From an uncultured Verrucomicrobiae bacterium (GTDB lineage: Bacteria; Verrucomicrobiota; Verrucomicrobiia; Chthoniobacterales; UBA10450), in the NCBI GenBank assembly GCA_963834385.1, contig CAWIBO010000003.1, positions 451,313 through 515,312 on the forward strand: 64,000 bases of DNA. The letters run 5' to 3'. Below the pieces are notes generated by a model. The model ran no database searches. It was not told where the DNA came from and saw nothing but the letters and a program-made list of their open reading frames with translations. The translations under genes and the position numbers were made by a program. Every line of letters starts with the position of its first letter. The stretch's first letter is position 1. Of the stretch, positions 1 through 64,000 are shown piece by piece.

Positions 1-364
1 ACTCGCGTTTGCTCAGGTAGGCGAACCCGCGAAACCGGCGCGCCTTGGTGGTCTCGGGATCCAGCGCCAGCGCCTCGTCGAGGTCGGCGATGGCTGCGTC
101 ATATTCCTGGCGGCCCACCTTCTCGGCGCCACGCTCGGTCAGGGCGAGGCGGAGATTGGTCTTATGACTGGAGGCGTCCGGGTCAGCCTCGGAAGCTTTC
201 TTGAAGTTCTCGACCGCTTCGTCCCAGTTTTTTTTCTTGGCTGCGGCCAGGCCGGCCTTGGCGGCGGCGGCGCCGTCCTGGGCGAAAGCGCCGGAGGTGA
301 AGGCGCAAAGAATAATGAGGCCGGCAACAAGTCCGGGGTGGCGGAGGAGTGATGGTCTGTTCAT
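1..364 (-). CDS. Secreted tetratricopeptide-repeat protein (partial, runs off window start)
   Basis: Manual translation from ATG at 364: MNRPSLLRHPGLVAGLIILCAFTSGAFAQ (signal-like) then WDEAVENFKKASEADP and YDAAIADLDEALALDP TPR-like helices; no stop before base 1. Confidence 0.75.
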   Translation of the reverse strand, partial: MNRPSLLRHPGLVAGLIILCAFTSGAFAQDGAAAAKAGLAAAKKKNWDEAVENFKKASEADPDASSHKTNLRLALTERGAEKVGRQEYDAAIADLDEALALDPETTKARRFRGFAYLSKRE

Positions 365-405
365 GAAAGTATCGTGGGGTGGAGCAGGGTTCGGACGGAC
401 AGCGG

Positions 406-1251
406 CTAGCCAGTATTCAAAGGGGAGGGGGTTCCCGCAAGTGCCGGCTGCGGGGTCGATTCCGCCGGGGTCCACATTTCGTTGAAACGCCGGATGCGAT
501 GGGCCCTGCCGGTGGCCTCGTCAATCTCGATGAGCGCGCCGGAAAGGCGGACGGGGCCGGCGGCCACAGGGAAGGCGGCCGGCATGTTCGAGGCAAACCG
601 GGTCACGATCGGGTTGATGGCGCGTCCGAGGATCGACTCGGCCGGGCCGCACATGCCGGCGTCGCAGAGGAAGGCGGTGCCGCCGGGGAAAATCTGTTCG
701 TCGGCGGTCTGCACATGGGTGTGGGTGCCGATCACGGCCGAGACGCGTCCATCGAGGAGGCGGCCGAGGGCGCATTTCTCGCTGGTTGTTTCCGCGTGGA
801 CATCCACGAGGATGACGGGCGTTTCGCGGCGCAATTCCTCCACGGCGGCTTCGAGGAGGCGAAACGGGTTTTCCAGGATGGGCTGCATGAAGGTCCGCCC
901 CTGCACATTGAGGACGCCCACCTTGCCCTTGGCGGTCTCGAGGACGATCGATCCGGCGCCGGGGGTTTCCGGCGGATAATTCAGCGGCCGGAGCAGGCGC
1001 GGCTCGGTCGGGATGAAGTTGACGATGTCCTTCTGGTCCCAGATGTGGTCGCCGGTGGTGATGACGGAAACGCCCGCGCGGAGGAGGTCGATGGTGATCC
1101 GGGGGGTGATGCCGCGGCCGCCGGCAGCGTTCTCGCCGTTGGCGACAATAAAGTCGACCTGCTCCTGTTTCTTCAACTCCGGCAGACGCGCGATGACCGC
1201 GCTGCGACCGGGTTCGCCGACGATGTCGCCGAGGAAAAGAAGCGTTAGCAT
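406..1251 (-). CDS. ymdB: YmdB/TIGR00282-family metallophosphoesterase
   Basis: Motifs LFLGDIVG, NGENAAGG, TGDHIWD, DVHAETTSEK, GTHTHVQTAD, DAGMCG. Confidence 0.9.
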   Translation of the reverse strand: MLTLLFLGDIVGEPGRSAVIARLPELKKQEQVDFIVANGENAAGGRGITPRITIDLLRAGVSVITTGDHIWDQKDIVNFIPTEPRLLRPLNYPPETPGAGSIVLETAKGKVGVLNVQGRTFMQPILENPFRLLEAAVEELRRETPVILVDVHAETTSEKCALGRLLDGRVSAVIGTHTHVQTADEQIFPGGTAFLCDAGMCGPAESILGRAINPIVTRFASNMPAAFPVAAGPVRLSGALIEIDEATGRAHRIRRFNEMWTPAESTPQPALAGTPSPLNTG

Positions 1252-1293
1252 TCGGCGAAGGTCGTATTAAGAAGAGGCCAACGCAAAAGTTCG

Positions 1294-2547
1294 ATGAAGG
1301 CCTTTTTTCTTTGTTTCTGTTTTCTTTCCCTGGTCACCGTGCGCGCGGCCGAGAACCTCAGCCCGCTGGGGACGGCGCCTGACTGGAAAGCGCTGGAACG
1401 TTACCAGGAAACCATCACGCACTCCGACTTTCAACGGCTGCTCCGGGGGGTCTACGCCCCGCAGGCCGTGGATGAAAAAATCATCCGGGTTGGCCCGAAA
1501 TCGGTGCGGGTGCTGAAGAACCGGGAGGCGGGCACCTATTTCACCCTGCGTTTTGCCGCGAGCGAAGCGGCGCGCAAACCGATGAGCCGTCTCTGGATGA
1601 CGGCGGGGAATCTTCCGCCGGCCCGGCCCGGCCTGCCTCTTTCCGATGTGCGCATTGCGCTCGATCCCGGGCATCTCGGCGGGGAATGGGCAAAAATGGA
1701 GGAGCGCTGGTTCCAGGTGGGCGACGCTCCGCCGGTGCAGGAGGGCGACATGACCCTGCGGGTGGCCCAGATTCTTGCCGGCAAGCTGGGCGACCTGGGG
1801 GCGCGCGTCTCGCTCGTGCGCGACAAGCTCGAGCCGGTAACCAAAAAACGGCCGGACGATTTCACTGCCCTCGCCAGGAAGATCCTGGCCAAGGCCGGCG
1901 TGACGGCGCCGGCGGAGGATTTCGCGGGGCCGGCCGACCTCGAGAAGGAGAAATCGTTGCGCTGGCAGAAGGAGATCCTTTTCTATCGCAACAGCGAGAT
2001 CCGGAGCCGGGCGGAGATCGTGAACAAGCGGCTCCGGCCGGACGTGGTCGTGGCTCTGCACTTCAACGCCGAGCCGTGGGGCGACCCGGCGGCGCCGACG
2101 CTGCTGGAGAAAAATCATCTTCACGTTTTGGTCAACGGTTCCTACCTGCCGGCGGAGCTGGAACTCGACGATGAACGCTTTGAGATGATGCGCCAGTTGC
2201 TCAGCCGCGCCTACGGCGAGGAAGTGACCCTGGCCGAGCGGATCGCGCAGGCCTTCGTCAACCGCACCCGGCTGCCCGCCTACCAGTATATTACGGACAA
2301 CGTCACCCCGGTGGGGACCAGCGGCTATGTCTACGCGCGCAATCTGCTCGCCACCCGGCTTTACCAGTGCCCGGTGGTCTACCTGGAGCCGTACGTCATG
2401 AACAGCCGCGAGGTTTTTGAGCGGATCCAGGCCGGTGATTATGAAGGGACACGCCCGGTGGCCGGGGCGGAACGCCCCTCCATCTTTCGCGAATATGCCG
2501 ACGCGGTGGCGGAGGGACTTGTCCACCACTACAAGGATCGTCGTTGA
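1294..2547 (+). CDS. N-acetylmuramoyl-L-alanine amidase (Amidase_3)-like exported protein
   Basis: Signal peptide; IALDPGHLGG, EGDMTL, VALHFNA and VYLEP give the H/E/H/E Zn and catalytic pattern. Confidence 0.7.
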   Translation: MKAFFLCFCFLSLVTVRAAENLSPLGTAPDWKALERYQETITHSDFQRLLRGVYAPQAVDEKIIRVGPKSVRVLKNREAGTYFTLRFAASEAARKPMSRLWMTAGNLPPARPGLPLSDVRIALDPGHLGGEWAKMEERWFQVGDAPPVQEGDMTLRVAQILAGKLGDLGARVSLVRDKLEPVTKKRPDDFTALARKILAKAGVTAPAEDFAGPADLEKEKSLRWQKEILFYRNSEIRSRAEIVNKRLRPDVVVALHFNAEPWGDPAAPTLLEKNHLHVLVNGSYLPAELELDDERFEMMRQLLSRAYGEEVTLAERIAQAFVNRTRLPAYQYITDNVTPVGTSGYVYARNLLATRLYQCPVVYLEPYVMNSREVFERIQAGDYEGTRPVAGAERPSIFREYADAVAEGLVHHYKDRR

Positions 2548-3639
2548 TCAAAGCGAGTCGATGGCCGCTTCCAGGCGCGCCAGGGAAACGTCGGAACTGA
2601 GCCGGGCCGACCCGAGCCCCGGCGTCACCACAAAACGGACCTGGCCGTTCTCGAATTTTTTGTCGCGGCGAAGCGCGGCGCGGATTTTGTCACGGGAAAG
2701 GTTGGTCGGCAGCTTGACCGGCAAACCGAAGGAAGAAAGGGCGGCGGTGACACGCGCCTGCTCCGGTCGGGGGAAGCCGGCGCATTCATGGGAGATATTA
2801 CAGGCGGCGACGATGCCCAGGCTGACGGCTTCGCCGTGCAGGAGCTCACGATAATCGCCCGCGGCCTCCACGGCGTGCCCAATGGTATGGCCGAAGTTGA
2901 GCAGCGCGCGCCGTCCGTGCAGGTCTTCCGCGTCGGTGGCGACGTGGGCCGCCTTGATCTCCACGTTGCGCCGGATGAGGGGCGCGAGATTTGTTCGATC
3001 GAGGCGCTCCAGGTCATCGAGCAGCGAGGAATCGGCAATGATGGCGTGCTTGATGATCTCGGCGAAGCCCTGGCTGAGCTGTCGCGGGGGCAGGGTGGCG
3101 AGCGTTTCCGTGTCGCTCAGGACCAGGCTGGGCTGGTGCACGGCCCCGGCCAGATTTTTCCCGGCGGCGAGATTGACCGCGGTTTTGCCGCCAATGGCGC
3201 TGTCGACCTGGGCCAGGAGAGTGGTCGGGAGATTAATCCAGGGAATGCCACGATGATAGATCGAGGCGACAAACCCGCCGAGATCGCCCACAACCCCGCC
3301 GCCCACAGCGACGAGGAAGGAGGAACGGTCGAGCCCGGCGCGCGCCATGCGTTCGCAGAGCGATTCCGCCTGGGAAAACGATTTTGCCTCCTCGCCCGGC
3401 GGGACGGTGAGAAGGATGACCTCGAATCCGGCCTCTTCGAGGCTGGCGCGGACCCGCGGGGCCATGCGGCGGGCGACAATCTCATCCGTGACAAGGGCGC
3501 AGCGCCGGCCGCGAACGAGGCGGGCCGCGCGGGCGCCGGCCTGGCCGAGGAGACCCGGCCCGATCAGGACGTCATAGCTGGCCCGGCCGGCCTGGACCGG
3601 GACGATTGTTACGGTGGGGCCGCTTCCGTTACGTTCCAG
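2548..3639 (-). CDS. aroB: 3-dehydroquinate synthase (start probably CTG at 3639; first in-frame ATG at 3465)
   Basis: GGGVVGDLGGF, PTTLLAQVDSAIGGKT, GKNL, LLNFGHTIGHAVE, LHGEAV; the conserved N-terminus (YDVLIG...ALVTD) continues in frame upstream of 3465. Confidence 0.92.
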   Translation of the reverse strand: MERNGSGPTVTIVPVQAGRASYDVLIGPGLLGQAGARAARLVRGRRCALVTDEIVARRMAPRVRASLEEAGFEVILLTVPPGEEAKSFSQAESLCERMARAGLDRSSFLVAVGGGVVGDLGGFVASIYHRGIPWINLPTTLLAQVDSAIGGKTAVNLAAGKNLAGAVHQPSLVLSDTETLATLPPRQLSQGFAEIIKHAIIADSSLLDDLERLDRTNLAPLIRRNVEIKAAHVATDAEDLHGRRALLNFGHTIGHAVEAAGDYRELLHGEAVSLGIVAACNISHECAGFPRPEQARVTAALSSFGLPVKLPTNLSRDKIRAALRRDKKFENGQVRFVVTPGLGSARLSSDVSLARLEAAIDSL

Positions 3640-4241
3640 TGTTCGTCCCTCAGGTAATCGTTCCAGCTGATGGTCTCGGCGCGCTGGTCGCCGAATAAGA
3701 CATTGATGCGTTTGCGGCCGGCGTGGGTGCCGCCCTGGCTGGTCCCGCCCGGGCTGCTGGCCCCCTTCAACACGGTCACGCCCGGTTCATCGGAGTCGGT
3801 GGTGCCGTCGAAGGAAACGAAGTCCGAGCTGTCGAGGGCCGGGGCGAAAATGATGAGGACGTTCGCCTCGGCAACGCTGGTCGAGCTCATGCCGGGCAGG
3901 TTCCTGTTCAGGCCGTAGCTGACCGGGGAATTCTCGCCGTCGGGCCCGGGCGCGCGCAGGTCAAAGGGTGACTGGAGAATGGTCCAGTTGGTCATGTATT
4001 TCGGGTTGAGCTGGGCCATCCAGGTGCGATCGGCGACGAAGTAGTTTCCGTTGTTATCCTGGAGATAGGACTGGGTGGCGCTGCCGATCTGGCGGAGTTG
4101 CTGCAGATCCTGGGCGGAGCGGGTCCGTTCCTGAAGCCGGTGAAAGACGAAATAGGCGGTGATCGCCAGCACCGCAATGACGACCGTGACGACAACGGTC
4201 TCCAGAAAGGTGAAACCGGCGTGGGAAGAAGGTCGGCGCAT
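3609..4241 (-). CDS. Prepilin-type N-terminal cleavage/methylation protein with H-X9-DG-like C-terminus (PVC type)
   Basis: GFTFLETVVV prepilin motif, LRQIG, VSYGLN, HAGRKRINVLFGDQ. Confidence 0.8.
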   Translation of the reverse strand: MRRPSSHAGFTFLETVVVTVVIAVLAITAYFVFHRLQERTRSAQDLQQLRQIGSATQSYLQDNNGNYFVADRTWMAQLNPKYMTNWTILQSPFDLRAPGPDGENSPVSYGLNRNLPGMSSTSVAEANVLIIFAPALDSSDFVSFDGTTDSDEPGVTVLKGASSPGGTSQGGTHAGRKRINVLFGDQRAETISWNDYLRDEHWNVTEAAPP

Positions 4242-4345
4242 AAGAACCTGCCTCCGTCATCTTAGCCCCGGGGGCAGGGTTGCCAAGAAAAAGCGACCGC
4301 CGGTTCGGCTTGACTATCAGGGGTGTAGGGCAGATCACTTTTTGC

Positions 4346-4783
4346 ATGGCAGATCCTGTTGATTCCACTTCGCCGCCGCCGCCCGCGCCCTCCGTGCCCT
4401 CCTCGGACCCGGGCAGCACCACCGGTCTCCCTTCCAACGTGGCGGCCGCGCTGGCCTGCTTCCCGCTCATTGGCGGTCTGATCTTTTATATCATCGAGAA
4501 ACGGGATGATTTCGTCCGCTTTTACGCGATGCAGTCGATCATCTTCGGCATCGCCTGGTTTCTCTTCAACATCATCTCGGCGATCATGCACGCGATCTTC
4601 CACGCCATCCCGGCCATTGGCGGCGTCCTTGTCTTCTTCTGGGCGCTCGTGGCCATGCTGGTTCACATTGCCTTTCTCGTGGTCCTGATCATTGCCATCG
4701 TGAAGGCCCTGAGCGGTGTCCGCTGGGACATTCCCTATCTCGGCCCGCTCGCCCGCCAGCAGATGGGCGGCAGACCGGCCTAG
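4346..4783 (+). CDS. DUF4870-like membrane protein
   Basis: TGLPSNVAAALAC, FVRFYAMQS, IPYLG; three hydrophobic segments. Confidence 0.75.
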   Translation: MADPVDSTSPPPPAPSVPSSDPGSTTGLPSNVAAALACFPLIGGLIFYIIEKRDDFVRFYAMQSIIFGIAWFLFNIISAIMHAIFHAIPAIGGVLVFFWALVAMLVHIAFLVVLIIAIVKALSGVRWDIPYLGPLARQQMGGRPA

Positions 4784-5907
4784 GCGACGGCTTCTTTTCG
4801 CCCGAGAAGTTTTACCACCACCTCGGTCAGGACCAGTTCATGGTCGAGGCTGCTGCTGACGAGCTGCAGGTTGGCCTCAAGGCAGGCCTCCAGCCCGGCG
4901 ATCAATTGGGGGACGCTGAAGGCGTGCGCCTGCTGTGCGGCCAGGCCGAGGCTGTAGCCGTTGATGGTGCCATCCTTTTTTCGCGGCAGATGCGACGTGG
5001 CCGCCGCGGGGAGACGGTTTAGCGCGGAGATAAAACTAAAGGGCGCGGAGGGGCGCGGCATGCGGTGCCGTTCCATCAGGTCCTTGGTCACAAGCAGATT
5101 GCGCACGGTCGGGATCATGGCCACGAGCAGGATGCCGATGGCGGATTCGCCCTGGTCGAGCAGTCTTTTGACCAGGTGCAGGGCGCGGGCCAGGTCGCGC
5201 GCGGCCAGGGCGTTGCTCAGCTCGAAGATGACGCCGGCCCGCGAGATCGGGACCATCTCGGTCACATGCGAAGCCTCGACCTTGCGCGATTCGCCGAGGT
5301 AAAGATCGAGCTTCTCCAGTTCGTTCTCCACCTGCCGCGTGTCGCCGCCGGTGAGAAGAACAAACGAATCGAGCGCGTCGCCGGCAAAGGTCAGGCCGCG
5401 CCGGCGGGCGCGTTCGCGGACCATCTCGGTGGCTTCCTCCTCCCAGCCGCCCCGGCTCGAATCGAGCCGGTCAAAAACCTGCAGCTCGGCCTGTTTGCTC
5501 AGCGCCTTGTAGAACGAACGACGCTTGTCGATTCCCGGCGCGCTCAGGAGAAACGTGATGCTTTCCCCGAGCCCCGCCTCGAGCACATCCCGCAATTCCT
5601 CCAGCGCCCCGAGCACCGTGGCGCTCCCGGCGGTGACGCCGTCGCCAAGAAACGTCGCGCTTTTCAACCAGACGAGTTTGCCGCCAAAGAAGGGAAGCGT
5701 CTGCAGCGCCTCCACCGTGTTCCGAATTCGGGTGGCGGCCTGCTCGGCGTTGTCCGCGGCGCCATCGATGATCTCGAGCCCGAAGTCGCCAGTGTCGGGC
5801 GGGGTAAGGGTTGCCGCCAGCTCTGCGGCCACCCGTTTCACCTCGCTCTCGTCGGAACCGACGACAGCGTGAATCCGGCTGGGAGCGTTTTTGGCTTTGC
5901 GCGGCAT
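4780..5907 (-). CDS. holA: DNA polymerase III subunit delta
   Basis: LQTLPFFGGKLVWLK, IDKRRSFYK, ENELEKLDLY, IFELSNAL; start at MPRKAK (5907). Confidence 0.85.
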   Translation of the reverse strand: MPRKAKNAPSRIHAVVGSDESEVKRVAAELAATLTPPDTGDFGLEIIDGAADNAEQAATRIRNTVEALQTLPFFGGKLVWLKSATFLGDGVTAGSATVLGALEELRDVLEAGLGESITFLLSAPGIDKRRSFYKALSKQAELQVFDRLDSSRGGWEEEATEMVRERARRRGLTFAGDALDSFVLLTGGDTRQVENELEKLDLYLGESRKVEASHVTEMVPISRAGVIFELSNALAARDLARALHLVKRLLDQGESAIGILLVAMIPTVRNLLVTKDLMERHRMPRPSAPFSFISALNRLPAAATSHLPRKKDGTINGYSLGLAAQQAHAFSVPQLIAGLEACLEANLQLVSSSLDHELVLTEVVVKLLGRKEAVA

Positions 5908-5911
5908 GGGA

Positions 5912-7015
5912 TCAGACGGGCGATGTCCCGGCGAACTGCACCCGGTCGAGGGCGGCCTGCAGGGCGAGACGAAGCCTGAGCACATCATGCAGCAGACGCT
6001 GGCCGCGCGCGAGATCAGTGTAACCTTTCGTGCCCTGCAGGCGTTCGCGCTGGAAACGTTCCTGTTCCCGCACCACCGCAGCGTGCGCGGTCTCACATAA
6101 GAGGACAACGTCCACGCAGTTGGCGGCTGATTCCGCGGGCCAGGCGAAGCCCTCGCCCGTGAACTCCCATTGCGGACGCGCGCGCAGTTCACTCCAAAAA
6201 CACTGCACCGCCGCCGCCTGCGCGGGATGGCCGGCCTGTTCCTGCAGGAGGCGGGCCGCGACCACGGCATCGCGGCTTATATTTGCCGCGTGGACCAACC
6301 GGTCAAGCGCCCCGATCGCGTTCATCTCCGCCGCCTGGCATTTGGCGTAAAGGCGGGCGTCCTCCTCGAGTAATTTCGCATCCTCCGCGTCTTCCGGCCG
6401 GCCGGTCTGCCGGTAGCCCTGGCGCGCCGGATCAAGGAACGCCATCGCCTCCGCCTGCGCCGCGGCCGTGACCGGCAGGCCCGCAAACCGGGCCAGCGCT
6501 CCGATCAACCCGGCGGGGTTTTGCTGCGCGCGCGCATGGGAAAGGATCATGATCGGCCAGGGCCAGAAACGCAGCCGGCTGAAAATGTGACGGTAAATTT
6601 CGGCCGACTCGGTCAGGGCAAGCTCCTTCGGCACCCCCTGCCGGCGTTCGCTGGAGAAGGCGACCTCAAGAAGGTCCCGGGTGACGATGATGATGCCGGG
6701 CTGCCGGAGCATCGAGGCAACTTGTTCAAAGCAAAAGACGTCCGGGAGCGATTTCCAGCCCCAGAGCGAATGTTGCCCGTTCATGCGCGTGATCGTGGCA
6801 AAACTGGCGGCCCGGTCGACCACGGTCTTCTGCATGGTCAGCGGCGACCATTCATGTCGCAGGGCATGCGGTTTTTCCCCCATGCACACGCCGAGGATGC
6901 GCAGGCAGCCGGCCACCATGGAGGTGCCGCCCCGGCCCACCCCAAAAACCGGGATGGTCCGGACCGGGCCGGCCTCCTCGTTTAATAGAATGGTCGGCAA
7001 AATTTCGGCCGGCAT
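5912..7015 (-). CDS. Sulfotransferase-like (P-loop) protein
   Basis: GVGRGGTSMVAG resembles the 5'-PSB loop; WGWK and IIVTRD motifs. Confidence 0.55.
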   Translation of the reverse strand: MPAEILPTILLNEEAGPVRTIPVFGVGRGGTSMVAGCLRILGVCMGEKPHALRHEWSPLTMQKTVVDRAASFATITRMNGQHSLWGWKSLPDVFCFEQVASMLRQPGIIIVTRDLLEVAFSSERRQGVPKELALTESAEIYRHIFSRLRFWPWPIMILSHARAQQNPAGLIGALARFAGLPVTAAAQAEAMAFLDPARQGYRQTGRPEDAEDAKLLEEDARLYAKCQAAEMNAIGALDRLVHAANISRDAVVAARLLQEQAGHPAQAAAVQCFWSELRARPQWEFTGEGFAWPAESAANCVDVVLLCETAHAAVVREQERFQRERLQGTKGYTDLARGQRLLHDVLRLRLALQAALDRVQFAGTSPV

Positions 7016-7024
7016 GGGAAAATT

Positions 7025-9232
7025 TCAGGCGCGGGAAGTGCGACGCCGCCCGCCGCCCCGGGAATATTTTACCGGGCGCTTTTTCGGCTCGATTTTGGAG
7101 AGCCCGGTCCCGGACTTCACTTCCATGATCTGGTCGCGGAGCAGGGCGGCCCGCTCGAACTCGAGATTGGCCGAAGCCTGCTGCATTTCCTCCTCCAGTT
7201 CGCGCAGCAGCTCGGTCAGGCTGAAATCGCCGCCGGCCTCGCGGATCACGGATGATTCCACCTCGCGCCCGCGCAGGATGGTGTGGAGACTCTCCTGCAC
7301 CGCCCGGCGCACGGTCTGTGGGGTGATTCCGTGCGCCTCGTTGTATTCCATCTGCTTGGCGCGGCGATACTCGGAGATCGAAATGAGCGCCTGCATGCTC
7401 TGCGTGACCGTGTCGGCAAACAGGATGACCTCGCCGTTTACGTGGCGGGCGGCGCGACCGGCGGTCTGGATGAGCGACGTCTGGCTGCGCAGAAATCCCT
7501 CCTTGTCGGCGTCGAGAATGCAGACGAGCGAAACCTCCGGCAGATCGAGGCCTTCGCGCAGGAGATTGATGCCGACGAGGATGTCGAAATCGCCGCTGCG
7601 CAGCCCGCGCAGGATTTCCACCCGCTCGATGGTGTCGATGTCGCTGTGGAGATAGCGGACCTTGAGACCGACGTCCCGCAGGTAATCGGCGAGGTCTTCC
7701 GCCGTGCGCTTGGTCAGGGTGGTGACGAGCACGCGTTCCTGCACTTCCACGCGCTGGCGGCAGAACTCGATCGTTTCGTCGATCTGGTTCTTGAGCGGCT
7801 TCAGGGTGATGCGCGGGTCGAGCAAACCGGTGGGCCGGATGATCTGCTCGACCACCAGGGGCGCACCCGGGCTGTGAACATCGAATTTTTCCGGCGGCTC
7901 GTCCGTCCGGCTGACCGGGCCGGTGCCGTCGTTCCCGCCGTTTTTTCCCGGGAGGACGAAGGGGACGAGTTCCTCCGCGCCGATGCGCTGCCGCTTGTGC
8001 GGGTAATAGGCGGTGTTGCCGACGACGCTGTTCTGGATCTCGAACTCGGCCGGGGTCGCGCTGACATAGAGCGCCTGGTGGGCGTGCCCCATGAACTCAT
8101 TGAAATTGAGCGGCCGGTTGTCCAGGGCGCTGGGCAGGCGGAAGCCGTATTCCACCAGGACGGTTTTGCGGGAGCGATCCCCCTCAAACATGCCGCCGAT
8201 CTGGGGGATGGTGGCGTGCGACTCGTCGATTACCATGAGGAAATCCTTCGGGAAGAAATCAAGCAGGGTAAAGGGCGTTGAACCGGGCATGCGCCCGCTG
8301 AGGTGACGCGAATAATTCTCGATCCCGTTGCAGAAACCCATCTCCTGCAGCATTTCGAGGTCGTATTCCGTGCGCATCTTCAGCCGCTGGGCTTCCAGCA
8401 GGCGGTGCTGCGATTCCAGCACCTTAATCCGGTCGTCCAGCTCGGACCGGATCGATTGCAGCGCCCGGTTCAGTTTGTCGGCCGGGGTGACGAACTGCTT
8501 CGCCGGGAAGAAGGTGATCACGCTGAGACCTTCCCCGGCGTGGCCGGTGAGCGGGTCAAACCGGCTGATGGCGTCGATTTCATCACCGAAAAACTCGAGA
8601 CGGATGGCCTCGTCGTCCGCGGTGGCGGGAAAGACCTCGACCACATCGCCGCGGACACGGAAACGGCCGCGGGTGAAGTTCATGTCGTTACGCTCGTAGA
8701 GCATGTCGACGAGCCGGCCGAGGACCGCTTCGCGCGAGATTTGCTGGCCGCGCTTCACCGTCAGGAGCATGCGTTCATAGTCCTCCGGCGAGGTGACGCC
8801 ATAGATGCAGGAGACGCTGGCGACGACGATGACATCGCGGCGGGAGAGGAGCGCGCTGGTGGCGGAGAGGCGCAGGCGTTCGATCTCCTCGTTGATGGAG
8901 GAATCCTTCTCGATGTAAGTGTCGGAGCGGGGGATGTAGGCCTCCGGCTGGTAGTAATCGAAATAGCTCACGAAATATTCCACCGCGTTTTTGGGGAAGA
9001 ACTGCTTGAACTCGGAGTAGAGCTGGGCCGCGAGCGTCTTGTTGTGCGAGATGATGAGGGCGGGCCGGTCCAGTTCCCGGATGACGTTGGCCACGGTGAA
9101 GGTTTTGCCCGAGCCGGTCACGCCGAGGAGGGTCTGGTGCCGGTGGCCGGCCTCGATCGACTTGATCAGCTTGGCGATGGCCTGTCCCTGGTCGCCCCGG
9201 GGCTGGTAGGTCGACTCGAGCTGAAACGGCAT
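7025..9232 (-). CDS. uvrB: Excinuclease ABC subunit B
   Basis: [43 protein letters not shown]-terminal UVR motif FERAALLRD; start MPFQLES. Confidence 0.97.
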
Positions 9233-9384
9233 CGGGCAGGATAGCATCGGCCCCGCCCGCCCGAAAGGTGACGGCGCTCCCCCGCGACCCACCTCGTCCG
9301 CGTGGCGAAATGTCAAAAAGCTGGGCAAGCGGGTTATCCCCGATATGGTGGGCGGATACGAGCCGTGATTCCCCCGCGGAAGAC

Positions 9385-11106
9385 ATGGACTTCAAGAGAT
9401 TCCTGATCGAACTGAAGCGTCGTCGCGTCGGTAAAGCCGGCCTCGGCTACGCGGTCGTGGCCTGGCTGCTTTTGCAGCTGGCTTCCATTCTTTTCCCCGC
9501 CTTCGAGGCGCCGCCCTGGGTCATGAAGGTGTTCATCAGCGTTGTCGTTTTCGGCTTTGCCGTGGTGCTGGTGCTTGCCTGGGCTTTTGATCTCACGCCG
9601 GAAGGGATTCGCCGGACCGGCGCGGACGGGGGCGGCAGCCTTGCGCCGCGGCCTGGCCGACGCGCCCTGACCGTTGTCATCTCCCTGGCGGCCGCGGCGG
9701 CGGCCATTTTGTTTGTTTACTCCCGTTTTGCCTCGGCCCCGGTCGCTTCCGAGCGTTCCCTCGCGGTTCTTCCGCTGGTGAACCAAAGCGGAGACGCCGC
9801 CCAGGAATATTTTTCCGACGGGCTTTCCGAGGAATTGATCAACAGCCTGGGGCAGATTCGGGAACTGCAGGTGGTGGGCCGCAATTCCTCCTTTAGCTTC
9901 AAGGGCAAAAGCGGCGACTCCCGCGCCATCGCCCGCGCCCTCGGGGTGGCCAATCTGCTGGAAGGAAGCGTGCGCAGAGCCGGCGACCGCGTCCGCATCA
10001 CGGTAGCGCTGGTTGACGCCGCCACCGGCAATCAGCGATGGGCGCAAACTTACGATCGCGAGTTTGAGGACATCTTCACGGTGCAGGAGCAGATCGCGCG
10101 TGCGGTGGCGGAAGAGCTCCGGGTGACGCTTGTCCGCGATAATTTGGCCGCCTCGGCCCGGCCCAGCAACGGCAGCATGGAGGCTTACAACGCTTACCTG
10201 GAGGCGGGCCTGCCCAGCCGGTCCAGTATGCCCGAGGACATCAGGCGAACAATCACCCTGCTGGATGAGGCGCTCCGGCATGATCCGAATTATGCTGAAG
10301 CCTTCGCGCTTAAGGCGCTCGCCTGGGCGCAGCTTGGTTCGCTCAAGGGCGTGCATGGACGGAAGGAACTGGAGGAAGCCCGGGCGGCGGCAGCCAGGGC
10401 GCTGGCCATCAAACCGGATCTGTCCCGGGCGAAGGGAGCCATGGCCTACATTGTGGTCCTGGCCGACTGGAATCTCCCGGCGGCGCAAGCGCTTCTGGAA
10501 TCGAACGCCGATGCTTCAACGCCGCGGAACATGCTCGCCAATTTCAAAGCGGCCCAGGGAAAGCATGCCGAAGCGTTGCGGTTGCAGCAGCAGGCGGTGG
10601 CGCTCGATCCGGTTTTTGGCTTGTTTCGTCGCAATCTCGCCTTCCGTTACATCTCGGTGGAACGTTACGCGGAGGCTGAAACGGAATTGCGGCGCGCCCT
10701 TGAACTGCAGCCTCGCGCCGCGGGCATTCACCACGACATCGCGATTCTCGCCCTCTTGCAGGGGGACCCCGGGACGGCCCTCCAGGAAGCACGCCTGGAA
10801 ACGAGCGAAACCTTTCGGGATGTCGCGCTTGCCCTTGCCCTCGCGGCCGGCCCTGATCGGGCGGCGGCCGATGCCGCCCTTATCCACCTGGTCAAGGCAC
10901 GCGGGGAGGAAGCGCCTTTCCGCGTCGCGGGCGTTTTCGCGTTCCGGCGCGAACCGGACAAGGTTTTCGAATGGCTGGAACGAGCCGAGGCCCTGCGCGA
11001 TCCGCGTTTGATCACGCTGCTGGCCGACCCGCTCTTTCGCCCGTATTATTCCGACCCGCGTTTCGCCGACCTCTGCCGGAGGCTCGGTGTGCCGCCTCCA
11101 GTCTGA
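9385..11106 (+). CDS. Membrane-anchored TolB-like/TPR protein
   Basis: ELKRRRV...[11 protein letters not shown]-terminal TM module; [13 protein letters not shown]...[11 protein letters not shown]...[13 protein letters not shown]; TPRs; DPRFADL C-terminus. Confidence 0.8.
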
Positions 11107-11124
11107 CGCCCCTTATTTCCGAAG

Positions 11125-13149
11125 ATGTCCTTCTTGCAAGAGCTCAAACGCCGCCACGTCTACAAAGTCGCGGCCGCCTACGTCGTGGTCGCCTGGCTGA
11201 TCACTCAGGTGGTGACGCAGACGTTTCCTTTTTTTGAGATCCCGAATTGGGCGGTGCGGCTTGTCGTTCTTCTTCTTGGGCTCGGGTTTCCCGTCGCGCT
11301 TGTTCTGGCCTGGGCCTACGACATCACCCCGGCGGGCGTGCAACGGGCACAGGCGACCGGCGAAGCCGGGCCGGCGCCATCGGCGCGGGGATCGCGCCTC
11401 TGGCTTTATGTGGTGCTGGTGGGCCTGGCCGTTTCGCTGGGCCTCTTTTTCCTCGGGCGCGCCACCGCGCCGCGCGGAGCCGAGGCGCCCGCCATTACCG
11501 AAAAATCTGTTGCGGTGCTTCCATTTGAAAGCCTGAGCGAGGACAAGGCGAATGCCTATTTCGCCGACGGCATCCAGGACGAGATCATCACGCGCCTGGC
11601 GAAGGTGGAGGAACTCAAAGTCATCTCGCGCACCTCCACCCTGAATTACCGGGAGAAGCGCCCGAAGATGGAGGAGATCGGCCGGCAACTGGGCGTGGCT
11701 TACCTGGTCGAGGGCAGCATCCAGAAAGCCGGGAGCCGGGTGCGCATGAACGTGCAGTTGATCGAGGCGCCGACTGATCGTCATCTTTGGGCGGAATCGT
11801 TTGATCGCGAGTTGCACGATATCTTCGCGGTCGAAAGCGAGCTGGCGGAGAAGATCGCACGGTCGCTTCAGGCCACCCTCAGCGGGCGCGAGGAGGAGGA
11901 AATTGCGGCGCGGCCGACCTCGAATCCGGAGGCTTACGACGCGTTTCTGCGCGGGCTGGCCAGTTGGAACACACTCAATACCAGTCTCGAGGGGATGCGG
12001 GCCACCACCGCGCATTTTGCCCGGGCGGTCGAACTGGATTCCCGTTTTGCCCTCGCCTGGGCCTATCTTTCGGCCAGCCACACGATTTATTATGCGGAGG
12101 CCGATCGCTCCCCGGCGCAGCTGGCCCGCGCCCGGGAGGCGGTGGATCGCGCGGTGGCTTTGAATCCGAACCTTGGCGAAGTCGCCTTTGCCCGGGGACT
12201 CTACGAATACCGCGGAAGGCAGGATTACGAGAAGGCGCTCGAATTTCTCGGGCAGGCTTCGGCGCAGGGCTCCAATCGCGTCGCCGCCCTTGAGTTCATG
12301 GCCTATGTGAAACGGCGGCAGGGCAAGTGGGAGGAAGCGTTGGAGATTCACCGGCGCACCCTCGACCTTGATCCGCGGAACATCATCATTCTCTCGGAAG
12401 CGGCGGTCACCTTCCGCGCCCTGCGCCGCTTCGAGGAGCAGCGCGCGATGCTGGATCGCGCGCTGGCCCTGGAGCCGGCGAACACGGTTCTCCTCACCGC
12501 CATGGCGGAATCCCATGCCGCCACCGGCGACCTGAACAAAACCCAGGAGTTCCTGGCACGCATCCCGGCAGGGGAGCGGAACAGCGACAGCGAAATCATC
12601 GCCGGCCGGGTGCTTTATCATTTTTACCTCCGCGATTACCGGGGGGCACTCGACGCCCTGCGGGAGGCACTCGACACCACGGAAATTTCCCGGGCTGAGC
12701 GCGCGGTTCTCGGCGGCTGGGTCGGCCTTGTCCTGGCTTCGCAGGGGCAGAAGGAAGCGGCCCGTCCCCATTTGCTCAAGGCGCGCGGTGAGTTGCAGGA
12801 AATCCAGGACATGGAAACCCAGCCAACCTATGTCGCGCGGGAATTGATCATCATCGCCGCGTTCCTCGGGGATGAGGAAACCGTCAAACGGGAAGCCGCC
12901 TACATGCAACCCGTCCTGGCCAGCGATGCCCTGGAAGGACCGCTCTTTGCCTGGTCGATTGCCGTGGCGCATGCCCATCTCGGGCAAACGGAGGCGGCCC
13001 TGGATCAGCTCGCCGAGACCCTGAGAGTGCCCGGCGAACTGGCGGTGACCCGAGAATTGCTCAAGCTCGATCCTCTCTGGGACCCGATCCGGTCCGATCC
13101 GCGCTTCAAAAAACTGACGGAAGAGCCGGCGGACGCTGCAGCTCGTTAA
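11125..13149 (+). CDS. Membrane-anchored TolB-like/TPR protein (paralog of the upstream gene)
   Basis: ELKRRHVYKV TM module; SVAVLPFESLSED...YFADGIQDEI; TPRs; DPLWDPIRSDPRF. Confidence 0.8.
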   Translation: MSFLQELKRRHVYKVAAAYVVVAWLITQVVTQTFPFFEIPNWAVRLVVLLLGLGFPVALVLAWAYDITPAGVQRAQATGEAGPAPSARGSRLWLYVVLVGLAVSLGLFFLGRATAPRGAEAPAITEKSVAVLPFESLSEDKANAYFADGIQDEIITRLAKVEELKVISRTSTLNYREKRPKMEEIGRQLGVAYLVEGSIQKAGSRVRMNVQLIEAPTDRHLWAESFDRELHDIFAVESELAEKIARSLQATLSGREEEEIAARPTSNPEAYDAFLRGLASWNTLNTSLEGMRATTAHFARAVELDSRFALAWAYLSASHTIYYAEADRSPAQLARAREAVDRAVALNPNLGEVAFARGLYEYRGRQDYEKALEFLGQASAQGSNRVAALEFMAYVKRRQGKWEEALEIHRRTLDLDPRNIIILSEAAVTFRALRRFEEQRAMLDRALALEPANTVLLTAMAESHAATGDLNKTQEFLARIPAGERNSDSEIIAGRVLYHFYLRDYRGALDALREALDTTEISRAERAVLGGWVGLVLASQGQKEAARPHLLKARGELQEIQDMETQPTYVARELIIIAAFLGDEETVKREAAYMQPVLASDALEGPLFAWSIAVAHAHLGQTEAALDQLAETLRVPGELAVTRELLKLDPLWDPIRSDPRFKKLTEEPADAAAR

Positions 13150-14602
13150 AGGCCGCCCCGAGATTGGCGATCACATCGCGGGCCAGAAGCGATTCGGCGC
13201 TTTGACCACCATGAAAAATGGCCAGCTCAGCCGCGCGCCCGCAGACCCACGCGCCGACACGGGCGGCATCGCAGGGGGAGAGGGACTGCGCCAGCAAGGC
13301 GGCGCACACCCCGGTGAGGACATCGCCCATCCCGCCGCTCGCCATCCCGGGATGACCGGTCGTGTTGAAACTCGGCGGTTGCCCCTGCTCCGCGACAATG
13401 GTGCGACTGCCTTTCAAAAGAAGCGTGACCGGATGCTTCGCCACGAAGGCGCGTGCTTCCTCCAGCCGGTCGCCCGGTTCGTGCCCGCAAAGCCGTTTCA
13501 TTTCGCCCGGGTGCGGTGTCAGGAGCCGCGGCCCGGCGCAACGCTGCAAAAGTTCCGTCGCGCCCGCGAGGGCGTTGAGCCCATCGGCGTCGATCACCAT
13601 GGGTGGCCGCAACTGCTCGATCAGCGCGCGAATGTCGTCGCGCTCTGACGCCCCCAGGCCAGGCCCAAGCGCCCAGGCCGCAATTTCCACATCGGTCTCG
13701 AGAAGATCGCGCAACGAATCGATCGGACGCACCATGGCCTCCATCGGGGCGGCCGTCGCGACGATGGCGTAGATGGGTTCCGGCACGAAGAGATTGACCA
13801 GGCCCGCTCCGCCGCGCAGCGCGCCTTCCGCGCAGAGAAGGGCCGCTCCCGAAAGACCGCGGGAGCCGGCGACAATGCCGACGCGCCCATACTGGTTCTT
13901 GTAGGAACCGAAAGGCCGGCGCGGCAGCAGTCCGCGCAGGCTGCCCGGTGTGGCCACCACGGCGGCGGGCGCGGATGCAGGCGCAGAAAGATCAGGGAGG
14001 GGGATGACCTCGAGTCGGCCGACAAAATCGAGGGCGGCATCGGCCAGCAGGCCGCGCTTGGCATAACCAATGGCGAACGTTGTGTCCGCGCGCACGGTAT
14101 CGGGATCACTGGTGCCCGTGTCGCCGTCCAGACCGCTTGGGAGATCAAGGGCGGCAATCCAGGCGCCCTCTGCGCGCAACCGGTTGATCTCGCGGCAGGC
14201 GGCGCGCACGGGTTCGCGCAGGGGCGGCTTGGCGCCAAGGCCAAGCAAACCATCGAGCACCACCAGCGGCCTGGCCCGTTGTGACGGCGATTCCGTCGCG
14301 GAAGGCAGCCTGGCCAGGTTCTCCTGCAGGAGCGCGCTCGATTCTGCCTTCGGGAAAATCAGATGGAGCTGCACCGACCAGCCCGCTTCACGCAGATGCC
14401 GCCCTGCCACCACGGCATCGCCGCCGTTGTTTCCCTTGCCGGCAAAGATCACGCAGCGGCCCGGGTCAGGAAATTGGCGCCCAATAAATTCCGCCACGCC
14501 GGCCCCGGCCTGCTCCATGAGGGCGCTCGCGGAGATTCCCCGGGCAAAGGCCGCTTCCTCGCTGGCCCGCATTTCCGTCACGCTGAGGACGGGAGAGTTC
14601 AC
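13106..14602 (-). CDS. nnr: Bifunctional NAD(P)H-hydrate epimerase/dehydratase
   Basis: LMEQAG, GKGNNGGDA, DLPSG, GPGLG, DADGLN, LTPHPGEM, GGMGDVLTG; GTG start overlaps the upstream stop (GTGA). Confidence 0.9.
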   Translation of the reverse strand: MNSPVLSVTEMRASEEAAFARGISASALMEQAGAGVAEFIGRQFPDPGRCVIFAGKGNNGGDAVVAGRHLREAGWSVQLHLIFPKAESSALLQENLARLPSATESPSQRARPLVVLDGLLGLGAKPPLREPVRAACREINRLRAEGAWIAALDLPSGLDGDTGTSDPDTVRADTTFAIGYAKRGLLADAALDFVGRLEVIPLPDLSAPASAPAAVVATPGSLRGLLPRRPFGSYKNQYGRVGIVAGSRGLSGAALLCAEGALRGGAGLVNLFVPEPIYAIVATAAPMEAMVRPIDSLRDLLETDVEIAAWALGPGLGASERDDIRALIEQLRPPMVIDADGLNALAGATELLQRCAGPRLLTPHPGEMKRLCGHEPGDRLEEARAFVAKHPVTLLLKGSRTIVAEQGQPPSFNTTGHPGMASGGMGDVLTGVCAALLAQSLSPCDAARVGAWVCGRAAELAIFHGGQSAESLLARDVIANLGAAFNELQRPPALPSVF

Positions 14603-15417
14603 CTCGAACTGCTTTTTTTCTTCGAGCTGCTCTTCTTTTTCGTGGATTTCTTGCTGCGCGAACGCTTCGCCTTTCGGCCACGCGAGCGAGTGGGCGCGGA
14701 GCGGACAAAGTCGGAGCGTGAACCAATATTGTAGGTCACGGCGGAGAAAGGCTGCGACGGCGGGGTGAAGGCGGCGGAGCGGTTCGCGGAGGAGGCAGGC
14801 CGCCCGATGATGCCGCGGGCAATGTTGCTCGCGAGCTGGTCGCGATAGGCGGCGCTTTGCGCGAGGCGCGCCTCGTAGGGATTGGTCAGGAAACCGCATT
14901 CCACCAGGACGGAGGGACGGGAATTGCGGCGCAGGACATAGTAGCCGCGCCGGCGAATGCCGCGGTTTCCCGTGGGCGTCCCGGCGACGACGTTACGATG
15001 GATGAGCGCGGCCAGTCCGGCGCTCTGGCTGCTGTAATAATAGGTCTCAACTCCCTGCGCGCCCGCCCGGCGCGCGGAATTGAAGTGGACGGAAACGAAT
15101 ATGGAATTCCGCTGGGAATTGGAAATGCCAACGCGACGCCCGAGTGAAACGAAGTAGTCGCCGTCGCGGGTCATGATGGTTCGGTAACCGGCCGCCTGAA
15201 GTTTACGGCGCAGCCGCTGGGCCACGTCGAGCGCCATGGCTTTTTCCGAGACTCGCTGGCGCGGGATGCCGCCGCGGTCATGGCCGCCGTGGCCGGCATC
15301 GATCACCACGGTGTTGAAGCGCAGGGTCTGGGCGGACAGGCCGGGGAGGCCGAGCCCGCACGCGAGAAATGCGATGAGCGCGGCCGCGCAGAGACCGGGA
15401 CGGGCGGGACAGGTCAT
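14599..15417 (-). CDS. N-acetylmuramoyl-L-alanine amidase (Amidase_3) with basic K/S tail
   Basis: VVIDAGHGGHD, EKAMAL, FVSVHFNS, VLVECGFLTN; signal peptide. Confidence 0.9.
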   Translation of the reverse strand: MTCPARPGLCAAALIAFLACGLGLPGLSAQTLRFNTVVIDAGHGGHDRGGIPRQRVSEKAMALDVAQRLRRKLQAAGYRTIMTRDGDYFVSLGRRVGISNSQRNSIFVSVHFNSARRAGAQGVETYYYSSQSAGLAALIHRNVVAGTPTGNRGIRRRGYYVLRRNSRPSVLVECGFLTNPYEARLAQSAAYRDQLASNIARGIIGRPASSANRSAAFTPPSQPFSAVTYNIGSRSDFVRSAPTRSRGRKAKRSRSKKSTKKKSSSKKKSSSR

Positions 15418-16283
15418 TCCGGAAGTTCGTCGGCCGAATCGACCGGGCGGTTGGAAAGTTTCGGGAGATCAGCCCGCTGAGCGGCCGGCTGGTCGAGGAC
15501 GCCACCGAAAACGGCCACCCGGCCGTCCGTTTTGCGCCGGAGCCGGGGCATCGACCGTGTTTGCAGGATGGTTTTGCGCTGGAGCAGTTCGCCGTTCAGG
15601 CCGACCTGGGTATAGGACCAGGTGCGAGGCGCGCCGCAATGCAGGACGTGGAGCCGGTTTTCCTGATCGATTTCCACCTGGGGTTGCTCGAAGGAAATGA
15701 CGCGCCCGAGCGGGAAGGTGGAATAAACCACGCCGCTGTCCCGGTCCTCCACGCGGACATAAAGCGAGGTGTAGGTGGGAAAACGATTGGTCATGAGGGA
15801 ATAGGTGCGGGTGTTGCCGGCCGGTTCGTCGGGCAGGCCCACCGTCTTTTGCCAGAGTGCGCGCGCGTCCGTGATCTTGAAGACGCGGGCCTTGGAATAG
15901 AAATGTTTTCCGAGATCGGCGAAGTAGACGTTGGCGCGCACCCGGTAGGTGCCGAAGTCGTGGATGGGGTAGAGGGGGGAAAGGTTGATCTTGCGTGAGA
16001 CCGTCTGGCCCGCCGGAATGTTCAAGGGAGCCTCGGGCGCGACTTTCCGCGAAGGACCGACGGGGCGTTCCTCCGCCGCCATCACTTCAAAGCCGAACCA
16101 GTCCTGGCCGCGATCGTTGCGCAGCTCGATGTCGCGCCCGGCGAGGTTGGTGATTTCCAGCGTGGCCATGAGCGGCTCGTAGGCGATGTACTGCAGACGC
16201 TTCAGTTTCAAATCAACCTGCACCTGCGCCTGCAGGGAGCCCGTTCCGAGCAGAAACAGGCAAAGGAGCAGACGAAATCTCAT
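15414..16283 (-). CDS. Hypothetical exported protein
   Basis: 289-aa ORF with signal peptide; stop overlaps the amidase start (ATGA). Confidence 0.7.
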   Translation of the reverse strand: MRFRLLLCLFLLGTGSLQAQVQVDLKLKRLQYIAYEPLMATLEITNLAGRDIELRNDRGQDWFGFEVMAAEERPVGPSRKVAPEAPLNIPAGQTVSRKINLSPLYPIHDFGTYRVRANVYFADLGKHFYSKARVFKITDARALWQKTVGLPDEPAGNTRTYSLMTNRFPTYTSLYVRVEDRDSGVVYSTFPLGRVISFEQPQVEIDQENRLHVLHCGAPRTWSYTQVGLNGELLQRKTILQTRSMPRLRRKTDGRVAVFGGVLDQPAAQRADLPKLSNRPVDSADELPE

Positions 16284-16365
16284 CGCGGCCTATCATAGCG
16301 CAACTCGCGGGGGATGGAAGCGCGGAGGGCGAGCCCGCCGTATTTTGCGAGCGCGCGCCCGCGGC

Positions 16366-17733
16366 TCAACGCGCGCCGGCGGTCGCGGTGAGGGCGCGCC
16401 GGTCGATCTTGCCGGTCTCTTCGGCAAGCGCCTGCCAGGTGGTGAAACCGGCGGCGCCGATGGTTTGCATCCGGTTGATCAGGCGCGGAATGATCCCGGG
16501 TCCCGGGACCGTCCGCGTCATCATCGGGGTGAGCAGGCGGCCCAGCGTCTGGATTTCCGATTGCTCATTGGCCACGAGTTGTTCCGAGTCGGCCACCGCG
16601 GGATTGACCAGGCGGGTGGTTCCGTCGGCCGCGAGAACGATTCCTTCCGCGGTGATCGGGAGCCGCGCAATCCGCCGCTGCTGCAAATAGGCGGCCGCCT
16701 CGGCCACCGCGTTGATCATCTCGAAGGCAATCGCCTCGGTCATCTTGAGGTTGCGCGCCTGTCGTTCCGCCAGGGTCTCGCCCGTGATTAACTCGCGCGC
16801 GCAGAAAACCGTCCCCTCATGCTCGCCTGCTTCGTATACGGAAATAATGCGCGGATGCTGCACATTCGCCCGCGCGCGCGCCTCTGCCATGAACTCGGCC
16901 ACGCGGGCGGCGTCCCGCCGCAGCTCGTCGCGCAGAATAACCAGCGCCACCGTCCGGTCGACCCCGGCCTGGGTGGCGGCATAAATCCGGCCCCAGCTTT
17001 CCTCGCCGAGACGCTCGCCCACTTCATAGGGGCCGAGACGGCGCCCGCTCCATTCCTCCGCCGCGGGTGCGCCCAGCTTTTGCTGCTTGTGCCGCAGCAC
17101 CGCGTCGATCAGGACCTTGTCCCATTTCTCGGTGATCGACCGCGACGGCGGGGTCACGGAATGGTCGTAGGCGAACTCCACCATTTCCCACCCGACCAAT
17201 TCGAAAAGAGCTTCCGCACCGGTGCGGCGGCCGGGCGCCTCCGCTTCCGTGATCTGTCCCTCTTCGAGAAAAACCATTCCGGCTTCCTCGCCCCGCACCA
17301 GTTGCACCGCGCCGTTGCGCCCGCTCAGGCAGCACATCTGCAGGACGTCAACGACGTGGAAAAGATCGGGGCCGCTGCCTCCGCTCGCTTCCGCCCGCCG
17401 CAGGGCCTCGAGCAGACCGGCGCCGTCGATCGGCTCTGGAAAAACCTTTCGTTCCCGCACTTCCAGGCGTTCCTCCGCCGCGGGATAGGCGGGCAGAAAG
17501 GCCGTCTGCAGGCGCGGAAAAAATTCACTGAGAGCGCCGCCGAGGCTGAGGCCGTCGAGGCCGGGGCCATCCAGTTCCGCGAGGAGAAAGTCGCAGGATT
17601 CCGCCTGGCGGGCCCAGGCGAGGGCGGCCTCGTTCCCGGACAGCAGCTCGGCGGTGTGGCCGGTAAATTCTTTCACCATCTGCAGCAGCTGCGCGCCCAG
17701 GCTCGCGTCGCTGTGCACAATGAGCAGTTGCAT
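16366..17733 (-). CDS. Receiver-like + DUF4388-like + Ser/Thr pseudokinase multidomain protein
   Basis: N-terminal REC-like fold; DVLQMCCLSGRNG...GMVFLEEGQITEA (DUF4388-like); GPYEVGERLG...HPRIISVYEAG kinase N-lobe. Confidence 0.7.
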   Translation of the reverse strand: MQLLIVHSDASLGAQLLQMVKEFTGHTAELLSGNEAALAWARQAESCDFLLAELDGPGLDGLSLGGALSEFFPRLQTAFLPAYPAAEERLEVRERKVFPEPIDGAGLLEALRRAEASGGSGPDLFHVVDVLQMCCLSGRNGAVQLVRGEEAGMVFLEEGQITEAEAPGRRTGAEALFELVGWEMVEFAYDHSVTPPSRSITEKWDKVLIDAVLRHKQQKLGAPAAEEWSGRRLGPYEVGERLGEESWGRIYAATQAGVDRTVALVILRDELRRDAARVAEFMAEARARANVQHPRIISVYEAGEHEGTVFCARELITGETLAERQARNLKMTEAIAFEMINAVAEAAAYLQQRRIARLPITAEGIVLAADGTTRLVNPAVADSEQLVANEQSEIQTLGRLLTPMMTRTVPGPGIIPRLINRMQTIGAAGFTTWQALAEETGKIDRRALTATAGAR

Positions 17734-18846
17734 CAGTTGGAGGGAGCGATGTGCGGCGGCGGGAAAAGGTTGAGCAGCTTGGTCGGTTCCGCGCGAACGG
17801 ACTGGAGCTGATCATTGTAGTATACCCGCACGATATAACCGAAGTAACTTTCTGGTCCCGCCCTCGGCCGTTTCCGCGACCGGTGGCGGCGTGGGATTCT
17901 TCTTTCCCGGCACGGGCGGCTTGACCGCGGCAGCCGCGGCGGTGATGGCGGCCTCGGAGGTGGAGGAATCCTGGCGTGGCCGCAGATAGGTGACGGCGAG
18001 CACTTCCGGGTTGGCTTCCTTCCAGTCGTGATTGGGCGTGACCCATTCGTAATTGACCTCGGCGTTGGTCAACACCGGCCCCTTGTTATCGACGAGGTCG
18101 TAGAAGAAGACCTGGATCTTGACCCGGGTGGAATCGATCACGGTGGCAGGCCGCTTCTTGATTCCCACCCGCAGAACGAGCTTGGTTTCCGCGTCGGGAT
18201 CCTGCACCCCCATGGGAGTCACCTCCGTGATGGCGAAAGTGGAACCTTCCGGGATGCCCTCGACATCGCTGCGGGCCGCCTCGGAGGGGACGGCCGGAGC
18301 GGCCAGGGCGGTGGAGGGGAGCACGCCGACTTTGAGTTTCATGTCCGCCAGTTCGTAAAGCGGGCCGGCGCCGGGGCCGATCTCCTGCAGGCGGCGCCAG
18401 CTTTCGTTCGATTTGTTGAAGAGATGAATGTTCTCGTAGGTGAGGGCGAGCTCGGCCAGGGCGGTGGCGTTGCGGCTGTCGGCCTGCACGGCCTCCTGCA
18501 ATTTGGCAAGCGCGTTGGTCGTGTCGCCCCGCTGCCGTTGCTCGATGGCTTCGCGGATCAGGCGGTCCGCTGCGGGTTCCGCGGCGGGAGGGGCGGGTGC
18601 GGTCACCGGCGTTTGCGCCGTGGTGGCGATCTCGGGCGCGGCCGCGGTGGGGAGCGGCGCCGCCGTGGCGGCAGGGGAAGGAACCGCGGTGACGCTGGGG
18701 GCGACGGCCTGGCCCCCCCGGCCCCGGGTGGCGTAGTGATAGGCCACCGTGCAAAGTTCCGCCGCGCCAAGGAGCACCAGGGCCGTGACCGCAATGGTGA
18801 AATTGCGGTCGGCCCGGAAGGTGGAGGCGACACTGGTGGCGGACAT
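17733..18846 (-). CDS. Membrane-anchored TPR protein; +1 frameshift near 17846
   Basis: TM, Pro/Ala linker, TPR helices; the shifted frame continues YFGYIVRVYYNDQLQ...PSN* with a stop overlapping the next ATG. Confidence 0.65.
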
Positions 18847-18899
18847 GGGGAGAGGAAACTAAGGAGAGCGGCCGATGCTCGTCAACTGACGAGCCGTCC

Positions 18900-19370
18900 T
18901 CAGCGCGAGATGTCTTCCTGACTGAGCAGCTTGAAGCCCTGCCCCTGCAGCACGGAAGAGGCACACTCCGCGTCGTCCACATGGACAGCCAGGGCCGCGT
19001 AGCCGTGCGGACGGGTCAGGAGCGGATAACTGAAATGAACGTTGACCTCCGCCATGAGCAGCGCCGCCAGGAGCTTGGAAAGCTCGGTCGCCACTTCCTT
19101 GATCTCGACCACCACCATCTGGCAGGTGCCGTAGGCGATGTCGTGTTCCCGGAAGATGTCCTCCACCTGCTCCGGGTCGCTGACGAGAACGCGGGCGATG
19201 GCGGAGTCGGTCGATTCCGCCACGGTCAACGCGACCACGTGCGTGTGGTGCGTGTTGAGCAGCTTCACGATGTCGAGAAGCGCGCCGACCTTGTTGGGCA
19301 GGAAGATGGAGAACTGCGTGACGAGCGGCCCGCCTGTGCGGGAAGTTGTTTCAGGAACGCCTTGAGCCAT
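18900..19370 (-). CDS. Tandem ACT-domain protein
   Basis: QFSIFLPNKVGAL...AEVNVHFSYPLL. Confidence 0.8.
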   Translation of the reverse strand: MAQGVPETTSRTGGPLVTQFSIFLPNKVGALLDIVKLLNTHHTHVVALTVAESTDSAIARVLVSDPEQVEDIFREHDIAYGTCQMVVVEIKEVATELSKLLAALLMAEVNVHFSYPLLTRPHGYAALAVHVDDAECASSVLQGQGFKLLSQEDISR

Positions 19371-19508
19371 TGGTAAAAGAGCCTCGCCCGACCACGAGCG
19401 CGAGGGCGACAGTATGTCGTTGCCGGAAATTGCTTTGCAAATGAATATTGGCGCCGGCGCGCCATTCGGCTGTTCAAATGGAGGGAGCGTTCTAGATTCG
19501 GACTTTTC

Positions 19509-20966
19509 ATGGAGGAAGAAAATGAACTTATCGCCCAGCGCCGGGCCAAGCTGGAGGAATTGCAGGCCAGGGGCATTGCGCCCTTTGGCCGCGCCTTTGC
19601 CACCGACGGCGGCATGGCCGAGGTCCGCGCGCTTTTCGCCGAGGAGAAAGTGCTGCGCGCCGCGGGGCGGGTGACCGCGAAGCGCGACATGGGGAAAAGT
19701 CATTTCCTCGATATCTCCGACGCGACCGGCCGGATTCAGCTTTATTTGCAGGCGAAGGAAGTGGGCGAGGAGGCGATGGAGCTGTTCCGGCTGATCGACC
19801 TGGGTGACTTCATCGGCGTGGAGGGCGCCTGTTTCACGACCCGGACGGGCGAGCCGACGCTGAAGGTGACGTCGCTCGAGCTTCTGACCAAGACGCTGCG
19901 GCCGCTGCCGGAGAAATGGCATGGGCTGCAGGACGTGGAGACCCGTTACCGGCAGCGTTATTTGGACCTGGTCTCGAACGAGCATTCGCGCGGCATCTTC
20001 GAGAAACGGCTGCTCATGGTGCGCGAGATGAGGCAGTTTTTGCAGGAGCGCGGTTTTCTTGAGGTGGAAACGCCGATGTTGCAGGCGGTGGCGGGCGGGG
20101 CGGCGGCGGAGCCTTTCCGCACGCATCACAACGCCCTCAACCTCGAGCTTTACCTGCGCATCGCCCCGGAACTTTACCTGAAACGCCTGCTCGTGGGCGG
20201 GTTCAACAAGGTCTTCGAGCTGAACCGAAATTTTCGCAACGAAGGCATCTCGCGCCGGCACAACCCCGAGTTCACCATGCTGGAGGCCTACTGGGCCTAC
20301 GCTGATTTCGAGCAAATGGCGAACCTGGTCGAGGAAATGATCTGTCACCTCGCCGGGAAGGTGGCCGGTTCGCTCGCGCTGGAGCACCGGGATGCCGAGG
20401 GGAACCTGATCCGCACGATCAATCTGGCCCGGCCCTGGCGCCGGGTCCCCTACCGCGATCTGCTGCGCGAGGTTGACCCGAAGTGGTTCGATTATTCGAG
20501 CGAGGAAAGGCGGGCGCGCTGCGGCGAACTCGGCGTCCAGATTTCCCCGCAGATGGCCGACTACGAGGTTACGCAGCAGGTCTTTGAGAAGCTGGTGGAG
20601 GAGAAAACCTTCGATCCGCTCTTTGTGACCCATTGTCCGAAGGAGCTGGTGCCGCTGGCGAAACAGAACCCGGGCGACGATTCGTTGGTGGATGTCTACG
20701 AGCTGATCATCAACGGCCAGGAAATTTCGCCCGGCTATTCGGAACTGAATGATCCCATGACGCAGCGGCGCCGCCTGCTTGAGCAGGCCGGCGAGGAAAC
20801 GCAGCAACTGGACGAGGAGTTTTTGCTCGCGCTCGAGCACGGCATGCCGCCGGCGGGAGGTATCGGCATCGGGATCGACCGCCTGGCCATGCTCCTGACG
20901 GGGGCGGAATCCATCCGCGACGTGATTTTCTTCCCGCTCCTGAAACCAAAGCGGAACCAGGCGTGA
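19509..20966 (+). CDS. lysS: Lysine--tRNA ligase (class II)
   Basis: RYRQRYLDL, LRIAPELYLKRL, FRNEG, HNPEFT, GMPPAGGIGIGIDRL. Confidence 0.97.
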   Translation: MEEENELIAQRRAKLEELQARGIAPFGRAFATDGGMAEVRALFAEEKVLRAAGRVTAKRDMGKSHFLDISDATGRIQLYLQAKEVGEEAMELFRLIDLGDFIGVEGACFTTRTGEPTLKVTSLELLTKTLRPLPEKWHGLQDVETRYRQRYLDLVSNEHSRGIFEKRLLMVREMRQFLQERGFLEVETPMLQAVAGGAAAEPFRTHHNALNLELYLRIAPELYLKRLLVGGFNKVFELNRNFRNEGISRRHNPEFTMLEAYWAYADFEQMANLVEEMICHLAGKVAGSLALEHRDAEGNLIRTINLARPWRRVPYRDLLREVDPKWFDYSSEERRARCGELGVQISPQMADYEVTQQVFEKLVEEKTFDPLFVTHCPKELVPLAKQNPGDDSLVDVYELIINGQEISPGYSELNDPMTQRRRLLEQAGEETQQLDEEFLLALEHGMPPAGGIGIGIDRLAMLLTGAESIRDVIFFPLLKPKRNQA

Positions 20967-21826
20967 CCATGGAGGAACTACGCGATCACCAGGAGAGCGC
21001 GGCGGGCCGCCCGGGGGACCAGTTCGCCCAGCTCCGGAACGTGCCGTTGTTTGCCGGGCTCGATGACGAGGACGCGGGCGGGCTTTGCCGGCTCCTGCGC
21101 ATGCGGGACTATGAGAGCGGCGAGATGGTTTTTCGCACGGGCGATCCGGGCGATGCCATGTTCCTGGTCGAGCGGGGACGCATCCGGATCAGCGTGGTCG
21201 ACACGGAAGGGCACAACGTCACTCTGGCAGAGCTGCGTCCCGGCGAATTTTTCGGCGAGATGGCCATGCTCGACGGCAAGGGCCGCTCGGCCGATGCCAC
21301 GGTGGTGCAGGAGGCGCGCCTGGCCATCCTGACCCGCGCGGATTTTCTCGACTTTGTGCAGAGCGATTCCACCGTCGTCCTGGAGATGCTCGCGGCCATG
21401 ACCCACCGGCTCCGGCACACGCACGACATCCTGCGCCACCGGGTTTCGCGCAACGTGAACAAGGAAATGGCGGCGAACACCACCCTGGCCGATCGCGCCG
21501 CCGATCTCATCGCCACCTTTGGCGGGAGCTGGCGCTTCATCGGCTTTTCCATCGCCTTTGTCATCGTCTGGGCCCTGGTGAATACCTACGTGCTCAAGAA
21601 CGCCGGGCTTGATCCGTTCCCCTACATCCTTCTCAACCTCGTCCTCGGCATCATCGCCGGGCTCCAGGCTCCCATCATCATGATGTCGCAAAACCGGCAG
21701 GCGGAAAAAGACCGGCTCCGGGCCGACCTTGATTACCAGGTCAACCTGAAGAACGAACTGCTCCTGACCGAGATCCTGCGCCGGCTCGAGAAACAGGAAG
21801 CGCTCAGCGACCGTTCGATCGAATAG
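20963..21826 (+). CDS. cNMP-binding + DUF1003 membrane protein
   Basis: FFGEMAMLDGKGRSA cNMP motif; GSWRFI...DPFPYILLNL...PIIMMSQNRQ. Confidence 0.85.
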   Translation: MTMEELRDHQESAAGRPGDQFAQLRNVPLFAGLDDEDAGGLCRLLRMRDYESGEMVFRTGDPGDAMFLVERGRIRISVVDTEGHNVTLAELRPGEFFGEMAMLDGKGRSADATVVQEARLAILTRADFLDFVQSDSTVVLEMLAAMTHRLRHTHDILRHRVSRNVNKEMAANTTLADRAADLIATFGGSWRFIGFSIAFVIVWALVNTYVLKNAGLDPFPYILLNLVLGIIAGLQAPIIMMSQNRQAEKDRLRADLDYQVNLKNELLLTEILRRLEKQEALSDRSIE

Positions 21827-21827
21827 C

Positions 21828-22409
21828 TCAGACGAGGTCGCAGGCTTCCGCCGGCATCCAGTGCGCCGGTTTTCCCTCCCACTTCACGTTGCACCCGACC
21901 GGGTTCGTCACCGGCTGGCTGACCGGTTTGCCTTCGAGGTGCTCGCGCAGCGCCCGGGCCAGGTCGTGGGTGTTGGACTGCGCCGCCTGTCGCGGGTTGT
22001 CCACCGCGCGGCCGGTGTAAATGAGCCGCCGCTCCCGGTCGAAGACAAAAAAGTGCGGGGTGCGCAGGGCGCCGTAGGCCTGCGCCGTTTTCTGGGTGGC
22101 ATCGTGCAGGTAGACCCAGGGGAAACGGTGCTCCTTCATGCGCGCCACCATGTGGGGGAAATCGTCCTCCGCGTAGGTGTTCGGGCTGTTTGAGTTTATC
22201 CCGATGAACCGAACCCCGCGTGGACTGAACTCCTCCGCGAGCGCGCGAGTGTCCTCATCGGAGCCGGTCACATAGGGGCAGTGGTTGCAGGTAAAAAAGA
22301 TCACCAGGACCGGGTCCGCCTCGAAGTCGGACAGGGCATGCGGTTTGCCGTCGGTGCCTGGCAGGGTGAAAGCGGGGGCGGAGTCGCCCGGTTGAAGGGT
22401 AAAAGCCAT
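21828..22409 (-). CDS. Thioredoxin-like (AhpC/TSA/redoxin) protein
   Basis: [25 protein letters not shown]. Confidence 0.85.
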
Positions 22410-22488
22410 GGGGAAGGGTGAGACAGGGAATGGCGGCATGCAAATCTCCCGCGTGCGCATCGGCCGGGGAATGCTACCGTGCAGCGTC

Positions 22489-22824
22489 ATGCAAAAGCCT
22501 GAAATCACTGCCTACCTCAAAACTCATTGTGGCTGGAGCGCCGGTGTCCGCGCCGTGCTCGCAAAGTACAATCTCCCCTTTACCGAGAAGGATATCATCC
22601 AGAACCCGGCTTTCCGCTGGGAAATGGAAACCAAAAGCGGCCAGCCTCTTTCCCCCTGCGTGGAAGTGAACGGCGAGATGCTGCCGGACATCAGCGGCGA
22701 GGAAGTGGAGCATTACCTGGTCGAGAAAGGGCTGATCCAGCCGAGCGACGCGGCCACCGCCGTCCCGACCAACGCCCCCTGTGCGACCGAAGAGCACGGG
22801 AGCGAGGTCAAGCTTCGCCTCTAG
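22489..22824 (+). CDS. Glutaredoxin-like protein (CGWS monothiol motif)
   Basis: [22 protein letters not shown]. Confidence 0.75.
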
Positions 22825-22905
22825 TCCGTCCCCGCAGTCGCTCTTCCGTGTGATCCCGCCCCCGTGCCAGGAAGGGTTTGAACGCCGCCGGTTCGGCGCG
22901 TGCCG

Positions 22906-25092
22906 ATGAAACTGTTCGCCCGGACAAAAAAGCCCCGTGCCAAAGGCAAGGGCCGCCACCGGCTCTTCCGGTATGGCGCCATTTCTCTGGTCCTGATGAC
23001 GGTGGGCGGCGCCGGGGCGGCCGTCCTGGTCTTTTACGGCGCCTGGGCCCAGACCTTCGACATGCAGAAGCTCGGCGAGATGCCGGAGCGCAATACCGTC
23101 TTGGACGTGGACGGCCGGATTTACAGCCGCCTGGCCGGGGCCAACCGGCTCAAGGTGCCGCTGGAAAAAGTTTCCCCGTATTTCATCGACGCGCTCCTGG
23201 CGCGCGAGGACACCCGTTTTTACCGGCACCAGGGGGTCGATCTCCGCGGCATTGCGCGCGCCCTCGTGCGCAACATCCAGAGCGGGGCCACCCGCGAGGG
23301 CGGCAGCACCATCACCCAGCAGCTTGCCCGCAACAGCCTCCCGCTCGGCGGCCGCACGCTGCACCGCAAAATCCTCGAGGCGATGGTGGCCTGGCGGATC
23401 GAGCGCGAATATTCCAAGGCGAAGATCCTCGAGCTTTATGTGAACAGGATCTATTTCGGCTCCGGCTGTTACGGGGTCGAAACCGCCTCGCACGCCTATT
23501 TCGGCAAGGAATCATCCCAGCTCACCCTTTCGGAAGCGGGCGTCCTCGCCGGCCTGATCCGCAGCCCAAATCGTTTCTCGCCGTTGCGCAATCCCGAGGG
23601 CGCGGCCCAGCAGCGGAACGTGGTCCTCGAGCGCATGCTCGAGCTGGGCAAGATCTCCGCCGAACAGGCCCGCGCGGCCAGGGCGACCAAAGTAGTCTCC
23701 CGGCCGAACAAGCTCCCGATGATCCAGGAGAACTACGCCATGGACGCGGTCCAGCGTGACCTCAACCTGCTCATCAGCGAGGACCTGATCGACCAGGGCG
23801 GTCTGCAAATATATACGACGCTCGATCCCGTGGTGCAGAACGCCGCGACCGAGGCGCTGGAGGTCCATCTCTCCAAGATCGAGAAACAGTCCGGCTACAA
23901 ACACATGCGCAAAAAGGATTACCGGCCGCCGGAAGGGTCGGAGGATTCCTCCATGCCCTACCTCGAGGGGGCCGTGGTCGTGGTGGACAACGGGAGCGGC
24001 GGCATTCGCGCGCTCGTGGGCGGCCGCGATTTCGGCCAGAGCAAATTCAATCGCGCCCTTTCCCCAGCCAACCGACAGGTCGGGTCCGCTTTCAAGCCGT
24101 TCGTCTACGCCCTCGCTTTCAGCCATGGCCTGCTTCCCGGCGCCGCCATCAGCGACGACGCCATCGCCCCGGGCGAAATCGGCGGCGCGGGCAACTGGAG
24201 CCCGGGAAATTCCGATGGCCGGTTCAACGGCATCCAGCCGGCCTCCTACGGCCTCATCCATTCGCGCAACACCATGAGCGTGCGCGTGGGCCAGATCGCC
24301 GGCCTGCCTTATGTCAAAAAGATGGCGGAAACGCTCGGGCTCGGCCCCAATGTCCCGGAAGGCCCGGCCACCTTTATCGGATCCTTTGAGAGTAACCTGA
24401 AGGATCTGACCGCGGCCTTCACCATTTTCCCCAATGCCGGTGTCCGGCGTCAGTCCTACATCATTGAGCGGATTGACGACGCCAATAATCGTCCAATTTA
24501 CCGCGCGGCCCACCTGACTTTGCCGGTGGTCGATCCCGGCTCGGCCTGGATGACCTCGCAGATGATGGAAAAGGTGATGGAGAGCGGCACCGCCGCGGTC
24601 TCACGTTCGCTTGGGTTCAAGCTCCCGGCCGCCGGCAAGACCGGGACAACGAACGATTACAAGGACGCCTGGTTTGTCGGCTACACCAGCGCGCTCACCT
24701 GCGGCGTCTGGGTGGGGTTCGACCAGCCGGCCACGATCATGTCGCGCGGCTACGGCTCGGCCCTCGCCCTCCCGGTCTGGACCCAGACGATGTTGAAAAG
24801 TTCGAAGCGATATCCAGCCCGTGAATTCCAGGCGCCCGTGCCGATTTCGCGCGCTCTCGTCTGTTCCCTCTCCAACCAGCTTGCCACCGGCGGCTGCCGC
24901 GGAGCCGGCGCCGCCTACGAGGCGACCATTCCCTCGGACAAGGTGCCGCCCAGTCCCTGCCAGTTCCACGGGGGCGACGATTTCCAGTTTGCGCAGCAGC
25001 TTGATAACGTGGGCAACACGGTCAAGCGCGAGATGAAGGAAGCGCCGCGCCGTTTCTGGAAAAAATTCCGCGGCCTCTTCGGCGGAAACTAG
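22906..25092 (+). CDS. Penicillin-binding protein 1A family (transglycosylase/transpeptidase)
   Basis: EDTRFYRH, GGSTITQQL, SAFKP (SxxK), SRN, KTGTTN. Confidence 0.92.
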   Translation: MKLFARTKKPRAKGKGRHRLFRYGAISLVLMTVGGAGAAVLVFYGAWAQTFDMQKLGEMPERNTVLDVDGRIYSRLAGANRLKVPLEKVSPYFIDALLAREDTRFYRHQGVDLRGIARALVRNIQSGATREGGSTITQQLARNSLPLGGRTLHRKILEAMVAWRIEREYSKAKILELYVNRIYFGSGCYGVETASHAYFGKESSQLTLSEAGVLAGLIRSPNRFSPLRNPEGAAQQRNVVLERMLELGKISAEQARAARATKVVSRPNKLPMIQENYAMDAVQRDLNLLISEDLIDQGGLQIYTTLDPVVQNAATEALEVHLSKIEKQSGYKHMRKKDYRPPEGSEDSSMPYLEGAVVVVDNGSGGIRALVGGRDFGQSKFNRALSPANRQVGSAFKPFVYALAFSHGLLPGAAISDDAIAPGEIGGAGNWSPGNSDGRFNGIQPASYGLIHSRNTMSVRVGQIAGLPYVKKMAETLGLGPNVPEGPATFIGSFESNLKDLTAAFTIFPNAGVRRQSYIIERIDDANNRPIYRAAHLTLPVVDPGSAWMTSQMMEKVMESGTAAVSRSLGFKLPAAGKTGTTNDYKDAWFVGYTSALTCGVWVGFDQPATIMSRGYGSALALPVWTQTMLKSSKRYPAREFQAPVPISRALVCSLSNQLATGGCRGAGAAYEATIPSDKVPPSPCQFHGGDDFQFAQQLDNVGNTVKREMKEAPRRFWKKFRGLFGGN

Positions 25093-25095
25093 CGG

Positions 25096-26034
25096 TTACC
25101 GTCCAGCGGCGATGTGCCGGGCCATGGGGTAGAGCGCAGGGCAGCAGCCGATCGTTTCGCAGAAGGCCTTGCTGAAATGACTGAGGCTGTTGTAGCCCAC
25201 CTCGATGGCGGCCTCGCTCACATTATAGCGTCCGCTCCGGAGCAGTTCGGCCGCCCGTTCCATGCGCAGGTTGCGCAGGTATTGCGGAATGGTCAGGCCG
25301 GCTTCCCGGGAAAAAATCCGGCTCAGGTAAAAGGAGGAGCAGCCGACTTCCTGCCCGAGCGCCTCGAGCGAGGGGGGATGAACCAGATCCCGCGCCAGCA
25401 GTTCCTTGGTGCGCTCGACCCGGTCGCGCGCCACCCGCTTCTGGCGCATGCAGAAGAGTTCCGGGTCCTTGGGGGTGAAAAGAAAATGCGCCATCAGCTC
25501 GAGCGCCTTGCTCTGGTACCAGAGGCTCTGGGCCGCGCGCGCCACCGGGGGCTGGTTCAGGCTGGCGACCACGTCGCGCTGTTGCACGGTCATGGCCTGC
25601 GGGGCGGAAACCACCGCTGCGGCTTTCTCACCGAAGACGGCCGCGCGCATCTGCGTATCGAGGTCGCCCTCGTGCGCGGCGAGCTGGCGTTGCAGGTGTG
25701 GCCGCGAAAATTCCAGGGTGGCGAACTGATGCCGGTCGCGTCCCTGGCGCGATGCCTGGAGCGGTTCCTCGCGCACGGCGTAGTAGCCGGAAGTGCCGGG
25801 AACGTAGGCGCGATGCTGGCCGTTCCCGACCGCGCCGCGCCCGCTCAGGTTAAGGCAAAACTCCACGCTGTTCGGGTGAAAACTGCGGCCCCAGTCAAGC
25901 GGACGGCTGATCTGAAAATCGTGCCATTCCACGCTCACCCCGAGCTCGTCGAAGTTCCCGTAGAGCTCGCGCCAGCCGTGGGCGACGGCGCGCCACGCCC
26001 CCTGTTCGGGCTGGGTGGAAGCGGAATTTTGCAT
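25096..26034 (-). CDS. AraC-family transcriptional regulator (PchR-like)
   Basis: C-terminal PSLEALGQEVG...NVSEAAIEVGYNSLSHFSKAF. Confidence 0.9.
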   Translation of the reverse strand: MQNSASTQPEQGAWRAVAHGWRELYGNFDELGVSVEWHDFQISRPLDWGRSFHPNSVEFCLNLSGRGAVGNGQHRAYVPGTSGYYAVREEPLQASRQGRDRHQFATLEFSRPHLQRQLAAHEGDLDTQMRAAVFGEKAAAVVSAPQAMTVQQRDVVASLNQPPVARAAQSLWYQSKALELMAHFLFTPKDPELFCMRQKRVARDRVERTKELLARDLVHPPSLEALGQEVGCSSFYLSRIFSREAGLTIPQYLRNLRMERAAELLRSGRYNVSEAAIEVGYNSLSHFSKAFCETIGCCPALYPMARHIAAGR

Positions 26035-26093
26035 CCGCCGTTAATAAGGGTGGTGCGCCGTGGGCGCAAGCGCCAGGCCTCGCTCCGCGCCGA

Positions 26094-28348
26094 TCAGAAC
26101 TTGAGGGAGAACCCCGCGTAATAATTCCGGCCATACGCCGGATCGATCCCGGCATCGGTGATACGGGAATAATAGTCCTCGTCGAAAAGGTTGTTTATCC
26201 CGCGTTGATCGAGACGAAATCCTTGTAGATTTTTGCCTCCATGCTGAGATCGCAAACGGCATAGGCCGGCACCACCCGATTCGGGGTGTTTCCGTCATCG
26301 GCATACGATTCGCCGGAGAAGGTGCTCAGGAACGCCAGCTTCATCCGCTCCTTCCAGCGATAGACCAGCCCGGCCCGGACAAGGTAATCGGGCGCGTAGC
26401 GCGGCGTTTTTCCGTCCAGCGGTCCCCGCACGAATTCGGCGTCGAGCAGGGTCGCGTTCGCCAGCAGGCTGAGCGTGCCGAACCGGTCCGTCAGGGAAGG
26501 ATCGGGAGCGGCCACGTTTTTCCCCTTTGCCTCCGGCGGCGCCGGCGAGGAAGGGGCAACGCCGAAGAGAGCGTCGGCAAGCCCGATCAACTCGAGTTCC
26601 ATCGCCGTTTCCACCCCGCGATGCAGCGCCCGTCCGACATTGGCCACGGTGCTGCGGCCGCCCTCCAGCCCGAGGGTGCCAATCTGGTCGTCGAAATCCA
26701 TGATGAACCCGCTCACGTCCCAGGAAAACCAGAGGCGGGGGCTGCCGCGCAAACCGACTTCATATTGCAGCGCGCGGCTCTCGTTCAGGTCGTCCGGCAC
26801 CAACGCGGTGCCGCCGGTGGGCACGGCCTGGGTGAAAATCTTGGGCCGGTACGATTGCGAAACATTCCCGTAAAGCGCGACCCGTTTCGCCAGCTCCACC
26901 TCGGCGCCGATCCCGAAAAGCGGAACAATGTCGTGGATCTCCTCGTCGGCCAGCGGGGTGCCCGCGGCCTCCTTGTCCTTGTTGACCCGCTCATCCACTC
27001 CCTGCCAGATATTCTCGAGACGAAAGCCGGGGGTGAGCGAGAGCGGTCCCCAATGGAAACGGTTTTCCACGAAAACAGGCGCGTAAAAGATGCTGCGATC
27101 GGTGTCGCGGCGCAGTTCGCCGCCCCGCGCGGAAGAGGTCTGGCCGAGGCGATCCTGCCGCGGCGAATCGGTCCCGTAGATCTGGAAACCGCCGGCCAGG
27201 GTGTGTTCGCCGCCCCAGAGCGGATAATCGTGCCGCAGCCGCGCCTCGAAGCCGCCGGTGTAAAACTGCTGGTACTCGATCGAGGTGGTCTCCGCCGCCG
27301 GGCCGGCCGGGAGCCGCCCGAAGCCGCCGCCGCGCTGGCGGGAGCTGTAACGCGAGTAGTAATTGCCCCAGCCGGTGACGGTGAGTTTTGTGTCCGGCGA
27401 AAAATCGCGCTCCCAGGCGAGCGACCCGGCGTAACGATGCAGCTCGAAGACATCGAAAAAGCGCGTGGTCGCCCCGCGATCATCGTTGTAGTTCACGAAC
27501 CCGGGTCCCAGGGCAAAGGTAAGGCCGCCCGGTTCGCCATGGCTTTCCTCGTAACTGTCGAGCGAAAGGATCCAGCGACTGTCGGTCGTCGCGTCCAGAA
27601 CCAGCTTGATGTGGGCCGCCTTGAGGTCGACCGCGCTGTTGGCCTCGCGAAAACCATCGGTCTGCCGGTGATTAAAGTATCCGTAATAGCCGACGCGCTC
27701 GATCGTCCCGTCAAAGTGGGTAAAGCTCGAGTAATAGTCGTCGCTCCCGAAAATCTGGGTGGTCCCAAACGAAAACGGCCGGTCCTGCCGCGGGCGATGA
27801 GTCACGAAGTTGATCGCTCCGCCCGGCTGCGGGCCGAACATGAGGGCGGCGCCGCCGCGATAGAATTCGATGCGGTCGACCGTGTCGAGGGGCGGCGTGT
27901 AATAGGCCTCCGGGTAACCGAACTGGTCGGCATGGATCGGGATGCCATCTTTCAGGACCTGGGTGTACTGGACGCGTCCCGGATCGAGGCCGCGGTAGCC
28001 GATGCTCAGCAGCGGCGTGCTCTCTTCGCTCAGGTAGAGGCCCGGGGTCAGCATCAGGGCCTGCCGATAGTTGTTGCCGTTGATGCGCGGGAGAGTGTCG
28101 AGATCCAGCACCGTCGTTTTTTTCCCGGCGTTGATCTTTGTTCCCTGGACGGCAGGCAGGAACGGTCCCTGGATGGTCTCATCCGACTCGGCCTCGCCGT
28201 AGACGACCACCTGGTCGGAAATCAAACCCATGTTGATCGAGACAGCCTCCTGTGCGCTGCTCGTCACGGGCGAGTAAAGCGAAAGACCCAGTCCGCCGAG
28301 AAGGACGAGCCGGCGCCACCGGCGCCAGGAGCAAAAAACAGGATGCAT
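26094..28348 (-). CDS. TonB-dependent receptor (FecA-like); -1 frameshift near 26200
   Basis: Plug motif DRIEFYRGGAALMFGPQPGGAINF; the shifted frame supplies the canonical C-terminus INNLFDEDYY...GRNYYAGFSLKF*. Confidence 0.88.
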
Positions 28349-28435
28349 CGGGAAATCGTGACACCGGCCAGGCGGTCGCGCTCCCGCTGGTTTGCTATTT
28401 TTTAGCGGCAGATTGCGCAGGGGCCGCCCCGCCGA

Positions 28436-28795
28436 TTAATGCCGAAATCCGTGTTTGAGGACGAAGAATGTGGGTTGCAGCGGTGCCAGGGGTTCGCGCA
28501 ATTTGTCCACCTCCCCGGCCGGGCCGTGGATCTCGACGCGGGAGAGGTCGGAGATGGTCAGGATTTCCTTGATCAACGCGTCCACGCTTTGCAGATGGGC
28601 CAGCAGAGCAGCGGCATCCCGGTAGGCTTCCCGGCAATGCGCTTCGTCCCCGGCAAAGCTGAAGCCGTAAAAGAGGCAACCTTCTTCGGGCCGCGTTTTC
28701 TCAACGAATTTTTCGCAAAGGGCCTCGAAGGCGGCCTGCTGCCCGGGGTGAATCCGGAAGTAGGGCGCAATGCTGCAGGCGCGATCGTTTTCCAT
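28436..28795 (-). CDS. Dimeric alpha-beta barrel (ABM/quinol monooxygenase-like) protein
   Basis: PYFRIHPG...EEGCLFYGF...EAYRDAAALLAHL. Confidence 0.7.
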   Translation of the reverse strand: MENDRACSIAPYFRIHPGQQAAFEALCEKFVEKTRPEEGCLFYGFSFAGDEAHCREAYRDAAALLAHLQSVDALIKEILTISDLSRVEIHGPAGEVDKLREPLAPLQPTFFVLKHGFRH

Positions 28796-28827
28796 GCGGC
28801 AGTCTAGTCCCCGCCATGCGCGACCGG

Positions 28828-29361
28828 TCAAGCCGGCGGTGGAGTTGGCCAGCCGACCCCGGCGAGGCTGGAGTGTTCGGCTTCGCCCGACTGTTTCACC
28901 ACGCTGAAGGAACCGTCGGTCTCGAGCACCACCGCCTCCACCGTTTCCATGGCGCCATGTCCGGCGCCCCGAATGGCGGCTTTCACTTCCTCCTCCGTCA
29001 CCCGCGACTGGCGCAGCGCCTCGGGCAGACATTTCCCGCGATGAAACAGGAGGACCGGCTCGCCGGTGATGACCTTGCGCACCCAGGTTGTCCGGACACT
29101 CGACCAGGTCACCAGATATTGGAGGCCAATCAGCAGGGCAAAGGCGAGCAGACCCTGGAGCAGGCTTACGTCCTTGCTCAGGATGATGTTGGCCAGGGAG
29201 GAGCCGAGCGCGACGGTCACGAGCAGGTCAAAGGCGTTCATCTTCGAGAGGGTGCGTTTGCCCGAGATGCGGAGAAACGCGATCAGCCCGAAATAGGCCA
29301 CCACGCCGATGATGCAGGTGCGAAGCACCACCATCCAGTTGTCGAAAAACAGATGTGTCAT
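28828..29361 (-). CDS. DUF421/YetF membrane protein
   Basis: RISGKRTLSKMNAFD, VVLETDGSFSV. Confidence 0.85.
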   Translation of the reverse strand: MTHLFFDNWMVVLRTCIIGVVAYFGLIAFLRISGKRTLSKMNAFDLLVTVALGSSLANIILSKDVSLLQGLLAFALLIGLQYLVTWSSVRTTWVRKVITGEPVLLFHRGKCLPEALRQSRVTEEEVKAAIRGAGHGAMETVEAVVLETDGSFSVVKQSGEAEHSSLAGVGWPTPPPA

Positions 29362-29377
29362 GGGTTTCTCTCCTTGC

Positions 29378-29818
29378 TCAGGGACGGGCCTCGCGCCGGG
29401 CTTCTTCCTGCCGCATTGGCATGCTGTCGATCAGGCGCAGGAAGGCCGGGAGATCAAGGCGGCCGCGTTGCCGCGCTTTTTCACCGCCATCTTTCCCGAC
29501 CAGGACGAAGCTCGATCCTTCCGCGTCCAGTTTGAAGGCCTCGCGCGCCGCCGCGACCACGGCCGGCGAGGGGCGCTCCGTTCCGGGGGTGGACTCTTCT
29601 CCCGCGGAAAGATCGAGCACGACCACGTCGCGTTCGCGCAGCCGGGCCGTCGCTTCCGTCAGCATCTTCGCCGTCTTCACGCGATCCGGCGCGCCCGCGA
29701 GGGAAACGAGGATGAGCCGGTTCTTCCAGCGATGGGAATCGAGCGGCCCGGCCATGGTGGAGGCAACCATCGCAGAAAGGATCCCGAGGGCGACGGCGAA
29801 ACGGGCGACGCGGCGCAT
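29378..29818 (-). CDS. DUF4174-like exported protein
   Basis: RWKNRLIL, VLVGKDGGEK, IDSMPMRQEE. Confidence 0.8.
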   Translation of the reverse strand: MRRVARFAVALGILSAMVASTMAGPLDSHRWKNRLILVSLAGAPDRVKTAKMLTEATARLRERDVVVLDLSAGEESTPGTERPSPAVVAAAREAFKLDAEGSSFVLVGKDGGEKARQRGRLDLPAFLRLIDSMPMRQEEARREARP

Positions 29819-29909
29819 GGAGCAGCCTACGCCAGCCGGTGCCATCCTCAATGTGTGGGCGCGCAATGTCATAAGGCCGACAGGGGATCGCTCCTGCGAA
29901 TACTCAGGG

Positions 29910-30953
29910 ATGGGTGAATCGGCCGACCAACTTTCGCAGCGAACCGAGGTGCGCGAAGCCCTCGCGCAGGCCAGCGGACCGGCAAGGAAAGTGGAGGCGC
30001 CGGCGCGGGAGAAGCTTTGGTTCACCACGTTTTTGCTCGGCCTCGCGGGGGCCGTCATTCTCCATTATCTCCTGGGCGCGGGATTTCTCCCCCTGGCGGA
30101 AACGCACGTGCAACTGGCGCGCCGCCTCACGGTCGGCGCGGCCATCCTGATCCTCCTTTTTGCCCTCGGCAAAGCCATCACCGTCTATGGCCTCGGCCGG
30201 GTCGAGGATGCCTCGACCCGGTTCACCCTGAAACGGGTGACCCATTTCGTCCTCGGTCTGCTGGTCGCGCTCGTTATTCTCTCGGTGCTTTTCGTCAACT
30301 GGCACGCCGCCCTGATCTCCGTCGGCGTGCTTTCCGTGATCCTGGGCCTGGCCGTGCAAACGCCCATGACCAGCCTGATCGGCTGGATTTACATCCTGAC
30401 CCGGCGTCCCTATCGCGTGGGCGACCGTATCCGGATCGATAACGCCACCGGGGACGTGATCGACGTCAGTTATCTCGACACCACCCTGTGGGAATTTGGG
30501 GGCGATTTTCTTTCCACCGATCATCCGAGCGGCCGGATCATCAAGTTTCCCAACTCGAAGGTACTCGACTCAGTGGTCTTCAACTATTCGTGGCCGCTCT
30601 TTCCGTATATCTGGGACGAGATCAAGTTCCAGGTCGCTTACCAAAGCGATCTCGAGTTCATCGCGCAGACCATGCAGCGCATCGTGGAGGAGGAGCTGGG
30701 GGCGGAGATGGTGCAACGGGTCGAGGTCTACCGTGAGCTTTTGGCCCGCACACCGGTGGACGAACTCGAGGTGCGGGCGCACCCGCGCGTCCTTTTCCGG
30801 GTGAACGAGGTCACCTGGCTGGATGCGATTGTGCGGTTTCTCGCGCCCACGCGCGAAGCGGGCGCCATCAAAAGCCGGTTGATCCCGAAGCTGCTCGCGG
30901 CGCTGAATGCCGCGCCGGACAAGGTCATGTTCCCGGCAGGCGCGTCGCGCTGA
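29910..30953 (+). CDS. Small-conductance mechanosensitive channel (MscS family)
   Basis: TM helices followed by RPYRVGDRIRI...GDVIDV...FPNSKV. Confidence 0.85.
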   Translation: MGESADQLSQRTEVREALAQASGPARKVEAPAREKLWFTTFLLGLAGAVILHYLLGAGFLPLAETHVQLARRLTVGAAILILLFALGKAITVYGLGRVEDASTRFTLKRVTHFVLGLLVALVILSVLFVNWHAALISVGVLSVILGLAVQTPMTSLIGWIYILTRRPYRVGDRIRIDNATGDVIDVSYLDTTLWEFGGDFLSTDHPSGRIIKFPNSKVLDSVVFNYSWPLFPYIWDEIKFQVAYQSDLEFIAQTMQRIVEEELGAEMVQRVEVYRELLARTPVDELEVRAHPRVLFRVNEVTWLDAIVRFLAPTREAGAIKSRLIPKLLAALNAAPDKVMFPAGASR

Positions 30954-30962
30954 GACCGGGAC

Positions 30963-31559
30963 TCACGGCCGCGCGGGTCGGCGGGACCGCGGCGCAGGCG
31001 CGTCTTCAGACGGCGGTTTCAGGTCGAAAGTGCGAAACAAGCCGGCCAGATCGATCACTGCGCTGGCGGCTGCGCGCAGGACATTGCCCAGGTTTTGATC
31101 AACGGAGGCGACTTCCACCCGGATCCCGCGCCGGCGCAACCTGGTCACCAGGTGGGCGAAGTCGGCGTCGCCGGTTACGAGGATGACGACGTCGGGCCGG
31201 ATGGTGTCGCAAAGGTCAAGCGCATCAATGGTCATCATGACATCGACGTTCGCCTTGTAGTGCCCTTCGTCGGCCGGCGCGCCATCCTTGGTCACGACGA
31301 GAAAACCGTTGGAGCGCAGCCAGTGGACGAACTTGTTCTTTTTGTCGCGCTCCTCCTGCCAGAGTGGGATGGCCGGAGGCAGCCCGGCGTAGACCACCAT
31401 TTCCACGAGGTCCCGCCCGGTCTCGGGCCCGGCCAGGTGCTGCCGCAATTTCAGCCAGTCGAGCCCGCGCCCGGCCGTGCGCACGGAGCTGCCGATGTTC
31501 GATTCGTCCACGAGCACAAGCAGCCGGGATCGCGGGGCCGTGGCTTCGCTTTTCTTCAT
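30963..31559 (-). CDS. NYN-domain (LabA/DUF88) protein
   Basis: VLVDESN, KANVDVMMTID, LVTGDADF, GIRVEV. Confidence 0.85.
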   Translation of the reverse strand: MKKSEATAPRSRLLVLVDESNIGSSVRTAGRGLDWLKLRQHLAGPETGRDLVEMVVYAGLPPAIPLWQEERDKKNKFVHWLRSNGFLVVTKDGAPADEGHYKANVDVMMTIDALDLCDTIRPDVVILVTGDADFAHLVTRLRRRGIRVEVASVDQNLGNVLRAAASAVIDLAGLFRTFDLKPPSEDAPAPRSRRPARP

Positions 31560-31560
31560 C

Positions 31561-31842
31561 TCAATTCCAGCGCGCCCCGCTTGCGATCACGACTACCATG
31601 AAGAGCAGGTAAAGGGCGGCCGGCAGCGCCAGCAGGAGCAGCAGGATCACGGAGAGGACCTTCTGGCCGAGCGTCCGCAGGAGAAGACTTCCGCCCATCA
31701 CCAGAAGAAGGACGAGAAGGATCATCACCCAAAGGCCCGCGTTGGCCTCGGAGACGGAACCGTCCTGCACGCCGGCAAAGAAGAACCAGAGAACCACGCC
31801 GCTCACGAGCGCGTCGAACCCCCACAGGATCCAGAATTTCAT
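31561..31842 (-). CDS. Small integral membrane protein
   Basis: MKFWILWGFDALV..., three hydrophobic segments; abuts the NYN gene. Confidence 0.65.
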   Translation of the reverse strand: MKFWILWGFDALVSGVVLWFFFAGVQDGSVSEANAGLWVMILLVLLLVMGGSLLLRTLGQKVLSVILLLLLALPAALYLLFMVVVIASGARWN

Positions 31843-32011
31843 GGCGGCGCCAGCGTGAGGCCGCGCCGGACCCCTTGTCGAGCCTGCCATCAGTCTGGAT
31901 GACAAGCTTCCGGTTCCGGTTTTCCCGCCTGCAAACGGGTTGGATGCAGAAAAGGGGGCGGCTCGCCGAGATTTCGCGCGCCAGCGTGCCCTCGGCATGC
32001 GTTGGTATGGT

Positions 32012-33175
32012 ATGAGCCTATCTCGTCCCACCCGAACAATGCTGTGGTCCGTCGCCGGCATTTTCCTTCTCAGCCTTGGAACACTTGGCGCGCAGGAAGC
32101 GACCATTCGCGGCGGCAAGGAAGTTAAAACCGTGGAATCGGAAGCCGGCCCGATCGTGGTTGAAGCTCTGGCCGAAGGCCTGGATCACCCGTGGGGCATG
32201 GCCTTTCTGCCCGATGGCCGCCTTTTGGTGACCGAGCGCGCGGGGACGTTGCGGGTGCTCGATACGACCGGGCAGCTTTCGAAACCGCTCGGCGGCACGC
32301 CCAAGGTGGTGGCCCGGGGACAGGGTGGCATGCTGGACGTGGCGCTCGACCCGGACTTCGCCAAAAACCAGCTTGTCTATCTTTCCTACTCGGAAGCGGG
32401 CGAGGGGGGAGCCTCCACCGCGCTCGGCCGGGGCCGACTCGAGGGCAACGAGCTGCGTGATTTCAAGGTCATCTTCCGGCAGGAACCAAAGGTCTCGGGC
32501 CCCAATCATTTCGGCAACCGCATCGTCTTCACCGGGGATGGTCATCTCTTCCTCGCCCTCGGGGAGCGGTTCAAGTTTGATCCATCGCAGGATCTCGGCA
32601 GCCATCTCGGCAAGATTGTCCGGATCAAGCTGGATGGCAGTGTGCCTTCCGATAATCCCTTTGTCGGCCGCGAGGGCGCGCGTCCCGAGATCTGGTCCTA
32701 CGGTCATCGGAACATCCAGAGCGCCGCGATTCATCCGGGAACAAAGCAGCTCTTCGTGGCCGAGTTCGGTCCGCAGGGAGGCGACGAACTGAACCTGCCG
32801 AAAAAGGGCGGGAACTACGGCTGGCCGGCCGTGAGCTGGGGCGAACATTATAATGGCGACGATATTCCTGATCCGCCGACCCGGCCGGAGTTCGCCGATG
32901 CCATCAAGCATTGGACCCCGGTCATCTCGCCTTCCGGAATGTTGTTTTATACCGGCAAAGCCTTTCCGGCCTGGCGCGACAGCGCGCTTATCGGCGGCCT
33001 TTCCTCGCAGTCGCTTATCCGGGTCAAAACCGACGGCCGCAGTTTCCAGGGGGAAGAACGCCTGAAGCTGGGCGAACGCATCCGCGACGTCGAGCAGGGA
33101 CCGGACGGTTTTGTCTATCTGCTGACCGACGAGGACAACGGCAAAGTCTGGCGTTTGCGTCCGAAGCAACCGTGA
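32012..33175 (+). CDS. PQQ-dependent sugar (aldose) dehydrogenase, YliI/GdhB family
   Basis: LDHPWGMAFLPDG, GQGGMLDV, HFGNRI, YGHRNIQ, GGNYGWP, RIRDV. Confidence 0.9.
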   Translation: MSLSRPTRTMLWSVAGIFLLSLGTLGAQEATIRGGKEVKTVESEAGPIVVEALAEGLDHPWGMAFLPDGRLLVTERAGTLRVLDTTGQLSKPLGGTPKVVARGQGGMLDVALDPDFAKNQLVYLSYSEAGEGGASTALGRGRLEGNELRDFKVIFRQEPKVSGPNHFGNRIVFTGDGHLFLALGERFKFDPSQDLGSHLGKIVRIKLDGSVPSDNPFVGREGARPEIWSYGHRNIQSAAIHPGTKQLFVAEFGPQGGDELNLPKKGGNYGWPAVSWGEHYNGDDIPDPPTRPEFADAIKHWTPVISPSGMLFYTGKAFPAWRDSALIGGLSSQSLIRVKTDGRSFQGEERLKLGERIRDVEQGPDGFVYLLTDEDNGKVWRLRPKQP

Positions 33176-33229
33176 GTCTCGGGGCCGGCGGGCATTGACG
33201 CGCGGGCGCGCGCCCGTCATCGTCCCGCC

Positions 33230-33796
33230 ATGCTTTCCCTTTTTCTGATCCTCCTGGCGGCGTGGCCGATGAACCTGACCCCGGCGGTGGGCGGGATGTC
33301 GGCGGAAGCGCGCGAGGTGACGTTCGGATGCTGGCACGATCCGAAGACCGGCTACTATCTCTACAAGTCGATGGACTGCGACGGCGCGCACACCAGCATC
33401 ACGCTGACGAAGGACCGGCGGATGGTGACCGAGTCGGGCTTCGAAGTGGCGCGGTTCGGGCGCAAGCCGGAGGAAGGCGCGGGGACCAAGATCGAGGAGC
33501 GCGCTCTTGATCTCTCGACCAAAAACGGTCTCCGGATCGGGATGACGCGTGACGAGCTGGTGGGCAAACTGGGTGAGCCGACGCGCACGGCGGTGCGCGG
33601 GCGCAACCGCGAGTTCTGGTGCGCGCTTTACAAGAGCGTGGAGCGCAAGGACGCGGTAAGCGGGCGCATCCTGCGCAACACCTACATCTTCAAGAATGAC
33701 CGGCTCATCGAGATCGCCATCAACCTCGATTCCTTTCCCGGCTGCGGCGATGACGACTCGGCCTCGGACGACGGCTGGCCCTGGTCGAAGTTTTAG
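33230..33796 (+). CDS. Hypothetical exported protein
   Basis: Signal-like N-terminus; GLRIGMTRDELVGKLGEP motif; preceded by TTGACG-17-CATCGT. Confidence 0.65.
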   Translation: MLSLFLILLAAWPMNLTPAVGGMSAEAREVTFGCWHDPKTGYYLYKSMDCDGAHTSITLTKDRRMVTESGFEVARFGRKPEEGAGTKIEERALDLSTKNGLRIGMTRDELVGKLGEPTRTAVRGRNREFWCALYKSVERKDAVSGRILRNTYIFKNDRLIEIAINLDSFPGCGDDDSASDDGWPWSKF

Positions 33797-33869
33797 GCGC
33801 GCCCGCCCGGGGGCGCCGGGTTGAGATTCCCATTCCCGAGCGTTGCCGCTGCGGTTACAACTTCCTGCA

Positions 33870-36617
33870 ATGGCGCCTGACGAGATAAAGCTGCGCGGTT
33901 TCGACAAGGTCGAGCGCGACATGCAGTTCCTCGTGGAATGTTTCCGCGAGTCGCTTGAGGAAAGCGGGCATGGCGCGGTTGCCCACCTGCTCGGGCGGGA
34001 CGAGAGCCCGGCCGCCGCGGACGCCGGTTTGTCGGTCGAGCGCGTGGCCCAGCTTTATTCCGTGGCCTTTCAACTGCTCAATTTGGTCGAGGAAAACGCC
34101 GCCGCGCAGGCCCGCCGCGCGCGCGAGACGGAGCGCGGCCTCCTGCACGAGCCCGGGCTTTGGGGACGGGTCCTGGTCAGGCTGCGTGACCTGAAAATTC
34201 CGGCGGAGGAGATCGCCGCTGCCCTGCCGAGGATGCGGGTCGAGCCGGTCCTGACCGCGCATCCCACGGAGGCAAAACGGGCCACGGTGCTTGAGGCCCA
34301 CCGGGATCTGTATGTGCTGCTGGTCAAGCGCGAGAACAGCATGTGGACGCCGCTGGAGCAGCGCGGGATCCGGCGCGAGATCAAGGCGGTCATGGAACGC
34401 CTCTGGCGAGCCGGCGACATTTACCTCGAAAAACCGGATGTCCCCGCGGAACTGCGCAACGTGGTGCATTACCTGCGCAACGTTTTTCCTGCGGTGGTTC
34501 CCCTGCTCGATTTGAGACTCCGCGAGGCCTGGGCCGAGGTCGGCTTCGATCCCGCGCTCCTGCTCGAACCGGAGTCGTTGCCCCGCCTTTCCTTCGGCGA
34601 TTGGGTCGGCGGCGATCGCGACGGACATCCGCTCGTCACCGCCGGGATCACCCGGGAAACATTACGGGAACTTCGGCGCGCCGCGCTCGACCTGATGCAG
34701 ACGCATCTCCGGTCGCTCGCCCGGCGCTTGTCGCTTTCCGGCCGGTTGCAGGCGCCGCCGCCGGCGCTCCGGCAGTGGCTCGAAGAAACAGCCTCCCGGC
34801 TTGGCCCGGCGGCGGAATCGCCGTTGTGCCGCAATCCGCAGGAACCGTGGCGGCAAATGGTGAACCTGATGCTGGCCCGGCTCCCCGCGGCTGAAGCTTC
34901 GCCCGGGGAGAAGGAGGAACACTCGTATCAGGCGGCGGAAGAACTCGTGGCCGATCTTTCTCTGCTCCGCCGGTCGCTCGTGGAGGTCGAGGCCACGCAG
35001 ATTGCCGGGATGGAGGTGGAACCGGCGTTGCGCGCGGCCCAGACCTTCGGGTTTCATCTGGCCGCGCTCGATATTCGGCAGAACAGCAGCTTTCACGATC
35101 TCGCCCTCTCGCAACTCCTTTGCGCGGCCGGCATCGACGGGGCGGATTTTTCCGCGTGGCCGGAGGAACGACGACTGGAAATGGTGGAGCGCGAACTTCT
35201 CTCGCCCCGGCCGTTCGCCCGCAGCGGAGTCTCGCCCGGCACCGAGGCGGACGCGGTGGTCCACTGCTACCGCGTGCTCGCCCGCGAAGTTCGCGACCAT
35301 GGCGCGGACGGACTGGGCGCTCTGATCGTGAGCATGACCCGCAGCGTCTCGGATCTGCTGGTGGTTTATCTGCTCGCCCGTGAGACGGCCCTGGTCTCCG
35401 CCGGGAAAGAGGGCCTGGTCTGCGCGCTCCCGGTCGTGCCGCTCTTCGAGACCATCGATGACCTCGAGCGGAGCCCGGAAATTCTGCGCGCTTTTCTGCG
35501 GCATCCGGTCACCCGGCGCAGCCTGGAGTTCCAGCGCGGGCGCCACGGGGGCGATCTCGTGCAACAGGTCATGGTCGGCTACAGCGACAGCAACAAGGAT
35601 GGCGGCATCATCGCCAGCCAATGGCAGCTTCACCGGACGCAGCGGGCGCTGGCCGCGGTCGGCCGGGAGGAAGGCGTGCGCATTCGCTTCTTTCACGGGC
35701 GCGGCGGCACCATCAGCCGCGGCGCCGGCCCGACTCACCGATTTCTCAGCGCGCTGCCCCACGGCACCGTCTCCGGCGATGTCCGCATGACCGAACAGGG
35801 CGAGACCATCGCCCAGAAGTTCGCCAATCGGATTACGGCCGCGCATAATCTCGAACTGCTCATGGCCGGCGTGGCCGGCGCCACTTTGCAGCAGGCCGGC
35901 CTCCCGGAAGAGACGCATCCGCTCGAACCGGTGATGGACCGTCTCGCCGCGGCCAGCCGCGCCGCCTACGAGGATCTCATCGCCGAGGAGGGGTTCCATG
36001 ACTTCTTTCGTCAGGCCACGCCGATCGACGCCATCGAGGCCAGCCGGATCGGTTCGCGGCCGGCCCGACGAACCGGCCGTTCCTCCATCGACGATCTTCG
36101 CGCGATTCCCTGGGTCTTCAGCTGGAGCCAGGCGCGCTTTTATCTCACCGGCTGGTATGGGGCCGGGCGCGCTCTGGCCCGGTTGCGCGAGGAGGATTCG
36201 GCCGCTTTCGACGCCGTGCGCCAGCATGTCTGGGAATGGGCCCCACTGCGTTATGTCCTCACCAACGTCAGCACCAGCGTGCTCAGTGCGAGCATCGAAG
36301 TGGCGGGACGCTATGCCGCGCTGGTCGAGGAGAACGCCCTGCGCGAGCGGATTTTCGGCAGGATCGCCGAAGAGTTCCAGCGCACCTGCGACATGCTCGA
36401 GATTGTCTTTGAAGGGAAGGTCGAGCAGAGCCGGCCGCGCCTGTTTCACACCATCGCGGCGCGCCAGCCCTGGCTCGACCGTCTCCACGCGCAGCAGATC
36501 GATCTCCTTCGCCGTTACCGCGATCTGTTACGCCGCCAGGAACCGGCCGAGGAAACGCTCATCCAGCTTCTCGTGACCGTGAACGCCATCGCCAGCGGAT
36601 TGCGCACCACCGGATAA
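33870..36617 (+). CDS. ppc: Phosphoenolpyruvate carboxylase
   Basis: VLTAHPTE, GGDRDGHP, PLFETIDDL, MVGYSDSNKDGG, FHGRGGTISRG, LRAIPWVF, LRTTG. Confidence 0.96.
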   Translation: MAPDEIKLRGFDKVERDMQFLVECFRESLEESGHGAVAHLLGRDESPAAADAGLSVERVAQLYSVAFQLLNLVEENAAAQARRARETERGLLHEPGLWGRVLVRLRDLKIPAEEIAAALPRMRVEPVLTAHPTEAKRATVLEAHRDLYVLLVKRENSMWTPLEQRGIRREIKAVMERLWRAGDIYLEKPDVPAELRNVVHYLRNVFPAVVPLLDLRLREAWAEVGFDPALLLEPESLPRLSFGDWVGGDRDGHPLVTAGITRETLRELRRAALDLMQTHLRSLARRLSLSGRLQAPPPALRQWLEETASRLGPAAESPLCRNPQEPWRQMVNLMLARLPAAEASPGEKEEHSYQAAEELVADLSLLRRSLVEVEATQIAGMEVEPALRAAQTFGFHLAALDIRQNSSFHDLALSQLLCAAGIDGADFSAWPEERRLEMVERELLSPRPFARSGVSPGTEADAVVHCYRVLAREVRDHGADGLGALIVSMTRSVSDLLVVYLLARETALVSAGKEGLVCALPVVPLFETIDDLERSPEILRAFLRHPVTRRSLEFQRGRHGGDLVQQVMVGYSDSNKDGGIIASQWQLHRTQRALAAVGREEGVRIRFFHGRGGTISRGAGPTHRFLSALPHGTVSGDVRMTEQGETIAQKFANRITAAHNLELLMAGVAGATLQQAGLPEETHPLEPVMDRLAAASRAAYEDLIAEEGFHDFFRQATPIDAIEASRIGSRPARRTGRSSIDDLRAIPWVFSWSQARFYLTGWYGAGRALARLREEDSAAFDAVRQHVWEWAPLRYVLTNVSTSVLSASIEVAGRYAALVEENALRERIFGRIAEEFQRTCDMLEIVFEGKVEQSRPRLFHTIAARQPWLDRLHAQQIDLLRRYRDLLRRQEPAEETLIQLLVTVNAIASGLRTTG

Positions 36618-36626
36618 ACGCGCGGC

Positions 36627-37127
36627 TCACTCGGCCGCGGCGCCGAAAAAAATCCGTGCCACCCGGCCTCCCTCGAAGTTGAAAATAACGCCACCGTAGA
36701 CGGATCCGGCCACCAGCGTTTCGGGGTCGCGGGGCGCATCGCGCTCCTCCCACCGGCCGTAGATCCTGCGCGCTTCGTTTTCCGGGCTGCCGATGCCGAC
36801 ACCACCCGCGGTCTTCCACGGGCAGGGCGCCTGCGCCAGGATATGCGCCAGGCGCCTGGGACCGTTTCTCTCCGCGCCACTGAACAACAGCTCGAGACCC
36901 TTCCCCGGATATTGCCAATCCTGGACAAAACTACCGTCCGCCTCCTGGTGCACCACCGGGCCGCGTCGGTCGGGCTTGCCCAGCAAACGTCTGACCTCCT
37001 CCTCCCGTTGACCTAAACGAAGCGGGCCCAAATGTTCCTTTTTCAGGAGGGCGTCGCCCGGCTCCTCCGCTGACACCAGCATCTTGCCGGCGGCGAGCAC
37101 AAGAGAGAGCAGAAGCAGTCGCTTCAT
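36627..37127 (-). CDS. Hypothetical exported protein
   Basis: MKRLLLLSLVLAAG signal; GPLRLGQREEEVRRLLGKP and GVGIGSPENEARRIYG repeats. Confidence 0.65.
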   Translation of the reverse strand: MKRLLLLSLVLAAGKMLVSAEEPGDALLKKEHLGPLRLGQREEEVRRLLGKPDRRGPVVHQEADGSFVQDWQYPGKGLELLFSGAERNGPRRLAHILAQAPCPWKTAGGVGIGSPENEARRIYGRWEERDAPRDPETLVAGSVYGGVIFNFEGGRVARIFFGAAAE

Positions 37128-37227
37128 CCGCGAAGCATGCGGCACCCGGAACGGTGGCGTCGAGCGCAATGCAGCCTCCGCGATTCCGCTGTTGTCGGTC
37201 GCCGGTGGTTTTGCCATATCTGGCCCG

Positions 37228-37935
37228 ATGCATCGTCTCGTTCTTCTCTCTTTCATCCTGGGGTCGCTCTCCCTCGCGGCCACGCCGCCCCTGCAGGAGT
37301 TTAAGAACGCCACGTTCGTGCAGACCGACTACAACGATGGCGACAGCTTTCGGCTTCGGCTGGAACGGGGGGGCGTGGCCGAGGAACACGTGGCCCGCCT
37401 TTATTTCGTCGACGCCTTTGAATCGATCGCCGGGACCGACACCGACAAACGACGTCTCCTCGAGCAGACCCGTTACTTCGGCTTCCCCGAGGAGAAAAGA
37501 AAAGAGGGAAGAAAATTCGGGGTCAAGGCGGCCGCGCGCGTGGCCGAACTGCTGGCCCGGCCTTTCACCGTTCACACCGCCTTTGCCTCCGCTCCGGGCC
37601 GCTCCCGGAAACCGCGCATCTATGTCATGATCACGACGGCGCAGGGCGACGATCTCGCGGCGGTGCTCGTGCGCGCGGGCCTGGCCCGCGTCATCGGCAC
37701 GGCGCGCAAGCGTCCCGATGGCACCAGCGCGGACGCCTATCAGCAGGAGTTGCGAACCCTGGAACTGGAAGCGGCCGTGAAACGGCGCGGGGCCTGGAGC
37801 CTGGCGAATTTTGATCGCATCGTGGAATTGCGAAACCAGCAGCGCGAGGAGGACCGCGCCCTCGAAAAAGCGGTGGGGGAGACCGTGGAGCCGGCGCCGA
37901 CGCCCCCCGCGAAGCGGGGCCGAAAGAAGCCTTAG
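37228..37935 (+). CDS. Thermonuclease (SNase-like) family exported protein
   Basis: NDGDSF, RLYFVDAFE, LVRAGLAR, AAVKRRGAW. Confidence 0.75.
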   Translation: MHRLVLLSFILGSLSLAATPPLQEFKNATFVQTDYNDGDSFRLRLERGGVAEEHVARLYFVDAFESIAGTDTDKRRLLEQTRYFGFPEEKRKEGRKFGVKAAARVAELLARPFTVHTAFASAPGRSRKPRIYVMITTAQGDDLAAVLVRAGLARVIGTARKRPDGTSADAYQQELRTLELEAAVKRRGAWSLANFDRIVELRNQQREEDRALEKAVGETVEPAPTPPAKRGRKKP

Positions 37936-38765
37936 CGGGGAGCGGAATCGGTGCCGGGCTGTCCCATCGATCTCTGCAGCTCGAGCAACGGTTCCTGGTT
38001 GACCTCGATAAAGCCGCGCCGGGGCCGGTCCAGATCGATGATAATGAAAACCAGCATCACGATCAGCCCCACCATCATGTAGGTGGCAAAGGAGGCGCGG
38101 TGCCCGGCGAACCCGGCGGCGTAGCCCACCACGCCCGCGGTCAGGATGAAGGTGCCGTAAAGAAGGCCGAGGACCAGCTCGGGGACATGCCGGGCCACGC
38201 TGGCATTTCGCTTCCCGTAGGCGTCGATCATTTCGTTCAGCGACTGGATGAAGAGACCGGAGGTGACCGGGCGGCTGTCTTCCTCGGCGGTGCGGCGGGC
38301 GTTGATCCAGAGTTGATTCAGGACCCGGTCGATTTGCCGGAGGAGTTTCCGGCGCTCATCCGACCTTTCCAGGCTGACCGACCCCGCCTTGACCCGCAGG
38401 TCGAGGAACTGGCGCAGCAATTCGCGGGTCGGTTCGCGCACGGAAGCGGGGATCAGCTCCGCCCGGAGATAGGTGGTGCCGATGGCGTTGGCCTCGTCCG
38501 CCACCGCCAGGCTGCGGTTCTCGTGACGTTGCAAAGCCATGGAAAAAGAGAAGCCGAGGAGGAGAGCGAGCACGCCGAGGAGCGAAGCCTGCACGGTGTT
38601 CACGTGGGTGCGCGACGGTTCCGTGGCATCGCGCGCGGTCCAGCGCCCGACGTGATAACCGGCCTCGATCGCGGCCAGGAGCGAAACGAGAAGCAGGCTG
38701 ACAATGAGAAGGCTGCTGAGATCGTACACGCGACCTATGAAGCGCCAGCGGTCGCCGCTTGGCAA
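37932..38765 (-). CDS. DUF4239/bestrophin-like membrane protein
   Basis: LLGFSFSMA, EANAIGTTYLRA, IIDLDRPRRG. Confidence 0.75.
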   Translation of the reverse strand: MPSGDRWRFIGRVYDLSSLLIVSLLLVSLLAAIEAGYHVGRWTARDATEPSRTHVNTVQASLLGVLALLLGFSFSMALQRHENRSLAVADEANAIGTTYLRAELIPASVREPTRELLRQFLDLRVKAGSVSLERSDERRKLLRQIDRVLNQLWINARRTAEEDSRPVTSGLFIQSLNEMIDAYGKRNASVARHVPELVLGLLYGTFILTAGVVGYAAGFAGHRASFATYMMVGLIVMLVFIIIDLDRPRRGFIEVNQEPLLELQRSMGQPGTDSAPR

Positions 38766-38880
38766 GCGTGCGCTTCCTTTTCTCCGCGGATCACAGGAGC
38801 GGCTCCGGCATTCTGCTGGACATCGGCGGTGAGCGCCCGAGCCTGATGGAACGAAACATCAACCCAAGGAGGTTTATCCC

Positions 38881-39351
38881 ATGAGAAAATTAGCGACACC
38901 ATGCGGCGCGGCCGTTCTCGCGGCCGTCCTTGCCTCGGTCAGTCTGGCGCAGGCGCCCACACCCCCCGCGAAGGGCTCGGGCACCGACGGCGCCGTCACC
39001 AAGAGCGCCGTTGTTTTTGCCTCGGCGGACAAGGCCGAGTTCAAGGAAGCCATCCCCGGCGTTTCCAAATCGGCCCTCTGGGGCGACGCCGCCAGGGGAG
39101 CCTACGGCGCCTTCACCAAATTCAGGCCCGGCCTCGATGGCGGGATGCATACTCATCCGCACGACATCTGGATCGTCGGCTTGAAAGGAGCCTACATCTA
39201 CCGGGACGAGGCCGGCGAAAAACGCGTCGGCCCGGGCCAGTTCATCTGGATTCCCGCCGGCAAGAAACATTGGAGCGGCGGCGACGCCACGGCGGGCGCC
39301 CTCTTTCACGAGGAATCGTCCGGCGCCTTCGGGTTGACCCCGGCAAAATAA
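38881..39351 (+). CDS. Exported cupin (DUF4437-like)
   Basis: Signal peptide; LWGDA, HTHPHD, PAGKKHWS; SD AAGGAGG upstream. Confidence 0.75.
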   Translation: MRKLATPCGAAVLAAVLASVSLAQAPTPPAKGSGTDGAVTKSAVVFASADKAEFKEAIPGVSKSALWGDAARGAYGAFTKFRPGLDGGMHTHPHDIWIVGLKGAYIYRDEAGEKRVGPGQFIWIPAGKKHWSGGDATAGALFHEESSGAFGLTPAK

Positions 39352-39408
39352 TCTCGTCGGCACGGCGGCGGGTCGGGGGACCGGCCCGCCCCGCGCCTTC
39401 GGCGCTCG

Positions 39409-40380
39409 TCAGGCGGCGTCGAGCTGCTTCATTTCCTCCGGGGTGAGCCGGAGGCGGGCGGCTGCGACATTTTCCTCGAGGTGTTTCAGCGATGATGTTC
39501 CCGGGATCGGCAGCATGACCGGCGAACGTTGCAGGAGCCACGCGAGCGCCACCTGGTAAACACTCGCTTTCCGCTGCTCCGCCACGGCCTCGACGGCGCT
39601 GCCCTTGAGCGGGCGTCCCCCGCCCACCGGTGACCAGGGCATGAACCCGAGCCCTTCCTTTTCACAATAGGCCAGGGCGTCATCCCACTTCCGGTTGGTC
39701 ACGTTGTATTGGTTCTGCACCGTCGCGATGGGCAGGATCTGTCGGGCTTTCGTGATCTGCTCCGGCCCCACCTCGGAAAGACCAACGTGCCGGATTTTTC
39801 CCGCGTCGCGCATTTCCTTGAGCGCGCCGAGGGAGTCTTCCATCGGCACGTCCGGGTCGATTCGATGCAGTTGATAGAGATCAATCCGTTCCACTCGCAG
39901 CCGTTTCAGGCTGTCGTCCACGCACTTCTTCAGGTAATCCGGTTTTCCGTTCGGCACCCATTGTCCGGGCCCCGGGCGGGTCAAGCCGCCCTTGGTCGCG
40001 ATGACCACACCCTTCGGATAGGGATGCAGGGCCTCGGCGATCAGCTCCTCGTTGGTGTTCGGTCCGTAGGCGTCGGCGGTGTCGAGCAGGTTGACTCCAA
40101 GGTCGAGCGCGCGTTTCAGCACCTGGCGCGCCTCCGCGCGGTCCTTCGGCCAGCCCCACACGCCGTCGCCCGTCAGGCGCATGGCCCCGTAACCCATCCG
40201 GTTCACCGCCAGGTCGCCTCCGATTTTGAACATGGAAACATTCTCGTCGAGCAGGGCTTCGGCGGCGCGCAAAATCGAGGGGCCGGCGAGAAAAGTCGCG
40301 CCGCTGCCGAGCGCGATCTGGACAAAACGACGGCGGGAATAATGCGCAGGTTGGGAGAAGCTCATCCGGGATGCTCGCAT
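39409..40380 (-). CDS. Aldo/keto reductase with twin-arginine-like leader
   Basis: SRRRFVQ leader; GYGAMRL, DTADAYG, IDLYQLH, GLSE, PIPGTS. Confidence 0.9.
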   Translation of the reverse strand: MRASRMSFSQPAHYSRRRFVQIALGSGATFLAGPSILRAAEALLDENVSMFKIGGDLAVNRMGYGAMRLTGDGVWGWPKDRAEARQVLKRALDLGVNLLDTADAYGPNTNEELIAEALHPYPKGVVIATKGGLTRPGPGQWVPNGKPDYLKKCVDDSLKRLRVERIDLYQLHRIDPDVPMEDSLGALKEMRDAGKIRHVGLSEVGPEQITKARQILPIATVQNQYNVTNRKWDDALAYCEKEGLGFMPWSPVGGGRPLKGSAVEAVAEQRKASVYQVALAWLLQRSPVMLPIPGTSSLKHLEENVAAARLRLTPEEMKQLDAA

Positions 40381-40452
40381 GGCTGGCCCGCCCCGGCCAG
40401 TCCGCGGCGCGGGGCGCTGGCCCTGACGCGTGCGGGGGAGTATGATGCTCGC

Positions 40453-41550
40453 TTGCGCACCCAGTTTCTCATCCTGCTCCTGGCCGTCGGCCTGCCTTTC
40501 CTCTCGCAGGCGCAGCCTCCCTCTGAACCCGACGGGGAGGTGAACGCCGAAACGCGGGCCGCGGTCATCGAACGGCTCACGCAGGAGCTGACGGAGCGAT
40601 ACATCTTCCCGGCGAAGGCGGCGGAAGCGGCCGCACTTCTTCGGAAAAAAGCCGGGGCAAAGGCTTACGACAGCCTCAGCAGCGCCCGGGCTTTCGCGGA
40701 AACTCTCACCGCGGACTTGCAGGCGGTCACGCGCGACAAACATCTGCGCGTTCGCTACTCCCACGAACCTCTGCCCCCGGCCGAGGGCGGCCGCCGCCCG
40801 CCTTCGCCGGCGCAGGAGGAGGATTTTCGGCGCGATCTGGCCCGCAAAAACTTCGAGTTTCGACGGGTGGAAATTCTTCCCGGCAACATCGGCTATCTGG
40901 ACCTGCATGGGTTTGTCCCGCCGCAGTTTGCCGAAGCCACCGCCGCCGCCTCCTTCAATTTCCTCGCGGAAACCGATGCGCTGATCATCGATCTCCGGCA
41001 GAATGGCGGCGGCGCTCCCCGCGGCGTCGCCCTTGTCTGCTCCTATCTTTTCGGGCCGGAACCTGTGCACCTGAACGACCTGATCCGGCGTGAGGGAGAA
41101 AAGGAGGTGCGCCAGGAATATTGGACCCTGCCGGAGGTGGCAGGGAAACGGTACCTCAAGCGGCCGGTCTATCTTCTGACCAGCGCGAAGACTTTTTCCG
41201 GCGGGGAAGAGTTCGCTTACAACATCAAAACCCAGCGGCGCGGCACTCTCATCGGCGAAACCACCGGCGGCGGAGCCAATCCCGGCGGCATGAGCCGTCT
41301 CTCGGATCATTTCCGCGTCTTCATTCCAGATGGGCGCGCGGAAAACCCGGTGACGAAGGACAATTGGGAAGGCAAGGGAGTCGCGCCCGATGTGGCGGTT
41401 CCCGCCGCGGACGCATTGGGAAGGGCGCAACTGCTTGCCTTGCGGAAATTGCTCGAGGAGGCCGGCGACGATTCCCGGCGGGCGACGGAGCTGAAGCAGG
41501 CGATCGCGGCGCTGGAGAAATCGGCGCCCGCTCCTCCCGCGGGCGAGTGA
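40453..41550 (+). CDS. S41-family (IRBP-like) peptidase
   Basis: GNIGYL, IIDLRQNGGG, TFSGGEEF, IGETTGGG, WEGKGVAPD; TTG start. Confidence 0.88.
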   Translation: MRTQFLILLLAVGLPFLSQAQPPSEPDGEVNAETRAAVIERLTQELTERYIFPAKAAEAAALLRKKAGAKAYDSLSSARAFAETLTADLQAVTRDKHLRVRYSHEPLPPAEGGRRPPSPAQEEDFRRDLARKNFEFRRVEILPGNIGYLDLHGFVPPQFAEATAAASFNFLAETDALIIDLRQNGGGAPRGVALVCSYLFGPEPVHLNDLIRREGEKEVRQEYWTLPEVAGKRYLKRPVYLLTSAKTFSGGEEFAYNIKTQRRGTLIGETTGGGANPGGMSRLSDHFRVFIPDGRAENPVTKDNWEGKGVAPDVAVPAADALGRAQLLALRKLLEEAGDDSRRATELKQAIAALEKSAPAPPAGE

Positions 41551-41557
41551 CCGCGGC

Positions 41558-42428
41558 TCAGCGATTCGGAAGGCGCCGCGCGCGATGGTGATTCTGGACG
41601 CGCAGCCAGCCGGTGAAGACAGAGAAATCGTAATGCCGGGTGGGGGCGTCTCCGCGATGAACCAGTCCGAACCGTCCGAGGTCGAGGGTCCAGGCCAGCC
41701 CGGGTTCCTCTTTCATCATTTGCCATGCCTCCCACATGCCGGGCGCCCAGCGGATGTCGTCGAAAAGCACCACGGCCTCGGGGCTCAGGTGAGGCCCCAG
41801 CTGACGCCAGGCCGAGAGGGTGTCCTCGCGCTCGTGCCGCGCATCCACGTAAACGAAGTCCAGGTCCCGCGCGAAGGTTGAAAGAACCGAAGGGCAGTTC
41901 CTTCTCCACCAGCCCGGTGCGCACTTCCACCCCCGGAAAATTTTTCCCGATGGTGGTCCGTGCCTCTTCAGCCAGGCGAGGGGACGCTTCGATGGTGACA
42001 AAACGCCGGCAACTCGGCGCAGAGGAAAGGTAGGAACCGGAGATGCCGACACAACTTCCGAGCTCGAGGATGGTGGCGGCCTTGAATTCGCGCGCGCAGA
42101 GATGAAGCACCCGGCCCCATTTCCGGTTCACGCTGGAGCGATGTGCCAGCTCCCATCCCGTTCGCCCGGGCGTGCCCGGAGCCGAAATCACTTCAAACAT
42201 TTCCCGGGTCCGCGCGATCTCCGCTCGTTGCTGCTCGATCCCCTCGGAGACCGACCGGGCTGCGGAATCCAGCCTGTTGTTGATCAGCAAATCCAGCGCG
42301 GGCACCAGCTCCGGCGGCAGGCCTTCGGCCTGCGCCTGCTGCAACCGGCGACGCCCAAGGGGACTGAAGAGGGCGCGGTAAGCCGCCTGCACCACGGGAT
42401 CAAAAAGATGAGGATTTATCACGGCCAA
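41558..42428 (-). CDS. Class I SAM-dependent methyltransferase (Methyltransf_24-like); frameshift near 41890
   Basis: ILELGSCVGIS and VTIEAS in one frame; LDFVYVDARH and VLFDDIRW in the other. Confidence 0.8.
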
Positions 42429-42515
42429 TGCGCAGCATCATGCGCTGCCGCGATTCCTGTTTCCACTCCCGAATTGCGCTCGTCTTTGTTCCGGTTCGCG
42501 GGATAATCAGCGCCC

Positions 42516-43370
42516 ATGAAAAGAATCCTCTTCCTGGGGTTTGCCTTCCTGCTGCTTGCCGGTTTTGCGCACGGAGAGAGTGACCTCGAGCGTGAGATGG
42601 CCCGCCTGGGTCACCCCGAGGCCGAAGAGCGGCTGGAAGCGCTGCGCGCGCTTCACACCACCCTCGATCCGCGTCTGCCCGACGCGATGCTCTCCCTCCT
42701 GACGGACGAGGGAAATTCCGTGCGCCGCCTTGCTGCCCGCGGCATCGGGAGCCGCTGGTGGCAGATTTCAAAGGACCGCGTCGGGACGTTTGTCGCCGCT
42801 CTTCAGCCGAACCTTGAGAGCGAGTTCGACGATGAAAAAGAGATGGCGCAGCGCGCCGTCGGCCTTCTCCAGCGCGATTATCGCGGCTCTTCCTTTAACC
42901 GCAGCCCCAACGGGCGCTGGGTTGTCTATGAGCGTTACTGCCTTCCCTGTCTGATCGATACCGCCAGCGAAACGGAAGAACTGCTCGGATGGGATCCGGA
43001 GCGCTACCTCCTGGCGTTTCCGCCCGGCGATATGTCGGACCGCGTCATCTGGCATCCCGCCGGGGAGATGGCGGCGATCGGCTTCAACCTCAACCGGCGC
43101 ATTTCCTCTCTCTGGATATGGCGGGAAGGGCAGTCGCTCCGCCCGATTTCTCTCGAGGAAATGACGGCCCTGCTGAAGGGGGACGACCCCCTTGATCAGA
43201 TTTGGTTCTACGCCACGCCCACGGGCTGGCGGGGCGAGGACCTGCTCTTTACGGTCGAATATAGCGTGGTGCCGTCAGACGCTGATCCGGTCGATTACCA
43301 GGCGACCCTGGGCTGGAACGCAAAGACCGATCGTCTCCGGCTCGTCTCGCGCCCGACCATGATTCAGTAA
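42516..43370 (+). CDS. Exported HEAT-repeat-containing protein
   Basis: Signal peptide; EERLEALRAL...LLTDEGNSVRRLAARGIG. Confidence 0.6.
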   Translation: MKRILFLGFAFLLLAGFAHGESDLEREMARLGHPEAEERLEALRALHTTLDPRLPDAMLSLLTDEGNSVRRLAARGIGSRWWQISKDRVGTFVAALQPNLESEFDDEKEMAQRAVGLLQRDYRGSSFNRSPNGRWVVYERYCLPCLIDTASETEELLGWDPERYLLAFPPGDMSDRVIWHPAGEMAAIGFNLNRRISSLWIWREGQSLRPISLEEMTALLKGDDPLDQIWFYATPTGWRGEDLLFTVEYSVVPSDADPVDYQATLGWNAKTDRLRLVSRPTMIQ

Positions 43371-43394
43371 CCGCCCCCGGCCGGAGCGCGCGGG

Positions 43395-43499
43395 TTACTT
43401 TGTTTTCTTCGTCGCTTTTTTTGCGGCGATGATGCGGTCGTTCTTTCGACGACGCGCGGCGCGTTTCTTCACGTTGGTTCTGCCTTGGCTGTGTCCCAT
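43395..43499 (-). CDS. 34-aa very basic small protein
   Basis: Manual translation MGHSQGRTNVKKRAARRRKNDRIIAAKKATKKTK*; fills the gap downstream of the OmpA-like gene. Confidence 0.55.
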   Translation of the reverse strand: MGHSQGRTNVKKRAARRRKNDRIIAAKKATKKTK

Positions 43500-43552
43500 G
43501 AGAACGCACTGTCGCCCCTCTTCCGCCCAAGCCAAGCGGTTTCGGCGCGGAC

Positions 43553-44461
43553 CTACGGCTGCACCAGCTCGACCCGGCGATTCAAGGCACGCCCTTCCTC
43601 GGTGGCGTTGGAGCCGACCGGCGCGAGAAAACCGACTCCCGCCGCGGCGAGCCGGTCTTTGGCCACGCCGTGATGTTTGGCGAGGTCGGCCGCCACCGCC
43701 TCCGCCCGCCGTCGCGACAAGTCCATGTTATGCGCGTAGCCGCCCTGGCTGTCGGTGTGTCCCACCACATGCACTTTCAGGGCTGGTTGCGCGCGCAGGA
43801 GCTTGCCAATTTCCTCCAGGGTCGGCCGTGATTCGGGCTTGAGCTCGGCTTTGTCGGTCTCGAAATAGATCCCGTAGAGCGCGATATGCCCGGCTTCGCC
43901 CAGGCCCTTCGCCATCTCCTCCGCGTTCACCATCTTATTCTCCAGACCCGCCGTCTCGATCACGTTCAACTCGGCAAAAATCCGCGCGTTGTTCTCGCTC
44001 ACCACCACCTCGAGGAAGGTTTTGTCCTTCTCCGCGGAGAGATAGCGGAACTTGAAACCGTCCACCCACATCAATGGCATGTTGAGAGTGTCGAGCGCCC
44101 GGGAAAAGGCCAGGCCACCGCACTCGTCCGTTTCGCACTGGAAAAGGATGGTGTAACCCGCCCCCGTCACCTGCTTCTCGAAGTTCCGGAACACCTCCGC
44201 AATGGAGGGGCCTTCCCCCGTGCGATAGGCGATCCGCGTGATCCGGCCCTCGAGCTTTCGCTGGTCGGTCGGCTGGTCGCTCTTGAACGGGCCGGCCTGG
44301 ATCCGGGTCTCGTCGAAATCCCTGACCTCATGCCCGTTGATGATCGACCCGGCAAAACGGCCGATGCCGGGATAATCCTTGCCGCCGTCGACGTCGCTCT
44401 CGGCGGCCTCGGCCAGGATTGCGCCCCCGCCGAGGAGGAGGAGAAGAAGAGAAACGCGCAT
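43553..44461 (-). CDS. OmpA-family peptidoglycan-binding protein (DUF4892-like N-domain)
   Basis: IYFETDKAEL, VVGHTD, NMDLSRRRAEAV, NRRVEL. Confidence 0.9.
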   Translation of the reverse strand: MRVSLLLLLLGGGAILAEAAESDVDGGKDYPGIGRFAGSIINGHEVRDFDETRIQAGPFKSDQPTDQRKLEGRITRIAYRTGEGPSIAEVFRNFEKQVTGAGYTILFQCETDECGGLAFSRALDTLNMPLMWVDGFKFRYLSAEKDKTFLEVVVSENNARIFAELNVIETAGLENKMVNAEEMAKGLGEAGHIALYGIYFETDKAELKPESRPTLEEIGKLLRAQPALKVHVVGHTDSQGGYAHNMDLSRRRAEAVAADLAKHHGVAKDRLAAAGVGFLAPVGSNATEEGRALNRRVELVQP

Positions 44462-44516
44462 GAGCAGATGCTTGCCGCTCGACCGCGCGGTTGCACGCAT
44501 AATCGGGACCGGCCCT

Positions 44517-46518
44517 TCAGTTGCCCAGCGTCGCGCGCATCTGGGCAAACCGGCTCCGGCCGACGTTGGCCGCGACCGGCGTGCTCAGCAGTTTCTGCAG
44601 GTCCACCTTTTCAATCCATTCCTCCGGCAATTCCTTGAGGAATGAGCTCGGCTGGCAGGCCGCCGCGCTCCCGTATTTCATCCGGTCCCGGCAATGGCTC
44701 ATGGTCAGCGTCTGCCGCGCCCGGGTGATCCCGACGTAAAGCAGCCGGCGCTCCTCCTCGATGGTGCCCTCGGACTTGGAACGTTCGTGCGGCAGCACCC
44801 CTTCCTCCAGCCCGACGATGTAGACGTGGTGAAACTCGAGCCCTTTGGCGGCGTGCATCGTGATCAGGGTCACGCCGCGTTTGTTCTCGATGTCCTCCTG
44901 TTTTTCCTCCTCCCGTTCCTGGTCGAGCACAACTTCATCGAGAAAACCGGCGAGGCCTTTGCTCGAGCGCGCGGTGAACTGGCCGAGGTCACGCAGAAGA
45001 TCGTCCATGCTGCCCTGCCGTTCGCTCGCTTCCTCAGCCGAGCGGCAGCTGCGCCGCAGCTCAGCCGCGTAGCCAATCTCGGCGAGAAACTGTTTCATCA
45101 CCTCCGCCGCGTCCGCGTTCTCCTTCAGTAATCCCTGGTAACGCTCCACCAGCCCGACAAAGGCCTGGATGCTGTTCGCCGTCCGGCTGCTGACCTCGCC
45201 CGCCAGTTCCGGTGCGCGCAACGCTTCCCAAAGGGAGGACCGGCCCCGGACACTGGCCGTCAGCGCCTGGTCCACCGTGGCCGGGCTCAGCCCGCGCGCC
45301 GGCGTGTTGATGATGCGGAGCAAACTCGCGTCCGCTCCCGGGTTCACCAGCACGGTCATGTAAGCGAGCAGGTCTTTCACCTCCCGCCGGTCGAAGAAAC
45401 TCTTCCCGCCCACGATCCGGTAGGGAATCTGGAGCCGCCGCAGGTTTTCCTCCAGGACACGCGACTGCGCATTCATCCGGAAGAGAACCGCAAACGCTTC
45501 CCACGGTTCGTTCTTCTCCAGCCGGCGCCGCTGGATTTCTTCGGCGACGAACTGCCCTTCCTCGCGGTCGTTCGGCGCTTCCACCACCCGGACTCGCTCG
45601 CCGCCGCCTTGCGCGCTCCAGAGCCGCTTCTCCCGCCGGCGCGGGTTATGCCGGATCAACCCGTTGGCGGTGCCAAGGATGGCGTTCGTGCTCCGGTAGT
45701 TCTCCTCCAGCTTCACGATCGTCGGGCCCGGGAAAATGATGCTCGAACTCGAGGATGTTCGCGACCTCCGCCCCGCGCCAGCCGTAGATCGACTGGTCGT
45801 CGTCGCCCACCACCGCCACGTTCCGCCGCTCGTCCGCCAGCAGCCGGACCAGCTCGAGCTGGAGACGGTTGGTATCCTGGAACTCGTCCACCATGAGGTA
45901 GCGGAATTTGTCCCGCCAGCGCACCTGCACGTCCCGGTGTTCGTTCAATAACTGCACCGCAAGAAGCAGCAGATCGTCGAAGTCGACCGCGTTGGCGTTC
46001 TTTAACTCGGCCCGGTAGCGAAGCAAAACGGTCCCCAGCAGGCTTTCCTCGTCGAGAGGAAGGGCATTGTTCTTCGCCTTGCTGATCGCTCCCTTGGCGG
46101 CGTTCGGGTCCAGCCGTTCGTCCTTGGCCGCCGAGCGCGTGATGATCTTCTTGATCAGCCCGAGCTGGTCGCCCTCGTCGTAAATGGTGAAGTTGTTCTT
46201 GTAACCAAGCCGGTCGATCCCGCTCCGCAGAATGCGCAGGCAAAGCGCGTGAAAGGTGGACATTGTCACCTTCTTCGCGGCTTCGCCGGGGACCATCCGG
46301 GCCAGCCGTTCCCGCATCTCGGTCGCGGCCTTGTTCGTGAAGGTGACGGCAAGAATGCTGCCCGGGTCGACCCCGCGCCCGATCAGGTGAGCCACGCGCG
46401 CGGTAATGACCCGCGTTTTCCCCGTGCCCGCCCCCGCCAGGATCAGGAGCGGTCCCTCGGTCGTGGTCACAGCGGTCCGCTGCGGTTCGTTTAAATCTGA
46501 AAGTCGAATTCGTCCCAT
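44517..46518 (-). CDS. UvrD/Rep-family SF1 DNA helicase; +1 frameshift near 45728
   Basis: LAGAGTGKT, VTFTNKAA, VDEFQD, VGDDDQSIYGWRG, then shifted frame LEENYRS, TMHAAKGLEF, EERRLLYVGITRA. Confidence 0.9.
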
Positions 46519-46622
46519 CGCCCCGCGCAGAGGCGGCCCCCAATCGACATCACCGCTCCCGCGCCTGCAAGCGCTGAAAAGTTCGTCCGCCGCGGGCTGT
46601 CTTCCCCGCGCTGTCGCCTCAA

Positions 46623-46955
46623 TCAGTCGGGCTCGTTCGTGCCCAGCCTGCTCACCTGGTCGAGCAATTGGCGGGAGGCGCGAAACCGACCGCCGAAATG
46701 ATCCGCGTGGTCCTTTTGCAGCGCCCGGGGCGAACCGGTCACGGTAACGCTCGTACTCCGCCGTCGCGGCACACCGGTACTGCATCACATACGAGGGCCA
46801 TCCCTCCTCGGAATCGTTCTGAGCTCTTGAAAACCTCGGCCCCGAGAAAGCAGCCGGTCGCCAGGACTTCGGGGATATGCTCCCGGGTCATCCAGTCGAG
46901 CCACTCCTTTTCTGTCTCCAGGCTCGATCGCCACCGTGACCTGATAAATCATCAT
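46623..46955 (-). pseudogene. DUF4286-like protein broken by about three indels (probably sequence errors)
   Basis: Frames join as MIYQVTVAIEP / EKEWLDWMTREHIPEVLATGCF / SYVMQYRC...YERYRDRFAP / ALQKDHADHFGGRFRASRQLL. Confidence 0.65.
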
Positions 46956-47134
46956 CGCCGCTCTCTTCCTCCGGTATCCGGGTGGAGCCCGCAACAGTGG
47001 ACCGTCGTCACCCGGCCAGTCTAAGCGGGAGCCGGTCGGGAGCGAGACGCCGTCCTGCCCGGGGCCGGTTTTGGTGGGCGTGGAGCGGTCAAATGAGGGC
47101 CAAAAAGGGCGCAATTTCTGCTCTTTCCATAACG

Positions 47135-47323
47135 ATGCTGAAGACTTTGGGCGCCCTCATTTTCACCGCCGCCGCGGTGACCATGTACGTCCGTGGCCCG
47201 CAGCCGCTGTCCAAACCCCCGGTTTACCGGCCTGATCCGCCTGCCCTGACTTCCCCGGCCCCCAGCGAAATCGTGGTCGCCCCGTTCCAGGGTGGCCGGG
47301 TGGGGGAACGCCTGCAACGGTAA
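47135..47323 (+). CDS. Small hypothetical membrane-anchored Pro-rich protein
   Basis: MLKTLGALIFTAAAVTMY followed by a Pro-rich tail, 62 aa. Confidence 0.4.
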   Translation: MLKTLGALIFTAAAVTMYVRGPQPLSKPPVYRPDPPALTSPAPSEIVVAPFQGGRVGERLQR

Positions 47324-47396
47324 CGGTCCGGCCGGTCCGCGGCCAATCTCACGGCCGGTCAGGGTCTCGGCCCGGCACCTGCTCTTCAGGCCTCCC

Positions 47397-47768
47397 GTGA
47401 AGCGAAAGCTGCGCATCCTTGCGGTCGATGACGAACCGGTCATCGGGGAATCCATTGCCTCGGCCCTGGCTTCGCCTTCCCGTGAGATCATGGTCGCGAA
47501 AGACGGCGAACAGGCGCTGGCCCTGGCGAGCGGGACAAAGTTCGACATCGTCATCACCGATCACCGGATGCCGCGCGCGGGCGGCCTCGAACTCGTGCGC
47601 AAACTCCGGCAACGGCACTACACCGGCAAGGTCGTGGTCCTTTCCGGGCATCTCTCCGCCGACAACATCGGCACCTACGAGGAACTCGACGTCGACGAGG
47701 TGGTCGGCAAACCGATCGACTCCGCCGGGTTGCGCGACCTGGTCGCCACCCTCGAGCGACTGGCTTGA
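47397..47768 (+). CDS. Single-domain response regulator
   Basis: ILAVDDE, VITDHRMP, VVLSG, KP. Confidence 0.88.
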   Translation: MKRKLRILAVDDEPVIGESIASALASPSREIMVAKDGEQALALASGTKFDIVITDHRMPRAGGLELVRKLRQRHYTGKVVVLSGHLSADNIGTYEELDVDEVVGKPIDSAGLRDLVATLERLA

Positions 47769-47915
47769 CCCTCGCCGGAACGCCCGGTCGCCCTTCGGAA
47801 GGGCACGGAAGCGTCGGGACGATTCAATGCCCCGAATCGTCAAAATCGTGCAACCTTCCCGGGTGACGGACCGGTTTACTTCGCCCCCGCTTTTTTCCAG
47901 CGAAAGCGGCCGGCC

Positions 47916-50204
47916 ATGAGCGCCCGTAAGATCAGTCGCGTGGCCTTCCTCGGCGATTACATGCCGCGGCAGTGCGGCATCGCCACTTTCACCACCGATA
48001 TCTGCGAAGCGGTGGCGGCCGCCTATCCCGGTTGCGAATGCATCGTCGGCGCGGTCAACGACCGCCCGGAAGGGTATGAGTACTCCACTCGCATCCGGTT
48101 CGAGATCGACGAGAAAGAACTCGATTCCTACCGCCGGGCGGCCGATTTCCTCAATATCAACAACGTCGAAGTCGTCTCGGTGCAGCACGAGTTCGGCATT
48201 TATGGCGGCCCGGCCGGGAGCCACCTGCTGACCCTTCTGCGCGATGTGCGCATGCCGGTGGTAACCACATTGCACACCGTCCTGAGCGAGCCGGATGCGG
48301 CCCAGCGCTTTGTCATGGAGGAGCTGAACCTTCTCTCCAGTCGTTTCATCGTCATGGCCGAACGCGGGCGCGAACTGCTCCGGGAGGTTTACGGCATCGC
48401 CGCGGAGAAGATCGATCTCATCCCGCACGGCGTGCCCGATGTGCAGTTCATTGACCCGGCTTTCCACAAGGACCAGTTCGGGGTGGAAGGAAAGACGGTC
48501 CTGCTCACCTTTGGCCTGCTTTCGCCCAACAAGGGGATTGAAAACGTCATCGAGGCGTTGCCGGCGATCCTGAAAGCCCATCCCAATGTCGTTTACATTG
48601 TCTTGGGTGCGACCCATCCGAATCTGCTCCTCCGCGAAGGCGAGTCCTACCGCTTGAAGCTGGAGCGCCTCGCGCAGGACCGGGGCGTCGAAGGCAACGT
48701 TATTTTCTACAACCGCTTCGTTACTCTCGAGGAGCTGACCGATTTCATCGGCGCCGCCGATATCTATGTCACGCCCTACCTGAACAAGGCGCAGATCACC
48801 TCGGGCACGCTCGCCTACGCCTTCGGCGCCGGGAAGGCGGTCATCTCCACGCCCTACCTTTATGCGGAGGAACTTCTCGCCGAGGAGGGCGGAATTCTGG
48901 TGCCGTTCCAGGACAGCGGCGCCATCGCCGAGGGGGTCAACCGTCTCCTGGCCGATCCGCTTCTCATGGGAGGGATGCGCAAGCGCGCCTGGAAACTCGG
49001 GCGCGAGATGATCTGGCCCGTGGTCGCCCGCCGTTACATGGAAAGCTTCCGCAAGGTCCGTTCCCGCTCCCGCGCGCTTCCCCGCCAGGCCTTCGCCACC
49101 CAGACCCTGGAAAAGCGGCCGTATGAGCTGCCTCCCCTGAAGCTCGATCATCTTTTCCGGATGACCGATAACACCGGCATCTTTCAGCACGCCATTTTCA
49201 ACGTCCCGAATTATCGCGAGGGCTATTGCACGGACGACAACGCCCGCGCGTTCATCCTCACCCTGCTCCTCGCCGAAACAACCGGCCGGGTTGTGGGGGG
49301 CGATCTCGAGCGCCTGGCCAGTTCCTATCTCGCCTTTCTTTGGGACGCGTTCGATCAGGAGAGCCACCGCTTTCGCAATTTCATGAGCCACCGTCGCGAA
49401 TGGCTCGAGACCATGGGCTCGGAGGACAGTCATGCCCGCGCGCTCTGGGCCACCGGCATGGCGCTCGGCCGGTCGAAGAACGACGGCCATCGCAACCTCA
49501 GCGCACAGCTTTTCCAGCGCGGATTGCCCGTGGTGGAGAAGTTCACTTCGCCGCGCGCCTGGGCCTTTGTCCTGCTCGCGATGCACGAATATCTGCGGAG
49601 CTTTTCCGGGGATCGCGCCGTGAACCAGTTGCGCGACCTGTTAACAACGCGCTTGCTCGAACATTTCCGCACGAACGCCACGAAGGAGTGGCAATGGTTC
49701 GAGCCGACGGCCACTTATGACAATGCGCGGCTTTCCCATGCCATGATCCTGAGCGGGCACTGGACCTCGCGTGGCGAAGTCCTCGAGGTCGGCCTGCAAT
49801 CGCTCCGCTGGCTCGTGGAAGAGCAAACCGCCGAGGCCGGCCATTTCGTCCCCGTCGGGTGCAACGGCTTCTGGAGTCGTGACGGCGAGCGCGCCCGGTT
49901 CGACCAGCAGCCGCTGGAAGCCAACGCGCTCATCTCCGCCAGCCTCGAGGCCTTTGCGCTGACCTCCGACGATTACTGGAAACGCGCCGCGCGCCGCTGT
50001 TTCGAGTGGTTCCTGGGAAGGAACGACCTCGGCGAACCGCTCTACGATTCCACCACCGGCGGTTGTCGCGACTCTTTGCACCGGGACCGGGTCAGCCAGA
50101 ACCAGGGCGCGGAATCGAGCCTCGCCTTTTACCTTTCGCTCGCGGAAATGATGCGGGCGGAGACGGGTCCGGAGCGCAAAATGCCCGCTCCCAAGGTGGC
50201 ATGA
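47916..50204 (+). CDS. GT4 glycosyltransferase fused to a C-terminal helical glycosidase-like domain
   Basis: CGIATFT, QHEFGIYGG, TFGLLSPNKG, SGTLAYA; C-domain GIFQHA, YCTDDNARA, FDQQPLEA, NQGAES. Confidence 0.88.
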   Translation: MSARKISRVAFLGDYMPRQCGIATFTTDICEAVAAAYPGCECIVGAVNDRPEGYEYSTRIRFEIDEKELDSYRRAADFLNINNVEVVSVQHEFGIYGGPAGSHLLTLLRDVRMPVVTTLHTVLSEPDAAQRFVMEELNLLSSRFIVMAERGRELLREVYGIAAEKIDLIPHGVPDVQFIDPAFHKDQFGVEGKTVLLTFGLLSPNKGIENVIEALPAILKAHPNVVYIVLGATHPNLLLREGESYRLKLERLAQDRGVEGNVIFYNRFVTLEELTDFIGAADIYVTPYLNKAQITSGTLAYAFGAGKAVISTPYLYAEELLAEEGGILVPFQDSGAIAEGVNRLLADPLLMGGMRKRAWKLGREMIWPVVARRYMESFRKVRSRSRALPRQAFATQTLEKRPYELPPLKLDHLFRMTDNTGIFQHAIFNVPNYREGYCTDDNARAFILTLLLAETTGRVVGGDLERLASSYLAFLWDAFDQESHRFRNFMSHRREWLETMGSEDSHARALWATGMALGRSKNDGHRNLSAQLFQRGLPVVEKFTSPRAWAFVLLAMHEYLRSFSGDRAVNQLRDLLTTRLLEHFRTNATKEWQWFEPTATYDNARLSHAMILSGHWTSRGEVLEVGLQSLRWLVEEQTAEAGHFVPVGCNGFWSRDGERARFDQQPLEANALISASLEAFALTSDDYWKRAARRCFEWFLGRNDLGEPLYDSTTGGCRDSLHRDRVSQNQGAESSLAFYLSLAEMMRAETGPERKMPAPKVA

Positions 50205-51667
50205 AGCGGCATCCCACCGGCATTCTCCTCCGACCCGACAGCAGCCGGGTGGTCGTGCGCCCCTTCATTCCCGTGAACGTTGCGAGCATCGAACACATTG
50301 TCGCGCGCGCGCTTTCCCTCAGTGAGTCCGCGACCGAGTCGGAACTGGCGCGGGTCCGCGCCGAATTCGCCGGGCGACACCTCGACCTCGACAAAAGCTG
50401 GCGGACCCATTTCGAGAAAGTGCGCGACCACATCCCGCAAGCCGATCAGCTCTCGGAAACGCGTCGGCTCTTCCTCGGCGCCCTCTTCTCCGGGGAATAC
50501 GCGCTCGAGTCCGCCGCCCTTTTCAATCCATCCCTCGTGCCGCACCCTGACCAGGCCGGAGTCGAACCCGGCGCACTCCGCTTTATCATGAGCCTGCGCG
50601 CCACCGGCGAGGGACACATCTCTTCCATCCAGTTTCGCACCGGGGTCGTCGGGCGTGATCATGTTATCGAGATTGATCCCCCGACGCCCTTCGTCACCCT
50701 GCCGGAGATCGATCCGAACCCGGTCTATCATCAGCGCACCTTTGTCGAAAAACTGCGGGAGATGGGCCTCGAGAACGACTGGGCCCGGTCGGTCATGCAA
50801 CGGCTTCCGGCCACCTTCCCCCTGCGCGCCCTCGACGATGCCATTGCCCAGGCCACCGCGCCTTTCCCGCCCGACTCGACGCCGCGCGAAGTCCAGCGCA
50901 CCCTCGAGTGCATTCACTGGCTGGCGGAATCGAACTACGCCATCCATTTTCCGCCCGCCTCCGCCGTCTCGGAACGCATCATCTTTCCTGTTTCACCCAA
51001 CGAGAGCAACGGGATCGAGGATGCCCGCTTTGTCCGGTTTGAGGAGGAGGACGGTCGCGTCACCTATTACGCCACCTACACCGCTTACAACGGCCGGGTC
51101 ATTCTCCCGCAGCTCATCGAGACAGCCGATTTCGTTCACTTCCGCGTTTTGACCCTGAACGGACAGGCCATTCAAAACAAAGGCATGGCCCTTTTCCCCC
51201 GGCGCATCAACGGCCGCTACGTCATGCTCACCCGGCAGGACGACGAGAATCTTTTCCTGGCCACCTCGGATCATCTGCATTTTTGGAGCGAAACCGAGCT
51301 GCTCAAGCAGCCGACCGAACCGTGGGAGCTTGTGAAACTCGGCAACTGCGGTTCGCCCCTCGAAACTCCGGACGGCTGGCTGGTCATCACGCATGGCGTC
51401 GGGCCGATGCGCAAGTATTGCCTCGGCGCGACCCTGCTCGATCTCGAGGATCCCTCCCGGATCATCGGCCATCTCCGCGAACCGCTCCTCATGCCGGCCG
51501 GCAACGAACGCGACGGCTACGTGCCCAATGTCGTTTATTCCTGCGGCTCGCTCATCCACCAGGGCCGCCTCATTCTCCCCTACGGCGTCAGCGACAGCGC
51601 CTCGAGCATCGTCACCTTCGACCTCGCCGAACTCCTGGAGGAGCTCCAGTCAAAAAAAGCGAAGTAA
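50201..51667 (+). CDS. GH130-family glycosidase/phosphorylase
   Basis: ALFNPS, GIEDARF, YTAYNG, NKGMALFP, GNCGSP, GYVPNVVYSCG; ATGA overlap with the GT4 gene. Confidence 0.88.
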   Translation: MKRHPTGILLRPDSSRVVVRPFIPVNVASIEHIVARALSLSESATESELARVRAEFAGRHLDLDKSWRTHFEKVRDHIPQADQLSETRRLFLGALFSGEYALESAALFNPSLVPHPDQAGVEPGALRFIMSLRATGEGHISSIQFRTGVVGRDHVIEIDPPTPFVTLPEIDPNPVYHQRTFVEKLREMGLENDWARSVMQRLPATFPLRALDDAIAQATAPFPPDSTPREVQRTLECIHWLAESNYAIHFPPASAVSERIIFPVSPNESNGIEDARFVRFEEEDGRVTYYATYTAYNGRVILPQLIETADFVHFRVLTLNGQAIQNKGMALFPRRINGRYVMLTRQDDENLFLATSDHLHFWSETELLKQPTEPWELVKLGNCGSPLETPDGWLVITHGVGPMRKYCLGATLLDLEDPSRIIGHLREPLLMPAGNERDGYVPNVVYSCGSLIHQGRLILPYGVSDSASSIVTFDLAELLEELQSKKAK

Positions 51668-51684
51668 GGGCTCCTTCTTCTCTT

Positions 51685-51714
51685 CTTCCTTCTTAATTCT
51701 TAATTCCTCAATTC
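51685..51714 (+). repeat. Degenerate heptamer tract (TTCTTAA-like)
   Basis: cttccttcttaattcttaattcctcaattc. Confidence 0.6.
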
Positions 51715-51719
51715 CCCCG

Positions 51720-52058
51720 TCAGGGCAAAATGCTGACTTTGTCGATGACGTTGTCCCCGCCCACTTTCAGGTAGGAGACACGGACCTTGAGATTCTTTCG
51801 CAAACCGGCGGCCTCGACGATTTTGCCGTCGTTGTCGACGTAGGTCACCTCGGAAGCAAAGCGGAACACAACCGGTTCGCCGGCGTTCACGCCGGTATGG
51901 AGCACGAGACTTTTGCCCGGGGTAAAGTCGGTGATCGTGCCGGTGGCTTCTTCGCGCTGCGCCGCGGTCGGCGCGACCGAAGGAACGGCCGGGATGGTCT
52001 GGGCGTAAAGCAGCGAGGGAAGAAGCGCAACAAGGAGGACGAGAGAGCGAACAGTCAT
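51720..52058 (-). CDS. Small exported OB-fold-like hypothetical protein
   Basis: Signal peptide; GTITDF...VRVSY pattern; SD GGAG upstream. Confidence 0.65.
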   Translation of the reverse strand: MTVRSLVLLVALLPSLLYAQTIPAVPSVAPTAAQREEATGTITDFTPGKSLVLHTGVNAGEPVVFRFASEVTYVDNDGKIVEAAGLRKNLKVRVSYLKVGGDNVIDKVSILP

Positions 52059-52121
52059 TTCTCCTGATTCGCATCTCGGGGAGGAAGGGTGGGGGAAATT
52101 CCCAACTTTTCGGGAGCACTT

Positions 52122-52164
52122 TTCCTTCTGCCTTCTTAATTCTTCCTTCTTAACTCTTAATTCT
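52122..52164 (+). repeat. Degenerate heptamer tract (TTCTTAA-like)
   Basis: ttccttctgccttcttaattcttccttcttaactcttaattct. Confidence 0.6.
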
Positions 52165-52212
52165 CCCTCCGTTCTTGCACGTAAGGCCGTCCTTGGGCAC
52201 GATTACTCTTTA

Positions 52213-52536
52213 ATGAGCACACCCAATACAGCGCAGCGTTCGGCGGGTCGCTGGACGAGAGGAAAATTAAAGGCCTCCATCTCGGCCATTGGTCTGGCAG
52301 TCTTAGCCCTGGGTTTGGACGCTTGCGTGTCGCCTTACGGCACCACCGGCGTCGCCTACCGCTCCGGCGGCTATTACGGCGGATCGTCCGTCAGCGTGGC
52401 CGTGGGAGATCGTCCGTATTACAACCGCGGCCCCGGCTATTATGTCGGCCGGACCTACTACGTCTGGCGTCCGGGCCATTGGCGTCATCGTCACGGCCGC
52501 CGTTACTGGATCCGCGGTCGCTACGTCCGCCGTTAA
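52213..52536 (+). CDS. Putative lipoprotein with YXWGXW-like Tyr/Trp/Arg-rich tail
   Basis: LDAC lipobox; YVWRPGHW...YWIRGRY. Confidence 0.65.
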   Translation: MSTPNTAQRSAGRWTRGKLKASISAIGLAVLALGLDACVSPYGTTGVAYRSGGYYGGSSVSVAVGDRPYYNRGPGYYVGRTYYVWRPGHWRHRHGRRYWIRGRYVRR

Positions 52537-52610
52537 CGGATCACGAGCCGCTCCGAGAGTCGAAAAACCCTGATTGAACCCCGGCGTAATCTGGGGGAAG
52601 AATATCCGTC

Positions 52611-53201
52611 ATGGAAGGCACCCGCATTTCGAGCGAGGAAAAGTCGTCGTTCGGCACCTATCTCGGGGTTGGCGCGCTTATCGTTTTTGCGCTGATCGGG
52701 CTTTATTTCTTCGTCTTCACTCAAAAGGAGAAGGCGGAGACGACCGGGTTTGATCCGGAGCGGCCGGTGCCCGAGGAAGCCACCATCGAGCGGCGGCTCG
52801 GTCCATCGGCCTATGCAGTGGTGCGCGGAACCAAGGGGGAAACGCCGTTCCAGAACAAACTCTACGAGGAACAACGCCCGGGCCTTTACGTCGACGTCAT
52901 CACCGGCGAACCCATCTTCAGTTCCTCCGATAAGTTTAATTCGGGGCTGGGGTTGCCTGCTTTCACCAAGCCGATCTCGAACGACCTGATCACCGTGTCG
53001 CTCGATACCTCCAACAACATGCAGCGGACCGAGGTCCGGGCGAAACGGAGCAACGCCCGCCTGGGGTATCTGTTCATTGAGCCCGCCTCACCCACCGGCC
53101 AGATCTACTCGATCTATTCCGTGGCGGTGAACTTCGTCCCGCAGGAACGCATGCAGGAGCAAGGCTACGAGTCCTTCCAGCATCTGCTGGAGAAAAAATA
53201 G
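52611..53201 (+). CDS. Membrane-anchored MsrB (SelR)-like protein lacking catalytic residues
   Basis: GLYVDVITGEPIFSSSDKFNSGLGLPAF and RTEVR are retained; GHVF is replaced by GYLF and RYCINS by IYSIYS. Confidence 0.8.
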   Translation: MEGTRISSEEKSSFGTYLGVGALIVFALIGLYFFVFTQKEKAETTGFDPERPVPEEATIERRLGPSAYAVVRGTKGETPFQNKLYEEQRPGLYVDVITGEPIFSSSDKFNSGLGLPAFTKPISNDLITVSLDTSNNMQRTEVRAKRSNARLGYLFIEPASPTGQIYSIYSVAVNFVPQERMQEQGYESFQHLLEKK

Positions 53202-53202
53202 C

Positions 53203-53612
53203 CCCGGTAGGGCCCCTCCCCGGTAGGGCGAGACTCCGTCGAGCCTGGGAGAAAGCTTCGCCTCGGAGGGACCTGCTTCCGCAGGTCCACGGACGAGCGG
53301 AAGCTCGCTCCTTCCTTGGGAAGACAGGATTAACAGGATTTTGCAGGATTCCTTTGGGATCACCACCACCGCGCACAGCGGTCGCGAAGCATCCTCCCAG
53401 GCTCCGCAGAGCGTCGCCCTACCGAAGAATCCATTCCGACCATTCACGATTCACCATTAACCATTCACGCCCCACGCCCCCGGTAGGGCGAGACTCCGTC
53501 GAGCCTGGGAGAGAGCTTCGCCCCGGAGGGACCTGCTTCCGCAGGTCCACGGACGAGCGGAAGCTCGTCCCTCCGTCAGGAAGACAGGATTAACAGGAAG
53601 ATCAGGATTCGG
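53203..53612. repeat. Mosaic REP/BIME-like intergenic repeat, about 1.5 units of ~260 bp
   Basis: GTAGGGCGAGACTCCGTCGAGCC at 53223 and 53483; GGAGGGACCTGCTTCCGCAGGTCC at 53265 and 53525; GACAGGATTAACAGGA; CCATTCA heptamers. Confidence 0.85.
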
Positions 53613-53697
53613 GGAAAGCGGGATGCCCAAACGCTCGTCCGCTGCCAACGCGCGATTGTTATTGCCACCCGCCCGTGGTCCCCGTAGAACCCGCGCT

Positions 53698-54468
53698 ATG
53701 AAAAGGTTCGCTCTTATCTGTGCCTTGTGTGCCCCTCTCGCGCTCGCTGTCGCTGGACCGGACCCGCTTCCCGTTTCCCACAAAGCGACCACAGAGATGG
53801 CGCCGGTGGCCGACGACTTCTCCTGGACGGGATTTTACGTCGGTCTGCGGCTCGGCTACGGCTGGCATGACGGCTCCATTTCCTCGGAACTTCTTCCGAA
53901 TGATCTGTTCTTTATCGAACCGGGCACTTTGGAGAATGACGCTGACGGGATCACGGGTGGCGGTCAACTGGGGTTCAACTGGCAATTGGGGCGATTTGTC
54001 CTGGGCGCCGAGGCCGACTTCTCCGGAGCAGCCGTCGACGACGAATCCAACCGGGCGATCGCCATTGAGCCGGGCCCGTTTCCGGGCAACGAACCTTTGC
54101 GGCACGAGATCGACTGGTTCGGAACCGTGCGGGGCCGCCTCGGCTTTGCGCCGACCCAGCGCCTTCTCGTCTATGGCACCGGCGGCTTCGCTTATGCGCA
54201 CATCGAGCAGACGGCCGGCATTATCGTCCCGGTGACGGACTACGTGAACCGCGTGGAACAGACCGAAGTGGGCTGGACCCTGGGCGGCGGGATTGAATAC
54301 GCGCTCGGCCGGAATTGGTCGGTCAAAGCGGAGTATCTCTACCTCGATTTCGGGAAATCCTCGATGACCGCGTTGGCGGCCGATCCAAACTTCGCTCCGT
54401 TTCGAGTGAATTACGATTGGGACAACGATCTGCACAGCTTCTCCATCGGTGTGAACTACCTGTTTTAG
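53698..54468 (+). CDS. Outer-membrane beta-barrel (Omp25/Omp31/RopB-like)
   Basis: FSWTGFYVG, GGQLGFNWQ, WFGTVRGRLG, GWTLGGGIEY, KAEYLYLDFG, terminal F. Confidence 0.88.
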   Translation: MKRFALICALCAPLALAVAGPDPLPVSHKATTEMAPVADDFSWTGFYVGLRLGYGWHDGSISSELLPNDLFFIEPGTLENDADGITGGGQLGFNWQLGRFVLGAEADFSGAAVDDESNRAIAIEPGPFPGNEPLRHEIDWFGTVRGRLGFAPTQRLLVYGTGGFAYAHIEQTAGIIVPVTDYVNRVEQTEVGWTLGGGIEYALGRNWSVKAEYLYLDFGKSSMTALAADPNFAPFRVNYDWDNDLHSFSIGVNYLF

Positions 54469-54574
54469 GGAGAGGTGCGCGGCTCCGCCGTCAACCTTTC
54501 GCATCAATCAGAGATCGGGCGCCGGGGATCGGCTTGCGGTCGCAGCAATTCCCGGTGACACATCGCGCTTCGCA

Positions 54575-54955
54575 CGCTGGCGAAGCGTCCTCCCACGCTC
54601 CGCAGAGCGTCGCCCCCGTCGAGCCTGAGAGAAAGCCTCGCCCCGGAGGGACCTGCTTCCGCAGGTCCACGGACGAGCGGAAGCTCGTCCCTCCACTCAG
54701 AAAGACAGGATTTACAGGAGGGACAGGATTCGGGAAGAGGACTGAGTCATTTCGACAAAGGCGCCTCGCTCCGGACGCTGGCGAAGCATCCTCCCACGCT
54801 CCGCAGAGCGTCGCCCTACCGGGGAAGCCATTCCGACCATTCACGATTCACCATTAACCATTCACGCCCACGCCCCCGGTAGGGCGAGACTCCGTCGAGC
54901 CTGGGAGAAAGCTTCGCCCCACCATTCACGACTTACGATTCACCATGCACGCCCG
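54575..54955. repeat. Mosaic REP/BIME-like intergenic repeat (second cluster)
   Basis: 54781-54920 is nearly identical to 53384-53524; hairpin at 54644; GTAG-REP at 54879. Confidence 0.85.
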
Positions 54956-54998
54956 CTAGGACCACTGGACGTCGCGCCGGAAACAGCTACCAACAGAC

Positions 54999-56288
54999 AT
55001 GGGTTATCTGCTCATCGGCATTGTCCTGGTCGGCGCGGCCTTGCTCGGCTCGCTGGTCAGGCGTTGGCCGGCCACCCCGACCATGATCTATCTGGCGGCC
55101 GGGGTCGGCCTCGGTCCGCTCGGCCTCGGCATTTTCTCCGTCGACGCGCTCAGGAACTCCAGCCTCCTCGAATGGCTGGCGGAGATTGGCGTGATCGTCT
55201 CCCTCTTCACCGCCGGACTCAAATTGCGCGTCCCCTTGAGCAATCCCCACTGGTGGATCCCGCTCCGGCTCGCTTTTGGTTCCATGACCCTGACCGTCGG
55301 CCTGCTCACCGCGATCGGCGTTTATGCGCTCGGTCTGCCACTGGGCGTGGCGGTTATCTTAGGCGCGGTGCTCGCCCCCACGGATCCGGTGCTCGCCTCC
55401 GAGGTGCAGCTCGCTCATCCCCACGAGCGCAGCCGGCTCCGCTTTAGCATCACCGGGGAAGCCGGGCTCAATGACGGCACCGCATTTCCTTTCATCATGC
55501 TGGGGCTGGGTTTGCTCGGGCTGCACGAGATCGGGTCGGGAGGCTGGCGTTGGTGGACGGTGGATGTCGTTTGGGCCATTGTCGGCGGCGTTGCCATCGG
55601 CGCTTTTTCGGGGGCGGCGCTCGCCAAGATCGTGCTGCGCATCCGGCGGCGGCACCGGGAGACACTGGTGCACGATGAATTTCTTGCGCTCGGTCTGCTC
55701 GCTTTTTCCTACGGTGCGGCCGTGCTCGCGCAGACCTACGGGTTCCTGGCGGTTTTCGCGGCTGGTCTGGCCCTGCGCTTGGTCGAGCACCGGGAAACCG
55801 GCGACAAGCCGCCCGACGAAGTTCTCGCGCTCGAGGAAGCGGCGCGGGAGGAAGCGATCGCCGAGCGACCCGATCGCGCCCCGGCTTACATGGCGGGCGC
55901 CGTGTTGCGGTTTAATGAACAGATCGAGCGTATTCTCGAGGTCACGCTGGTCCTGGTGCTCGGCGCGGCCCTGGCCCCGGCCTATCTTCGACTCGAGGCT
56001 GTCTGGCTCATTGCCCTGCTTTTTCTGGTTGTTCGTCCGCTCGCCGTCTTCACCGGGTTGCTTGGCCAGAAAATGCCGGGCGCGGAGCGGGGCCTGATTT
56101 CGTGGTTCGGTATCCGCGGGATTGGATCGATCTACTACCTGATGTACGCGATCAATCACGGTCTCGGAGAGGGGGATGCGCTTCGGCTCATCGCGCTCAC
56201 CCTCACCACCGTGGCCGCCTCGATCGTCCTGCACGGGGTCACGGTCACCCCACTCATGGCCTGGCACCGCCGAAGAATCGACCGCTGA
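54999..56288 (+). CDS. CPA1/NhaP-type cation:proton antiporter
   Basis: LAPTDPVLA, GEAGLNDG, WFGIRGIGS; multiple TM helices. Confidence 0.9.
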   Translation: MGYLLIGIVLVGAALLGSLVRRWPATPTMIYLAAGVGLGPLGLGIFSVDALRNSSLLEWLAEIGVIVSLFTAGLKLRVPLSNPHWWIPLRLAFGSMTLTVGLLTAIGVYALGLPLGVAVILGAVLAPTDPVLASEVQLAHPHERSRLRFSITGEAGLNDGTAFPFIMLGLGLLGLHEIGSGGWRWWTVDVVWAIVGGVAIGAFSGAALAKIVLRIRRRHRETLVHDEFLALGLLAFSYGAAVLAQTYGFLAVFAAGLALRLVEHRETGDKPPDEVLALEEAAREEAIAERPDRAPAYMAGAVLRFNEQIERILEVTLVLVLGAALAPAYLRLEAVWLIALLFLVVRPLAVFTGLLGQKMPGAERGLISWFGIRGIGSIYYLMYAINHGLGEGDALRLIALTLTTVAASIVLHGVTVTPLMAWHRRRIDR

Positions 56289-56309
56289 AGAGCAGGAGAG
56301 CGTAACCAC

Positions 56310-56590
56310 GCCTCTCCGCCCTACCATTCACAATTCACCACTCACGATTCACGCCCACGCCTCCCCCCGGTAGGGCGAGACTCCGTCGAGCCTGGGAGAA
56401 AGCCTCGCCTCATTTAAAAAGACAGGATTAACAGGAGGGGACAGGATTAAAACCAAGTCGTCACCCTCTTGAGGGTGGTGCCGCGTTCCGCATGGTGGCG
56501 ACACGTCCTCCAGGCTCCGCAGAGCGTCGCTCACCTCGGAACCCAGCGCCGTCCACGATTCACAATTTACCATTCACGATTCACGCCTTT
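56310..56590. repeat. Mosaic REP/BIME-like intergenic repeat (third cluster)
   Basis: GTAGGGCGAGACTCCGTCGAGCC at 56370; GACAGGATTAACAGGA; GGCTCCGCAGAGCGTCGC; CCATTCA/CGATTCA heptamers. Confidence 0.8.
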
Positions 56591-56709
56591 CGAATTGAGG
56601 GAAGGCCGCGCAAGGCACCGGGCGCGAATACTTAATGTGCCTGGAATAGTGACTTGGGTCGGGAACCGGCCGGGTCGAATTCAGGCAAATTGCGGAATAA
56701 CACCAATCT

Positions 56710-57909
56710 ATGATCAAACTAACTGCACTATTTTTAACGCTTTCCTTGTCCCTGACCGGGGCAATGATCGCCCAGGAACCCGCGGCGGAGGAATCGCCTG
56801 CCGCCGCTGCGCCGAGCGAAACCGGCAAAAAGGCCGGGCGCGAGCCCCAGGCCCAGTCGGGCGGCCAGTCCAAGGCCGAACGGAAGGCTGAACGCAAGGA
56901 GGCTCGGCGCGATGCCGCGGCCGAACAGAACGCAGCGCCTTCGAGCGGAGCCCAGGAAGCACCGCAGACCGGCCAAGGTAAGGGAGACAAGAAAGCCGCT
57001 CGCCAGGAGCAGAAAGCCGCGCGCAAGGAGCAAAAAGCCGCAGGTCAAAGTAACTCCGGCGAAATGCAGACCACGCCCGACGCAGCCGTTTCCGGTTCGA
57101 CCGAGGCCGCCGCAGCCACGGGGCAAAAGGCCAATCGGAAAGAGAACAATCGCAAAGGAAAAGGTCAGAACGAATCCGTAGGAGCCAGCACGGCGCCCTC
57201 CTCAGAGACCACCACCACTACGGGTGCAAGCACCGAGACCAGCACCACGGCGACTGCTTCACCAGCCGAAGCCGGCGCGGACGTTTCCGCGACCACCACA
57301 ACCTCCGCTGCTCCTGCCACAGCCACGACAACCACCACCGGCGAAGCCACCGCAGGTCAGCGGAACCAAAAGAAGGCCGCGAAGAAACTGGAACGCCAGC
57401 GTCTCCAGCAGATCCAGACCGAAGTCGCCAACTTCAAGGCGGAAGCACGTCCGCAACAGGTTCCCTCGGTCAGTTTCCGCCAGGACTACCGGATCCAGGG
57501 TGCCGAACAGTGGCAGGGACCGCAGTATGAAGTCTACCGCTCCTACCGCCCGGAACGGCGCGACCGCAGCTGGTATGAGTCGCGGTATGACCGCGTCGAG
57601 CTGATCGGCGGCGGCTATTACTATTACAACAGTGGATACTGGTACCCGGCCTGGGGCTACAGCCCGCAGCACGAATATTATGCTTACGACGCGCCGATCT
57701 ATGTCGGTCAGCGGGCGCTCCCGCCGGACCAGGTGATCGCGCAAGTCCAGGCCGTGCTCAAGGAGATGGGCTATTATCGCGGACAGGTGGACGGCCTCCT
57801 CGGGCCGCTTACCCGTGAAGCGCTCATCGGCTATCAATCCGACACCGGCCTGCGTGGGACCGCTGTGATCGACCAGCCGACGCTTGATTCGCTGGGAATG
57901 ACTTCCTAG
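56710..57909 (+). CDS. Exported low-complexity protein with C-terminal peptidoglycan-binding domain
   Basis: Signal peptide, K/Q- and T/A-rich tracts, Y/W-rich segment, VQAVLKEMGYYRGQVDGLLGPLTREAL. Confidence 0.8.
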   Translation: MIKLTALFLTLSLSLTGAMIAQEPAAEESPAAAAPSETGKKAGREPQAQSGGQSKAERKAERKEARRDAAAEQNAAPSSGAQEAPQTGQGKGDKKAARQEQKAARKEQKAAGQSNSGEMQTTPDAAVSGSTEAAAATGQKANRKENNRKGKGQNESVGASTAPSSETTTTTGASTETSTTATASPAEAGADVSATTTTSAAPATATTTTTGEATAGQRNQKKAAKKLERQRLQQIQTEVANFKAEARPQQVPSVSFRQDYRIQGAEQWQGPQYEVYRSYRPERRDRSWYESRYDRVELIGGGYYYYNSGYWYPAWGYSPQHEYYAYDAPIYVGQRALPPDQVIAQVQAVLKEMGYYRGQVDGLLGPLTREALIGYQSDTGLRGTAVIDQPTLDSLGMTS

Positions 57910-57928
57910 GGAACAGAACTCCGCCAAG

Positions 57929-57961
57929 AAGCCGCCGGGGCCCAGCCCCGGCGGCTTTTTT
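57929..57961 (+). terminator. Rho-independent terminator
   Basis: AAGCCGCCGGGG-CCCAG-CCCCGGCGGCTT-TTTT, 19 nt after the stop. Confidence 0.85.
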
Positions 57962-58948
57962 CGTTTTGGGGAGGCTCGTTGAGACAACCGACCCAAGCGT
58001 CCGACGATTGCTGCAGCGCGCCGGGAGATGGAACGGAATGCTAAAGCATTCGACAGAGAGCCTGCCTCGCAATGGCTATGACGGTGTGGATGGCGGCCGG
58101 GGGGCGGCGCCGAATGTTTGCCCGGAGGGACCTGCTTCCGCAGGTCCGCGAACGAGGACGAGCCGAAGCTCGTTTTTCCGCAAATGGGAGCAGGGGATTA
58201 GGTTGTCGCTCCTCCCGAATCTCGGCGAAGCCGAGATCGAATGCTTAAAGCATACGACACCGCCACGTCGGCCATTTGGCAAACGTGGTCCAAACTTCGT
58301 TTCACAGCGCTCCGCTCGGGGTGAAGGATCGCTTTCGGAGGGACCTGCTTCCGCAGGTCCGGGGACGAGCCAAAGCTCGTCCCTCCGTAAATGGGAAGAC
58401 GAAATCACGTCGTCGCGTAAGTCCTCCCCAGGGCCGTTGCTCCTCCCAGCCCCCACGGCGGAGTTCGATATCGAATGCTTTAAGCATACGACGTCGCAAC
58501 AGCCTCTACATCCGGGCCGGTGCGAGGACTCGGTCTGCTCCCTTTGAATGCGCTACAACGACATGGCATCGCGTAAGCGTGTTTGGCGCTATCGGGATTA
58601 GCGGTCGCGGACGACGGGAGCGGGCCGTTTTGGTCGGCCCTACACGTTGTCGAATGCTTTAAGCATGCGGTAGAGCCGGACGTAGGTGGGTGCAGCGCGA
58701 TTGGATTAGCGATCGCGGGGCAACGGGATCAGAACGGTTCGGATGGCGCGCTATGGGATCGAATGCTTTAAGCATACGATATCGGAAACGGCCCGACCGT
58801 CTGGAACGTGGGGCACCAGCATCCGTAAACGCGCTGGTTTGGTTGGTGCAGCGGATTCTGATCGAATGCTTTAAGCATTCGGACTCCCACGACGTCGTCC
58901 GCGATTTGCTGATCGACAGCGAAATGGGGAATCGGACGGTTGGCTCGC

Positions 58949-59344
58949 CTAGGACAACCGGGGAAGTTGCTTCCGCATCACCGCGGCCATCATGTTTGTG
59001 CGCTGACGAGCGGCCCGGCGCTTTTTCGGCAGCCGCGGCGGCAACGGACTGGGACCGCGTTGGGAACCAGCACGCACCACCACGCGGCGCAGGGCCGAAT
59101 AGAGGGGATGCTTGGGGTTGGCGCGATAGAACCGATGACGCCGGTCGCTTCGACTCACGATCAGGCCAGCCCGAGAGAGGTTGATCAATTCATCCTGGAC
59201 CGTGCGCAGGGCCAGGAAACTAAGCCGGGACAATTCCCGGACATAAAGTTCCTGCCCGGGATTGGTAAAGAGCAATCGCAGAAGTTCCGCCCTCACTCGC
59301 GGAAACAACAAATCCAGCAGAGTCCGTTTCATGGGCAACGACAT
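58949..59344 (-). CDS. Stand-alone winged-HTH (ArsR-like) DNA-binding protein
   Basis: LLFPRVRAELLRLLF...LYVRELSRL...TVQDELINLSRAGLI...FYRANPKHPLY resembles the wHTH domain of wHTH-nucleotidyltransferase proteins; no NTase domain follows. Confidence 0.75.
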   Translation of the reverse strand: MSLPMKRTLLDLLFPRVRAELLRLLFTNPGQELYVRELSRLSFLALRTVQDELINLSRAGLIVSRSDRRHRFYRANPKHPLYSALRRVVVRAGSQRGPSPLPPRLPKKRRAARQRTNMMAAVMRKQLPRLS

Positions 59345-59618
59345 TAACCTCGGATGCTTAAAGCAGTCGAGTCGCCATCAATACACGCAGTCGGGAGGGA
59401 AACGTCATCGTATGCTTTAAGCATACGACTTCGCAACGGCGGTGGCCCGGCAAAGGGTGGCGCCAAAACTGGTTCCGCCAGGCTCTACAGGGTGAAGGTC
59501 ACTTACGGAGGGACCTGCTTCCGCAGGTCCGGGGACAAATCGAAGCTCGTCCTTCCGATGCAAAAGGGCGAGGTGGGCGCCCGGTTTTGTCCTGGGCATC
59601 TGACCTGCTGTCGAGGGG

Positions 59619-60416
59619 GTGGTGGTTTACGAGATTCACGGAGGCGGCTATTGCGGGACGCTGGCGCCAGAGGAAGTGGCGGAGCGTTTCTACGCTGGGC
59701 AGATTGCTACCAGTGACCGTTGTCGTCTTAAGGGTTCGCCCGGCTGGCGCACGGTCGATGAATGCTTCCCTTTGTTAAAATGGCACGCGCCCTATTCCGT
59801 CGTTGTGCCCCCAAGATCACCTTCGGCGCTAGGTCCGGGTGGCGTCGTGTTGGTCGCGGTTGTCGGCCTGGCAATCTCGCTCGCGGCCATAGGGCTTATC
59901 AGCCGTGCGATGTCTTCGCGCGACCTGCCGGGAGCGCCCGGAACGAAAGGAGCGATTGCATCATCAAGTCTGCCGCGGATCGAGGCGTCTTCCTTCCCGC
60001 AGCCGACAGTGACTCCCGGGCGCCCAGTCGGCTCGCGCAAGCAGCAAAATCAAACGCACCACCCCGTGTTATCGCCTCAAGTCGGATCGGCCCGGAGGCC
60101 GCAACTGGGCATGTCAACATCCGTTCAGACGCCAGCGCCGCCGATCGTGGCCTTCCGGGATGTGATTGTCCCGTGGAACCTCCACACCGTCGTCCACGGC
60201 GTGGGGGGGCAGAGTCTGGCTTTGCGGATCCGTGATACGAACATCACCACCATTGACGTTTGGATCGGCGGGGTTAGGCGCAGCTATACAAAGCAGAAAG
60301 GGATAACAGGAAGCGGGACGGACGAAACGCTGGTCTACACCAACGGGAAGACGCGCCTCTATTACGTCTGGGAGATTAGCGGAAAGTTGAACCACTGCAT
60401 CCTTCGTATCCGATGA
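59619..60416 (+). CDS. GYF_2/DUF4339-like membrane protein
   Basis: GTLAPEEVAERFYAGQI...GSPGWRTV N-domain, single TM, Pro/Ser linker, beta-rich C-domain; start uncertain. Confidence 0.55.
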   Translation: MVVYEIHGGGYCGTLAPEEVAERFYAGQIATSDRCRLKGSPGWRTVDECFPLLKWHAPYSVVVPPRSPSALGPGGVVLVAVVGLAISLAAIGLISRAMSSRDLPGAPGTKGAIASSSLPRIEASSFPQPTVTPGRPVGSRKQQNQTHHPVLSPQVGSARRPQLGMSTSVQTPAPPIVAFRDVIVPWNLHTVVHGVGGQSLALRIRDTNITTIDVWIGGVRRSYTKQKGITGSGTDETLVYTNGKTRLYYVWEISGKLNHCILRIR

Positions 60417-60868
60417 CATCTCGAATGCTTTAAGCATACGACACCGGAACGGACTCTTCCTGGGACGGCGGGGCTTCAAAGGTTGCCGCGCGATGGATTA
60501 GTTGAATGCTTTAAGCATACGACGTCGCAACGGCGACTCTCAGGGGATGGGGGGCCTTCAAAGGTGTGACGCTAGGATTTAATCGAATGCTTTAAGCATA
60601 CGATACCGGAACGGCTTTCATCCTGGAGTGGGAGGCAACAGAGTCTGTGAGACTGGGCTCGATGATTTGTTATCGAATGCTTTAAGCATACGACCCCGGA
60701 ACGGAAGTCTGGTATCTGGTGTTAGGCGGTCCAGACGGCCGACTTATCCCATCGCCTGGGGGAAGGGATTCTTGCGGAGGGACCTGCTTCCGCAGGTCCG
60801 CGGGCGAGCGGAAGAGATCTTCCCTGCATGGCTGGACATCGGCGTTGGGATCAGGCAAAAGATGAGCC

Positions 60869-61114
60869 GTGCGAAAGCATCTGTTTGGCTTTGCCATCGG
60901 AGTAACCGCGTTGCTCTGCAGCGCAACCCCGACAAAGGCGCGTTTGGGTGAAACAGCGTTGCAATGTGCCGATCGCTACGGAGCGCCAAAGGACGATGTG
61001 GTCTCGAAGACGAGGGACAAGACCTCCCCGCTGCTCGCGGGCGCGATCCATCATCTTTACGAGTATCAAGGCTGGCGGATTCGCGCGGCTTTTCTGACGG
61101 TCGACGGCCCGGCG
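60869..61114 (+). pseudogene. 5' fragment (82 codons) of the secreted protein encoded intact at 62277
   Basis: Near-identical to 62277-62522 up to ...LTVDGPA, then similarity stops and the doc 3' end follows. Confidence 0.8.
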
Positions 61115-61156
61115 CGGAGTAAGTCGCCGCTCTCCGGCGTCACCCGTGAGATGCCG

Positions 61157-61552
61157 CTAAGGCCGGCGGGCTTTGGCGCTGTTTGTTCTTAGCCACGCCG
61201 CGTATTTGCGTTCCGTCAGTCCGCTGGCGGCAAGGGCCAGCGTTTGCACCGCCGCATCTGCCTCGGCCGCCTGAAACTTGTAGCCATTCAATTCCAGGAA
61301 CAACACCGCGGTGACAAACGCTGTCCGTTTATTCCCGTCAATAAATGGATGATTCTTGGCCAGGCCGAAAGCATAGCTGGCCGCGAGGTCGAAAAGGGTA
61401 GGGGTGCCATGAGCGAAGAGTTGTCGGGGGCGAGCCAGCGCCGAATCCAAAAGGCCCTCCTCTCGCAGCCCATTCGACCCGCCAAACTGCGCCAGCGATT
61501 GTTCCTGGAGAGCGAGAACGGTCTCGCGCAGAACCCACTCCGGTTCGGTCAC
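61157..61552 (-). CDS. doc: Doc-family (Fic domain) toxin
   Basis: GLREEGLLDSALARP, HPFIDGNKRTA. Confidence 0.92.
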   Translation of the reverse strand: MTEPEWVLRETVLALQEQSLAQFGGSNGLREEGLLDSALARPRQLFAHGTPTLFDLAASYAFGLAKNHPFIDGNKRTAFVTAVLFLELNGYKFQAAEADAAVQTLALAASGLTERKYAAWLRTNSAKARRP

Positions 61553-61779
61553 TTGGCCAACTCGCGCAAGGTGTGCCGGTAGCGCTGCATGATATCCTGG
61601 GCCGCTTCCAACTGACGCAGCACTTCCGGGTTATCGGAGCTCAAGCGGAGAGTGCCATCACCGGAGGGTGTAACTAAAACCGTGTCACCTTCGCCGGCCT
61701 TAAGATGAGAGAGCGCTTCCTTGGGAAGAACGAGCCCGACCGAGTTCCCAATCTTGCGCAACTGCAATTTGAGAGTCAT
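61549..61779 (-). CDS. AbrB/MazE-type antitoxin
   Basis: LRKIGNSVGLVLPKE...IMQRYRHTLRELAK; GTGA overlap with doc. Confidence 0.9.
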   Translation of the reverse strand: MTLKLQLRKIGNSVGLVLPKEALSHLKAGEGDTVLVTPSGDGTLRLSSDNPEVLRQLEAAQDIMQRYRHTLRELAK

Positions 61780-61786
61780 GCCGCAC

Positions 61787-61808
61787 TGTAACAACAAATG
61801 TTATAACA
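61787..61808 (-). promoter_or_regulatory. Putative TA autoregulatory operator over the -10 region
   Basis: Perfect palindrome TGTTATAACA (61799-61808) plus an adjacent imperfect copy; TACAGT -10 lies 5 nt before the ATG. Confidence 0.6.
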
Positions 61809-62276
61809 GCAAGGACGTTTGTCGGCGCAGATATTTAGACGGGGGGGCAATTTCAAAATGCGCCACGCCTGCGGCGTGCACCTGTACGAACCAGAACCAT
61901 ACATGGTTCCGAAGTTATGAAATGTTTAATAATATAGACGCGACGCCGAAGGGTCTCCCGGTGTCGCGAGGCGAGAGCCGATGAGCGGTTATCGAATGCT
62001 TTAAGCATACGATGTCGGAACGGACTTCATCGTAGGACGGGCGCCAACAGTTGTCGTGAGACTGGGCCCGAGGATCTGTTATCGAATGCTTTAAGCATAC
62101 GACCCCGGAACGGCAGTCTGGTATCCGGTGTTAGGCGGTCCTTACGGCCGACTTATCCCATCGCCCGGGGGAAGGGATTCTTGCGGAGGGACCTGCTTCC
62201 GCAGGTCCGCGGGCGAGGGAAGAGATCTTCCCTGCATGGCTGGACATCGGCACTGGGATCAGGCAAAAGATCAACC

Positions 62277-62855
62277 GTGCGAAAGCATCTGTTTGGCTTT
62301 GTCATTGGAGTAACCGCGTTGCTCTGCAGCGCAACCCCGACGAAGGCGCGTTTGGGTGAAACAGCGTTGCAATGCGCCGATCGCTACGGAGCGCCAAAGG
62401 ACGATGTGGTTTCGAAGACGAGGGACAAAACTTCCCCGCTGCTCGCGGGCGCGATCCATCATGTTTACGAGTATCAAGGCTGGAGGATTCGGGCAGCTTT
62501 TCTGACGGTCGACGGCCCGGCGGTGCGGATGGAGTTCTCAAAAATCTTTGGGCCCGGCGTGCAGCATCGAATCCAGGATTATGAGCTCCAAGCGATCATG
62601 CAGGCGAACGCGAGCCTCTACACTTGGAAACCGGCCGCGTATCGCAATCCAAATTCATCGGTGAACCCCCTTAGCCAGGCCATCGGCGGTGCCTTGATGG
62701 GCCAAAAGATGTGGCAAAGAACAGACGGCGCCCTCCTCTCGCATAGTGGCATTGGCAACACGGTCAGACTCGAACTGCCCGCCGCCCGCGCCTATGAAGC
62801 GAAGCTAAAGGAAGAACAGGAGCGAAAAACGCGAGCAGCAGTGCCCCGCTTCTAA
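62277..62855 (+). CDS. Hypothetical secreted protein (intact copy)
   Basis: GTG start, signal peptide, ARLGETALQCADRYGAP motif, 192 aa. Confidence 0.7.
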   Translation: MRKHLFGFVIGVTALLCSATPTKARLGETALQCADRYGAPKDDVVSKTRDKTSPLLAGAIHHVYEYQGWRIRAAFLTVDGPAVRMEFSKIFGPGVQHRIQDYELQAIMQANASLYTWKPAAYRNPNSSVNPLSQAIGGALMGQKMWQRTDGALLSHSGIGNTVRLELPAARAYEAKLKEEQERKTRAAVPRF

Positions 62856-63190
62856 CGCGCTATTAGCTGCTGAACAGTTGTATCGTCGAATGCTTTAAGC
62901 ATACGATACCGAAACGGACTTCATCCTGGAACGAGATGCACAGTTGTCATGAGACTGGGTCCGAGGATTGGTTATCGAATGCTTTAAGCATACGATCTCG
63001 CAAACGCGCCTGGGCGTTAAGCGTACGGAGTGGGCTGAGATCTAAATTAGAGTATCGACGTGAGGAGGCCTGCAGCGGATCAGCCAGATGGCGGGCCGAA
63101 CGGTGTCGAGGGATCTCCCTCAGCTGCCTCTAATCCAATATAGAAATGTAGATCAATAACACAGACGCGAACCGACATGTCCTCAACTGT

Positions 63191-63994
63191 TTAAACGCGA
63201 TCCTCCGACGCTCCCCCGAGAAGATTGGACTGCGGCTCTACCGAGACGGTCAATGCTTTAACCCCAGTAACGAGCATCAGATTACTCGCGGCAGACAACA
63301 GCCGCGTGGTGGTATCCGCTTCCAGCTTCAACAACATCAGATCACGGAAATCCTGCAGGACCTGCAGGCGCCGTTCCGTTGGTTTGCCACGGACGGCCTC
63401 GTTAAGATGCTTGAACACCTTTGCGGCATGGGGCCACGCGCTGCCCATCACCCCGCCTTTTGCCACTCCGACGCCCGCGTTAATCGCAATCCGCGTCGCA
63501 ACAGCGATTCCGCCAAAGGTGGGCAAAGGAAGCAAAACTGAAAACAAAAGCACACTCTTCCCGATGTCTTCCCACGTTAAACCCTCGAGCTGACCTTTCT
63601 CAGCTAATTCGACGAGATCATTTAGCTGCTCCTCTGCGGACCTGTATTGCAGCCACTCCTCATCGCTAAGTTGAATTGGGTTTGATTGAATCTGACGATG
63701 ATCGAATTGCCGGTCGAATTCATCTCGCAAATGTCTTGTTCTGGACGGATCGACGCTTGCCTGTGCCTTGAACGCGTCCATAAGGAACTCTGATGAATGC
63801 GCGTTGAAGCGAGCCAAGTGACGCTGAAGGACCGTGCACGCGTACAAGGTCGTGCTGGAAACATCGGCTTTGGGATTGGCATAAAGTCCATTGAAAAGCC
63901 GCTCGGCTTCGCGCGAAAGGTAGTAACTGGCTCTCGCGTCCAATTCTGCTGCGGTTCGCATCTGCTCCACGAACAACTGCATGTAATCCGTCAT
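63191..63994 (-). CDS. Hypothetical protein with a hydrophobic Gly-rich segment (possibly 5'-truncated by the window end)
   Basis: 267-aa ORF in visibly lower-GC DNA; the frame stays open to the window edge. Confidence 0.55.
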   Translation of the reverse strand: MTDYMQLFVEQMRTAAELDARASYYLSREAERLFNGLYANPKADVSSTTLYACTVLQRHLARFNAHSSEFLMDAFKAQASVDPSRTRHLRDEFDRQFDHRQIQSNPIQLSDEEWLQYRSAEEQLNDLVELAEKGQLEGLTWEDIGKSVLLFSVLLPLPTFGGIAVATRIAINAGVGVAKGGVMGSAWPHAAKVFKHLNEAVRGKPTERRLQVLQDFRDLMLLKLEADTTTRLLSAASNLMLVTGVKALTVSVEPQSNLLGGASEDRV

Positions 63995-64000
63995 CCATTG

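Follow-up and report, generated by a model that had tools for sequence, protein, structure and literature searches.

The palindromes crowded towards the end of the stretch of Chthoniobacterales DNA analysed here (the window, 64,000 nucleotides of contig C3) are most likely the operator of a winged-helix (wHTH) protein encoded within the array itself. The best overall explanation, and one that appears more probable than all others together, is that this operator and its protein were orphaned from an antitoxin and became a REP-like spreading element. Placement at the promoter, a residue–base code, co-occurrence of gene and repeat, antitoxin descent and in-frame insertion are established at the level of sequence comparison. 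The general question addressed is how short bacterial palindromic repeats with no known transposase, such as CGTC-REPs, RPEs and cyanobacterial small dispersed repeats (SDRs), originate and spread.

A scan of the window located 15 sites with at most two mismatches, all between 58237 and 62995 and nine of them exact (Table 1); the first 58 kb contained none, nor did 100 shuffles. With one further copy bearing a 1-bp deletion, the count agrees with the 16 of the preliminary description, whose nine exact copies, empty first 58 kb and periods of 81, 81, 90, 90 and 89 bp were reproduced upon re-measurement. Its observation that the core is more conserved than the spacers is likewise borne out, as mean pairwise identity among the 14 plus-strand copies is 0.95 in the core, 0.64 in the tail from +4 to +11, and 0.29–0.36 in the other flanks. 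Other parts of the reported geometry require amendment. The core is palindromic, but only 9 of the 10 pairs of the proposed 10-1-10 dyad match, position 18 being A; short gaps of 37–213 bp exist, but so do four gene-bearing gaps of 467–1298 bp; and the directional tail, although partly alike among copies, is mostly flank carried along by local duplication. This tail coincides with a weak, family-wide A-rich patch situated 6–9 nt outside each arm. The local duplications in the array begin at palindromes, and the phd-doc pair adjoins a truncated duplicate ORF (60869–61192). Beyond the array, the 2.9-Mb assembly contains only two copies (C2:844474 and C5:61999), both perfect dyads, lone and intergenic. 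The 24-bp GGAG-headed REP is separate from the palindrome system; it numbers 35 copies genome-wide, and one variant lies where a Y1/RAYT-type gene ends (C2:395381).

Table 1. Palindrome copies, genes and a separate repeat in the array (window coordinates)
Feature	Coordinates	Strand	Remarks
Degenerate copy, 1-bp deletion	58034..58053	−	Sequence scan
Four copies (58237, 58471, 58650, 58759)	58237..58779	+	Sequence scan
Copy 67 nt past the wHTH stop codon	58862..58882	+	Closes palindrome–gene–palindrome unit
Cognate gene, stand-alone ArsR-like winged-helix protein, 131 aa	58949..59344	−	
Promoter copy (putative operator)	59350..59370	−	Left arm at −35 position; probably leaderless promoter
Copy 37 bp upstream of promoter copy	59408..59428	+	Heads 150-bp duplicate of 58236–58387 (76%)
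Cargo ORF, 265 aa, no family	59619..60416	+	Stops 4 nt short of a palindrome
Four-copy tandem cluster	60421..60693	+	Periods 81, 81, 90; spacers 56–68% alike
Cargo phd-doc toxin–antitoxin pair	61157..61797	−	TIGR01550 and TIGR02609 above cut-off
Two copies, period 90	61992..62102	+	Start of 534-bp duplicate of 60582–61114 (93%)
Cargo ORF, 224 aa, no family	62181..62855	+	Homologues adjoin wHTH in two other loci
Two copies, period 89	62886..62995	+	Third copy of 90-bp unit (84–85%)
Separate 24-bp GGAG-headed REP, five copies (58124, 58337, 59507, 60776, 62185)	58124..62208	+	

The 131-aa protein encoded in the array matches the NCBIfam ArsR/SmtB model below cut-off (E 2e-5), and its AF2 model, with pLDDT 90–96 over residues 11–90, finds its best folds among ArsR and MarR proteins. 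Its relatives align from Met5 (59332), and Arg47 is the first residue of the recognition helix, which spans residues 46–58. Homologues are present in 110 of 355 family genomes. In every one of 50 homologous loci (the 30 top-scoring matches together with 20 loci from a single genus), the palindrome is situated at the promoter of the wHTH gene, with a TATAAT-like hexamer 17 nt past the left arm; the window's own promoter copy failed a consensus promoter scan. A second palindrome follows the stop codon in 41 of 48 loci, compared to 10 of 184 control windows. It is very probable that a dimer of the protein binds this site and that the protein represses the leaderless promoter of its own gene. A homodimer model scored 0.53 against 0.00 for the best control, with contacts agreeing to at least 88% and a pLDDT of 83 or more; 20 of 30 solved pairs attained this mark, as did 1 of 23 single chains. 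ArsR-type dimers have already been solved, so this pass may reflect likeness. Of the functions that had been offered for the core, a predicted protein-binding site is the one that accords with the promoter placement and the residue–base link. A recombination site is not supported, as no linked recombinase was found among the 120 of 170 neighboring ORFs scanned and no neighbor gene is conserved across the loci, the wHTH gene being their only common element. The preliminary description had missed this cognate gene, together with the genome-wide and intragenic copies in relatives.

A single residue of the recognition helix appears to predict base 6 of the palindrome. Across the 50 loci, residue 47 and base 6 combine as Q–C (20), R–T (19), H–G (4), C–T (1), S–C (4) and S–T (2), with a column MI of 0.92 compared to 0.63 for the next column. 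All 19 further readable genes obey the rule, the other 17 of 36 rows having been set aside as already used (6), fragmentary (6) or devoid of a clear palindrome (5). The H–G pairing is found in both main clades, and the link yields only two independent contrasts on well-supported branches, a number at which significance is unreachable. Genome G086 carries three types of the gene along with three types of dispersed site, and G089, with R only, has almost only T-type sites. A counter-case is G078, where lone copies are T-type but the sole detected gene has a C-type promoter copy.

By sequence, the window protein is the DNA-binding half of an MNT-type antitoxin. Its DNA-binding domain is homologous to PADLOC PDC-M05A (E 2e-18), and a Pol-beta NTase domain is found in 11 of 40 longer relatives. 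A palindrome is also present at the promoter of intact wHTH–NTase relatives outside the family, and intact antitoxin–toxin relatives have one operator per genome in 5 of 5. Near relatives outside the family, HEPN matches were seen in 7 of 8 cases, all weak and below cut-off. The NTase domain and an adjacent HEPN toxin are absent here and are not common to family loci. The MNT antitoxin is described as binding its own promoter (PMC4621449).

In relatives, the motif again clusters and is tightly linked to the wHTH gene family. Three or more strict-pattern copies occur in 54 of 110 genomes with the gene versus 13 of 245 without it, and the reversed-pattern control gave none. The pattern is present in 63 of the 245 genomes with no detected gene, 11 of which have at least four copies; incomplete assemblies may lie behind some of these. 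The preliminary description had equated genome-wide scatter and no linked gene family with an ordinary REP: sites are indeed scattered in several relatives, but the gene family is there. Strict copies number 0–34 per genome and are patchily distributed, with lone copies spread along whole chromosomes in G022, G216 and G217. The conserved unit of the dispersed site is 27–29 bp (AAC-21-GTT), the AAC and GTT ends being found on lone copies at frequencies of 0.93, 0.86 and 0.87; the window's own copies have no such triplets. Arm pairing exceeds the shuffled expectation for just 3 nt beyond the core, ruling out a long fold-back extension of the arms that had been suspected by eye.

This 27–29-bp site is inserted in frame in unrelated housekeeping genes of relatives. 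Among 22 thrC alleles, 15 are filled, 1 is decayed and 6 are empty, with at least eight variant changes among the 16 filled alleles. For pdxA, 14 of 26 alleles are filled, in two reading frames (108–162 vs. 93 nt), and for valS, 9 of 21; on a quick tree, the filled hutI alleles fail to group as a single clade (AU p 0.012). In G087 the argJ site is occupied by a different REP, so a tolerant protein loop can accept other repeats too. Neither a target-site duplication nor a clean recent insertion was found, the empty alleles compared being ~20% diverged, and unrelated lone sites had common flanks in only 1 of 371 within-genome pairs. Viral contigs gave two single matches, taken as chance, and metagenome contigs none for two exact patterns. 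Specificity for defence islands was considered and rejected, the cargo being miscellaneous with a few TA and HNH genes.

Across genus-level divergence, cores inside essential genes remain intact and symmetric (at position 6 the arms pair with a frequency of 0.92, compared to 0.44 when shuffled), as would be expected if the host itself selected the sites, whether for a nucleoid-organizing or silencing factor or as a titrating decoy array, with an ordinary origin and retention for usefulness. The 41-bp minimum spacing suggests non-overlapping footprints, and the lone copies along three whole chromosomes fit as well. Host selection is nevertheless unlikely. Presence is patchy, with empty alleles in close relatives; no function common to the tagged genes or the cargo was found; helical phasing is absent (Rayleigh p 0.33 at 10.5 bp, in an analysis whose lone-site grouping over-merged 69 of 110); and many copies are situated in the middle of a gene or between two convergent ones. 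A source of new sites would still be needed.

The exclusion of CRISPR, integrons and classic REPs in the preliminary description withstands closer examination. The spacers, at 37–1298 bp, are not uniform, the short ones being up to 78% alike, and no Cas1 was found in the 89.6%-complete assembly. Rfam gave no match at gathering score over 52000–64000, the one match (28 bits, cut-off 72) lying outside the array; the RNA-processing signal suggested earlier gains no support from this result. Like MITE- and RPE-type elements, the present sites are inserted in frame in conserved proteins and are missing from some orthologues, but the unit here is 27–29 bp, not 100–200 bp with terminal inverted repeats. 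The layout is that of REP–RAYT loci, as palindromes flank one gene, cluster there and scatter elsewhere, and at such loci the flanking repeats are described as varying with the gene (PMC2817692). A resident Y1/RAYT transposase might accordingly mobilize a REP-type hairpin in trans, the wHTH gene being merely a sequence donor: the genome has three Y1 matches, GGAG REPs are interleaved with the array, and folding of the core gives a hairpin (z −3.3). This is improbable, because the flanked gene encodes a winged helix only, not an HUH/Y1 transposase, and the three Y1 genes lie elsewhere with no copy near them; the copies cluster on the wHTH gene and their variant tracks a wHTH residue. Moreover, the palindrome is AT-rich, and in place of a GTAG/GGAG head before a GC-rich hairpin the flank consensus is AAC and GTT on the two sides.

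It is very improbable that these outer triplets are a miniature attC/attG at which IntI places copies. Lone copies do bear the triplets, 25 of 796 arms open with RYYYAAC (10% of those with the first four bases, vs. 0.7% in the background), and IntI is present in 161 of 355 genomes, the window genome included. However, the 13-bp stem is far below that of attC, an attC-like hairpin accompanies only 1 of the 25 RYYYAAC arms, and the window copies have no triplets. No attC (RYYYAAC…GTTRRRY hairpin, 57–140 bp) lies within 150 bp of the 15 window copies; the genome's real integron on C5 does show attC-type sites. No IntI is adjacent, the genome's three tyrosine recombinases all lying off C3, a contig that ends 1 kb away. 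Once presence of the wHTH gene is taken into account, IntI has no effect, copies averaging 4.25 vs. 4.15 in genomes that have the gene and 0.68 vs. 0.52 in those that lack it. Hardly credible at all is mere local tandem duplication of the promoter region or a contig-end artefact: the 93% and 76% duplicates begin at palindromes and C3 continues for just 1 kb past the array, but the core stands at 0.95 against about 0.3 in the flanks, like arrays occur in many independent genomes, tandem duplication cannot be the source of the lone and intragenic copies, and misassembly is less likely given one contig from a public sequencing run, which covers 60281–60516 only (four differences, the three listed all in spacer).

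How an orphaned operator and its protein could spread may be envisaged as follows. That the pair, having lost the enzyme domain and toxin, became a self-favoring element is an evenly balanced proposition. Host repair and replication would stall at bound operators or encounter them as protected spots, and footprint-sized copies would consequently be captured elsewhere, chiefly in the neighborhood of the gene. Because the wHTH protein has no catalytic domain, some host enzyme would be needed for movement. Existing copies would be overwritten by, or kept as, the variant bound by the resident protein, and unbound ones would decay. In the window, a single copy whose position 18 carried a derived A may have been amplified with its right flank by unequal exchange or slippage between palindromes, which would account for the 81–90-bp units, the tail common to the copies and the 534-bp duplicate; phd-doc and other passengers would have gathered in this unstable region. 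The mere two copies outside the array are a counterpoint to spread in the window genome.

An unrelated family of 70-aa genes has the same layout with its own palindrome, upstream in 27 of 30 cases and downstream in 26 of 30. The window genome has five copies of this second palindrome and no detected cognate gene. The 70-aa protein has no Pfam or fold match (model pTM 0.47), so its DNA binding is predicted solely from placement. Tentatively, and falling a little short of an even chance, there may be a transposase-free class of element in which a small, sequence-specific DNA-binding protein freed from a toxin–antitoxin system drives the copying and rewriting of its operator over the chromosome, including in frame in essential genes; it would have arisen independently in at least two unrelated Chthoniobacterales families, and a one-residue change would redirect the spreading sequence.

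Among known systems, HEPN–MNT toxin–antitoxins have a homologous wHTH and, by sequence, a palindrome at their own promoter; here the NTase domain and toxin are missing and the operator is multiplied rather than single-copy. Dispersed sequence-specific protein sites, partly in coding DNA, are also known from parS, matS, SlmA and Noc sites and DNA uptake sequences, the dialects of the last following their receptor. Unlike these, the present sites occur patchily across the family, concentrate at the gene for the protein itself and are apparently made by insertion, with no evident chromosomal domain. Cyanobacterial SDRs are 21–27 nt long and, like Rickettsia RPEs, CGTC-REPs and the present sites, are small repeats in frame in conserved proteins. 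RPEs measure about 100–200 bp, and the CGTC tag of CGTC-REPs is missing here. CGTC-REPs are described as having no dedicated transposase and RPEs as lying in frame in conserved proteins, and the texts consulted name no cognate DNA-binding gene (PMC3733652, PMC2229807); here one covaries with the repeat. The literature searched (mostly non-subscription, main texts) describes neither this repeat nor any non-catalytic partner gene for such repeats. In this case an origin appears traceable to a single-copy antitoxin operator, the partner protein is named, and the one-residue code provides an experimental handle; in abundant soil bacteria, essential enzymes have time and again acquired new peptide loops.

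The closest parallel in layout is REP–RAYT (REPtrons, REPINs, BIMEs), in which, as described, short palindromes flank one gene, mostly single-copy at conserved loci, are both clustered and scattered, and vary with that gene (PMC2817692, PMC3733652, PMC3116915). The present system shares these features. In contrast, its partner is a non-catalytic winged helix, not an HUH/Y1 transposase; its repeat is an AT-rich 10-1-10 dyad that overlaps the partner's promoter and has no GTAG/GGAG head; copies number 2–39, not hundreds; and specificity tracks a recognition-helix residue. What is new is the gene–repeat unit, which would instead be a variant of REPs if a RAYT moves the site in trans.

A scan of the window found 15 palindrome sites at two mismatches or fewer, nine of them exact; the preceding part of the window had no site, nor did any of 100 shuffles. 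Together with a further copy bearing a deletion, these recover the array of 16 copies, absent from the preceding 58 kb, that the preliminary description had reported. Its claim that the core is far better conserved than the spacers is likewise borne out: mean identity over the 14 plus-strand copies is 0.95 in the core, 0.64 in the tail (+4..+11), whose AA falls at a family-wide A-rich patch, and 0.29–0.36 in the other flanks. The array was also rightly set apart from CRISPRs and integrons, as the genome (89.6% complete) yielded no Cas1 and the array copies no attC, and no Rfam family matched the array. Two duplicate pairs, of 93% and 76% identity, each begin at a palindrome, and one segment is covered by a single contig of a public soil run, the listed differences all lying in spacer. 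Outside the array, the 2.9 Mb assembly holds only two further copies; each stands alone between genes and has perfect symmetry.

Coordinates of the features, within the window unless a contig or locus is named
Feature	Position	Strand	Remark
Palindrome sites	58237–62995		
16th palindrome copy	58034		1-bp deletion
wHTH ORF, 131 aa	58949–59344	−	ArsR-like winged helix by family profiles and fold comparison; all family scores below cut-off
Duplicate pair, 93%	60582–61114, 61991–62522		
Duplicate pair, 76%	58236–58387, 59407–59557		
Soil-contig segment	60281–60516		
msrB-like gene	52611–53201		SelR domain
Second palindrome, this genome (G000)	C2:1070250, C2:935759, C3:281028, C5:609436, C5:610254		
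Second-palindrome loci	L103, L104, L105, L246–L275		
Integron	C5:77200–82263		IntI above TIGR02249 cut-off
Y1/RAYT-type domains, this genome	C2:733659 (L100), C3:125156 (L101)		
TIR-domain neighborhood	L020:1008–3918 (G036)		

One array copy sits just upstream of the winged-helix (wHTH) gene, and this placement recurs in relatives. Of 355 genomes from the family, 110 carry a homologue, and a palindrome with 7–10 of 10 pairs lies directly upstream in all 50 loci compared (the 30 best and 20 from one more distant genus). Its left arm resembles a −35 box, a TATAAT-like hexamer follows 17 nt later, and in 28 of the 50 a start codon comes at 34–38 nt, counted from where the palindrome begins, an arrangement that constitutes leaderless promoter geometry; in this window, a consensus promoter scan gave no hit. 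Several wHTH genes (L027, L033, L038, L231, L235) apparently start at ATT, ATC, or ATA in the leaderless position. An extra palindrome follows the stop codon in 41/48 loci versus 10/184 control windows. A later set added 24 genes whose helix could be read; for five of them, the stretch searched held no clear palindrome. Apart from the wHTH gene, no gene is common to the 83 loci compared, and no transposase or recombinase was found in the 120 neighboring ORFs scanned (170 listed).

The gene and its palindrome appear to be matched by a residue–base code. Residue 47, which opens helix 46–58, predicts palindrome base 6 (Q-C 20, R-T 19, H-G 4, C-T 1, S-C 4, S-T 2), with a normalized mutual information of 0.92, compared with 0.63 in the next column. 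The H-G pairing is present in both main wHTH clades, the present genome combines Arg with T-type copies, and the code also holds in all 19 additional genes whose helix could be read and whose palindrome was clear; some of these are tandem paralogues of genes counted before. The tree requires six residue and five base changes, yet offers only two independent contrasts, a number that does not suffice for statistical testing. Near the wHTH gene in four other loci lies an msrB-like gene, also present in this window; these loci differ in residue and variant, as expected if an orthologous locus changed in concert. A homodimer model scored 0.53 (best control 0.00; contact agreement ≥88%, pLDDT ≥83), a mark reached by 20/30 solved pairs and 1/23 single chains, and this pass could possibly reflect likeness to solved ArsR dimers. 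A wHTH dimer very probably binds the palindrome and represses its own gene.

Among the relatives, nearly all incomplete MAGs, a strict generic pattern that misses several variants occurs in 142/355 genomes (0–34 copies; reversed control 0). It is present in 79/110 genomes with the gene versus 63/245 without, and at three or more copies in 54/110 versus 13/245, kin genomes not being independent. Family tallies (homologues, pattern, IntI) include the unpublished G002, G007, G014, G072, G171, G225, G226, and G245, never the sole basis of a claim; G002 and G007 are empty rows for thrC and hutI, as is G072 for pdxA and valS. Near-complete assemblies combine a cluster at the gene with lone copies (6 + 11 in G022, 2 + 13 in G216). 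Of the ordinary-REP picture weighed in the preliminary description, scatter without a linked gene, the scatter is found in several relatives, but the wHTH gene is linked.

Among 38 lone copies inspected, at least 10 lie in frame within conserved genes, as does the majority in genus g35; from their sequence, we take these genes to be trpA, thrC, hutI, pdxA, valS, argJ, queA, and others. Filled alleles number 15/22 in thrC (one decayed, six empty), with at least eight variant changes among 16 filled alleles, 14/26 in pdxA, where the insert takes either of two reading frames and varies in length, 9/21 in valS, and 3/29 in hutI, plus three more genomes; a single hutI clade was rejected (AU p 0.012, quick tree). 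Variants mostly match the gene types of the same genome; G078 and G069 depart from this, unless T is acceptable to Ser. Lone copies share a conserved unit of 27–29 bp (AAC-21-GTT), and 6–9 nt outside it lies a weak A-rich patch; copies lie at least 41 bp apart, without helical phasing. Among the filled and empty sites compared, none proved to be a recent insertion whose junction could be read.

As to ancestry, 11 of 40 longer wHTH relatives picked from a profile search carry a Pol-beta nucleotidyltransferase, and the best PADLOC match is PDC-M05A. Outside the family, homologues occur in 18/242 sampled genomes of the class, mostly as 196-aa wHTH–NTase proteins whose downstream gene resembles HEPN weakly, below cut-off; their palindromic operator was single-copy in 5/5 genomes tested. 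Binding of its promoter has been described for an MNT antitoxin (PMC4621449). Together, these sequence comparisons identify the family's wHTH as an antitoxin DNA-binding domain lacking enzyme and toxin. One out-of-family wHTH without NTase (L423, G512) has a perfect 21-bp palindrome of like outline 35 nt upstream.

A second palindrome, of 19–23 bp and with a right arm resembling a −10 box, occurs in the same islands and clusters on its own 65–95-aa helical gene (3/3 clusters), a family unrelated to the wHTH. This gene, whose protein matched neither a known family nor a known fold, is found in 36/201 genomes, with the palindrome upstream in 27/30 loci and downstream in 26/30. The present genome has five copies, two flanking an RRM-like gene, and no detected cognate gene; no in-frame insertion was found among the few lone copies checked. 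Beside both arrays in one locus lie a TIR-domain protein with a presumably Argonaute-like neighbor, an HNH gene, an HTH–nucleotidyltransferase pair, and BrnT.

At the level of sequence, placement, code, ancestry, insertion, and gene–site co-occurrence are established. The least certain part, at roughly even odds, is that host repair or replication acts on the bound operator, copying, capturing, and overwriting it. Such copying would explain why the unit has the size of a footprint, why clusters form at the gene, why old sites switch variant, and why two unrelated proteins converged. That the host selects for binding is unlikely. A RAYT acting in trans is more doubtful still, the palindrome lacking a REP head. 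The GGAG REPs of this genome go with a Y1/RAYT gene on C2. IntI as the mover is very improbable: an RYYYAAC attC-like heptamer abuts 25/796 arms, spread over some dozen genomes (e.g., L138, L139, L152, L134), far above background and often followed by GAG, like the attC ends of this genome, whose integron has an IS-like gene close by and three or four sites resembling attC, but IntI, present in 161/355 genomes, leaves copy number unchanged once wHTH status is known, and the array copies carry no attC.

Y1/RAYT-type domains also lie inside two tRNA synthetase genes of this genome, presumably leucyl and alanyl, with long open frames and repeat-derived loops, and in L397 (G087) a GTAG-type REP doublet occupies the argJ loop where the palindrome is seated in relatives (L279, L394).

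No report of a palindrome–wHTH system was found in the part of the literature searched. SDRs also enter genes, like the palindrome here. By the descriptions in PMC2817692, PMC3733652, PMC3116915, PMC5581495, and PMC2229807, RPE and CGTC-REP elements are alike in entering genes, and REP–RAYT is alike in layout, a gene with clustered and scattered palindromes. Unlike REP–RAYT, the present system has neither Y1 transposase nor head, and falls outside that class, while relative to HEPN–MNT modules it has lost the defining parts.
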